Made by a program: the position numbers and the translations under genes. This document shows, in pieces, positions 1-64,000 of a DNA stretch of 64,000 bases (positions are counted from its first letter, which is position 1; every line of letters starts with the position of its first letter). This DNA comes from Octopus vulgaris (taxonomy: Eukaryota), in NCBI GenBank assembly GCA_951406725.2, contig OX597819.1, positions 69,874,001 through 69,938,000 of the forward strand. The letters run 5' to 3'. A model generated the notes under the pieces. It was not told the origin of the DNA. It made no database searches and worked only from the letters and a program-made list of their open reading frames with translations.

Positions 1-40
1 CGCAGTCAAATGACTGAAACAAGTAAAAGAATAAAATAAT
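1..40 (+). mobile_element. 3' tail of SINE family A (window edge)
   Basis: cgcagtcaaatgactgaaacaagtaaaagaataaaa matches the tails at 40145-40185, 43985-44020 and 63330-63365. Confidence 0.75.
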
Positions 41-310
41 TGAAGAATATATATATAAGAAATAAATATTAATATATTTATACAAATATACATATGTATA
101 TATATAATTATATGTATAAACATACATATATATGTACATATATGTATATATAAATGCGGCAACATTCGTCAATTTCTTGAAAATGGGGTCATAACCCCGA
201 AATATTGAATGCAAAGTAAGTCTACATTAATTCACTTACTTGTTTCCTTGTGATTGACTTTGCATTTACTTCGCATTGTTTTGGCCTTACACACAATCTT
301 TTATACAATA

Positions 311-516
311 TATGCGGCCATACTGGGTTGCCCTCTTCAAACTGTTTTGTCGAGTAAATAGATGGTAGTCTTTTTTTAAGCCTAATGTTTTATCTGTCAT
401 TCACTATTATTCAAACCACTTGATAATGAGTATGTAAACAAACCAAAACCGGTTTTCCTGTGGAGCGGGGACGAAAAAATCACACGCATGCATATAAAAT
501 ACATACATATATGTAA

Positions 517-564
<48 letters not shown>

Positions 565-587
565 ATATATATATATATATGTATATG

Positions 588-634
<47 letters not shown>

Positions 635-637
635 ATA

Positions 638-683
<46 letters not shown>

Positions 684-770
684 ACAGATTTTTACACTGT
701 TTCTGTCTACCGAATTCACTCATGAAGCAATGGTCAGCGCGGGGCTATACTAAATGTTAATTTCACAAAG
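311..770 (-). mobile_element. Degenerate SINE family A with expanded internal (TA/TG)n
   Basis: 3' module (gcggccatactgg...gtaaacaaacc) at 311-480, microsatellite at 481-680, 5' module remnant (gtttctgtctaccgaattcactca...ggctata) at 690-755. Confidence 0.6.
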
Positions 771-1372
771 TACCACGAAAAGTTATTCAATCTGGGACAA
801 ATACGTTGCGATGTAATTCTCTTAAACTCACAAGAAACTCCAAATACGACGTCAAATATAAGTTTTAAAGATATTTAAGTGAAAGGAAATCGTAATTCTA
901 ATTTAAGAGAAATGGTACTCGTATTTGTTTATTTACCAACGAAAAGTCACAGCTACTATGATGGAAATTGAACCTATAACTCGTCAAGGCAATTCTTTTG
1001 GCGTTTCACAGCTTCTGCCCACGCGCCCACCTTGGGTAATGCTAAATGTAATAAACTTCCAGTAACGGTTTCCATGGGAAACCGAAATATTAATGCAGAA
1101 AGTAAAACGCAAACAGGAAAGAGAAAATAAAAACGAACAGGTTTACTTAAAATAGAACAAATATAGGAAACAAAATACAAAAATAGGAAACTAAGCAATT
1201 TAACGCATTCTCCCCAAAAAACAGAAACTTGATAGAAGATGGGTGTGGGTGTGGGTGTGGGTGTAAATATATGTTCGGATGTGCATGTGTGTGTGTATAT
1301 ATATATGTGTGTGTGTATGTATGTATATACATATATATATATATACATGTATATACATACATTTGTATGCAT

Positions 1373-1414
<42 letters not shown>

Positions 1415-1556
1415 GAATGGAGGTAAGTCTATATAGATATAGATTTATGAATATATGCATATACGTGGATGGAAGCGTGTATGTATACTTATATATATAT
1501 ATATATACGCATGTATATATATATATACATACATACATACATACATACATACATGC

Positions 1557-1651
<95 letters not shown>

Positions 1652-1652
1652 T
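1557..1652. repeat. (GATA)n microsatellite, representative of many tracts (also 2833-2930, 21437-21530, 22198-22470, 37326-37413, 62113-62198)
   Basis: Direct inspection. Confidence 0.95.
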
Positions 1653-1884
1653 TTCCATGACCTAAATCTATTTTAATGAGTTGTTTCCGACTTTAACAAG
1701 CTGACCTCTGAAGCCTACCTTTGCTTACTTGATAAATAATTACATAGCAACCTGAAAATCTCTTCCGATTATATGTGTGCTTGTGTTGTAGATTCATATG
1801 CGCATGCGTATATTTTAAAAAAATTAGATACCACCATTGCGTAAAGTAAAAAATTACTAACACACACACATGCACACATAAATG

Positions 1885-1934
<50 letters not shown>

Positions 1935-1984
1935 GATATATATGAGCATACGTATATATATGTATATATACATATACACATATG

Positions 1985-2015
<31 letters not shown>

Positions 2016-2266
2016 ATTTATATTCAATGCATAAATATATGTGTATATATGCATATTATATCTATCTATCTCTCTATTTATATTATATATGTTTATCTAT
2101 ATATGCATATATATATATACATGCATACATACATACATACATACATATGCTGGTACAGATACATATATATATTTGAGAAACATACACACGATATTTGTAT
2201 CATATTTACGAAATAAATATATATAGATGCAAAAGTATGGGGAGAAGCATAATATCGATGAATAAA

Positions 2267-2314
<48 letters not shown>

Positions 2315-2332
2315 TATATATATGTGTGTGTG

Positions 2333-2384
<52 letters not shown>

Positions 2385-2429
2385 TCATATATATACATAT
2401 ATTTATCAGTGCACGTAGTATTGCATTTA

Positions 2430-2535
<106 letters not shown>

Positions 2536-2851
2536 CTGTGTGTGTGCATACATGCATGTATGTATACATGCACGTAAGTATGCGAGCGTTCCGTGCGCAT
2601 ACTTGTGTGTGTGTATTTGTGTATGTGTGTGTGTGCGCTCGCACGTTTGCCTGCGTGTGTTTCTGCGTGTGTGTGTGTGTTTTCAAGTGTTATGACACGA
2701 TAGGAGTAGAAGGGAAGAAAGAGTCTGAAATCCCTTCCGATGAAATTACCTATGCGGTTATATTTTTCTAAATCCTCATGTGTACAATTACAATTCCGCC
2801 ATGTTGGATATCTGATAGATAGACAGATAAGTAGATAGATACCTAGCTAGC

Positions 2852-2931
<80 letters not shown>

Positions 2932-2962
2932 CTTACATACCTATCACACATATAACAGGTAG

Positions 2963-3010
<48 letters not shown>

Positions 3011-3033
3011 ATATATGTGATATATTATATGTG

Positions 3034-3082
<49 letters not shown>

Positions 3083-3518
3083 ATCAGTTCTGTTGTTATA
3101 TGCTAAATGAAGAATAAAATAGAAAGATCACTGCCATTTTTTTTCTCCCGTTATATTCTTACTACAAATTTCTGCACGTTAAAATTACGAAAAAATTATA
3201 ATCTCCATAACTTGGAATCACTTCCTGGAGTCCTTTTTAACTTTTTTTCTATTTTTTCCTTATTTTTTTTCTTTTCCTCTTTTCTTTGGGTTTTAGTAAC
3301 AAATCATATTTTAATATATTTATGCGGATTTTGATATTCACCGGCGATATAGAAAAAACCACTAGCAGAATACTTTCGTTGATATAATTGACTAACCCCA
3401 TCTCATAAATTTTCTGGCCTTCACCAGAATTTAAAACCATTATTGTAATCATTATTATTATTATCATTATTTTTTTTAATGATTATTATTATTGTTATTA
3501 TTATTATTATTATTATCA

Positions 3519-3601
<83 letters not shown>

Positions 3602-3603
<2 letters not shown>

Positions 3604-4152
3604 GCAGCGAGCTGGCAGAAACTTTAGCACCCTAGGCGAAATGCGTAGCCGTATTTCGTCTGCCGTTACGTTCTGAGTTCAAATTCCGCCGAGGTCGACT
3701 TTGCCTTTCATCCTTTCGGCGTCGATTAAATAAGTACCAGTTACGCACTGGGGTCGATGGAATCGACTTAATCCGTTTGTCTGTCCTTGTTTGTCCTCTC
3801 TGTGTTTAGCCCCTTATGGGTAGTAAAGAAATAGGTATTTCGTCTGCCGCTACGTTCTGAGTTCAAATTCCGCCGAGGTCGACTTTGCCTTTCATCCTTT
3901 CGGGGTCGATTAAATAAGTACAAGTTACGCACTGGGGTCGATATAATAGACTTAATCCGTTTGTCTGTCCTTGTTTGTCCTATCTGTGTGTAACCCCTTG
4001 TGGGTAGTAAAGAAATAGGTATTTCGAGGCCGACTTTGCCTTTCATCCTTTCCAGGTCGATAAATTAAGTACCAGTGAAACACTTGGGTCGGTGTAATCG
4101 ATTTAATCCCTTCCCCCAAATTTCAGGCCTTGTGCCTACAGTAGAAAGGATT
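3602..4152 (+). mobile_element. SINE family B, multimeric form with a 184-bp internal tandem unit
   Basis: Head ggcagcgagctggcagaa (A-box-like) and gagttcaaatt (B-box-like); core gtcgactttgcctttcatcctttcggggtcgat; gtatttcg recurs at 3651, 3835 and 4019; tail ccttgtgcctacagtagaaaggattattatt. Confidence 0.85.
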
Positions 4153-4162
4153 ATTATTATTA

Positions 4163-4362
4163 TTTAATTGTCTTTGCACAGCTTCTAACGCTGGAGATGT
4201 ACTACGGTGCCGGCTGTTCACTACCAATGAACTAAGATAGCACTCTCTATTTTTCGAGCACCATCCGGAGTATTCGAGCAGTTCCAAGCAGTATCGTTTC
4301 CTGCAAGTGCTCCACCCTTATTGCAGCCCCTATTTGTTCCATGTACTTCTCAAGATATTTCG
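4163..4362 (-). mobile_element. 3' end of an R4/Dong-clade non-LTR retrotransposon
   Basis: Minus strand translates to LEKYMEQIGAAIRVEHLQETILLGTARILRMVLEK*, typical of the R4/Dong C-terminus; a short 3' UTR runs into (TAA)n. Confidence 0.75.
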
Positions 4363-5550
4363 ATTTCTTTACCTGGGATGAAATATTGAGTCTATCCTCT
4401 CAGGCTACTGAGTTTGACCAAGATTTTTGTTTTTCTACTCCTAGAGAGCAGGAAACCTTCTGGTCAGAGAAATGTTACCATAATCTCAACTGGGAAGACA
4501 AGTTTACCCCTCAGGTCCACTTGAATCACACAGTCTGAGGTTTAGTGCAAAACAGAAAACTAGTTCTCTTCCAATTCTTTTACTTTAGGAGCTTTGCCAC
4601 CCCTTTTCAGGAATTTAATACCCATTTGTAATACTGCCTGGTGTTTATTAGCATTCCTCCTTTACAGAGGACAATAACTTTCTGCAAGAAACTTGTCATG
4701 TCCCCACAACTATCGGCCGTCTCCTAATGTGCTAGGGGATCCGGTGAAAATCTACAATAATTCGTTATGATTAGTGAAATTCTTTTATTTTGGATGTAGG
4801 TTCGATAGACTATTGTCACATTGTGGATCAACTTTTATTCTATACGCATTCAAAATTCTCTGTAAATGGTGACCAGCCAACTGTGACCCGTAAATCGATT
4901 GAATACACACCATTTTAGATATTTTTCTTTTTTTTTCGCTCTTGCTTTTCCCCTCTGAACAGAAATAGGTTATGTCAAATTCAAAACCCATCCTCGAACA
5001 AAAGATTTTAAATACATCCATCGTCTGAGAGGCCTATTTAACAGTCAATCAAATTGTCCGTCATTTCACGGCAAGCCAATAACTACCAGTTGTATATCTG
5101 ACGGAAGTTTGTCGATAATGCAGTTAAATGGATTTTGAAAGCTTTTTAATGTGTTCGTATTTCATTGAGATTTGGAAAACGTTGTAGAAACTGTAGCTTT
5201 AGACTAATAAGGTTTTGAGTGAATTCAGAAAGAAAAATTGAGAATTTACTTTTTGGTTGTATTTTGGGGAAATTGGAGTTATTTATCTGTCATTCGATGT
5301 GAGCTTGAAAAGAAAATGGTGGGTAATTTATGTTAAAAGGCTTTCAGTACAGTGTATGTGTGTGTTTGTCTGTACATGTATGTGTTTATGTGTGTGTCTC
5401 TCTCTCATTCTCTCCCTCCCTCTCTCCCTCTCTCTGTAAGCAAGTAAAACAAGGAGAGGTAAAAGGCAAGAAGACGTTACAGTTGTTTCATAATATACTC
5501 AGCATTACATCCTCAAATCCCATGTAGGGATATATACACATACACCCTCC

Positions 5551-5594
<44 letters not shown>

Positions 5595-6220
5595 TTATAA
5601 TCACATGATGGTGAATAGAAGAGAGAATACAAGTATGGATTTTTCGCCGTAAACATTTTTGCTGAGTAAGATTCACTGTAAAATAAATATAAATTGTAGG
5701 ATAAAAAAAGATCAGCTGTTTTCTTAAAATGGCAATTTCATTAACTAACCTACTAATTAGAGAAAGGTAATTTCTTTAAATGTGTTATCTAGTTGACAGT
5801 CTGCTTGAGTGCCTGCTTCACAGCGAAATTTTCCCCCCGTAAATTTTACTTACGGCGAATTTCCAGGAGACGGTAAAAAATATTTAATGTGAAACAGACC
5901 TAAAGTCAAAACTGCAACAACTATAACTTTTGAGGAAGAATTGGATGCTATTTCTAGGAAATTAAGACACCTCGTTGACTTAATCTTCGACTTTCTGTCT
6001 GTATATTTCCTCATATACGAAAAGCGATAACTATGTGCTCTTCATTTATTTAAGACTATGACAGGACACATACCAGTCATATTTGCGGGTACGTTTCAAT
6101 TACTGAAATCCTCCGGTAATAAACACGTCACCGACTTCCAGTGTAATGCGAAATTATATAAGGAGTTGATTCCTCTTGTTATATTTCTATATTTCATATA
6201 TATATATGTGTGTTATATAC

Positions 6221-6269
<49 letters not shown>

Positions 6270-6274
6270 GTATG

Positions 6275-6355
6275 TAGTAATCCCTCGCTATATCGTGGTT
6301 CACCTATCGCGGGGGTTTTTCGAACGTAATACCCGCAATAGTCGAAGGATTATTG
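6275..6355. mobile_element. Tiny pogo/Tigger-like MITE
   Basis: Imperfect TIRs tagtaatccctcgctatatcg ... cgcaatagtcgaaggattattg in a TA-rich context. Confidence 0.55.
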
Positions 6356-6371
6356 TATATATATATATATA

Positions 6372-7172
6372 CTAGCATCATAGCCCGGCGTTGCCCGGGT
6401 ATGTAAGAGCCCCTAGTAGTCAACGACTAATCCCAATCTAGTCCTTTCCCTCTAGGGAACGAAGGCGCATGTGTAGGTTGCAATGTCTTCTCTTCACTAC
6501 CAAATAACTATCAAACAGCTATCGATAATTCAACCCAACCAATTCCTACCAGGAAGAAATTACATTTGAGACTTTATACCCAACACCGCCACTTCTGCTA
6601 ATAGCTGCTGCAGCCGCAAGTTACTCGAATACTTTTTTTGTTTACACTTTCTTTATAACTACCACCCCAAACGTTTTACCTTAAATTTTTGACGTACCCT
6701 AAGGGTCCTCGGACGCTACTTGCAAACTCTTGGTTTATTATAAACCGCTTTTGTCGTGTGCACCAAAAAAACCTTTTCCATTCGTTTGTTCAGTTTGGTC
6801 ACTTTTGACTTTTTCGTTGTTGTCACTCACATTGCTGCCCGCTTTTTTGCCGTTTTTGTACATTTTTATACATTTTGGGATACTTACCACACGTGTTCCG
6901 AGAGTTAAAAAGGTCGAGTTGCGTCCCCTAGACAGTCTGTAGAAAATGTGTTGCATATAAAAGGCTTAGATTCTCGACCCATGTCGAATTTATCTATTGT
7001 TTTCAGAACTGGGGGGACTTTTCAAAATTTTCGCTGCGTTAGTTTTGAATTATGACATTAGGCTATGTGTGTGTCAAGTTTCATCAGAATCGGTTGAAAG
7101 CCGTGGTCAGGGTAAGGGTACAACCTGACAGACACACAGACACACAGACAGACAAACTGCCGTTTATATATA
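6372..7172 (-). mobile_element. Non-autonomous Helitron-like element
   Basis: Minus-strand 3' end is a GC hairpin (cccgggcaacgccggg, 6384-6399) about 10 nt before CTAG (6372-6375); 5' end reads tatataaacggcagtttgtctgtctg with (GTCT)n; inserted in (TA)n without TSD. Confidence 0.7.
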
Positions 7173-7187
7173 TATATATATATATAA

Positions 7188-7237
<50 letters not shown>

Positions 7238-7551
7238 TATGTATGTATATATATACATGCATACATCGTGCATGCGTACCTACATACACATGCAATCAGA
7301 AATCCATGCAAAGGTACAAACGTACGCGCTTTCATAAACATGTATTGCAACCATTTTCTTACTAATTCTTACCCAAAAAGATACAAAATTACTCACCAAT
7401 CTTATCTCTACTGACTCTCTCTCTCTCTCTCTCCCTTTTCTTTCCCTCTTTCTTTCCTTTTCTCTCTTTTTCTTTCTCTCCCCATATATGTATGTATGTA
7501 AATGGAAAATTTTTTAACTTGCCGTCCATTTCTTCTCATTCTGTTACTATT

Positions 7552-7613
<62 letters not shown>

Positions 7614-7673
7614 TCCTCTTTCATTTATCATTCTAAATCAATGAACAGATCGGTACAGTGTTCAACGCGCGTG

Positions 7674-7708
<35 letters not shown>

Positions 7709-7783
7709 TGTGTGTACGTCTGTGTCTGTGTATGTGTGTGTGTATGTGTGTGTGTGTACGTCTGTGTCTGTGTGTGTGTGTGT

Positions 7784-7843
<60 letters not shown>

Positions 7844-7917
7844 AAACTTCGAGCATTCAGATTAGCTACACTATATATTTCCGTTTCGACAATTTACATA
7901 TAAAGAGATTATATTCC

Positions 7918-7966
<49 letters not shown>

Positions 7967-8205
7967 GCATATATATATATACATATACATATACGTATAT
8001 ATATATATATATACATGTATATATATATATGTATATATAAACATATAAATATGTACATAAATGTATATATATGCACATGTATATATATATGAATATATAT
8101 ATATGTATATATGTATATATGTAATGAATGTATGTATGTATACATAGAAAAATAACACACACTGACGCACAGACATTTAAATGCATATGGGAATAATTTA
8201 TATAA

Positions 8206-8262
<57 letters not shown>

Positions 8263-8417
8263 TACATATACATAGAAACATACATACGTACATACAAACA
8301 TACATGCAAGCATGCATATATGCATAAATACATACGCACATGGATACATGGATGGTTGGATGTATATCGATATATTAAAATATACATATATTTGCAAAGT
8401 TCTATATATTATACATG

Positions 8418-8467
<50 letters not shown>

Positions 8468-8617
8468 TGTGTGTGTGTGTGTATGTATGTATGTATGCAT
8501 GTATATATATATGCATATATATATACATATATATTTATGTATATAAACTTATGTGTGTATGTATATATATGTATATATATATATATGTATGCATATACAT
8601 ATATATATTTACTTATA

Positions 8618-8676
<59 letters not shown>

Positions 8677-9121
8677 GTATGTATATAATGATATACACAC
8701 TCACACATGCAAACATTATTATTTAGAGAGAGCGTAAAAAAAACATATATGTACATGCACGCATACATGAAAATACAGAAAAATACACATTTCTACCTAA
8801 ATATTCTTTCTACAATTCCATATTTCTTTTTTATTCGCCCCCCCCTCCTTTTCACATCATTATTTTTATTTCTACATTATTGACACGATGAATAATGTTT
8901 TTGTTAGATAATTATATTTCTTTCCCTCTCACAATCTTTTATTATCGCCTAAAAATAACGTTTTCAATTGCTAGTTACGATATTTTCGTTTTCCTTTCTT
9001 TTTTTCAAATTCATTTACGTTTTTGCGGCAACTTATTTTCGTCATTATATAAACTTGTGTGCGTCGTACATTTACTCTGTACCTTTATGAGATTGTTTAC
9101 GAGGAGAGAAGTGTGTATGTA

Positions 9122-9170
<49 letters not shown>

Positions 9171-9423
9171 TCGATGGATGCTCGCGTGCCTATCTGATTA
9201 TGGTTGATGTGTCTGTGTAAGGTTTCCACATACGCATTTGTTGTGTTTACGTGGGTGAGTGGGTGAACTGTATGTGAATATATGGTTTTATTATAGGTAC
9301 AGATATGTATAAGCGCATATATATATTCATATATGTATATGTATGCGTATATATATATATATATACCTATGTGTACATTTATACATTTATATATATATAT
9401 ACATATATATATACGTATATGTG

Positions 9424-9455
<32 letters not shown>

Positions 9456-10023
9456 AACATGTATATGAATATATGCGTATGTAAATGCATGTGTATGGTA
9501 ATTACCTACAGTATACATTTCAGTTAATTACCACGCATACACACGTGGTGTGTTTGTGTATTTGTATTACTTGTATACGTGTGCGTTCGATTTGAGTGCC
9601 ATAAATTAGAAAGTATTGATAGAGACCATCTCTGTTGTCTGTAATGTCTTCCTTAATTGTGAATATATCACAATATAATTAAGTCTATAACAGCTAAGGT
9701 TTTATGCATGTATTCCAATCAATATACTAATGACTTCATACCACTGCAGCTCCTGACCCCGCTGTGTGGTCAAAATGTTAACTTTACAAATACGTGGCTG
9801 TGAGTTCGAACCTGCTAGGTGCTACTGTGGAAGGATTATTTTGCTAGCGTTTTGCTGAATTTTTACCTGTTAATTATATCTACAGTGAAGCAGACTGTGT
9901 CAAGTAGTTAAAAAGATCGCTTTGCAGTCATGAGATTGTGTTGGATTCTAATGTATGACCTTCCCGTTGTTTTAGCGTTTTTCTTTTGCTCAGAGAAATA
10001 TAATACATACATATATATGCCTA

Positions 10024-10385
10024 AGAGGCGCAATGGCCCAGTGGTTAGGGCAGCGTACTCACGGTCGCAGGATCGCGATTTCGAACACTTGTTGAGAGTG
10101 TTTATTGAGCGAACCCACAGAGAGCTCCACGAGCCTCCGGCAAGGGATGGTGGTGAACCCTGCGGTACTCTTTCACCACAGCTTTCTCTTATTCTTTCTT
10201 CCTGTTTCTGTTGTATCTGTATTTCAAAGGGCCAGTCTTGTCACACTCTCTGTCACGAGAACTACATTGAGTGTACACATATCTGTGGTGTTCTCAGCCA
10301 CTTGTACGTTAATTTCACGAGCAGGCTGTTCTATTGATCGGATCAACTGTAACCCTCGTCGTCATAACCGACGGAGTGCCACATT
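10024..10385 (+). mobile_element. SINE family C (tRNA-derived head), tail type 1
   Basis: ggcgcaatggcccagtggttagggcagcg...ggatcgcgatttcga with A/B boxes; same head as 49855-50132 but a different 3' half ending gtcataaccgacggagtgccac. Confidence 0.8.
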
Positions 10386-10394
10386 TATATATAT

Positions 10395-11792
10395 AACGAA
10401 TAGTCGGAAGGAAACTAATCACCTTCCTTGAAGAAAATGACTTGCTGCCTGACACCCAACATGGTTTCCGACCAGGAAGAAGCTGCTTAACTCAGTTCCT
10501 ACAACACTATGACTGGGTGCTGAAACGACTGCTCAACCACTCAAATGTGGAAGTGATATATCTCGACTTAGCAAAGGCCTTTGATAAAATCGATCATGGA
10601 ATGATATGTCACAAACTGCGTGATCTTGGCATAGTTGGAAAATTGGGAGAATGGCTTCATGCCTTTCTGAAGGATAGAAGTCAAGTGGTAGTAGCCAATG
10701 GGGCGGGCCACTTCCATTAACACGCAAATAGTGAGCGGTGTTCCGCAGGGCACTGTTTTGGGACCACTACTGTTCATAATGGCCCTCTCAGACATGCCCT
10801 CAGCCACGCAGAGAGCCACGATCACAAGTTATGCAGATGGTACAAAAGTTTCACAGGCAATACAGAACCCTGAAGACACTAAGCACCTGTAATGTGAGCT
10901 GGACAAAATATACAAGCGGGCTGAAAAGAATAGCATGCAGTTCAATGCTGAAAAGTTTCAAGCTTTATGCTATCAGCATGCAAAACTAAATGCAATACCC
11001 AATGAATACACTGGACCTGGAGGGATTGCAATCCCAGAGGCACAATCAGTGCGAGACCTGGGTATTTACATGAGTGATTATGCAACCTTTCATGTACATG
11101 TTGCTAAATTGGCAATGAAATGTAGGCGACTGACCGGATGGATTCTTAGAACCTTTAGAACAAGAGACCAGGAATCCACTTTGACTATTACTCTCAGCTA
11201 TGGTCACCATCCAGTGTCAAGTTAATCATAGAACTTGAGGCGATCCAACGAAGCTACACGAAGAAGATAGCCTCTGTGCAGCATATAAGCTACTGGGAAA
11301 GACTCAAGAGATTAAGACTCTATTCCTTAGAGCGTAGGCGAGAAAGATATGCTATAATATACATCTGGAAGATCCTAGAAGGACTTGTCCCAAACTTTGG
11401 CATCGAGAGTTACACAAATGCCAGAACTGGGCGACACTGCATAGTGCCAAGGACTCCAAATTTGCCATCAAGATGTAGGACGAGATACTGTGATAGCCTG
11501 GGCTTCCGAGGCCCACAGCTCTTCAATATCCTCCCGAAGAACCCAAGAGACCTGCATGGGGTGGATGCAGATGTCTTTAAAATAAAACTGGATGTCTTCT
11601 TGTCAGGTGTCCCAGATGAACCAACTTCACGGCAGGAGATGCAGATGAGGGCAGCTGCATCGAACTCTCTCATGCACCAAATGGCAGTTGCTAAAAAGCA
11701 TTCATGAAGTAAAAGCATGTAGCAACACCAAATGGCGGTGCCCCAGCATGGCCACAGCTTGTGAGCTGAAACTAGATAAAAATAAATAAATA

Positions 11793-11797
<5 letters not shown>
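10395..11797 (+). mobile_element. 5'-truncated CR1-group LINE with disrupted RT and intact 3' end
   Basis: QHGFRPGRSCLTQ, YLDLAKAFDKIDH, SGVPQGTVLGPLLF, YADG (mutated YADD), MQFNAEKF, VRDLGI, LRLYSLERRRERY; frameshifts and stops; stop at 11707, then 3' stem-loop and (AAAT)n. Confidence 0.92.
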
Positions 11798-11832
<35 letters not shown>

Positions 11833-11834
<2 letters not shown>

Positions 11835-12035
11835 TTTTACTATTTTTTCACTTGTTTCAGTCATCTGACTGCAGCTATGCTGGAGCACTACCTTTTGTCG
11901 AACAAATCGATTCCAGGACTTATTCTTTGTAAGCCTAGTACTTATTCTATCGGTCTCTTTTGTCGAACCGCTTAGATACAGAGATGTAAACACAACATCC
12001 GTTGTCAAGTGATGGTGGGTGGGACAAATACAGAT
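11833..12035 (-). mobile_element. SINE family A, 3' module
   Basis: cttgtttcagtcatctgactgcagctatgctggagcac...ttattctatcggtctcttttg is the reverse complement of the family A tail. Confidence 0.85.
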
Positions 12036-12072
12036 ACACGCGCAAATATACGCACACACACACACACATATA

Positions 12073-12125
<53 letters not shown>

Positions 12126-12233
12126 GTATATACATATATATATACATATACAGAATAAAATGTTTCAAATGGTACAACAATGCACTATAATACAAACAAT
12201 GGGCTATATACCTGCTGTTATTTAACCATCCAT

Positions 12234-12275
12234 AGTCTGATAATATTTCGGAATAAAATTCCTCCCTCAGATATC
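12234..12275 (-). ncRNA. Degenerate hammerhead-like motif in a Penelope-type terminal repeat
   Basis: Minus strand CTGAGGGA-GGAAT ttt ATTCC-GAAAT ATT ATC; perfect stem II, one extra base in the core, weak stem I. Confidence 0.4.
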
Positions 12276-12288
12276 CCTAGGAATTGAC

Positions 12289-12572
12289 GGAGTCGCTGCT
12301 CTAATCGGTTTTCTAACGGTTTTTCTTTTTCTTCCGAAAGCATCTCAGCAGTGGTCTCACGAAGCTCCTTCCGGAATTCCTCATGAGAAATGCATGAGGT
12401 CGGTCATGTCTCAATTTCATGTGTGCTAGCACATCCGTAGCGCTGTGATGGAGTCGCTGCTCTAATCGGTTTTCTAACGGCTTTTCTTTTTCTTCCGGAA
12501 GCGTCTCAGCAGGGGCCTCACGAAGCTCCTTCCGTAATTCCTCATGAGAAGTGCGTGAGGTCGGCCATGTCT
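12289..12572. repeat. Tandem duplication, period about 162 bp
   Basis: ggagtcgctgctctaatcggttttctaacgg...cctcatgagaa...catgtct occurs twice. Confidence 0.9.
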
Positions 12573-12656
12573 TAAACTCGTGACCAAATTGAAATGAAGA
12601 GGACAAGCAAGGAAAGCTTGGAAGAGCATCGTGACCAGTAACATATAGGACATTTA

Positions 12657-12880
12657 AGGCGGAGAGCTGGCTGAACCATTAGCACCCCGGAAAAAATGTT
12701 TGTGGCATTTCGTTCGTCTTTACATCCTGAGTTCAAATGCCGCCGAAGCTGAATTTGCCTTTCATCCTTTCTGGGTCGATAAAATAAGTACCAGCTGGAT
12801 ATTGGGGGTCGATGTATTCGACTTACCAACTCCCCCGGAGTTGCTGGTTTTGTGTCAAAATTTGAAACAAATATATAGGG
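12657..12880 (+). mobile_element. SINE family B
   Basis: ggcggagagctggc head, gagttcaaat box, gcctttcatcctttctgggtcgataaaataagtaccag core. Confidence 0.8.
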
Positions 12881-13298
12881 CATGTAACAATCTGGATGAT
12901 AAATGAATAAAGTGTAGCTTTCCAAATCTGTTGGTTAACTAATTTGTTTCCACAGAATTTTATAACGACGCCATCTTTTCTCTTTGAATTTACAGAATAT
13001 AATAAAAAAAAACCTACGAATCTTGTTCTTCAAAAACAATTTAAACTCAGTTTAATATTTCTTCTTTTTTACTGGATCAACCCAGCAGGTTTGAAAACAT
13101 ACCGGAGTATACTGCCTTCACTTTATCCTCAAAATCTCAATTTTTTATATCAATTTTTTTTAACTCGGTGAAGTTAAGGACGATGTATGAAGATATTTTA
13201 TAATAAAAACTTATAACGCATCATATTTTAAACAGGTTTTGTCTCTTTACATAATCTTATTAATATCATAGTCAATATCTGCCTTTCACTCAGTCGTT

Positions 13299-13353
<55 letters not shown>

Positions 13354-13699
13354 CTCCTCTCTTTTATTTCACCACGTGCGTTCCTTGTATCCAAGAAATT
13401 CTTCACATAAATACAATTCGAACCTAACTTCACACTGCATCACTTTATTTTCTTCTTATTTTTAATTTCTTCCTTTGTCGTTCGTATTTTTCATTCTTTG
13501 TGGTAAGATGGTTTGGTATTATATTATAATTGTATTCATTATATGTAACTTTTTCACGTTTTCTCTTTCTCGATATATTATTATCAACTTCATTTTTTTC
13601 TGCCTTCACAGCTACATTCCTCGCTTACACACACATACATACTCTAACTTCCTCTCTCAGTCATTTCCATTCACTCCCTCTCCCTCCCTTCTCTCTCTC

Positions 13700-13743
<44 letters not shown>

Positions 13744-13853
13744 GCTTTCTCATGTTCTCAATCTTTTCCAATGTTTCTTCATATCATTTTTCCAGAGCGA
13801 ATCTTTTGCTTTTTTCCCGTACGTTTTCTGAGAATAGTAATGTTTTATGTGTG

Positions 13854-13914
<61 letters not shown>

Positions 13915-14194
13915 GTGTGCGTGTGTGTATGTTCCTATCTATTACGACTAGATATATGTGATTGTCTGTGGCCGCTTGTGTATGTGTGTATACGTGTGTG
14001 ATGTCATATTCTTTTCTATATTTCGTATTTGAATTCAACATCCATGTACCAAAACAAATGCAGTTTTCACACACACACACACAAACACACACACAAACAC
14101 AAGCACACACACAAACAGACACACACACAAACACACACACATACACAAACACATACACACACACAAACACACACACGCAGATATATCTGTTCTT

Positions 14195-15012
14195 TAACCG
14201 TTTTGCTTGTTTCAGTCATTTAACTGCGGCCATGCTGGAGTACCATCTTAAAGGATTTTAGTCGAAGAAATAGACCCCACGACTTATTTTTTGTGAGCCT
14301 AGTACATATTTTATCAGTCTCTTTTACCGTAGCGCTCAGTTTCGAGGGCCTAAACACACCAATATCGTTCGTCAAGCGTCTGTGATTGGGGGACAAACAT
14401 AGACACATAATATATATTCATTGATAAGACTGTTAGTTTAAAGGACCAATGAAACAAAACCAATTTCAAATGTGTATCTATCAAAGTAATTGTATATTTA
14501 TACATACAACCTTATTTTTGTTCCATTTTCAACCATAACTGTGCGACACATGAAACTCTGAGTAACTGTTTTTGTGATGTCTTTGCAGGTTTATGGAAGG
14601 AACTGTCTTCGAAGACTCATATTGTCGTTGATTGCTCGAAATGGGGAGTAGATAGACAGCCGACAACTGATGAAGGGTCGTTCATTGTATTCTGTGTATT
14701 GTCTTGTTTCCTTTTTCTTCCTTTATTTGCGTATTTAGCTCATTTGTTTTCGTATTTCATGTTGTTTACTGTTGGTGACGTCCTGTATCCATATATGCAA
14801 GTATGTGTGTATATATATTATATTATATATATATAATTTATATTATATATATATATATATATGACAGGCTTCTCTCAGTTTCTGTCTACCAAGTCTATTC
14901 ATAAGGCTTTAACTGGCCTGTCGCTGTAGTAAAGAACACTGGCGCAAGTGTTACTGAACTCGAAAACATGTATTTGGGAAGCAAGCTTCTTACCACACAG
15001 CCACGCCTGTCC
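14195..15012 (-). mobile_element. SINE family A split by an inserted segment
   Basis: 3' module at 14195-14410; 5' module (gacaggcttctctcagtttc...aagcttcttaccacacagccacgcc) at 14862-15012; unrelated repeat-like DNA between them. Confidence 0.7.
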
Positions 15013-15052
<40 letters not shown>

Positions 15053-15679
15053 GAAAGAGGGTTTGAAAATGCAGAGGTCTTTTGAAAATGTTTATTGACT
15101 TCACCGGTTTCAGTTTTTTAAAAAAGATTATCAAAAATAAAATGTAAAGCTTTGTGTAAACTTCGTTGTCTTAAAATATGGTAATCATAGTTGTATTAAA
15201 ACACAGTTATACAGTCTTTGATAATGATAAGAAAATGTTAAAAAATAGAATCTTTGACAATGATAAGAAAATTTTGAGAGGGGATTTTTGTTTAAACAGT
15301 TTACATGAACGTGTTCAAAATAGGTAGTAAAATAAATTCATAATTATTTTAAGTTCATCAAAATCATAATTAGAAGCATATATACAGAAAGAATTATATT
15401 TAAGAATTTATACAGAATTTTAGGGGAATGACCAACCTTTCCTTCCTTCATTTCCTATCTTGTAATGTGTGTTTAAGGGATGTTTGCTATTTCTAGGGCA
15501 GCTGACCTCTATGATGGCACATACCTTTTCTCCTCAGTCTCAAACAACAATATCCGCCCTATTATGTTTACATTTGACAAAAAAGTTTTGATGGGAATAT
15601 TCTACCAGTATTCCTTGATGTATGCATGTGTATGTATGTATGTATGTATGTATGTATGTATGTATGTATGTATGTATAA

Positions 15680-15830
15680 CAGGCCCTTTTTTAAGATTCC
15701 ATCAACCAAATCCACTCCCAAGCTCCGGTTTGCTTGTGTCTATACAAGAAGTTACTTTTCCAAGATACTACACAGTGGGAATAAACCTGAAACCAGATGG
15801 TCGGGAAGCAAAGTTCTTACCACACGACCA
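15680..15830 (-). mobile_element. Degenerate SINE family A, 5' module
   Basis: ccaaatccactc...gggaagcaaagttcttaccacac. Confidence 0.6.
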
Positions 15831-15879
15831 CACCACCATCCACAGTAAAATTCTTTCCTAAACATATATTTTCTAATAT

Positions 15880-16080
15880 AGTCACAGAGCCTGAAATTTT
15901 GAGAGAGGAAACTATTCGATTACATGAACCCCAATGCGTAACTGACATTTATTTTATCGACCCCCAAAAGGATGAAAGGCAAAGTCGACCACGGCGGAAT
16001 TCGAACTCAGAACGTAGAGACGAACGAAATGCAGCTAAGTAGTTTTTTTTTCCGGCGTGTTAACGATTTTGCTAGCTTTC
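15880..16080 (-). mobile_element. SINE family B
   Basis: atcgacccccaaaaggatgaaaggcaaagtcgacc...aattcgaactcagaacg. Confidence 0.8.
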
Positions 16081-16571
16081 CAGCACGTGTACATATCTAA
16101 AGACAAAATGGCCACGACAGCTGGAACGCCTTTGGTCACATTATTGACGCAATCGAGTTCGACCTGTGACTAAATTTATCACCATCAACGGGCGTCATCG
16201 TCGTCGACAAAATTTGAACCTGTTAACCTTTCGGCTCGTTTCCCTCTAAACTTTACTTAACAATTTTATGTTCTCTGCAGTCGTGGCAAGAAAATAGAGG
16301 TCAAATTCTGAATTTAAATTGAAACAAACACGAAAAGCAAAAGATAAAAACGAAACCATTGATTCTCTTACTAAAGCTACGTAGTGTAGAAGCTGATATA
16401 AAAGTTGAATAAATTTATAAGTTTGGAACGGATATGGACAAACATAAAGTGTCAAGGGAGGCTTCACAACGATCTTCCTGATACAGTATAGCCAGCAGTT
16501 AAACATAATGACGAAGATAGCAATCATAGGGGCTTGATATATAATAGTTCTTCAGGGGAAGACACGTACAT

Positions 16572-16647
<76 letters not shown>

Positions 16648-17255
16648 CGTATCTGCATCTATGTCTATATGTGCAACTATGTTTGTGTATCTGTGTAGGT
16701 TCGTGTATGAGTCAAGTAATATCAGCGTACAAAAAACATGATATTACGAACACACACACGCGCGCTCACACATTTGCTCGATCCCTTACACGCATGCAGT
16801 CGCATACGTGTGTGTATGTGCGCACGTGTGCATATATACATATATATACTATACACACACATATATATATATATATACACACACACATACACACACACAC
16901 ACATATATATATATGTACGTTTATATATAGATTATACATATATACGTATATATGTGTACTAGTAAATATATGATAATACATTTATGTATGCATGGATGTG
17001 TATACATATATATTCATGCGCCTACAAATATATATAAATATATATATACATATATATATGTGTGTACACACACACACATATATACACACATACATAGATA
17101 TACATGTATATGTCTATAAACATATACATATATATGTGCATGTACATGTTTGTATGTATATAATGAAATATACACACATTTGTATATATATATATACATA
17201 TGATATATAAATAGATAGATAGATAGATACACACGCGCACGTACACACACATGCA

Positions 17256-17297
<42 letters not shown>

Positions 17298-17334
17298 TTT
17301 ATGTATGCACACGAAGCCACACACATACCGACGG

Positions 17335-17393
<59 letters not shown>

Positions 17394-17661
17394 TTACATA
17401 TTATATTTGAAATTTTTACTTATATCTCTTTATCTTTTACTATTACTGTATATCTCATTTCATTTTATATATTGCCTTACTCATATGTAATGGTGTATTA
17501 AAGTATGGATTGAGTATCATCGGATAGTTGATGTTTTACTGATTTAATATGTTTCTCCATAACTTTTAGTATTAATTTACGGTAATATTATTACCTTTAC
17601 CCATATAATACAATAGATGAACTGATTGTTTGACAATTTTTAACATCTATGTATATACCTA

Positions 17662-17721
<60 letters not shown>

Positions 17722-18069
17722 AATGTATGTATATATATATATGTATATACATATATATATTTATGCATATAAATGTTCTTACATTTGTAACGTATGTCCA
17801 ATGGCGCGGACCTGACTATATACTGAAAAATTTCCATTCACCTAGTAACCACGAGGTCGGAAGTTCTGACTCACAGCACAACATATTGAGTAACTGTATC
17901 TTATGGTAGCTCTAGGTTGAGCAAACATTGTGAATGGAATTTGGTGGACGGAATGTTGTGTCCTAAAATGCGCTCCGTGCGTGTGTGTGTGTGTGTGTGT
18001 GTGTGCATCTTTTTATCATTTACTCGTTTCACTCATTGAACTGCACCTACATATATATAATATATGTGT

Positions 18070-18830
18070 GGGAGTATTATAATAATCATATACTTAATTA
18101 TATGAGATTGGCTATATGCCTCTCCACGCGCCAGAAATAGACGCCAAAAGACACTAATACCACCTTAAAAACTCCACAAAATGAAACACGAGCCGTAGCT
18201 ACAGCGTGTTTCTATTATTAACTGTTTTTTTTTATTTTATATGTGTTAGCCCTTCCAACCAGTTAGAACCGCTGAAGAAGCCTAGAGGCACATTCATTAT
18301 CCAAGCCTTACCTGCTCATCCCTACATAACACTGAAGAGATGGAGATAACCTGGAAGAACTTGTTGCCTCTTGGCAGAAACGGACGTAAGAAACCAGCAC
18401 CTACACACCCATTCGGTTTTACTGACAATTTGTTCATTTACTCATTCGCTCATTTACTCAATTCATCCCCTGTTCCTGTATGTTTATATGCTTCCACACC
18501 CTTGTTCTTGCAATTACCAACTCTTTCTATTTGATATTTTGTACCACTTATACATGTGTATGTATTCATCTAATACATTAAAATGAATAGACATGCTGGA
18601 ATGTTTACCGGCTGATATCTGTCGATTTTGTATTCTCTTCACTTTCTTATTTGCTGTATAAATCAAGGATAAACCCCTTTTTACCCCCGCCCACATATAA
18701 CACTGAATTGCGAGATTGCGACGCAATAACCAGCACTTGGGTATGAATAACTGGGTACACTACCAGCAGTATATTGGATAGACACTATCCCTTAGTTGGT
18801 TTCTCAACCTCTAACTCACACAGAAATATG
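18070..18830 (+). mobile_element. Probable Penelope-derived non-autonomous repeat with a hammerhead-like motif at 18272-18388
   Basis: CTGAAGA, stem II gcc.agaggca/tgcctct.ggc with a long loop, GAAAC GGAC GTA; flanked by (TA)/(TG) tracts; stem I not paired. Confidence 0.4.
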
Positions 18831-18884
18831 TGTGTGTATGTCTATATTTAAATGTATATATACACACACATACATATATGTACT

Positions 18885-20020
<1,136 letters not shown>

Positions 20021-20021
20021 A

Positions 20022-20236
20022 AGGCGGCGAGTGGGCAAAATTGATAGCACATTAAGCAAAATGCTTAGCGGTATTTCGTCCGTCTTAAAGACGTTCTCTG
20101 TTCAAATTCAGCCGAGATCGACTTTGCCTTTCATCTTTTCGGGGTTCATAAACTAAATACCAGTTGAGGACTGGCGTCGATGTAATCGACCAGTCATCCC
20201 CATCCCAAATTTTCAGGCCTTGTGCCTATAATAGAA

Positions 20237-20240
<4 letters not shown>
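20022..20240 (+). mobile_element. SINE family B
   Basis: ggcggcgagtgggc head, core, tail ttcaggccttgtgcctataatagaaattattatt. Confidence 0.85.
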
Positions 20241-20290
<50 letters not shown>

Positions 20291-20334
20291 GTTATTGTTG
20301 TTGTTGTTGTTATTGTTGTTGTTGTTGTTGTTGT

Positions 20335-21270
20335 TTACTTTTAATCTGCATGTTTGTTACACTCACTCGCCGGAACACACCCAAAGTCCTGGGGGCAAGT
20401 GAAGGATAAGAGATGTTACTGTATGGCTGAAAGCTTGGGGATGGCAAGTGGCCGGAGTAATAGCGAAATAGATTCATGTAATACAACACATACATTTAAA
20501 TTGATGAGGTTTTCCTAAAGATGAGGGCAGTACTTGTCAGCACAATCTTTCTCTGAGACATGGTTCTCCTAGGATGTTGTCTAGATGTTTCGGACATCCA
20601 TTTTATCATACTTAGGGCACCAACAATACCAGGGACAATATTTGCTTTAAGATGCCACATCTTTTGTATTTCAATTTCCAGGTCCTTATATTTACTAAGT
20701 TTTTCAAATTCCTTTGCAGATTTATTTTATTAGTCTATATGTATCATTTCCTCGTCTTGAATGACTATGTCTGGTAGATTAGCCTGGATCATTCTGACAC
20801 TATTGACTGGAAAACCCCTGAAGATAGTGGATTTTTCCCTTCAACGATTGGTACAGGATGATGTACATATCAGTAAGCAAGGTTGCTGATTTTGTAGTGT
20901 TTACATATTTTCTAATGTAAATACTGTCCAATCGTGGCGATTTTTCTATTCGTTTGTTGTCAGCACAGAATATCCCCAGACGATGTTCTATTATTTCATC
21001 AAATTTATCGCAGAATCTGCGGTTAGGGCCAGAACCGTTTTGAAGAACGTTAGCCTGGTAGTTTTTGGTAAGCAAGTTTTGATCAGGTGCCACCAATATG
21101 AAACCTTCAGTTTCTGATTTCAGTCCTGAACTTCTCAGCCACTGATGAGTTCTTGCTTGGTCTAGATCGGCATTTCAGCTTCAGAGTATAAACTGTCCAT
21201 GCAGGAACTTCTGGCTTCATTGCTTCAAAATTTGTTTTAGACCGTTCTTTTCTGCAGTCAACTTGATTTA
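20335..21270 (-). mobile_element. R4/Dong-clade LINE 3' portion (zinc knuckle and restriction-like endonuclease), degenerate
   Basis: LHGQF...HQWLRSSGLKSETEGFILVAPDQNLLTKNYQ, degenerate CCHC (RRFCDKFDEIIEH), ANLPDIVI, KLSKYKDLEIEIQKMWHL...VPGIVGAL; 3' UTR runs into (CAA/TAA)n. Confidence 0.85.
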
Positions 21271-21435
21271 TATATAAATCATAAACATACATTCGGTCGT
21301 ACCTCCTCATATATAGGTATAAATAGATAGATAGATAAATAGATACATACATACATACATACATACATACATACATACATACATACATACATACATACAT
21401 TACACACATACATACATACATAGGGAGAGAGAAAG

Positions 21436-21530
<95 letters not shown>

Positions 21531-21664
21531 CGTTAATTGAGCATTTTAATCAATTTTAATTATCTACTTTTTAGATGTAGTTCAGTCAGTAAGCATTCAC
21601 AAATTACATAGATGTAAGCATCCTTTAACATATATATGTATCCATGTATGTATATATATATATG

Positions 21665-21793
<129 letters not shown>

Positions 21794-22095
21794 CATATAT
21801 CCATATATGTATGTGTATGTATGCTTCTCAACTGCCATAAAATATTGTTTATAATATGCAATAACTTTATAATTATAAATTAAATGTTATGTGTGAGTTT
21901 GTGTCTATTCAGAGGAATAAAACAGATGCTGATGAACAATATTGAAACGATTTCTTTTATGTGATAAAACAAAGTAAAAATAGCTTTGGTATTTAGCTTT
22001 AATTAATCTCTATAAATTGATGCATAAAATTGGTAAGTGCCGAGAGCTTGAGCTTATTATACATACATACATGCATGCATACATCCATCAAACAC

Positions 22096-22167
<72 letters not shown>

Positions 22168-22198
22168 TGAGAAATGTGTATGTATATATGTATATATT

Positions 22199-22267
<69 letters not shown>

Positions 22268-22342
22268 GGGTAGATGGGTATAAAGATAGGTAGATAATTA
22301 GGTAGATAGATAAATAGATAGATAGGTAGATAGAGATAGATT

Positions 22343-22380
<38 letters not shown>

Positions 22381-22385
22381 TAGAC

Positions 22386-22467
<82 letters not shown>

Positions 22468-22746
22468 GTAGGTAGACTTATAAATATATGTACAGAAGTT
22501 AATACATGTATACTTAGAGAGAAAGAGAGAAAGAAGGGTAGGGAAAGAGAGAGAAAGACTCCTATATATGATACATGCATACATATAAACACACTCGCCT
22601 ACTTACATGAGTGTGTGTGTGTGTTTTATGTGTTTGTGCGTATGCAAGTTAGGAGAAAGCGTTGACGACAAAGGAGCTTATGTACCTATTACATAACACT
22701 TACATATGTACATGCTTGTATATGTCTGCTGTTATATTATGATCAC

Positions 22747-22850
<104 letters not shown>

Positions 22851-24067
22851 GCAAGAATAATTACAATCTGCAGCACCGGCAGTTGCGCCTGCACCAACTC
22901 CAGTACCACCACTTGCTATCAAAAACGTCTTTAGATTTTGAAAGCTCTTCATGAAGATCGCACATGTTAAAACTGATGATAACAGAGTCATGAATATTCA
23001 CACTTAGAAATAGCATTGAAATTATCGTTTGCCTCAAAGCATGCACTCTATAATTAAGATTCAGACGTTTCATTGTATATATATTGACTTTATGGAAATT
23101 GCTTCTCTTCTCACGCCGTCCTTTTTCTAGTTTGTAAATGTGCGGCATGTTTAATGAAATTACGTAATACTTGCAAAATTCTGGTGAGATTTTGAAAAAT
23201 ATTCAATAAATTTCTGCATTTCAAATCACTTTAACGCAACTGTATAGTTGAATTCATACTGGCATTAAGAATTAACAACATAATTTCCTTTCATATCTCC
23301 AGACTTATTATAACAGATACAGTACTAACGTCTGAAATAACCTCGTATCTCTCCCTTTACTCTTTTCCATTCATTTCACTTTGCTTACATAGATTCGTTC
23401 GTGTGTGTGTGTACTTATGTATATATATATATATATATATATATGCGTTTCTAAAAGGTACATCTTAGCGGGAATTTGGAATAAAACACCGGACACATCG
23501 TAGACCTTTCCGGTGATGGTTTATGCAATTTTGATATTCGGAAGGCACTGGATATATTCACTGTGAAGTTAATTACCTCCCCTGTGTTTCTCTCTTTCCT
23601 TTTTTTTTTCTTAATGCTCTTACTCGATTGCATCGAACGCAGATACCAAACCGCCTTGTTGTTTTTAACAGCTTAATCAATATCGAAATCAATAAGTATT
23701 TTGGCCAGGAAACTCTGGGTGACTGCATTTCACAAGGCTTTTGTGGTTTTTGTTATAATATTATGTACGTATGTCATTGTTCACTTTTTTGCATCACAAC
23801 CCTTATTTTGCATCACAACAAATTAAGCTTCATGACGGTCATTGAACATCTTCAAAAAAGATTGCGCCTCATCACGGTCACTGACATAACAGAAACTTAT
23901 ACCGTATCATATCAGTTATGTCTCATAACGGCAATTATTTCTTAAAGTGTCCATTACGTCACTTCACAGATGTTTACGGTTACTATCTCACATCCCAACT
24001 TACATGTACCGTGAGATACAATGTTTGTGTTGTGTTATCATCACACATTGTCCACCATCCCAGCCTC

Positions 24068-24290
24068 GCCCCTTTATCATTTCAAATTAATGCTTATTTA
24101 TTTGCATTGATTTCAGCTAATCTCGCATAATTTTTGTAGCCCTAAGATTTTGATGAGGTAACTGTTAAATCTGAGATTGTAAGAGGGTTGGTGTAAGAGG
24201 CCAGATCTGGCCAGTTTGAGCATAATACAAATGGAATATTTTGACCGGATCTGACCCCCATTTGGCCGAGTTAAATGCTGAAGGATTAGT
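24068..24290. mobile_element. Degenerate MITE, possibly piggyBac type
   Basis: Imperfect TIRs ccctttatcattt ... aaatgctgaagg with an internal ggccagatctggcc palindrome. Confidence 0.45.
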
Positions 24291-24364
24291 GTTATAATCA
24301 CGGCGGGTTTGTACCGTTTCGTGTTGATTTTAATATTAAATCTCAAGTGTGGGATATCATCACC

Positions 24365-24670
24365 GTGGCGCTTCACATGGCCTAGATGTACAGTGTGATG
24401 TTCTCATGATCGCAAGATTGTGGTTTCGATTCCCAGACAAGGAAAGAAGTGTTCATTTATTTCTTGAGCACTTCATTCAATAAACGAAATTTTTTCTTAA
24501 CCTGCAAACTTTATTTGACGTCGCTCCAATCCCCATTGCCGTAAATGAATAACCCTGTAACGAATCGGCGTCCCATTCAGGCGTAGTTGGAATATTGTGA
24601 TCGTGGTCAATTATACGCCATTGAAACCGAGTAGCCGGTCTTGTGAGGCCTAGGACCTAAGACGGTAGTG
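24365..24670 (+). mobile_element. Degenerate SINE related to family C
   Basis: atggcctag...gatcgcaagattgtggtttcgattcccagac tRNA-like head. Confidence 0.55.
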
Positions 24671-25225
24671 TCTAGAAACTGATGATATGTCTCACGACAT
24701 CCCTCCTACCTCAATACATTGACTGTGTTTCACATGTGTGCATCAACACCAACACCATCAACACCACAACTCTCTAACTACATGACTCCCAGTGAAGCTA
24801 TTACCTCATAACAAACATAGCGTCTCTGTGACCTCCGTTCATAAACCTCGCAGCACAAAACCATTCTTATTATTATTCACAAAGCAAAGTTTACTTAACA
24901 CAAAAATTTGTTGAATCAATCAGGTTTTAAGTATGCATTAGTAGATAGAAATCACAGCGTAGTTCAAAGGAAAGAGCTGTGAAATACAACGGCCAGTACC
25001 AAAGAAAATACAAACTATATAAAATTGTATAAAAATATATCGATCGCATATTTTTTATAGATTTCTTACATTAAATTATACACAGAGTATCACGAAAAAA
25101 AACTAAGTTTATATCCGTAGAGGACGTCATACATAAATTAGTGAACGAAATATTGCTCATCTATATTTGAATACAGTCAACAAGTGCGGAAGCTTCCAGG
25201 ATCTCAGGATCTCTGCAGCCTAGAC

Positions 25226-25808
25226 CAATGGTTCTCAACTGGCGTCCATATGGTCCCTGATGATCCATATAAGATTTGGGCGGGGGTCCATGCAAGGAAA
25301 TAATAAAAGGGCCCCTGAAAAAATCTTAGTTGTTTGTATTGGTATGTAATACAAGAAACCGCTAGTTTCTTTCTCTAGCGTTTTACATAGTTTAACCTAC
25401 ACAAGTTAATGGATGAAAAACAAAATGGGAATGTTGAAAGTGGTTTCTATAAAACTAGTTTTCAAACATCGAATGGCTATGGGGGTCCATCAGTATAAAA
25501 TAGTAATCAATCACTATCATCATTGTTCGACCGTGGTCGAGACAATGGAATTTACTATGCTACGCCAGACTTCACGGTCCATCATAGCATTACGGAGGTC
25601 CTGTTGCTGGATGCCTGTATCCCTGGAGATTACATCAGGGTAGGAGAGTGTGCGCCCTCTGGTATCGCGAGTAGATGGCTTCCAGAGGAGAAGAGTAGAA
25701 ATTGCCTCGTTTTCAGCTCTGCAACAATGTCCAGCAAACTGGACTCTCCTACCTTTCACAAGGTAATCAAAGGTGTCCATAAGTATAAAAAATGACTGAG
25801 AACCCATG
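25226..25808. mobile_element. hAT (Charlie-like) MITE with a nested RTE fragment
   Basis: TIRs caatggttctcaac / gactgagaacccatg; 8-bp TSD gcctagac / gcccagac; same family as 38587-38842. Confidence 0.8.
25511..25762 (-). mobile_element. 5'-truncated RTE-type LINE 3' end
   Basis: RRVQFAGHCCRAENEAISTLLLWKPS...RGRTLSYPDVISRDTG...AMMDREVWRSIV; (TGA)n-like tail; TSD gtaatcaa at 25503-25510 and 25763-25770. Confidence 0.85.
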
Positions 25809-26849
25809 GCCCAGACTGAGATGCAAGAACTCAGTCACATCAAAAGCCATCAGAACAAGTTCCGACAATGAATTTCAGGTGATGCCTATAAGCAGTGGCT
25901 TCTATTCTCGAGAAGAGTTACAACTTTGCCTCATAAACGGCGGACATCCGTCCCTCCTTACATGTGGAAAGCGTAACATGTAGAAATGAAGATTACTTTA
26001 AGCATTTCATGTGTGTGTGTGTGTGTGTGTGAAGGCTCGCGGACTAGTGAATCAGTGTTTGTCTCGCAATCATAATATCGTGGTTTCAATTCCTGGACAT
26101 GGTGGCGCATTGTCTCTTTCAGGAAAGTGTTTCGTTTCGCTTTACTCCAATCTACACAACCCTTTCTTCCTCTCTCCCTGTCACATCCTGGAGGTGGAGC
26201 CGGGTTCAAGGCTGAGGGAGTTGAAATGGCGCGTGCGTGCGTGCTTGTGTGTATGTGTGTATGTGTGTATGTGTGAATGTGTGTTTGCGCGCACGCGAGT
26301 GCATGCGTGTATCTGTGTCTGTTTGTCTGTATATCTGCCTGCTTGAGACTACGTTGTCACAACGAAAGCAGGTGACGTTTCTTTACTTGTTATGACATAT
26401 TCAGAAAGTTCGAACAATTAAACAACTTTTGAATGATTATGGTTTCTTTCTCTTTCCCTGCGTCTCTTAACAAATGCTTCACATATATTATGGCAACACG
26501 TTGCAGTTTAAGTTTTTATTTCAGAATCTTGCAGCACAAACTTTTACAAGTGTTTACTTCTTCGGAGACTTCACAGATAGTTTTACTGCAACATTAGAAA
26601 AGTTTCTGCATAAGTTTTATCCAATTTAAAACAGAATCTCGCGCAAACACGTCACTCCTTGCATTTTTCCTAAAGCAGTCTTACAAAGAAGAAAAAGTCG
26701 GTTGTGTTTCTGTCTCAGTGGAAACAACAACATAACTCTGCTCCGATGTTTTCTTATATTGCCTGGAGCAGACGTTTGAACATAAACTTAGACAGGACCA
26801 TCCTAGTAGTGGACCGGTATGCTAAAACTTTACTGTTAGTACATACATA

Positions 26850-28089
26850 TGAGGGCCGGCTGAAAAGTTCATAGGCTGACCAAAATACTCTCATGGAATG
26901 TGACCAAATGAAGTTCACTTTTCAATATAGTCCCCCTTTCACTCCACACATTGCTTCCATCGGTGTTGCAGTGCTTGGATCCCTTCGGTGAAGAATTTTC
27001 CACCTGTTGGACAAAAAAGTCAGCAGCAGCAGATATGACGTCATCATCACTGCGATACTGGTTCCTAGGCAAGTGTTTTTCTCATGTTGGGGAACAGATG
27101 ATACTTAGATGAGGGTCAAGTCAGAATAGGGAGGATGATCAGCAGTTCAAAGCCAGTCACACACAACAGCCATTGAAATCAAAGACGTGTGGGCTGAAGC
27201 ATTGTCCTGATGAAACAAGACGCCATTTGTCAGTCTTCCTAGGCGTGTGATCTTGATAGTCTTTCGTAACTATCTCAGCAAGTTGGCATAGTACTTTTCA
27301 TTGATAGTGTGACCTTTCTGAAAATAGTCAATAAACACAACGCCTTTTGCATCTCAGTAAACTGGGGACATCACCTTCGCTGCAGATGAAACGAACTTGG
27401 CCTTCTTTGGAGCAGGTGAGGAGGCGTGTTTCCCCTGCATGGGTTGTCTCTTTGTCTCTGGCTCAAATTGATGAAGCCAACACTTATCTTTCCTTAGGAA
27501 ACGTTCAAAGAAATCAGCTGGATCTGCTTCAAACAATGTCAGATTTTCTTGTGATGTGCTGAACCTGGTGCACTTTTGATCAGGTGTCTGAAGACGTGAC
27601 ACCCACCGAGCAGAAACGTTTGTCATGCCAATTTCATGGTGAGATATACTAATAGCACTGGTTATTTGGTTTATAGTCAGGCGCCTGTCATCCATTACCA
27701 TATGGTGGACAAGATCAATGTTTTTCTTGGTGGTGGCAGCTGCAGGATGTCCAGACCTTGGGTCACCTGCAAGATTCTTTCTTCCTCGCCTAAATTCAGC
27801 TGTCCACTTTTGCAGTATTAATAAAGCTGGATCATCTGTAGCAACTACGTCAGCATGAATGTCCTAGGAGGCCAAAGCCGTTTTTCTACATGTGCTAAAT
27901 TTTGTCAGTTTTCAAGAGAAGTCGCAACTAGTTATTTTTGTAGTCTTCTTTGAATAGTCAGATATTAGTTTGCTTGGAAAGAAACAATGCAGTTATTAAT
28001 AAGAAGAATTGAAGTGAACGTATACAAGGTTTCACATTTCTAGTATCACTCCTTTATAGTCAACCTATGAATTTTTCGGCCCACCCTCT
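26850..28089 (-). mobile_element. Full-length decayed mariner transposon
   Basis: TIRs gagggccggctgaaaagttcataggctgac / gtcaacctatgaatttttcggcccaccctc with TA TSDs; transposase remnants DDRRLTINQI, VSARWVSRL, WLHQFEPETKRQ, PKKAKFVSSAAKVM; many frameshifts. Confidence 0.9.
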
Positions 28090-28530
28090 TATATCTCCTT
28101 TGTTTTTGTAAATGATATCCATGTTTGCAACCATCAAATTTTGGGAAATATACTCCAGATTCGGCGCCCTTGTGATTATTTGCAGAGATAACCATACACC
28201 TCCCGGATCTCTAATGGAATGTTGTCCGGCCTAAGAGCGTTATTATTTCCCAGTGTTTATGACGGCAGAAATAATAGACAAAAATTGGAAGCATATCCAG
28301 TTGAAGATTTGCATAAATTTCCCAAAATTCATATTTGACAGCTGACCCTATGACATAGAACCTCCCAAAACTAGACACCAATATTTAAGCAATATTCAAG
28401 CTTAATTAGGTTACCTATGAAGAAAATAAAACAATATCAATGTTAGTGATCGCCAAAGACTATGAATCCACAAATACCTATCACTTTACAAGAATGAAGG
28501 ATAATCCTGAATAACGAGGCTAAAATATAG

Positions 28531-28764
28531 GAAATTCACTATCAAGCATAACAATTGTGTATTCTCATCATCGGCTGCCCAAACAGATATCCATATGGTT
28601 TCAACACTTGTGTAGTACCATTCAATTTTGCAGTCTCCACCAACATAAGAAATTCACTATCAAGCATAACAATTGTGTATTCTCATCATCGGCTGCCCGA
28701 ACAGGTATCACTATGGTTTCGACACTTGTGTAGTACCATTCAATTTTGCAGTGTCCACCAACAT
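28531..28764. repeat. Tandem dimer, period 118 bp, with hammerhead-like boxes on the minus strand
   Basis: gaaattcactatcaagcataac...ccaccaacat starts at 28531 and 28649. Confidence 0.9.
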
Positions 28765-29635
28765 GTTTAAGAGGTGACTGAAGTGTTTCTGAGCATTTAT
28801 TGCAAAGATCAGACTGTACATGGTGATAAGCGAAATTTCAACTTATAGTTTTCTTGATTACCACAATAAACAGATAGGTATATATTTCCGTTGAAAATAG
28901 TGGTAGGAGCAGTAGCTTTGGTGAAATTTAAATATAGCGTGTGATTATTAGTACTAAGTTTAATTTTATACTAAGGAGGTTTTTACCTGTCTGTAACAAG
29001 AGATTAGCCCAACAGAGTATTTCTGACCGTCTTCCTCATTACTCCACCGAATACAGGGTGGGTGGTGTTAAGAATTGCTTTAGTATATCACGCAACTCAG
29101 TGAAATGATTATTCTTTTTTTTTTTTTTGTTTATAACACATTAAACAGATTTCTTTAGAAGAAAAAGCGTCTTTGAGGAAGATTTCAATTTACCAAATTC
29201 ACTTTTACCGAAAAGAAAATTCGGTCGTAAAATATCCTAATTGTTAAAAAGAAATTTCCTTCCGAAGACACACGGGAATTTTACTGGAAAGATTATTTAG
29301 CAAAATCTGAAAATTACGGGAAAAAATGGAGGGCAGAGAATTTTCCTTTCTTTTGCTTAACAAGCAAAGCACAAAGAGAAGAGATTTGCCGAGAAAATAT
29401 CTGTGAAGATTTAAGTTGAAATAACTATACGCAGAATATAAACATATTATTCCCACTTGAAGAACTACTTACAGCCATATCGAATTAAACTTATTGTTGA
29501 AAATTGCTGGCTGTTACTGGCACATTTCGTTTGTTAAAAGAAAATTATGGGGACCAACGTAACATTTCCAATGAAAATAATTGGTTTTATAGCAGCGTTA
29601 GCATTGGGCATTGCTAATATTATACACAAATATCG

Positions 29636-29850
29636 GGTGGAGAGCTGGCAGAATCGTTATGATGCCGGGGGGGAAATGGTTAGCATTTTGTCTGGCTTTA
29701 CGTTTTCAGTTCTAATACCGCCGCGGTCGACATTAACGTTCATCATTTCGTGGTCGACAAATAAAGTACGAGTTGAGCCCTGGGATCAATATAATCGACT
29801 TAGCCCTTCTCCCGAACTTACTGGCCGTGTTCCAAAATTTGAAACCGACT
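29636..29850 (+). mobile_element. Degenerate SINE family B
   Basis: ggtggagagctggcagaatcgtta head and gtcgacaaataaagtacgagttgagccctggg core. Confidence 0.7.
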
Positions 29851-29891
29851 TTATATGCATGTATATGCACACAAATATATACACAAAAGAA

Positions 29892-29932
<41 letters not shown>

Positions 29933-30039
29933 CATATATATGTGTGTGTGTGTGTGTAGTGAGAGAGGGGAGGAAGGGGATTTTAATGTGCACAGTTAGA
30001 TGTATATCAAGATCAGTAAATATAATGACTTACTAATAG

Positions 30040-32500
30040 AAATTGAAAGTTTTAGCATCTAATTGTTGGTTGTTTCAAGGTATTTGGCTAGTCCGATTGT
30101 GGTGGTTATGTACGTAAGTTCAAGCTGGATCAAGCCTCGAGCTCCCTGAGCTCTGGGTAGGTAAAGACAATCCACGTCTGCCTTTGGATGTTGCATCTTA
30201 TTTCAAGTCAGTAGCTTGCGGATTTTTCTATCAATTTTCATTATTTCACTGGTATTCCAGTTAAGCACATTGAAGCTATAAAGAACAACTGGGACTGCTA
30301 AGGAATTTATGGCTAACACCTTATTATATGCATTCAGCTCAGACTTCATGACTGCTCGAACTCTTCTATAACATTCTTTCTTAACCTTCTCTTTCATGCT
30401 TGCAAGCTGGATTCCAGAGCCTTCATTTATTCCTAGGTATTTATAGGTTTGTTCCTGCTCAAGTTCCTTTATTACTGTTTCGACATCTATTTATTACTGT
30501 TTCGACTTTACCAATTTCCCTTTCTTAAAAGTGGCTTTGGCACACTTTTCAAGGCCAAACTCCATCCCGATATCATCACTGAATCCTTTCATAATATGTA
30601 GTTGTCCTTCAAACTCTTCATCATCTTAGCCATATAGTTTTAAATCATCCATATAAAATAGATGGCTTATTTTCCTGTTGTCAATTTTGTAGCCATACCC
30701 TGTTCTATTCAGTTCACTCGAGAATGGTATTAGTGCTATGCAGAAAATTAGTGGTCAAAGTGAGTCACCTTGGAAAATGCCAGAGTTTATGCTAATATTG
30801 TCTGAGCGCAATACTCCATTAGAATGGTATCATTGGAGCTTCGTGTTCATTGTGACATGTAATTTAAAAAAGCTGAAATCACAGAAGAAATTTTGAAAAT
30901 GTCCAGCGATTTCAGAATCCATGAATATGGTATGCTATCAATGGCTTTTTTATAATCAATCCATGAAGAGCTGAGATTTCTGCGCTTGTTATGGTAGTTC
31001 TCAATGATCATGCGATTAATTAGGAGCTGATCTTTGCATCCGTATCAGCCTCTCTTCCATAAACGTATGTTTTCTCCACTAGAATAGATGTCAAACTCTT
31101 ATAGGTAGTAGACAAACATGTTATAGGCCGGTAGTTTTTTGGGTTTTTGGTTTTGTTGTTTGCGGGGAGGAGGTAAGTAATACCATTTGCCATCCAATGG
31201 GGAGTTTTTTCCACGTTTTTCATAATATTATTAAATAGTACTACTAACATTTTGTGTGAGAACGAGAGTGATGAGAGCCAGAAATTTGGTACTCTATCAA
31301 TACCAGGGGATTTCCACTTATGAGCCTTCGTTAGTGCCCTCCTTAGGTCGGCGATTAAGATGTCTTCCCATACCTCTTCTTGTAGCTTTTTGTAGGCACC
31401 TTGGGTGCGTTTGACCCAGTCTGCATTTTCATTGTATGGTTTCTCATCACTCCAGATCTCTTTCCAAAAGTTTTCAACTTCTTTCATTAGGAATGGATTT
31501 TCAATGGTTATTTTTTCTTTCCCTATTTCCCTGTAAAATGATTTGGTATTGGATTTGAACATCTTATTTTGCTTGTAGTATTTGATTCTTTTCTCAAATC
31601 TGCGTATTTTCTGGACTTTTGCTTGAACATTTTTGTTAAAGTGTTTCTTTCGCTGAGATTAATTCTTCTCTTGTTGAGAGTCCATATATTCTCACAATAT
31701 TCCTGCCTTTTCTTGATCTTACACCGTTTCCAGAGATTAGCTCAGTTAATATTGATACCTCCTTTCGCAATGATTCAATCTCAGTTTCAATTCTACTCCT
31801 CCAGTTTGGTTTTCCTTTCGAATTTGGTATTGTTGTCTTTTTAGGCATTAAACAGCGTCTTTCGGTTACCTTAGCAACAGAGTAAATAATTTCAGTTAAC
31901 GTATTAAGGTCGGGTTTTAGTTGTTGGATGATTTCTTGTGTAACGCAGTTGCCAATTTTTATTTGTGTTTTATGTTGGTGTGCATTTGAGAGTTTATGGA
32001 GTGGTTCCCTATCATACCAATTTGTATGCCCTACAACTGCAAGCTCATTCAGAACTTCCTGCTTCATTTCAATGATAGATTTTCTGTGTTGTTCAGCAAA
32101 TATTTGGTCTTCAAATTCTGTCTGGTATTTCTAAAGATATATTTCTTCTAACATTTGCGAATCTGTTTTCATCCAGGTTTGGTCTGCTAGCTGAATTCCG
32201 GCTCCTCTAAATTCTGAAGGAGTTTGTGGTATGTTTCTCTTGGGTTGGCCTACTTAATGCAAAGTAATATGCGTACATTACTTCTTTATATTCTTCCCGG
32301 CTCCATTTAGTTCTTTTACATTTTTGATTTTGTGGTTGTTGTGGTGGTGAACTTTGGGGGCTTAATTTGGGACAAATCCCGTTTACATGACATTCCAGGT
32401 TCGTATTCGGGGAAGATTTTCTGCCATTAGAAAATTTTTTGCCGTCAGGCTGACAGCCTCCTGACGGGCACGCTTCCAGAATAACCATTGGACAAGCGAT
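30040..32500 (-). mobile_element. R4/Dong-clade non-LTR retrotransposon, N-terminus plus RT, frameshifted and 3'-truncated
   Basis: RTKWSREEYKEVM, WKSPGIDRVPNFWL, NYRPITCLSTTYK, WIDYKKAIDSIP, GIFQGDSL, SHLFYMDDLKLY, GMEFGLEKCA, YKYLG, HPKADVDCLYLPR; 5' side is adjacent to (TAA)n at about 32620-32665. Confidence 0.9.
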
Positions 32501-32625
32501 TCGGTGTATTGTTTGAAATTTTCTTTTCTTTTTAAGTAAAGTTAAATTATTATTACATTTTCATTTTTTAGAAATATTTTAAATTAGTTTACTTATTTTT
32601 TATTTTATTAATTTTATTATTTTAC

Positions 32626-32662
<37 letters not shown>

Positions 32663-32751
32663 TATATATATATATATGTATAATTTATATTATTATTTAA
32701 CTGAACGCCACGCATCCATTTCCAAGTATGTATATATATATATATATATAT

Positions 32752-33290
32752 ATAACATAAGGGACTAAAGCCATCTGAATATGGCTAGGGACAGGGCAGG
32801 GTGGTGGGGGTGTTACTGTTGCATTTAGCCCCACCACCCTGCCCTGTCCCTAGCCATATTCAGATGGCTTTAGTCCCTTATGTTATCGAGCAGTTACTGT
32901 CTATATCCCTTTTAGAGAATTATTATTGCTTTCGAACAGATTTTCGAAATCAGCAAATGTATTTTGCTTGAAAATCTATATAAGAAAATCCTGCAGAGTG
33001 AGAATTCGTCGAGGAAGCGGAGGCCTACCACACGCCGATGATAGGCAATACACCTTGAAACCATGGTCCGTGTGTGGTTTCCGCTTCATCGGGGAATTAC
33101 CTCCCTTTGCAGGTTTAGGGCACCGTGACGGTGTCGAGCCTTTCTGGTGACGTCGATGTTCGCCTGGGGCTAAATGCAACAGTAACACCCCCACCACCCT
33201 GCCCTGTCCCTAGCCATATTCAGATGGCTTTAGTCCCTTATGTTATCGAGCAGTTACTGTCTATATCCCTTTTAGAGAATTATTATTGCT
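32752..33290 (+). mobile_element. Retrozyme/Penelope-pLTR-like module: 360-bp unit with exact direct repeat and fold-back inverted repeat
   Basis: 32829-32930 equals 33189-33290; 32752-32832 is the reverse complement of 33166-33246; inserted in (TA)n; contains a hammerhead. Confidence 0.8.
33014..33087 (+). ncRNA. Type I hammerhead ribozyme with variant core
   Basis: Stem I cacacg/cgtgtg extended by gaagcggaggcc/ggtttccgcttc; core CCGATGA at 33035-33041; stem II agg/cct; GAAA at 33057-33060; palindromic stem III ACCATGGT; GUC site at 33066-33068. Confidence 0.75.
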
Positions 33291-33308
33291 ATATATATAT
33301 ATATATAT

Positions 33309-33506
33309 ATAAATGAAAGAAAGGAGTCGAACGAAGATGTTAACAAAATTCCTTTACTCTCGACACATGTTTCGAAGACAGCATATTTTCATTCCGAAGG
33401 AATAAAGGGTTCATTCCTTCGGAATGAAATATGCTGTCTTCGAAACATGTGTCAAGAGTAAAGGAATTTTGTTAACATCTTCGTTCGACTCCTTTCTTTC
33501 ATTTAT
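33309..33506. repeat. Near-perfect inverted repeat (arms about 95 bp, 9-nt spacer), Penelope-style fold-back
   Basis: ataaatgaaagaaaggagtcgaacg...ggaat / attcc...cgttcgactcctttctttcatttat; each arm carries the hammerhead 3' half cGAAACatgtGTC. Confidence 0.9.
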
Positions 33507-33659
33507 TCATATACAACACATAAATTTCTACACTGAACCCGGAGTTTCTACCCTTGACAGGTCGCTTCAACCGTGTTTTCTGACGTGAATTTGCTACCCA
33601 GGTTTCGGTTAAACGAATTTTCCATGCTGACTATAAACATAGGATAATTCATTCACCTA

Positions 33660-33734
<75 letters not shown>

Positions 33735-34967
33735 TGATAGTAATGGTAAGACAACAAAAGAATGAAAGAGACCTCGACATAATGTAAATAGAGGAATTTA
33801 TCTGTAAATATATGTGACAATTATTAGGTAGCCATGATAATATATGACGGTTCGTTTGGTTGTAGGGGCAACAAAAATGTACTCAATCGAACGAGAGATA
33901 AGTATTATTTAATAAAGAGAAAAGAAATTACTTATTAAATAGTAAAATAGTCCCAGTGATGAGGAGCCTGGATATCTGATAAAGGTAAATATCACTATTA
34001 TTCCCTGTTTTCTTTCTTTTTTTAAATGATTTTTTCCATAAATATCCTCATATAATAATAACCGTTATAAATGGTGGTTGGTTGAGACAAAGAAAGGCAG
34101 CGAGAGTTAACATACGAAGTGCAAGAAGAGTGCACATAGGATCGGTGGTGGGCAATAAGTAGAAGAACGCTGTACACACACAGTGAGAGAGAAATAATCA
34201 TAGACAGACAGAGGAGGAGGAGGAGGAGGGAGTGAAATGACAGAATAACTATGGGAGAGGAGTTATGCAAAGAGAAAAAAATTGTCTTTTTTTATTTTTA
34301 TTTTAAAGAAATTTTTTTTTTTTTTGAAAATTAGTAGTCATTTGATCATTTTGTATAAGCACCAAGAAGTTTGATAAAACTTAAATTATAATTATTGTAT
34401 GTCTGCTATATTTCCTGATACGACCCCTGTAATTTCAGGATATATGGCATAAATACAAGAATTATAATTTAAGTAAATATACATTTCCAAAAAAAAGTAT
34501 ACTTCCCAAAATTATACGTCACATGACTACTACCACTAGTATTCGTTTAAATTAGTTTTTCATTGTTTTATAAATAATTTTTATCCCTTAGTAAGTCTGA
34601 GCCTCAAGGGCATTGTTTGGGGATTCGATAAAGTTGTGAAGATGGCCCTACCATTACGAGGTTTTCGTGAACTCTTTGCCTGTTCCGTGTATCATGTGAT
34701 TCAGAGGACATGTTTGTCTTGCGTCCATGCATCATACATGATAAACAGTAACAATTTTTGTTTTCAATAACCAGATCAACTTGGGATATAGGAAAGGGAA
34801 TATTCATATTGCGCTCCCTTTCTGCGCTCGCAACGTTTCATCAACCACGAAGAGGTGGAAGTTTCGGTGAAGAACTAGTATCAGCGTCGGATCAGAAAAC
34901 TGGCAAAAACCTGGCTTCAGACGGTGCAACACGATGGCCTCTACTTTAAGGCAAATAAGTTACTAAA

Positions 34968-35572
34968 ATATTCTTTTCTGCTCTAGGCACAAGGCCCGAA
35001 ATTTTGGGGTAGGGAGTCAGTCGATTCGATCGACCCCAGTACGAAGCTGGTACTTAATTTACCGACGCCGAAAGGATGAAAGCAAAGTCGACCTCGGTGA
35101 AATTTGAACTCAGACCGTAAAGGCAAACGAAATACCGCAAAGTATTTCGCCCGCATGCTAACGCTTCTGCCAGCTCGACGCCTTTAAGTTACTAAAATAT
35201 TCTTTTCTATTCTAGGCACAAGGCCCGAAATTTGGGTGGGGGGCAGTCAATTAGATCGACTCCAGCACGCAACTTGTACTTAATCTATCAACCCCGAAAG
35301 GATGAAAGGCAAAGAACGTAAAGACAGACGAAATACCTATTTCTTTATTACCCACAAGGGGCTAAGCATAGAGGGGACAAACAAGGACAGACATAGTTAC
35401 TAAGTCGATTACATCGACTCCAGTGCGTAACTGGTACATATTTAATCAATCCCGAAAGGATGAAAGGCAAAGTCAACCTCGGCGGAATTTGAACTCAGAA
35501 TATAACGACAGACGAAATACGGCTACGCATTTCGCCCGGTGTGCTAACGTTTCTACCATATTGCCGCCTTTA
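34968..35572 (-). mobile_element. Two adjacent SINE family B elements, one of them multimeric
   Basis: Repeated gaaaggatgaaaggcaaagtc...gaactcag cores; flanking tttaag..ttactaaaatattctt duplicated at about 34958 and 35183. Confidence 0.85.
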
Positions 35573-36116
35573 AGTACTAAGATATTACAAAACTTTTGAC
35601 TCAATACAATGTTAGTGAGAACACGTGAAACATAGGGTAGCTGAAAGCCTGAAAACAACTGCGGATGTTTATGAGAAACTTATGAAAATGATTTGGATAA
35701 ACGAAGGGTTAATGAAGTCGGTGTCGATTTGACGGGAGGGGTGTCGGTTGTATAACGATGAAGCTGGACAATAGGAGGTGGCTAATAAGCAATGCTAACG
35801 AATGTAAACGTGTGGGCGATTTTAGAGGTGATAGCATGTAGGTAGTTGTTCTATAGAAAAAAATGGAGAAAAGCGAACCCCGGGGCACCCAACGGTTACT
35901 TATTTTGTTCGTTCTTCGTCTTACTAATTCCTTCATTTCTCTTTTTTTTTTCATTATTTGATTACTTTAATTTACATACACATTTTTCGATGAGTTAAAC
36001 TCATTTAAAATCACAAAAGGCCATGAGAATATTGTCATTATCGACACGTTTCGACTCCCTGTACAGATATACATTCACACAAACACACACATATCAATAT
36101 ATAGACACATACATAC

Positions 36117-36163
<47 letters not shown>

Positions 36164-36258
36164 TATATGTGTGTGTGTGTGTGTGTATGTATATGTATAT
36201 TGATAGATATATGTATACATATATACATTGCTACATATATATACATAGATACATAAGC

Positions 36259-36306
<48 letters not shown>

Positions 36307-36571
36307 ATACATATATATTCATATATTTATGGAGTTATAAATAGATAAATTGGTAGATAGATATATAAATGTATGTGTATAAGAATTTATTCATAAATTT
36401 CTATCTATGGGTAATATTACGTATATCTGTTGTATTATACATACAGATATACACATATATATGTATATACGTATATATAAATTGATTTCCTTTCATATAT
36501 ATATGTATTATATATATATGCATATACATATACATATACATATACAGATATATGTGAGTATTAGCATATGC

Positions 36572-36636
<65 letters not shown>

Positions 36637-37323
36637 TACGTGTACACACATACACATACACACATGCGCGCACACACACGCGCATACAGTCATTATTGTG
36701 TAGAACATTTGTTAGCTGGTTAGTTTGTTTGTTTGTTCGCTACTTAAATTTTAATGTTTTTTTCATGTTCTTCTTCTTCAGAAATATATTCAATGAATAG
36801 AAAGAAATTTTCGTTTGCCGCATTACAATATTTTTAAATTATAAAATTTTTGCAGCCAGAATTTATATTCTGACTGTAAAACAATGTTGATTTTTTGATA
36901 TTTTTTCGAATTATTTTGTGATGATGTTTTTGGCTATATACGTCTGCATGTATGGAAGCCATTGGTGAGTGTGTCGTTATTTGTCCATGTTTGTGTGTGT
37001 ATCTTCTTGTGTCTTGTGTTGTATTATGTTGTGTTGCGGTTTTAATATTTCTTTCGTCGATTTCCCATCACGTATAATATAACAATTCTTGAACTATGAA
37101 AAGTAGATATATACACATAAAAGGAACGTATAAGCAAAAAAATACTTTCTGCGAAGTGATGTTTTCATATGTGTGTGTGGCTGCCTGTTTTGTTTGTATG
37201 TGTGTGAAGTAATATGAAGTATTTTTATGAATCTGCATCCATATTTATTTATGTATATGTATATATACATTTGTAGTCATATGCTTGTGTGTGTGGGTGT
37301 GTGTATACATGCATATGTATGCC

Positions 37324-37414
<91 letters not shown>

Positions 37415-37768
37415 GCATGAATACAGACATAATTTTACTCACATAAATACACACACACATATAGATGCACATTCACACATACATGCATACATACAAACAT
37501 ATATACATACACACACATATACATACATACATACATACATACATACATACATACATACATACATACATACATACATACATACATACATACATACATACAT
37601 ACATACATACATACATACAAATAAACATGCGTACGTCCTGGAAAGTATGTGAGCCCATATACGAATATGAGTTTATGCGTTGTTAGATGTATGAAATGTA
37701 TATATTGTATAATGTACGTATACACAAACACGCTCACAGACACACACACATATGTATATATATATAAA

Positions 37769-37800
<32 letters not shown>

Positions 37801-37813
<13 letters not shown>

Positions 37814-37850
37814 AATTTACATATTCACATGAGCACATATATATACATGA

Positions 37851-37894
<44 letters not shown>

Positions 37895-37946
37895 TCATGT
37901 ATATATATGTGCTCATGTGAATATGTAAATTTATGTGTATATATAT
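37801..37946. repeat. Perfect palindrome centred on (TA)n
   Basis: cacataaatttacatattcacatgagcacatatatatacatgagc (TA)n gctcatgtatatatatgtgctcatgtgaatatgtaaatttatgtg. Confidence 0.9.
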
Positions 37947-38018
37947 TTGTATTCACATAAAATAACGTATGGAATTTGTTTGTACCTATATATGGATGTG
38001 ATACATTTAAATAATGTG

Positions 38019-38082
<64 letters not shown>

Positions 38083-38586
38083 GGGAGGGAGGAGATAGAG
38101 ATGCATTATATATATTTGTGTATATATATGTAATGTATAGCTATGTATGTATATATGTATGTATAGATAATTTAGCATGCAAGGATTAAACGAATACTTC
38201 CTTAAATATTCCACCAATCCAATAATAAATTAACTCTTCTGTCATTCAGTTCCTTCTGTGACAGATTTTCTCAACAGGGTGGACATTGCAAGATTCGATC
38301 AATTTAATTCTTCAGAAACATCCACAAACATGATTTCTGCACAGATTATCTTCGGATTCCTTCGATCCAGTTTTCTACTTTTCACTCTAGTTGCCCCCAC
38401 TGGTGATTTAGCATCATTTGTAACGTTAAATTCATTATTTGAAAAGATTGCGATATATCCATGTATTAACAACGTTGAACGAATCAATCAGTTGATTCGC
38501 CAAAATGCTTTGATGGGCTCGAACGTCAATATGCTGGTTGCTGCCGGGTTTCTTTCATCATCGGAAAACATTTCCTCCCTTTCGCC

Positions 38587-38842
38587 TAGTGGTTTCTCAA
38601 CCGGGTTCTTTATGGCCCATGGGGGGTCTATATAAGATTTTCTTGTTAAAATTTATCTGCAAAAAATCGGTTATAATTCTACAAAACACAAAATATTTTA
38701 GCAATATTTTATACAGTTTTTAATAACATTTAATTTTAAAAAATGTAATAATAGGATGTTTTAAACATGGAATGGTTAGCATGGTCCATCTGAGCAAAAG
38801 AGGGAACAAAGGGGTCAACAGGAAAAATGGTTTAGAAACAAT
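38587..38842. mobile_element. hAT MITE, same family as 25226-25808
   Basis: TIRs tagtggtttctcaacc / ggtttagaaacaatg; imperfect 8-bp TSD ctttcgcc / ctttagac. Confidence 0.7.
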
Positions 38843-39929
38843 GCTTTAGACGCGATTCATTGATGTAGGGTGGGGACGTTGAGACAACGCAGTGTTTCGA
38901 CCTTATGGTGTCTTTTCTGTCAAAGTTATCCCCAGATCAATGATCTAACGAGAGTACTGACTCTTCTTTATAAAAACATAAAGCAAATTATTTGCTGATG
39001 TGTTCAGATTCCTGCCTAAAAGCACAGTACAATCCAAACTACAATGTTTTCTATTCACTCGCGATACGTGCTGACAGATTCGAACGTGAATATACTTATC
39101 GTTGTTTTTCTTCATCGGAGAACATCTCCTCATTTGTAATGATGTGTGTCCATAACATATGCGATTCATTAACGCAATGGGTCTTTCGACCTTATTGTAT
39201 ATCTCCTCTGTCAAAACTAGCTTTTAATGTACAAAAATCGTTCGAACCATTATTGCAAATAAATTGCTCCTTCTCTTTACATCACTGTTTAATTGCAATC
39301 CATGACCAACTTACACTTCAACTTATTTCTGAAATATTTCAGCTTGATTTTGTTTTTGTTTGTTGCGGGGGGGGGAGGCTCGGTGGGAATGGTAAGGAAA
39401 TGAACTCACAATATATTTTTAACTATGCTGTAAGTGTCTAAAATTTTTCCAGTAACTGAGTCTTCTACAATAGGAGCTATTCCGTGAAATTCAAATTCCT
39501 GCTGGTTGAAATAATTAAAAACCATCTTCGTAACAGTAAAATTTACATATTGGTTATCAGATTGAATTCAGAATTTCTTCTTTCTAAATTTTCAGTATTT
39601 TTACATGAAATAAACTTCCATAAATCCTAATAATTCAAAAACTTTCAAAATTTACCAAATGAGTGTGGTTGCGTTGAAGAACCTGTGTCACTGGTCGGCA
39701 AGATTGCTTCGCTGAGCTGGTGCATTTGCAGAACGCAAGCATTTATATTGACTGTATCGTTGTTTTCAAGCATTTAGTAGTAGATTAACCCTTTCCAGTG
39801 CCATCAAATGCAGATCATTGTCTTGCGTGAATGCAGCTATGGCTTCGATCGAGGTGTCATTTGCTTGTCGGAACTCAACCATTTCTCAGCTCCATATTGA
39901 CGTAAATATATCATTTTTCCATCATCGGA

Positions 39930-40188
39930 GGCGATGCGGTAAAGAAATCTGCTTATGTCTGCTAGAAGAGCGCTGGGGTTTGTCTCTTTCGCGCAAAGCG
40001 GGTGCTCCCAGCCCCTGTCCCCATCACCATTTGACAGATGATGTTGGTTTGTCGCCAGAACTTTGTGATTCAGGAAAAGAGGCTTTAAGATAAAGTACTG
40101 GGGTCGATTCTTTTGACTAAAAATTCTTCAAAGCGATGCTCTAATATGGCTGTAGTCTAATGACTGAAACAAGTAAAAGATAAAAATC
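39930..40188 (+). mobile_element. Degenerate SINE family A
   Basis: Tail actggggtcgattc...atggctgtagtctaatgactgaaacaagtaaaagataaaa. Confidence 0.7.
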
Positions 40189-40312
40189 ATGCATATATCC
40201 ATACATGCATAGTTTAGTTACGAGCAAAACATACGCATGCGGACATATCATTGTACATATAGGTGTATATAAGCAATATATATATATATAGATGTGTGCG
40301 TATGTGTGCATG

Positions 40313-40385
<73 letters not shown>

Positions 40386-40504
40386 AAGGATCTTGGGTAA
40401 GGCCAAAACAATGCGAAGTAAATGCAAGGTAAATCACAAGAAAAAGATATGTGCATTAATGTACACTTACCTAGAAGTTGACAATATACACATATATATA
40501 CATA

Positions 40505-40543
<39 letters not shown>

Positions 40544-40652
40544 GTCTGAATGTTCAAGAAAACAGGGGTGGAAGCTCATTGCATATATTTCTTTATTGCT
40601 TTACTTGTTTCATTCATTTGACCGCGGCCATGCTTGATCACTGTCTACATAT

Positions 40653-41929
40653 ATAGTCTGCAATGGGTAAATTGTCGCCATTTTATATTTTTAATTTCGC
40701 ACATGCGTGTTGTTTATTTTTTATTGTAATGACTACACAGTGTCGTAGAATCAGTAAGACACCGTCTCTGAGAAAAACAGCACCATGAAGCAATTTACTT
40801 TGCCAAGAATTTGGAAACAACATGCTGTACTGCTTAGCATTCCCGCCGGAATCTCCAGTACGAACATTTCAGATTGTTTGAGTATTAATCTGAGGACAGT
40901 GCAGATGATTCGGAAAGAGTTGGATGAGTCTAATGGTGATTACGAAGGTACGGCAGCTCAGAAAACTCACTCTGATCATTCTGACCAGAAAAGAACTCCT
41001 GAATTTGTTGGTGAGATCAAGGCCATGATTGACAACAATCCCTCCAAGTCAGTCAGGTCCATCGCCAGGGACATGTGAGTGTCTGAGTTTCTTATCAGGC
41101 AGGTAGTGCATCAATACATTCAGTATTCCTCATACAAGATGAGAAAGGGCCAATTTTTATCCCAAACCATCAAGGACAAGAGGAAAGACCGCGCTACGAA
41201 GCTTTTGCACAAACTCAAGCATTCCCTCCAACCGAACAAGCTTTGGTTTTTCTCAGATGAGAAAAAGTTCTGCCAGGACCAGATGGTGAACACACAGAAC
41301 AACCATTGGCTTGCCATGTCCCCAAAATACGATTAAAATATGATCAAAATCAAACAACCAGTCAACATCATGATGTTTGGAGTGATCACTAGTGATGGCG
41401 AGGTTATGCCTCCATTCATCTTCCTACACGGCCTCAGACTCAACACAGATATCTACATCCAGTGCCTGAAGGAAGCAGTGCTGCCCTGGGTCAACAGGGT
41501 GGCTACTGACAAGAGGACTCTACACCATGTCACACAAGCAAGAGAATCCAGTCATGGCTGTCAGACAATTTCTGAGACCACATCACCCCTAACTTCGGGC
41601 CACCTAACTCCCCAGGCTGCAACTTCCTTGATTATTATGTGTGGGACTCAGTTGAGCGAGAGACCAACAAAACTCCTTGTTACACCAAAGATGAACTGAA
41701 GACAACGACTGTGGCAGCAGTCACCAACTTAAACAGAAGAGTTGCAGAAGATTCCGATGTCGTTTGGAGGCCATGGTTGAAGCCAATGGCGATTTTATTG
41801 AATAAATTTACTCATTTGTATTTCAAGATATTTTTTATATAATTTTGGTAAATATATCTGTTAAAATTAGATGTCAGAGTTATTTTCATTTTTGCGTCAT
41901 TTAGACGAGAATTTATTCACCGCACCCTG
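40653..41929 (+). mobile_element. Decayed Tc1/mariner transposon, maT/DD37D-like
   Basis: Imperfect TIRs (gcaatgggtaaattgtcgcc / gacgagaatttattcaccgcaccctg); SVRSIARDM, WFFSDEKKF, MMFGVITSDG, PPNSPGCNFLDYYVW; several frameshifts. Confidence 0.85.
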
Positions 41930-41943
41930 TGTGTGTGTGTATG

Positions 41944-41995
<52 letters not shown>

Positions 41996-42247
41996 TTTTT
42001 TGAGAGAGAGATTGTTTCTTAACGTTTTCAGCACTATATGCAATAACACGTGCTTGAAAACGTTCAGAACTGAAAGCGCTTGCACATCTATAAAAGCAAA
42101 ATCCACACATATTATGTGAAATCTCTTCCCAAAGGTTAGTGTCTTTTGACTTTCTAAAAAGGTCCTTTTCTCAATCTTAACTCTTTGAGAAAATATCTTC
42201 TCTCCAAATATTATAACTGTATCAAGGAACTTCCAAAACATTCCATA

Positions 42248-42279
<32 letters not shown>

Positions 42280-42349
42280 TGTGTGTGTGTGTGTGTGTGT
42301 GCGTGCGTGTGTGTGTATGTATGTATGTATATATGCATATATATAAAAA

Positions 42350-43465
42350 TACAAAATGGGACAAGAACGCAAAACATCCAAACAGTTAGGTGATACAAAA
42401 AGGGGACAAGAAAACATCCAGATTGACGATACTAAGTAAACAAAGACGGGTCATTCGGAGTTTTCTTTCCTCAGTCGAGTTCCAGATTATCTTTGCAATT
42501 TCGGCTGGTTATACTCGAGATTGCTCCAATCTGGCCAGCCCCAAGGAAAAACTAAGCTAAGACCATTAGATTCCTTGGAAGAATGCAGCGAATGTATAGG
42601 AAAACAAAGACGGAAAAATACGGAGAATGTTACACAAATACAAATAACAGGACATAACAACAGGTGTCTTTCGACTAAGGTCGAATTAAATTAAGCCGGC
42701 GTGTGTGGAAATAAAGCCTTACAGCAGGGATACAAGATTGCGCAGGCACAGGCAGGAATATAGATGTTGCATGGACGACGGCCAAACCAAGAAAGAAAGA
42801 TCAGGCTTGGCTGAACACCGGGCACGTGGGGAGAGAAGAGAGAGGGGTAGATGCATAGGGACAGAAGAATTAAGAAGGGGCGACGAAAAATGAGAGGGAC
42901 ACGGTGAAGCGAAAAGAGGATGGAAAGTTAGTAAGAAGAGAATGTAGGGAAATGTGAGAGAGGGGGCACGAAAGAACAAAGAGTGGAGTGAACGAATAAG
43001 CGTGAAAAGGCTGATAGAAAGAAAAAATAGAGTCGTGCAAGATTTAAATAAATATATAATTACATATAAGAGACCAAAGTGTACGTACGCCACTAAGGTG
43101 AGCAATAGTGTACGTACGCCGCTGTATGTATATATAAATAAAAAATGGAACAACAATGCAACAGACGACAATAAAACATCTGGTCAGACAGACAGACAGG
43201 AATAACAACAAAAACGGCAAGGAAACAACTAAAGACGGACAGAAAAAACAAGGACAGGTCATTCGTAGCCTTCTCTCATCAGCCAAGTTTCCAGACCATC
43301 CTTACAGTTCTGGCTGGTTACATTTAAGCTAAAGACATTAAATTTTGGGGGAGAAAGCAAGTAAATGCGTACGACAACAAAAACAAAAGAACAGAGAAAA
43401 TATTACATAATTACAAATACAAACAACAAGAAAATAACAGGTGTCTTTCGCCCAATAAAGACGAA
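42350..43465 (-). mobile_element. Non-coding repeat element with diverged direct repeats (about 42400-42680 and 43200-43460)
   Basis: ggtcattcg..tc(c/a)tcag..ccaga..ggctggtta and aacaggtgtctttcg occur in both copies. Confidence 0.5.
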
Positions 43466-43549
43466 TCAAGTCTTTTTATATGTATGTGCCATAGTTTCCT
43501 TGCAGAATACCAAAAGCGCAAATTCCGCTGGATTGAACATGTCGCAATG

Positions 43550-43715
43550 TCACCAGACATTAGGTGGACATGTGCAGCTGCGACGATGGAAAGATGATTT
43601 AATTAAACAATTTGGGCAAGTTGGAAAGGAATGACGCGATCAAGAAAGAATTGGAAGCACACTGTGACCAGCGGCGTATAACAACATCCGATAGTCTGGT
43701 CGATATAGTGAAATA
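43550..43715 (+). mobile_element. RTE-type LINE extreme 3' end
   Basis: RRWKDDLIKQFG..WKGMTRSRKNWKHTVTSGV* followed by tail acaacatccgatagtctggtcg. Confidence 0.6.
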
Positions 43716-43789
43716 GGTGCGTGTATGTGTGTATATGTATATATATATATATGTGTGTGTGTATATATATGTACGTAACGTATGTATGT

Positions 43790-44022
43790 GTTTTGGGGGT
43801 GGGTCTGCCTCCCTAACTCCCACGACATTACTTGGAAGCTTGTCTCCGTTTATTTAGGGAATCGCAGCAAAGCGGTTTCGGTAAAAGAGGCCCGATAGAA
43901 GACATACTAGTCCTTCAAAAACAAATATTAGAAACTGAAGTCAATTAGTTCGACTAAAACCCTTCAAAGTGGTGTTCCAGCATGGCCGCAGTCCAATGAC
44001 TGGAACAAGTAAAAGATAAAAA
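43790..44022 (+). mobile_element. SINE family A, 3' module
   Basis: gcggtttcggtaaaagaggcccgataga...ggtgttccagcatggccgcagtccaatgactggaacaagtaaaagataa. Confidence 0.8.
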
Positions 44023-44497
44023 ATATATATATACTTATATGCGAATATGTGTACATGTATTGTGTGTCCACGATGTGGGTTTTCACGTGTTCTGAGTTCG
44101 TTTCTCGCTCATATTTATTCAATACATCATAATGTCATTTTTTTTTTTACCTTTAGCAAATATTTCTTATTCACTAGCAGACTGTCACAAATAATTTCAA
44201 ATGTCTGAAACAAACTTACGCAAGAAATATGTATATTTTTTTTTTATTTCAAATTTGTAATTAACAATTTTTCCAAAACAAAAAGTTTTTTTAATAAATT
44301 TTTTAATATTCTCGGAAAGCATTTTTTTCTGTCATATTTCGTTTTAATTCTACATTTACATTCATAAATGTGCAGACAGGAAATATACAATTATCCTTGC
44401 ATATGTTGACTCACATGTACACACATACACACACATTTACATACATACATGCATACATTCATACATAAAATCTTAGAAAATGGTTCCATGTATGACA

Positions 44498-44533
<36 letters not shown>

Positions 44534-45779
44534 CAGGATGTACCCAAAACATGTATATACACTTTAACAGATAACTCACTTAATTGCCATTTCCTTTTCG
44601 ATTTAATAAATGAGTCATTATAAAGGGAGCCTGGCTAACATTTGAAAGAAGGATATTTATTGCAAAATTCTACCAGAAGTTTTAAAATGCAGTATAAATG
44701 CAAAGATAGTGTAGGATGGAGTGTCAAACAGACCCACCTACATGAGCTATCGTCACTTGAATTAGAACTGAATTTAAAGCAGATGAAACTGTTCATAACG
44801 ACCTACAAGAAACGCTCCAGATAACCGTGGACCTCGATGAGTCCCACAAAGCAACAAAGAGCACTAGAAATGTATTGCCAGGGCTCAAGTAAATCTATGG
44901 CACAAGAGAGTAGTGGAATAGGAATTTTAAAATCAAGCGTACATTGTATTTTGAAGGACTGTGATTAGGAGAGTTACATTCTAAGAACAGTCTATGCTTT
45001 CAATGAGGATGTTCCAGACGGAAGAGTGGAATTCTGCGAGGAATACTTGGCAATGTCTATAGAAGATGCATACATTCCAACAAAGGTTGTTTGGAATAAT
45101 GAGGCTACATTTAAATTAAATGACCCTATTAAATACAACAATGGAACCTACTGGAGACCCGAGAACCGCATATTACAGAGCAAATGATATTAATTTACTA
45201 GGATTCGCATTTGGGGCGGTTTATTACCAAAAAGGATTAATTGGACCGTTTATTTTTGGCGGTACTGTGACTGGTTTTATTAACTTGAACGATGCGATAA
45301 TCTGTCATGCAAAGCTTTCGACAAGACTTTGAAGATGTGGAGTTTTATTTCCAGCAAGATGGATCTCTCCTACACTACTGTGGCATTGTAAGGTCCTAGC
45401 TTGATGAGATTTTTGCCAAGCAGGTTTATTGGATGAAGAAGTAAAACAGAACACCCTCCACCTTCACCACTACACACTATAAGGTTTTTTTAAGGGAATA
45501 CTTAAAAGATATAACGTTCAGTAGAAAATGATAACATTCAACGAATTGAGGGCAGCCGTTCAACGAGCATGTGCACAAAAACCGTACTAATGATATTTGC
45601 GATTCCATTGCTTCGTGTTTTCGGCAGTGTCTCGAGCAGAACAGTCATCAGTTTGAAGACAGGCGTTCATCAAAAATTATATTCTGTGTGGATTCAATCA
45701 CATTTGAAACCGCAATGAAGTTTCCTTAAACCTGACTTTGTAGTCATTGAATGTGTTTCTATATTTTTAAGACACTCTG
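44534..45779 (+). mobile_element. Heavily decayed Tc1/mariner transposon, rosa/DD41D-like
   Basis: TIRs caggatgtacccaaaacatgta / ttctatatttttaagacactctg with TA TSDs; VVWNNEATFKLN, LIGPFIFGGTVTG, FYFQQDG. Confidence 0.75.
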
Positions 45780-45860
45780 TATATACATAAATGTATTTGT
45801 CAGTATGGGTTTTTTTGTGGGTATATGTGCGTATGTGTGTGTGAATACTCATATATATTC

Positions 45861-45943
<83 letters not shown>

Positions 45944-46033
45944 GTGAGTGAGTGAGAATATTGTATTATGTCTCATATGAGTGTGTACATATTATTCTTG
46001 TGTATAGATATACAGACAGACAGACAGACAGAC

Positions 46034-46114
<81 letters not shown>

Positions 46115-46769
46115 TTACATTATATTACATTTTCCTTTGCGCGTGCACTTGTGTATGTATACGTGCATTTGTGTATGTATATGTGTATGTATCTGTATGT
46201 GCGTGTATTTTTTTTTTCTTTTTTGTGTGTGTTCTTTTACTCTGTATGTCAATGTACACACTCTAGCGACGATTGATGTGTGGCTTTATTAAAAAGGAAG
46301 GAAATAATTTTTTTTTTCTCTGTCGGTTTCAGAAAACGACCTATTCTTGTTGGTCGAAAGAAATGGTCTGATTTATTGAATTACAGCTTCCTTATTTATT
46401 TAGGGATAAGAAAATTCTTTATAGGAGAAATCATTCTGGCTTTATTACTAGTCTAGTCGCGAAATATTATTTGGAGAGCTGAAAGAAGAGAAAGAAAACA
46501 GTGTTCCACTGGGATCTCATACTGACATTGTTGAAATATCGTTAGGTTATATAAGTATTTCGCATGTGCGGGCGTAAAGAGATTAATTCTGATGTTTTAG
46601 TTTCATCTTTCAGGTTATCAGTCTTGGAAATATGAAACCTTTTCTCTTATATACACTACAGCGCGTATTTAAGTGTGTACAAGCGGTTGATATATGTAAG
46701 ATTCACTATTCAATGATATTGGATATATAAAAACATTTCTCAAAAATGTTTTTAGTCATTCTTACGTCA

Positions 46770-47367
46770 CGTTGCCTGAACGAGCGGAGATTGTGTCTCG
46801 TTGATTTTTGTTGTTGTCACTTAAGCATGCGGAATCCATGCTCCATTCTTCTGTACCTTTCCCATCGAGTGAAGATGCTTCTCTATAGCAGTGTGAGAGC
46901 ATTCCATTTTCGCTGCCAGTTCCCTTGTAGTTTGACGAGAATTTTCGTGCAAAAGTTGGTTTAATCGCTCTTCATCGAACTCACCTGGGCGGCCAGAACG
47001 AGGTGCGTCTTTGAGGTCAAAATATCCATTTTTGAACTTGGCATACCAATCATGAGCAAGTCTTTCAGCTATGGCACCCTCTCCATACACAGCACAAATG
47101 TCGCGAGCAGCATTTGCGGCCTTAGAACCTTGATTAAAAGCGAAAAGAAGGAGGTGTCGAAAATGCTCGTTTTTCTTAACTTGACATTCCATTTTAATGA
47201 TATGAAAATAAACAAAAATTCACTAAAATTAACTAGAAAAAAAAACCCAAAAGATTCCAAAATGATTCAAAAATAGAATTCACGAAAAGAAAAAAGATTC
47301 CAAAATTTAAAAACTCAATAAATTCCAAAATTAAAAAAAAGCGGCGGCAGCTTAGTTGCCAACCTAA
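46770..47367 (-). mobile_element. 5' half of a mariner element (HTH DNA-binding domain, ORF 46821-47192)
   Basis: EHFRHLLLFAFNQGSKAANAARDICAVYG...WYAKFKNG.FDLKDAPRSGRP...TTRELA...GAWIPHA; TIR ttaggttggcaactaa plus TA; catalytic domain missing. Confidence 0.9.
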
Positions 47368-47375
47368 TATATATG

Positions 47376-47407
<32 letters not shown>

Positions 47408-47489
47408 TGTATGTATGTATGTATGTATGTATGTATGTATGTATGTATGTATGTATGTATGTATATAGCGCTTGTGCATATGCACACCT

Positions 47490-48090
47490 ATTGCTTCGAA
47501 CTAACAGCATAACACGAGGCAATCCAACGCCACTACACAAAGACACAAAGACACTATACAGCCTTGGTACAAAAGACGGAACACTAAGTGAAGTCAAAAG
47601 AGTCGACGCTACGCTTTCTATATAGAAAACACATAAGATTCTCAGATGGTATATATTTTGCAGATCCTGGAAAGTATAGCATCTAACTTGGGAATTGAAA
47701 GTTATACCAATCACTAGGCTGGACGCCACGGCATAGTACCAAAATCCTGCCATCTCCTTCCAGAGTAAGAACACAATACAGTTACAGATTATGGTTCAAA
47801 GGCCCACAACTCTTGAATACATTTCCAAAAGGCCTCAGAGATATACGCGGAGAAAAATGAGAATGTGTTCAAAGGGCAATTATACAAATTTCATCTAATA
47901 TTCCAGATGAACCCAAATCACAACGGGAAACGCCAAGAAGGGCAGCTTTGTCCAACTCACTACTTCACCAGGACCAGTTCCGGAGACAGGACCGAGTAGT
48001 GAGTCTAGAATAAACAACTATTAGTATTAATGGTGTTGCCCCAGTATAGCCACAGTCAGTGGCTGAAACAGATGGCAGAATAATAAAACG
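47490..48090 (+). mobile_element. Old CR1-group LINE 3' fragment
   Basis: Homologous to 11230-11780 (GIESYTN, GPQL, IPDEP, RAALSNSLLHQ); tail gccccagtatagccacagtcagtggctgaaac. Confidence 0.75.
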
Positions 48091-48320
48091 CATGCATAAT
48101 GTGTGCATATATATGTGTATGTATCTATTTACGTGTGTATGTGTGCGTGTGTGTGTTTGTATGTGTGTATAGCCGAATAGTTACGTATGCACGTAGTAAA
48201 ATATGGAAGCAAATGAACATATGATATAAATCTATATATACGCACACAAGCACACACCGCAAAACAGATACCAACATTGAAATATGTGTATATGCGTATG
48301 TATTAGTATATTCATGCATG

Positions 48321-48402
<82 letters not shown>

Positions 48403-48586
48403 TTATACAGAAATATACAAGCCCATATACACGTACAAACACGCGCACACATACACACTCACACACACACACGCTTGCACACACAAAGATACACACAAAT
48501 ACACATAGACATATATGTGTGTGTGCGTGTGTGCATGTATGCATGTATATGTAAGATATATATATGTGTATATATATATATATATG

Positions 48587-49783
48587 CTAGACTACCCGTG
48601 ACCTGTTGGGTCACTGACAGTTCAGGTTATAAAACATTGAAGCTGATTTCAACATTGCATTGAAATGAAAGTTAATTTTATGATGATTCAGTTAAATATT
48701 TCAGTTCATGTCATCACAGGTCTGGTTTACAAGTTCATGTTTAAAGGTTTTATTGATTATTTACAGCATCTAATAGAAATATAACTTCCGGGATAAACTT
48801 GAACTCCTGTAACTCCATTTATTTATGGCATATATGCTCATTTCTATAAAAATGTAAACGGAATTGTTATATAACGTAAACATAAAATTAATGGAAGCAA
48901 TTTTCCCACTTCTGAGTTATGTTACTTTCAGAGTATTTTTCCCATTATGCACCGATTTGGCTGTTTATGAAGGTACTTCTAAAAACCACCCTATCTCGGG
49001 AATCTGTGGTCCGATTTACGCGTAACTCGTTTTATTCTGTTTGTATTCACATTTCAGGTGTACCCCATTAGGCGCCGGTCTGGCTGTATTAAATTACAGA
49101 AAAATATGCACGCAAGCTAGCACACAAACGAAATTGGCAAAACTACATTTGTTAGCCCTCCACACAAACACACACACGCACATGCCGACTTTGTTGCCTC
49201 ATAACTTCCAGAAAAATGGACACTTTCTAACGAAATTTTCAACAAATACCATAGATGATGTGGATTGAATGTATATAGGAATTTATGGGACAGAATGTTT
49301 TCGAGGATGTAGAGAGAGGAGTTTCGGAAAATTCACACGATCTGACATTTTCCCTCATTTAATGAAGTTTTGTGTAAATACCTTTCAAACGTCATAGATT
49401 ACGATTATAAAGAAATTTGTGGAGGAAATTTTTTCCGATGGGGTAGGGAGAGGAGTTTCGAAAAACGGAGTTTCGGATCATGAAGACCAAATAAGTTGGA
49501 ACTACTCCGTTTTGTGAGGGATTGCGCCCTTGTCTTTTTTTAAACCACAGCCATGGAAATGATTTAGGCGGGGAACATTTTTTATGTTTCATATTATAAT
49601 GAAATCAATGGTGACTGCTACGACCACACTCTACACACGTTCTTTCCAAGCACTGCTGTAAACAGCGGAAGGGAGCTAAAACGTTAAAATTTATTGCGCA
49701 GGCACAGCTTAGTTTAAGGTCAATCTTTGCCTAGCGGCTTCACTCTGCGTGCTTTAGCTTCGTTACTATTGCAACGGTCCGAC

Positions 49784-49785
<2 letters not shown>
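48587..49785. mobile_element. Helitron-like non-autonomous element(s)
   Basis: CTAG at 48587-48590 followed by hairpin gtgacc tgttg ggtcac; non-coding interior; bounded by (TA)n. Confidence 0.45.
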
Positions 49786-49854
<69 letters not shown>

Positions 49855-49856
<2 letters not shown>

Positions 49857-50132
49857 CATCACGTGGCCGACCAGTCCATCAGATGTAGTTACACATCGCT
49901 GGTCACAATGCTTTCGCATTGTTTTAGCCTTCGAATGACGCCACCCCGCTGGCTAAGCGAGCAGGCCAACAGAAGAAAGAGTGGGAGAAAGATTGATGAA
50001 AAAGTACAGCAGGGATCTGGAGCTTTTAGGTGTTTTCGCTTAATAAACACTCACAACACCCGGTCTGGGAATCGAAACCGCGATCCTACGACCGCGAGTC
50101 CGCTGCCCTAACCACTAGGCCATTGCGCCTCC
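49855..50132 (-). mobile_element. SINE family C, tail type 2 (RTE-like tail)
   Basis: Minus strand ggaggcgcaatggcctagtggttagggcagcggactcgcggtcgtaggatcgcggtttcgattccc head; tail cattgtgaccagcgatgtgtaactacatctgatggactggtcg. Confidence 0.85.
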
Positions 50133-50225
<93 letters not shown>

Positions 50226-50230
<5 letters not shown>

Positions 50231-52215
50231 TCATGGAGGAGTTGCTATGTACATCCGTGAGGACCTCACACCCCAATTCCTTTTGTCATACTCAAACTCG
50301 GTGTGTGACACACTAATTGTACATATAAGGCAACTTGATGTAGTTGTGTGTGCTACATATCGCCCTCCAGATGCCCCAAGCCATGTAGGCAAGTTTGAAG
50401 ACTGCCTTATAAAAATAGAAGAAGTTCTAATCACATTAGAACAACACATAGGTGTACTTCTTATGGGAGACTTCAATCTACTCGATGTCAGATGGCCCGA
50501 GGGCCTTTCTCTCCCAGGAATGACAAGATGTGAACGAGGACAGGCGAGGTCCCTCCTGAACCTCATCAACACCCTGTACATGGAGCAAGTAATACTCCAA
50601 CCAACCAGGGCAGGTAACACACTGGATCTCTGCTTCGCAAATAATATGGATCTCATCCATAATGTGAAAGTGACACCGACACTACTCTCGGATCACAACA
50701 TGGTAGAGCTGACCATGTACGGGCCAAAGGAAAGCATGGACATGCAGCCTACAAGAAACCCTCAGAATCTTTCCAGTTTGAACTTCCATAAGGCAAACTG
50801 GAAACAAATTGAGAAAGAGATCCTCTAACAAAACTGGCCTGAATGTCTCTCCTCGCCAGACATCGACGTGAAACTTCAACAATTCATGTCTGTAATGCAA
50901 GCCATATGCTACAAATGTGTCCCAGAGAGAAAGGCCACTGTACACAAGAACAAAATCCCCAGAGAGAGGAAAATTTTAATGAGACGACGTACAAAAATTT
51001 CAAATCGCCTAAACAAACAAATTGAAAGCAGTGAAAAGTCCCGCCTGAAAATAAAACTGTTGGAAATTGAAAAATGTCTGCAACTCTCCCATGAAAAGGA
51101 AAGAGCAGACAAAGAAGCCTGGCTATAGACAACATAAAATCTAACCTCGGAGCTTTCTACAGGTATGCCAAAGAAACAGCTACGGTGCACTGTAGGATAG
51201 GGCCACTCCTTGAAAAGGATGGCACACTCACAGGAAAACCAATGAGGGTAAGTGAAATACTGAATGAGCAATTCAAGAGTGTTTTCACTCCACCCCTTGG
51301 GCATTTCTAAATCACCAATCCAACTGACTTCTTTACCACTGCAGATATAAAATCAGAGGCGGCGACGATAGATTACATCGATATAAAGGAAGACGATGTA
51401 ATAAAGGCTATAGATGAAATGAAAACAGGCTCAGCTACTGGCCCCGATGGATTCCCGGCAATCCTCCTAAAAGTATGTAAGAGAGTCCTAGAAAGACCAC
51501 TGCAGTTCCTCTTTCAGAGCTTCCTTGCAGCTGGCAAACTTCCAAGAAAACTGAAGGAAGGTAAAATATGCCCCCTATTCATAAAGGAGGTAGCAGAGCG
51601 GAGGCCAAGAACTACAGACCTATCTCTCTGACCTCACACATCAACAAGGTCATGGAACGAATAGTCAGAAGGAAACTGATCACCTTCCTTGAAGAAAATG
51701 ACTTGCTGCCTGACACCCAACATGGTTTCCGACCAGGAAGAAGCTGCTTAACTCAGCTCCTACAACACTATGACTGGGTGTTGAAACGACCGCTCAACCA
51801 CTCAAATGTGGAAGTGATATATCTCGACTTTCAAAGGCCTTTGATAAAGTCGATCATGGAATGATATGTCACAAACTGCGTGATCTTAGCATAGTTGGAA
51901 AACTGGGAGAATGGCTTCATGACTTTCTGAAAGATAGAAGTCAAGTGGTAGTAGCCAATGGGGCCACTTCCATTAACACGCAAATAGTGAGCGGTGTTCC
52001 GCAGGGCACTGTTTTGGGACCACTACTGTTCATAATGGCCCTCTCAGACATGCCCTCAGCCACGCAGAGAGCCACGATCTCTACGATGAGAGTAGCTGTA
52101 TCAAACTCCATTCTTCACCAATGCCACATAATAGACGAGGTTCCTCGCAATAACAGTGTAGCACAAAACGGCGGTGCATCAGCATGGCCGCAGCTCTGAG
52201 CTGAAACTAGAAAAA
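50226..52215 (+). mobile_element. CR1-group LINE ORF2 (APE endonuclease plus partial RT) with stops, frameshifts and a chimeric 3' end
   Basis: HGGVAMYI, YRPP, MGDFN, TLDLCF, SDHNMV (APE); SATGPDGFP, NYRPISLTS, QHGFRPGRSCLTQ, SGVPQGTVLGPLLF (RT); jumps to a 3' tail at about 52080. Confidence 0.93.
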
Positions 52216-52281
52216 TATATATATATATATATATTTGTAAAAAATGAAGTTTGAAAATGCTGCTATATTAGACAAATTTTA

Positions 52282-52325
52282 ATTTAACATGTCTCGGTTC
52301 TTGAAATGACGAACCTTATCAAAAA
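52282..52325 (-). ncRNA. Decayed hammerhead at the PLE 3' terminus
   Basis: Minus strand tTGATaA GGTTC gtcatttcaa GAACC GAgAC ATGT TA; stem II intact, core mutated. Confidence 0.4.
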
Positions 52326-52330
52326 AAACT

Positions 52331-52565
52331 ATATATAATAAAGAGAGTCCATGCTATATGTTTAAAGAGTATGATGTAATAGTTCATAATTGTGACATAT
52401 ATTCAATAGAGTCAAATATAAAAAATTCATATATAATATTCAATAGAGTCAAATATAAAAAATTGATATATAATAAAGAGAGTCCATGCTATATGTTTAA
52501 AGAGTATGATGTAGTAGTTCATAATTGTGACATACATTCAATAGAATCAAATATAAAAAATTCAT
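52331..52565. repeat. Tandem duplication, period 135 bp
   Basis: atatataataaagagagtccatgc...aaatataaaaaattcat at 52331 and 52466. Confidence 0.9.
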
Positions 52566-54364
52566 GTTCTTGAAAAGGCGAGGAGTTCATTTTAGATTTT
52601 ACCTTGTGTTCCAATGGGAGCAACAGTAATGATTTTTGGTCGGTGTCTGCTCGCATAATTTTGGTGAATTTTGTGATTGTTGGATTTATATCAGCTCAGC
52701 TAAGCTGTGGTCACTTGAACTTTTCACTGACGTCATATAGTTCCAAACCAATCAAAACCCAGTCTCAACAAATATAGTGAAAAGACTCCTAACTGTATCC
52801 TGTTAGGAAACCAACCAAGCGGAACGACAGTTTGGCCACGGAAGAAATACGTCATCATTTTTTTGACGAATCGAAATTAGATCTGACCCATGACTGTATC
52901 CTGTTAGGTGGCTAGTCCAGCAGAACGAGACTTCATCAATGTTTTGACCAATCAGAATCGGGTCTGACCCATAGCTGTATCGTGTGGGGAAACCGACCAA
53001 GCAGGGTGACAATAGCTTGACCACTAAGGTAATACGTCATCAGTTTTTTGACGAATCAGGATTAGATCTGCTCGTAGAGAAAGAGATATTTTTATAAATT
53101 TTCCTTCCCTAAGACATATCACTGTCAGCGTGAGTGACTGTTTAAGGATCTGAGAAATTGTAATTCGCCCCACCTCCATTATTATAATTCTCTCACTGTG
53201 GCCGTAGCAACAGTGACCACGGTGGTTGTAGTAGTAGTGCGAGTTGAGGCAGTCGTAGTGGTTGTGGTAGAATTTCGTTTCTCTTTTTCGGAGGACCAAT
53301 GTTTTGTTTTAATATTCCTGGCCCAGGGTGTTCAAACTTGGTCTAAATTCTTTGATGAAATAAAGTTTGATGAAATAAATATTTTGGCGTTGCGTGAAGG
53401 TTACGCTGTCACTGAATTTATAAAGTGGGTAAGTTGTAAATTTCGGATTTACATTTGCTGACCGGTATTTTCCGGTATTCAGGGTTTCTAATTTGTGATT
53501 TATGCACCGCCATCCTGTTACGTAAGCTATTTTTTGTATGGCCTATATACTGCCTATTGCAGCCTGCGCATGTTAAGACGTAAATTAATTTTCTGATGCG
53601 CAGGTGAAGTTTGCTCTAATGGTGAACTGATGGCCTTGTTCTAGTATAAATTCTGAACCTTCTACCAAGATGACACAGATTCCGCAGTTGGGCCTTCCAC
53701 ATTTTCTAACCTCTGGTTTTGTGGTTGATGTTGAGTGCAGTTTAGCTTGGGTTAAAATCCTTTTCAAGGATTTTCGTTGCCGTTTACTTTTAATGATGGT
53801 GTGTGTTTCGAGGATCCGGTTCATCTTTGGGTCTCCCTTTAGCAGGGCTGTGCTTTGTAGTATGGTGCTGAAGGCCTCATTGTTGAGTGGGTTGTGTGTA
53901 GAGATGTAGGGAAGGGTTTTTAATTGTTCTTTCTTTTTTGGTTTTGTTTGTCTCAGGTCTTCTATACTTAATTTGATTGCCCTTTGGATTGCACTGTCTA
54001 TTAGGGGCTATGGATAGTTTCTATTTGTGAGTGTGGTTCTAAGTTCCTGGAGACGTGTGTGTCGGGTGTTTGTGTCTGATATTATGGTGCAAATCCTTCT
54101 AGCTAAACAAAAAGGGACGTGGGTGGCATGAATCAAAGGGTAGGTACTGTTTGGAGTCTGTCGGTTTATAGTAGATATCTGTCTCTATTTTGTTGCTGGT
54201 TTTCTTAATGAGGATGTCTAAAAATGGTAATTCTTCTTCGTTATGATCCATCGTGAATTTTATATTATCATTTATTCCATTTAATAGTATATATAACTAT
54301 TAATATATATATAGAAACAAACATGGAGTTCTGGGGGTAAATAGGAAATATAAGGGAAGTAAAA

Positions 54365-54433
<69 letters not shown>

Positions 54434-54630
54434 TAATACTAAGTAATTAAGGGTTTAGCAACGAATTGCCTCACCAACACACCGAATTTAGAAATAGCAG
54501 TCAAAGAGATATAGCTATTCCTTCTACTAAAAGGGGGATCTCAGTAAAAACACAGCACTTGAAAGGCAAACACAGACAGGTAAGAAAGAAAGAATGAAAT
54601 GACGGCAATCCATCATACAATTTTAAGTTA

Positions 54631-54722
54631 CCTACGGACGTACGTTTCGAAATCAAGTTTTAGGAGAGCATAAGAATTAGAAAATTCTACTTTACCCAAA
54701 CTTCTTTTCTCATCGGCGCAGG
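54631..54722 (-). ncRNA. Type I hammerhead ribozyme with variant core, in a Penelope-type terminal repeat (54430-54775)
   Basis: Minus strand: stem I cctgcg/cgtagg; CCGATGA; long stem II gaaa.aagttt...agaat/attct...aaactt.tttc; GAAAC GTAC GTC with palindromic stem III ACGTACGT. Confidence 0.75.
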
Positions 54723-54772
54723 ATACCACAATTATGAATAATTGTATATTAAATTTTGAGATACTAGAAGGC

Positions 54773-54817
<45 letters not shown>

Positions 54818-56153
54818 GAATTGTCCAGATAACCATATCTCTCTTGTACTCTTTTACTTCCCTTATATTTCCTATTTATCCCCAGAATTCCATGTTTGTT
54901 TCTATTTTCAATATTCTAACTACTTCTGCACAACTATTTCTGAAAATTTCAGAAGCTGATTCAGCGTTTAGGTTAACATTAATTATTTTTCACTATTTTT
55001 ATCCTTTGACCTTATCCAGACTTACCGAAAAGCTGCAAGTTAAAGACTGATCTCTGAGATCGGTCGTTTTAAACCGTCTTATGAGAGATACACTTCTCTA
55101 AACAAAAAAAGACCCTATCGGCGGACTTGCTATGAGATATAAGACCATACACATTTCTATTATGACGTATATCGGAAGTTAACTATAGCCGTCAATTTCT
55201 TGCATTTTAAAGAGTTGTGTCGCAGATGCATTTAATCCATGCTTTACATTAAATTAAGTTGAAAAGAGAGTTCTGTCGCATATCATGGTCGCAAACAAAC
55301 CAGTATCCCTTTGGTCTTAATGCATTTAATCACGATAATATTTACGCTCATTATTGATAACATAATCTCATCTATTCGAGAAATTGTTGATCCTTCGAGT
55401 ATAAAATTCTTAAGGCTTCGAATCCAGGAAACACTCAGAATCATTTTTAACATCTTCACAATTAGCAATCTGCCGCTTCCGTTGCTGTTACATGAATTTA
55501 ACCACTACGGTATAAGGTAATCTGCTAACAAAGAATACAACATTAGAATCTAAAAGATTCAAGCTATATTCACTGAAAAAAAAAGGAACTCAAAATGATC
55601 ATATCAAAACCACGACAGGACTTACTTTCTAACGTAATATAAATATTTAACCTGAACATATGATGGAAAATAACTCGCTAAAATTATAATCTACCCTGTG
55701 GATTATATCTGCGTGTGTGCACGTGTCTAAATGTCTGTATATGCGTGTGTTCTAAGAGCTTTTTTATACTTATCACATTATAATGAATATACATCTTTAT
55801 TTGAGTTACATCTTTTGTATTTTGTAATTATTTAAATGAATTTATTATGTTTGCTTTGGAACAGGAAAGTCTCTTCTGTTTACTTTGGAAAAGAAACGTC
55901 CCGTGACGTTCTCGGTGTCATTGCCAGAAAGATGTTATGCTGATGCTGATAATAAATATGGTTGTCTTATCGTTGTAGGCAGTAAATGATATTACAAGTT
56001 GTGATTAAATGTTTTCTCCCCGAATTTCATTTCACTTGTACTGAATCTGTGTGTTGATTTTCGCTATTAATAAAGCTTCCATTGTAAAAACTTGGGAACG
56101 TGTGCGTGTGTATGTATTTGTGTGTGAGAGAGAGTGTGTGTGTGTGAGAGAGA

Positions 56154-56186
<33 letters not shown>

Positions 56187-56918
56187 TGTGTGAGAGAGAG
56201 AGAGTATGTGTGAGAGAGAGAGTGTGTGAGAGAGAGTGTGTGTGTATTTATTTGTGTGTGTGTATGTGTATGAGAGAGAGGGATTATGTGTGTGAGAGAG
56301 GGAGTGTGTGTGAGAGAGGAGAGGGAGCGTGTGTGTGAGAGAGTGTATGTGTATGTGAGATAGAGAGTGTGTGAGAGAGAGTGTGTATGTGAGAGAGAGA
56401 GCGAGTGTGTGTGAGAGAGAGCGTGTGTGTGTGTGAAAGAGAGTGAGTGTGTGTGTGTGTGTGTGTGTGTAATTCTATATACGATGAAAGTATTACTGAC
56501 TAAGGTTTTATTATTTTTCTCTCTGATTACATCTCCTGTGTTGTTTGTTGCTATAAAGCCCGTACGACCGAATAACCGAAGAGAAACTTGTGTTTTTAAC
56601 ACGTCATATCCATGAAAAGATTTACCCCTCAGGCAAAATTCTCAGCATCATGACTTTAAACGATATATATTCATTTAGTTTGACACATAGACGGCAATTT
56701 TACTTAATGCTGTTTCATTTGTGCTCACCTAGTTTTTTTACTGCCCAGCAAGCTTTCAGTGATACTAGTAAAAATATTTTTCAGTGTCCTATATATCGAT
56801 GCAAGAATTTCATCTTAGCAAAAAACAACCGGGTGTGCATTGATACACCCCCAAGTTGGACGAAATGCATCTGTCGTTCTCCTGAGTGACTGCTAGAACG
56901 GTGTCACCTCTTTCCAAC

Positions 56919-56965
<47 letters not shown>

Positions 56966-57024
56966 GTGTTTTTTGCTTGTTTGTTTTTAGTTTTATTTTA
57001 TTTTATTTTATCTTATTTTATTTT

Positions 57025-57240
57025 AGGCGGCATGCTGGCAGAATCGTTACTGCGCCGGGCAAAATGCTTAGCGACATTTCATTTGCTTTTTACGTTCTGC
57101 TTTCAAATTCCGCCACGGTCGTCTTTGCCTTTTACCCTTTCGGGTTGATAAAATAAGTACGAGCTGAACGCTGGGGTCGATATAATAAACTTATTCTCTG
57201 CTCCGAAACTGCTAGCATTACACCAAAATTTGAAACCAAT
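57025..57240 (+). mobile_element. SINE family B
   Basis: ggcggcatgctggcagaatcgtta...ttcaaattccgcc...gataaaataagtacgag...ctggggtcgat. Confidence 0.85.
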
Positions 57241-58091
57241 ATTTATGGTATTTTTAAAACAAGATACCTATGAAGATTTTCTCTCAGACAAACTCGACAG
57301 CATCATATCTTTTAGTGGTATATATACATTTAGTACGATAAACAAATTGCATGTTCAATTTAATGCTGTTTCAATATCATATCTGATATTTCTTCGTGTA
57401 TTTGGTATTCTTGAAGCTGCTTTGAAGGTCGTATATTTTGTTAGAGTTGGTATTGTGGCTCTTCATATTGGAATCGTTTCTACATTTCGTTGATGCTGTC
57501 AATGTTCCTTCATGTATATTTTCATAAATTTCTTTTTTTTCTTCGGGGTCTTTCTTCGGGTATTTGGAAAATATTTCGTCAAAGCAATATCATCTTCTTG
57601 TTTGTTTGTTTTTTATTGTTACGTCTTCAAGATGTTATTATGTCTTCGCTATTGTCTGGATTACGCTGCTGTATACATAACAAACGTGGATTTACGTAGA
57701 CAGAGAAATGTAAATATTTAAATGTATATATGTGTGCTCGTACATATCTCTGTGTATGAATATGTCAATATATATATATAAATATAGATTTATATATATG
57801 CATATGTGTGTGTGTTTATGTATATACACATAGAGAGAATTCATGTGTCCATGCGCGCGTGTGTATATTAACACATATGTAAATATATTTATATATGTAT
57901 GTATCTTTAAATCTTTGAATTCTTTCAGTTTCAAAGCTGTGGTCATGGTGGGATGCTGTATGTATATATATAAATATATATATATATGTATGTATGTATA
58001 TGTACACACATATACAAACACATATGCGCACAACACAAATATATATATATACCTACATACATATATATATGTGTGTGTGTGTATATATGAA

Positions 58092-59688
58092 TAGTGGGGG
58101 GGAAATAAATATTCGTATATGTCAAAATTCTTTATTTATTTAATTTCTAAAGAACATAAATGAGATATACCAATATTATAGTTGCATACACATGAATAAA
58201 CTAAGAATATGCAAAAGAAACTAATAAATTATAGTAACTAATAAATTTATATACAATTATAAATATTTAGGGGAAAAAAGTATTCGTACAGAATAAATTT
58301 ATGATTTTCTATGCCACAAAATACTGTTAAAATATTTTCTTTTACTAGAACTTTCTCGTTTGTTCCAATGATCTTATCAGTTGTCATTTTTATGTGTCAA
58401 AGCACTAGCTTCTTCATTCAGCATTAAGACAACAAAAAGTAGTATCGTAATAATGGCGAAAAGTAAAGAACTCACAAATTCAGTGAAATTTTAATTATTG
58501 AACTGTGGAAAGCAGGTAAAAGTTACAGGAAAATATCAGAGACCCTTTGTATTCCATTTTCTACCATATCTTCATTTATTCAAATATATTTTTAAAAACT
58601 CGGAAACTGTTGAAAACAGAATAAGATCCGGTGCACCACGCAAGATTTACCCTAGATCTTTAAGAAAAATGAAGCGAAGAATCGGAAAAAACGCAATGAT
58701 CACCAGAAAGGAGTTGCAAGAAGATTTGTTAGCTTCAGGGACTAGTGTTTCACTACGAACAATCAGCAATGAACTTCATAGTAATGAACTGAAATCACGC
58801 TCTCCTAGAAAAACTCCGCTGTTGACTAAAAGGCATAGAGATGCCGGTTTAAAATTTGTTTATGAACATAAAGATAAATCTGATACATTCTGGGAAAATG
58901 TTCTATGGACAGACGAGTCGAAAATTGAATTGTTTGGAGCCATGTTCGAAGGAAAGATGGTACCGCCTATTTGCCGAAAAACACAATTCCTACCGTAAAG
59001 TTTGGAGGTGGCAACATCATAGTATGGGCGGGTTTCTCTGCAAATGGTACTGGCAATTTTTATGTGATAGATGGTAGGATGAATCCAGAGATGTACCAAA
59101 ATATTTTGAACAATGATTTATGGGACTCTGTAGAAAAGCTCCAGCTTTGTGAAGAGTGGGTTTTACAACAGGATAACGATCCTAAGCACACGGCGAAGTC
59201 TACCAAAAAATGGATCATCGATCACAATATAAAATTATTAGAATGGCCAAACCAGTCACCTGACTTGAACCCCATTGAAAATTTGTGGCATTATTTGAAA
59301 ATTAAAATTCATTCAAGGGCCCCAACGTGCATTACAGATTTGAAGAAAATATGTCAAGAAGAAGGGGAAAAAATTCCTAAAAAAACATGCGAGTCATTGA
59401 TTAAGAACTATGAGAAGAGATTGGTTGAATTGGAACTGAATAATGGTTATGCTACGAAGTATTAAATCAGAATTATCAGTTATTTATGTTCTGTACGAAT
59501 ACCTTTTTCACCCCTAAATATTTATAATTGAATATGAATTCCTTAGTTACAATAATTTATTAGTTTCTTTTGCATATTCTTAGTTTATGCATGTGTATGC
59601 AAATATAGTATTGGTATATCCCATTTATGTTCATTAAAAATTAAATAAATAAAGAATTTTTACATGTACGAATATATATTTCCCCCCA

Positions 59689-59691
<3 letters not shown>
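58092..59691 (+). mobile_element. Full-length Tc1 (DD34E) transposon with long IR/DR-type TIRs; transposase frameshifted
   Basis: TIRs of about 200 bp with outer and inner direct repeats (gggaaa..a.tattcgta); ATG 58453, stop 59465; RSGAPRK, WTDESK, TVKFGGGNIIVW, QQDNDPKH, SPDLNPIENLW (34 residues between D and E). Confidence 0.95.
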
Positions 59692-59755
<64 letters not shown>

Positions 59756-59768
59756 ATTTGGGTGATAG

Positions 59769-59801
<33 letters not shown>

Positions 59802-59803
<2 letters not shown>

Positions 59804-60080
59804 GGCGCGTGACCCAGTGCTTTTGGGGTAGAGTGTTGCATTCAGGATCGCAATATCGCGGTTTCGATTCTCAGACCGGCGGTGCTTTATGTTTTTTTTA
59901 AGCAAATCACCTTGTCCAGGTGTGAATGGGAAAACCTGCGACGGACTGGTGCCTCGGAGGGTGGGGATGATGTTGGCTCGCCCACCTGACCAGCGTGGTG
60001 GTATCATTGAAAAGCTACAACAATGCGAGGAAGCGCATTGTGACCATCCGATACTTTAGTCGATACAGTGGTACGATGTT
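59802..60080 (+). mobile_element. Degenerate SINE family C, tail type 2
   Basis: ggatcgcaatatcgcggtttcgattctcagaccgg head; acaatgcgaggaagcgcattgtgacc tail. Confidence 0.7.
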
Positions 60081-60397
60081 ATATGTAATGTAATATATGG
60101 TAGGGCTACCAAATATGTTGTGGGGAAATAATAATAAAAAAGGTCTCGGTACAAGTCGAGGGTAGAGTTGGGCGAGGAACTGCTCCAGAATCAATGCAAT
60201 AAAGTAACAAGTTGTTCTTTACATTTGCAGTTCAAATCACGTCGAGGTCGATTTTACCTTTTACTCTTTTGAAGTGAAAAAGGATATCACCTGTTAATTG
60301 ATAAGATCGATAGTGTCGACGAATGACAAACCTCCCAAATACTGCTAGTCGTGAGTCTAAATAAGAAACCATTACAAATAACAAAAACGCTTGAAAT

Positions 60398-60775
60398 TCT
60401 TTTTCTACTCTAGGCACAAGGCCCGAAATTTTGGAGTAGGCAGGCCATTCGATTAGATCGACCCCAGTATGCAACTGGTACTTAATTATCGACCCCGAAA
60501 CGATGAAAGACAAAGTCGACCTCGGCAGAATTTGAACTCAGAACACGGAGACAGACGAAATACCTATTTCTTTACTACCCAGAAGGGGCTAAACACAGAG
60601 AGGACAAACATTGACAGACAAACGGATTAAGTCGATTATATCGACCCCAATGCGTAACTGGTACTTATTTAATCGACCCCGAAAGGATGAAAGGCAAAGT
60701 CGACCTCGGCGGAATTTGAACTCAGAACGTAACGGCAGACGAAATGCCACATAGCCTTTCGCCTGGCGTGCCAAT
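60398..60775 (-). mobile_element. Dimeric SINE family B, tail-to-tail with a degenerate plus-strand copy at 60225-60372
   Basis: Two cores separated by the aaggggctaaacacagagaggacaaac spacer. Confidence 0.85.
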
Positions 60776-61031
60776 GATATTATATTAGCAGAGATGTTAC
60801 AATGATTAACTGTGTTTCGTTTCGCCTAATCCGTGTTTTTTTTTAGTTATTGCAGACGAGATGTTTTCAAGTAGTAAACTTCGTGATGTATATAAAAACT
60901 GCCATGATATTGACGAAACGAAGAAGGAAATGCTTTCAGGAAGGAGATGTCTGCATATAAGAAATGTAAATGTATTTCAAAAACGTGTTTATTCGCAACG
61001 TTTATATTTGCGTGATAAGCATGTGTGTGTA

Positions 61032-61123
<92 letters not shown>

Positions 61124-61600
61124 GGCGAATATGGAGGAGGTGAGAGGAAGAGTGAAAATTTCTGTCTGAGCATTGTGTATATATATATATATATATATAC
61201 ATATGTGTGTATATATACATACATACATACATACATACATACAAACATACATACAAACATACACACGTAAGCATGAATGAAAATGTGTGTGAATTAACGT
61301 AGGTGTACACGAGGACATATAAAAATACACACGCGTGTGTATCTGTCACCGTGTCTGTATGCGTGTGTGTGTGTGTGTGTGTATGTGTGTATGTGTTTGT
61401 GTGCGTGTGTATGTGTAAATATATATATATATGTGTGTGTATATGTATATACACATTATATAAACAGATATTTGCTCACACACACATATATATATATATA
61501 CATACATATATACATATATATGTGTATGTATATATATATATATATACACATTATATATATGTATATATATAAATATATATGTTTATGTGTGTATAGGTAT

Positions 61601-61652
<52 letters not shown>

Positions 61653-61747
61653 CATACATATATATAATTTAGTATTTACTTTCTTATGCACGCGATACAT
61701 AATGTTTATATCATACGTTTCCCATGGCTGTAATCTCCATTTCTCTT

Positions 61748-61820
<73 letters not shown>

Positions 61821-62111
61821 GTGTGTGCATGCGCTGCAAATATATTTGTGTATACATGTGCACCTGTATGCATTTGTATATAATGAGAATATGGATAAGC
61901 ATTACTCACTGATATAGAAAATACATTTTTTCGTCAAAGCGATTATCGGGGGAACTCAATAAAAATGAAAATTTTCTGATTTGTAGTTTTAGTGTATTTA
62001 TAATGACACAGCGATGTGGCTAATACGAAGAGACATCTTGAAAAATAAAAGCCACCAACATATTGAAATATATTGTGTATAGAAGATAGGTATGTAGGTA
62101 GGTAATATAGT

Positions 62112-62199
<88 letters not shown>

Positions 62200-62274
62200 A
62201 TGAGATATACATATGCTTGTACATACATATGTATGCGTATGTATAAATATAGACATATGCATGTGTGTGTATGC

Positions 62275-62336
<62 letters not shown>

Positions 62337-62371
62337 GCAGGCAGGCAGATAGACAAACAGACAGACAGACT

Positions 62372-62487
<116 letters not shown>

Positions 62488-62748
62488 TACGACGGGCTTC
62501 TCTCAGTTTCCGTCTACCAGATCCACTCACACCGCTTTGCACCGAGGCTATAGTAGAAGGCATTTGAGTGAGTCTCTCCTACTGTCGCCTCGACCCAATC
62601 TAAGCCTTCGGAGTGGATTTGGTAGGTGGAAACTGAATGAAGCCCGTCGTATAGAAGACATTTGCCCAAGGTGCCACGTAGTGTGACTGAACCCGGAACC
62701 GTATGGTTGGGAAGCAAGCTTCTTACCACACAGCTACTCCTGCGCCTA
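62488..62748 (-). mobile_element. SINE family A 5' module with a nested inverted copy
   Basis: tRNA-like head ggcgcaggagtagctgtgtggtaagaagcttgcttcccaacc...ccgggttcagtc; plus-strand insert at 62567-62651. Confidence 0.85.
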
Positions 62749-62749
62749 T

Positions 62750-63134
62750 GTGTAACTTCCACATCTAAAGTTTGATACAAGACCTTCCAGGATTTTCTAG
62801 ATGTAAATCACTGCATGTCTTTCCTGCCTTCATCTTGGGAGTAGAGTCTTAACTTTTTCAGTTTCTCTCAGTAGCTGACATGACGCATTAGGAAGATCTT
62901 CTTTGTGGTAGCTTCGCTGGGTTGCTTGGAGTTCTGCCGCTAATTTAGTCACTGTGGTGACCATAGTCGGGAACAGTAGTCTAAACGGCTAAGGACGAAT
63001 GTCCTCCAGAGAACCATCATGGTTTCCTGTTCTCTCTTTCTGAAAGTACTTTGGATCCATTCGGCTAGTCTCCTTCATCTTATTGCCAACTCAGTAATAT
63101 GCACCTGGAAAGATACATCATTGCTTATGCCAGA

Positions 63135-63135
<1 letters not shown>
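62750..63135 (-). mobile_element. Internal CR1-group LINE fragment
   Basis: VSFQVHI...WIQSTFRKREQETMMVLWRTFVLSRLDYCSRLWSP...KLKKLRLYS...KILEGLVSNF. Confidence 0.8.
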
Positions 63136-63172
<37 letters not shown>

Positions 63173-63174
63173 CT

Positions 63175-63368
63175 TCCCTCACCACCACCACCACCACCAC
63201 CATGCTTGACAACCGATGTTGGTTTGTGTATGTCAAAAAGGCCGATAAAATAAACACCAGGCTTTAAAAGAAGGTCCTGCAGTAGGTTCGTTCAACTAAA
63301 AATCTCCAGAGCCGTGCACCAGTATGGCCGAAGTCCAATGACTGAAACAAGTAAAAGATAAAAATAAA
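63175..63368 (+). mobile_element. SINE family A, 3' module
   Basis: gcttgacaaccgatgttggt...ccagtatggccgaagtccaatgactgaaacaagtaaaaga. Confidence 0.8.
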
Positions 63369-63716
63369 TATGTGTGTATGTGTGTGTATGTGTGTGTGCG
63401 TGCGTTTGCATGAATGTATAATCACACATTGCATGCGTATATAGATACCTTCTAATACGTACATTTGTATATGTGTGAGTATGCGCGAGCACCTGTACGT
63501 TATCGAGCAACTCAATATTTATGTACCAGGGTGTATATCTACGTGTAAACAAACATGTTATGTTTCAATTCCCATATATTTCTTCCATTCATTCTCTGTG
63601 ACACTTCCTTCCTTTCTCTAATCTTCGGTTCCTACTTTTCTAATCTTTTATTAATGTTTTTACAATAAAGAAATCCGTATAGCAATTTCGAAATCTTTTC
63701 AGAATTCTCGCTCTCA

Positions 63717-63898
<182 letters not shown>

Positions 63899-63959
63899 CT
63901 CACCGTTTCTCCTTTTCTCTCCTCCCCGCTTTTCTGTCTGAAAATTTTCGTTTGTGTAC

Positions 63960-64000
<41 letters not shown>

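Follow-up and report, generated by a model that had tools for sequence, protein, structure and literature searches.

A two-armed insertion of a 360-nt non-LTR retrozyme family in the Octopus vulgaris genome, probably copied by a Penelope-like element

The module at positions 32752 to 33290 of the window (the whole stretch of 64,000 nucleotides of Octopus vulgaris contig OX597819.1 that was analyzed) is best explained as a two-armed insertion of a non-LTR retrozyme, which the EN+RT protein of a Penelope-like element (PLE) likely copied in trans into a TA microsatellite. A probability of about 0.8 is given to this reading. The 360-nt family of which the module is a member is real, young and well constrained, and is a non-LTR retrozyme of an already known class. 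The following features were located in the window.

32752..33290, strand not assigned, complete two-armed insertion belonging to the 360-nt family, located within a (TA)n run
32829..33290, + strand, forward arm (L020), 462 bp, consisting of the full unit 32829-33188 followed by unit 1-102
32752..32833, - strand, inverted arm, 82 bp, consisting of unit 337-360 followed by unit 1-58
32829..33188, + strand, 360-nt non-coding repeat unit, matching a common young haplotype exactly
33247..33290, + strand, 44-nt PLE-type tail between two fixed 3' ends
33029..33074, + strand, predicted type I hammerhead, based on motif and covariation
32991..33111, + strand, predicted long extension of stem I (unit 163-283), based on fold and partial covariation
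32731..32753, strand not assigned, left (TA)n target run
33290..33311, strand not assigned, right (TA)n target run

The exact 102-bp direct repeat with a period of 360 described in the sequence-only reading was found again (32829-32930 = 33189-33290), as were the TA runs at both flanks of the module. The fold-back copy is exact, as had been claimed, with a measured length of 82 bp in place of 81 bp (32752-32833, previously 32752-32832), and it pairs exactly with 33165-33246. An overlap does join the arms, with five nucleotides (CCCCA) and not the four (CCCC) first given. The 3' end of the forward arm lies at a start site designated S2 (unit 102) and that of the inverted arm at a start site designated S1 (unit 58), and the 44-nt tail is present on one arm only. 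The fold-back is a second, oppositely primed arm such as most copies possess, and no separate oddity, and the 102-bp direct repeat is a by-product and not an LTR. The length in excess of one unit (about 1.3 units) was correctly described, and its origin can be refined to a fixed 3' start combined with a variable 5' stop. No convincing ORF had been seen, in agreement with which the longest two frames that cover the unit, measuring 77 and 98 aa from stop to stop, gave no Pfam match at E<=1. The predicted circular fold of the unit has an energy of -116.7 kcal/mol (z -5.3). A single hammerhead is carried by the window copy, which would therefore yield no unit-length monomer by double cleavage in cis.

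A search for further genomic copies had been proposed as a check, and a search of the octopus genome (2.8 Gb, 227 contigs) with the 360-bp unit revealed many, a large number of them head to tail. At least 243 matches were obtained from the best 40 of 709 candidates, and the full-length rows among the matches listed were 97-100% identical to the unit. Head-to-tail arrays extend to approximately 15 units, and older subfamilies fall to approximately 82% identity. Exact copies of the 34-nt hammerhead core number 817 genome-wide, while the exact junctions of unit 102 and unit 58 with TA number 768 (S2) and 527 (S1), respectively; the reversed control patterns of the two junctions occur 0 times genome-wide. 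The earlier suggestion of a young retrozyme-like family mobilised by a PLE enzyme is supported by the number of copies, by their tandem arrays, by the covariation and by insertion ends of the PLE type. An older sister repeat family of approximately 340 nt was also observed (L205-L234; example copy L211:1470-1830), with a related tail, the canonical core CUGANGA and other stem III palindromes. A degenerate tail pattern for this sister family gave 421 matches, a few of them being ends of the 360-nt family, and 30 loci were examined.

The anatomy of the family was derived from 147 distinct insertions, of which 46 were recovered with the unit or the core, 11 with unit 1-102, 40 with the 102 end and 31 with the 58 end; the other 19 were chosen with both ends listed and were left out of the pairing count. 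The 3' ends fall at two sites 44 nt apart, S1 (unit ~58) and S2 (unit ~102). Of 91 two-armed insertions, 84 have their arms divided between the two sites, one to each, which is the layout of the window copy. The exceptions were one S2+S2 insertion, the second arm of which measures 42 bp, no S1+S1 insertion, and six with an end elsewhere. Where ends had not been selected, 32 of 46 insertions were two-armed and 28 of these 32 had the S1+S2 pairing. TA repeats follow 65 of 74 insertion ends. Target duplications were identified in seven of the 147 insertions (12, 12, 13, 13, 13, 13 and 15 bp), those of the remainder being mostly unreadable in TA runs, with one further 9-bp match in an AAT repeat. 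A variant carried by all other units is missing from the last S1 bases of two arrays, and these bases are therefore likely target-derived. The 360-nt family thus carries the footprint of a PLE: (TA)n targets, duplications of 12-15 bp and two fixed 3' ends. At one locus (L069:1753-1987) the arms are joined through a rearranged piece of the unit and approximately 110 nt of foreign sequence, possibly a template switch.

An inverted truncated copy, a tail at one end and microsatellite targeting are established features of PLEs (PMC8557442; PMC3846280). The 360-nt family resembles the EN+ Neptune-type elements of the cited accounts in its partial tandems, its inverted 5'-truncated copy, its tail at one end only, its AT-rich or (TA)n targets, its target duplications (approximately 8-15 bp in PLEs), its tail-delimiting 3' ends and the presence of a hammerhead in the repeat. 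The tail is 44 nt long here as against the 30-40 nt published for PLEs. In contrast to the PLEs so described, the 360-nt family has no ORF, and both of its arms can be multi-unit arrays; no sequence link to autonomous PLEs was found among the loci examined. The 360-nt family does not qualify as an autonomous PLE, but it behaves in the manner of cargo carried by a PLE. A purified anole PLE protein cuts and extends both strands, and two internal start sites delimit its tail, the start sites being reported as not different between the strands (PMC11167929). Compared with that enzyme, the near-strict pairing of one site with each arm adds a constraint.

Candidates for the helper were sought among GIY-YIG matches, the best 150 of 6,136 candidates being scored. 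At least 16 lie within open frames of 781 aa that are 94.6-100% identical to the reference. The encoded protein contains RT and GIY-YIG domains together with a cysteine linker, which has been described for Neptune and Nematis elements (PMC8557442), and the intact element is, by its predicted domains, a Neptune-type PLE. It adjoins TA runs, has two 3' ends approximately 40 nt apart, with one per arm in L190, and close to its end a U3-A8 hammerhead, the stem III of which is palindromic, can be made out by eye. Its tail is no closer to that of the 360-nt family than shuffled sequences are (892 and 612 of 1000). An ORF-bearing element with the tail or unit of the 360-nt family was absent from the 50 GIY-YIG loci, which held two incidental sister-repeat matches, and from the 30 tail-variant loci. 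Likewise, no PLE ORF with RT and GIY-YIG was found in the module or, at the loci examined, contiguous with the family arms. On geometry and age the 781-aa element is a plausible driver of the 360-nt family, and the suggestion that a PLE RT mobilised the module gains support, among other evidence from the family, from insertion ends like those of a PLE. In full-length copies of the Neptune-type element (L188, L196 and L198) an upstream frame of 479 aa, for which no convincing Pfam match was obtained, overlaps the 781-aa RT-EN frame (L188:768-2207 and L188:2126-4471). PLEs are usually described with a single ORF. A Neptune-type fragment with 76-95% amino-acid identity to the 781-aa protein is present in the window itself (53312-54281, - strand). 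A search for an autonomous partner through the canonical core combined with the same palindrome gave two copies, both at one unrelated locus; there (L093:1490-1985) two canonical-core hammerheads with the same stem III palindrome lie 434 bp apart in otherwise unrelated sequence.

The elements of the type I hammerhead were found at the positions proposed in the sequence-only reading. Stem I is formed by 33029-33034 and 33069-33074, the core by 33035-33041, stem II by 33042-33056, the GAA by 33057-33059 and the palindromic stem III by 33060-33067; C17 is at 33068, and cleavage is predicted after C33068. Two departures had escaped that reading, namely the core CCGAUGA (U4C) and a U-U mismatch at the opening of stem II. 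Recognition by the Rfam hammerhead models, which had been put forward as a check, failed: none match 32930-33190 at E<=10, and no hammerhead family was among the matches listed for the whole window or for the module alone. The matches listed in the window are to models of microRNAs and snoRNAs, lie on simple repeats and hairpins, and all fall short of the gathering scores. Within its segment the hammerhead fold is not that of minimum energy (-32.5 vs -39.9 kcal/mol). The long stem is much more stable than shuffled sequences (z -4.9, 0 of 200), and the outer helix beside the internal loop of the stem I extension covaries, four of its five pairs being changed on both sides.

Stem covariation, on which the earlier claim had been made to depend, is present over 26 variants. 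The alignment contains 26 of 33 distinct rows from this family and the sister family, four junction-derived rows (L004, L016, L022 and L120) having been left out together with three rows that differ from the youngest haplotype and occur in one copy each (L042, L078 and L079). Among these rows, which are related sequences picked by a pattern demanding part of the motif, 90.6% of 520 cells are paired as against 80.0% in shuffled data and 21-50% (at most 49.6%) in slid controls. Double-sided changes number 79 as against 28.7 in shuffled data, and two of five covariation measures (pairs with a double change and further pair types) are not above shuffles. The 3-8 tertiary core pair is kept in all 26 rows as C-G (18), U-A (4) or U-G (4), a covariation known among natural hammerheads (PMC3088659; PMC4209133). 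G5, A6, A9, GAAA and C17 are invariant, most of these being fixed by the finding pattern. Six different perfect palindromes occur in stem III, with all four Watson-Crick pair types at the palindrome centre, as expected if two ribozymes pair in order to cleave, and the predicted energy of the palindrome duplex is -11.2 kcal/mol. U4C gives considerably lower activity in vitro, yet allows viroid infectivity (PMC3088659), and eight of nine Xenopus dimer elements are reported without cleavage in vitro (10.64898/2026.07.22.740005). From these sequence patterns, selection on a dimer-type hammerhead is well supported.

According to the favored course of events, tandem arrays would be transcribed, pairs of hammerheads would cleave via the palindromic stem III, and the monomers would be ligated into circles. 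The PLE protein would nick both strands of AT-rich DNA approximately 12-15 bp apart, and cDNA synthesis on the RNA would be primed by each DNA 3' end, starting at unit ~58 for one of them and at unit ~102 for the other. Both cDNAs would pass the unit boundaries and the cleavage site for 0.1 to approximately 15 turns, and microhomology would join the two 5' ends. The circular template, the weakest step of this explanation, is slightly favored over a tandem transcript. A more specific proposal is advanced tentatively, in which a dimer of the PLE protein would reverse-transcribe a single RNA circle made by the ribozyme, with twin target priming and in rolling-circle mode, the two strands priming at their own fixed sites 44 nt apart and both polymerases running round that circle to yield back-to-back arrays of one haplotype. 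If this is true, the PLE tail would record both active sites of a single complex, and nature would have left in this family a record of animal retrotransposition from a circular template, with selection on a dimer-dependent hammerhead that is tuned down (U4C).

Arms longer than one unit account for 121 of 248, and 52 exceed two units (>720 bp), with a maximum of 5,304 bp. The 5' ends coincide with the cleavage site in four of 248 arms as against 4.1 expected; ends at the ribozyme cut site were accordingly rejected, and the template is therefore not a cleaved linear monomer. A peak of 5' ends was observed at unit 286-300, where 35 of 248 lie; it is located immediately 3' of the long stem and suggests that the polymerase stalls there. 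In 34 insertions of at least 1.1 kb, five complex ones being excluded, both arms are mostly of one haplotype, over up to 22-23 units. Among 93 young insertions 11 insertion-specific fixed variants were identified, eight of them on both arms; four are fixed over 3-8 copies of one insertion and absent from the others of the 93. One-haplotype arms and insertion-specific fixed variants favor a single template per insertion with a bottleneck of one unit, i.e. a circle. Contigs of four runs, the kind of which was guessed, cover the unit, and three of the four join it back at 360, RNA and DNA as well as circle and tandem being indistinguishable in them. The fixation of A-to-I edits in insertions was considered and is not supported, A>G accounting for three of the 11 variants, equal to T>C and to G>A in this small sample.

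A PLE-driven insertion could also have copied an uncleaved tandem transcript of a genomic array, the youngest hammerhead being weak and a circle unneeded, and this reading too is held tentatively. It agrees with the U4C core and the stem II mismatch, with the lack of an excess of 5' ends at the cleavage site, and with the anole PLE, for which cleavage is dispensable and unprocessed RNA is reported as the main substrate in vitro (PMC11167929). A minority variant occupies the same rank on both arms in two of 65 two-armed insertions (L075 and L079), and the arrays of L086 and L081 repeat variants at intervals, both of which fit a multimeric template or later conversion and not a monomer circle; the patterns of L086 and L079 are not cleanly periodic, and periodic variants were rejected as proof of multimer circles. 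Against these two shared events stand 44 minority variants found on one arm only. The four variants that are each fixed over 3-8 copies within one insertion suggest a one-unit bottleneck, with the caveat that 147 of several hundred insertions were sampled and homogeneous source arrays may be missed. Retention of the 3-8 pair and of the palindrome across subfamilies likewise speaks against a template that is never cleaved.

It is improbable that the copies are pLTR stumps of an autonomous PLE and not an independent non-autonomous family. The tail, the inverted arm, the TA targeting and the hammerhead are all features of pLTRs (PMC8557442; PMC4209133), from which retrozymes have been proposed to derive (10.64898/2026.07.22.740005). 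However, the arms are pure head-to-tail units up to 5.3 kb with no coding body, the matches to PLE proteins in the neighborhood of family loci fall beyond the arms, and the sister family with the same tail also continues into a non-coding unit of its own. In addition, the hammerhead is canonical, with a 6-bp helix I plus internal loop and a short helix II, and not of the minimal type described for PLEs (PMC4209133). More improbable still is a satellite expanded by recombination at the DNA level, or a palindrome within a TA run that was wrongly assembled. A few arrays have repeated variant patterns and could be local duplications, but the 147 dispersed insertions with different 5' junctions, two fixed 3' ends and seven target duplications, and the subfamily haplotypes that are coherent across both arms, argue against it.

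The 360-nt family is closest to the metazoan non-LTR retrozymes (PMC7229834; 10.64898/2026.07.22.740005). It has a non-coding unit within the range of approximately 150-450 nt in head-to-tail copies (350-390 nt in mussel, 330/350 nt in axolotl and 360 nt here), one type I hammerhead of canonical form per unit with a weak palindromic helix III, retrotransposed dispersal with no true LTRs, target duplications of more than 4 bp, a GC content below 50%, and PLEs in the same genome. The U-U mismatch at the base of helix II is shared with HHR_Amex2 of axolotl. Li et al. 2026 (10.64898/2026.07.22.740005) take at least two consecutive hammerhead units to mark an 'active' retrozyme; the window copy has a single one, while two occur in further family members, namely those with arms of >720 bp. 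In contrast to the published retrozymes, the core is variant here (U4C; U3-G8; U3-A8) and the extension of stem I is very long. Circular RNA and cleavage have been shown for published retrozymes and are proposed for the 360-nt family. No description of the insertion anatomy mapped here (two fixed starts, paired arms) was found in the retrozyme accounts cited; 'inverted', 'octopus' and 'cephalopod' have 0 occurrences in the main text of PMC7229834. No literature was found that deals with retrozymes of cephalopods or with retrozyme footprints of the tail and twin-arm kind, and the supplements of the retrozyme papers may list such families.

The class and the proposed mobilisation by PLEs were already known, and the window copy is a daughter with a single hammerhead. 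For the enzyme by which animal retrozymes spread, proposals have been based on co-occurrence and on similarity to pLTRs (PMC7229834; 10.64898/2026.07.22.740005), and the replication cycle of PLEs is described as only partly resolved (PMC11167929). In the 360-nt family, footprints of PLE-type insertion left in the genome by a ribozyme repeat without protein can be counted: a near-strict rule of one site per arm, duplications of 12-15 bp and passage of the copies through the cleavage site. In addition, its RNA is short and defined and has predicted start sites, which would suit it to in vitro work, and variants of the hammerhead core and palindrome are available as a natural series.

Two other repeats were observed close to the module. 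A broken non-LTR retrotransposon is located at 30200-32560 (- strand), its 5' part ending beside a (TTA)n run; one piece of it gave a weak RVT_1 match (E 0.023), and its motifs are reminiscent of R4/Dong-type elements. A second fold-back repeat, with arms of 87 nt that are 97% complementary, is located at 33302-33661. It directly follows the right TA run of the module and ends in another TA run, and relatives were identified in six of the loci examined; it may be another PLE-type two-armed stump.
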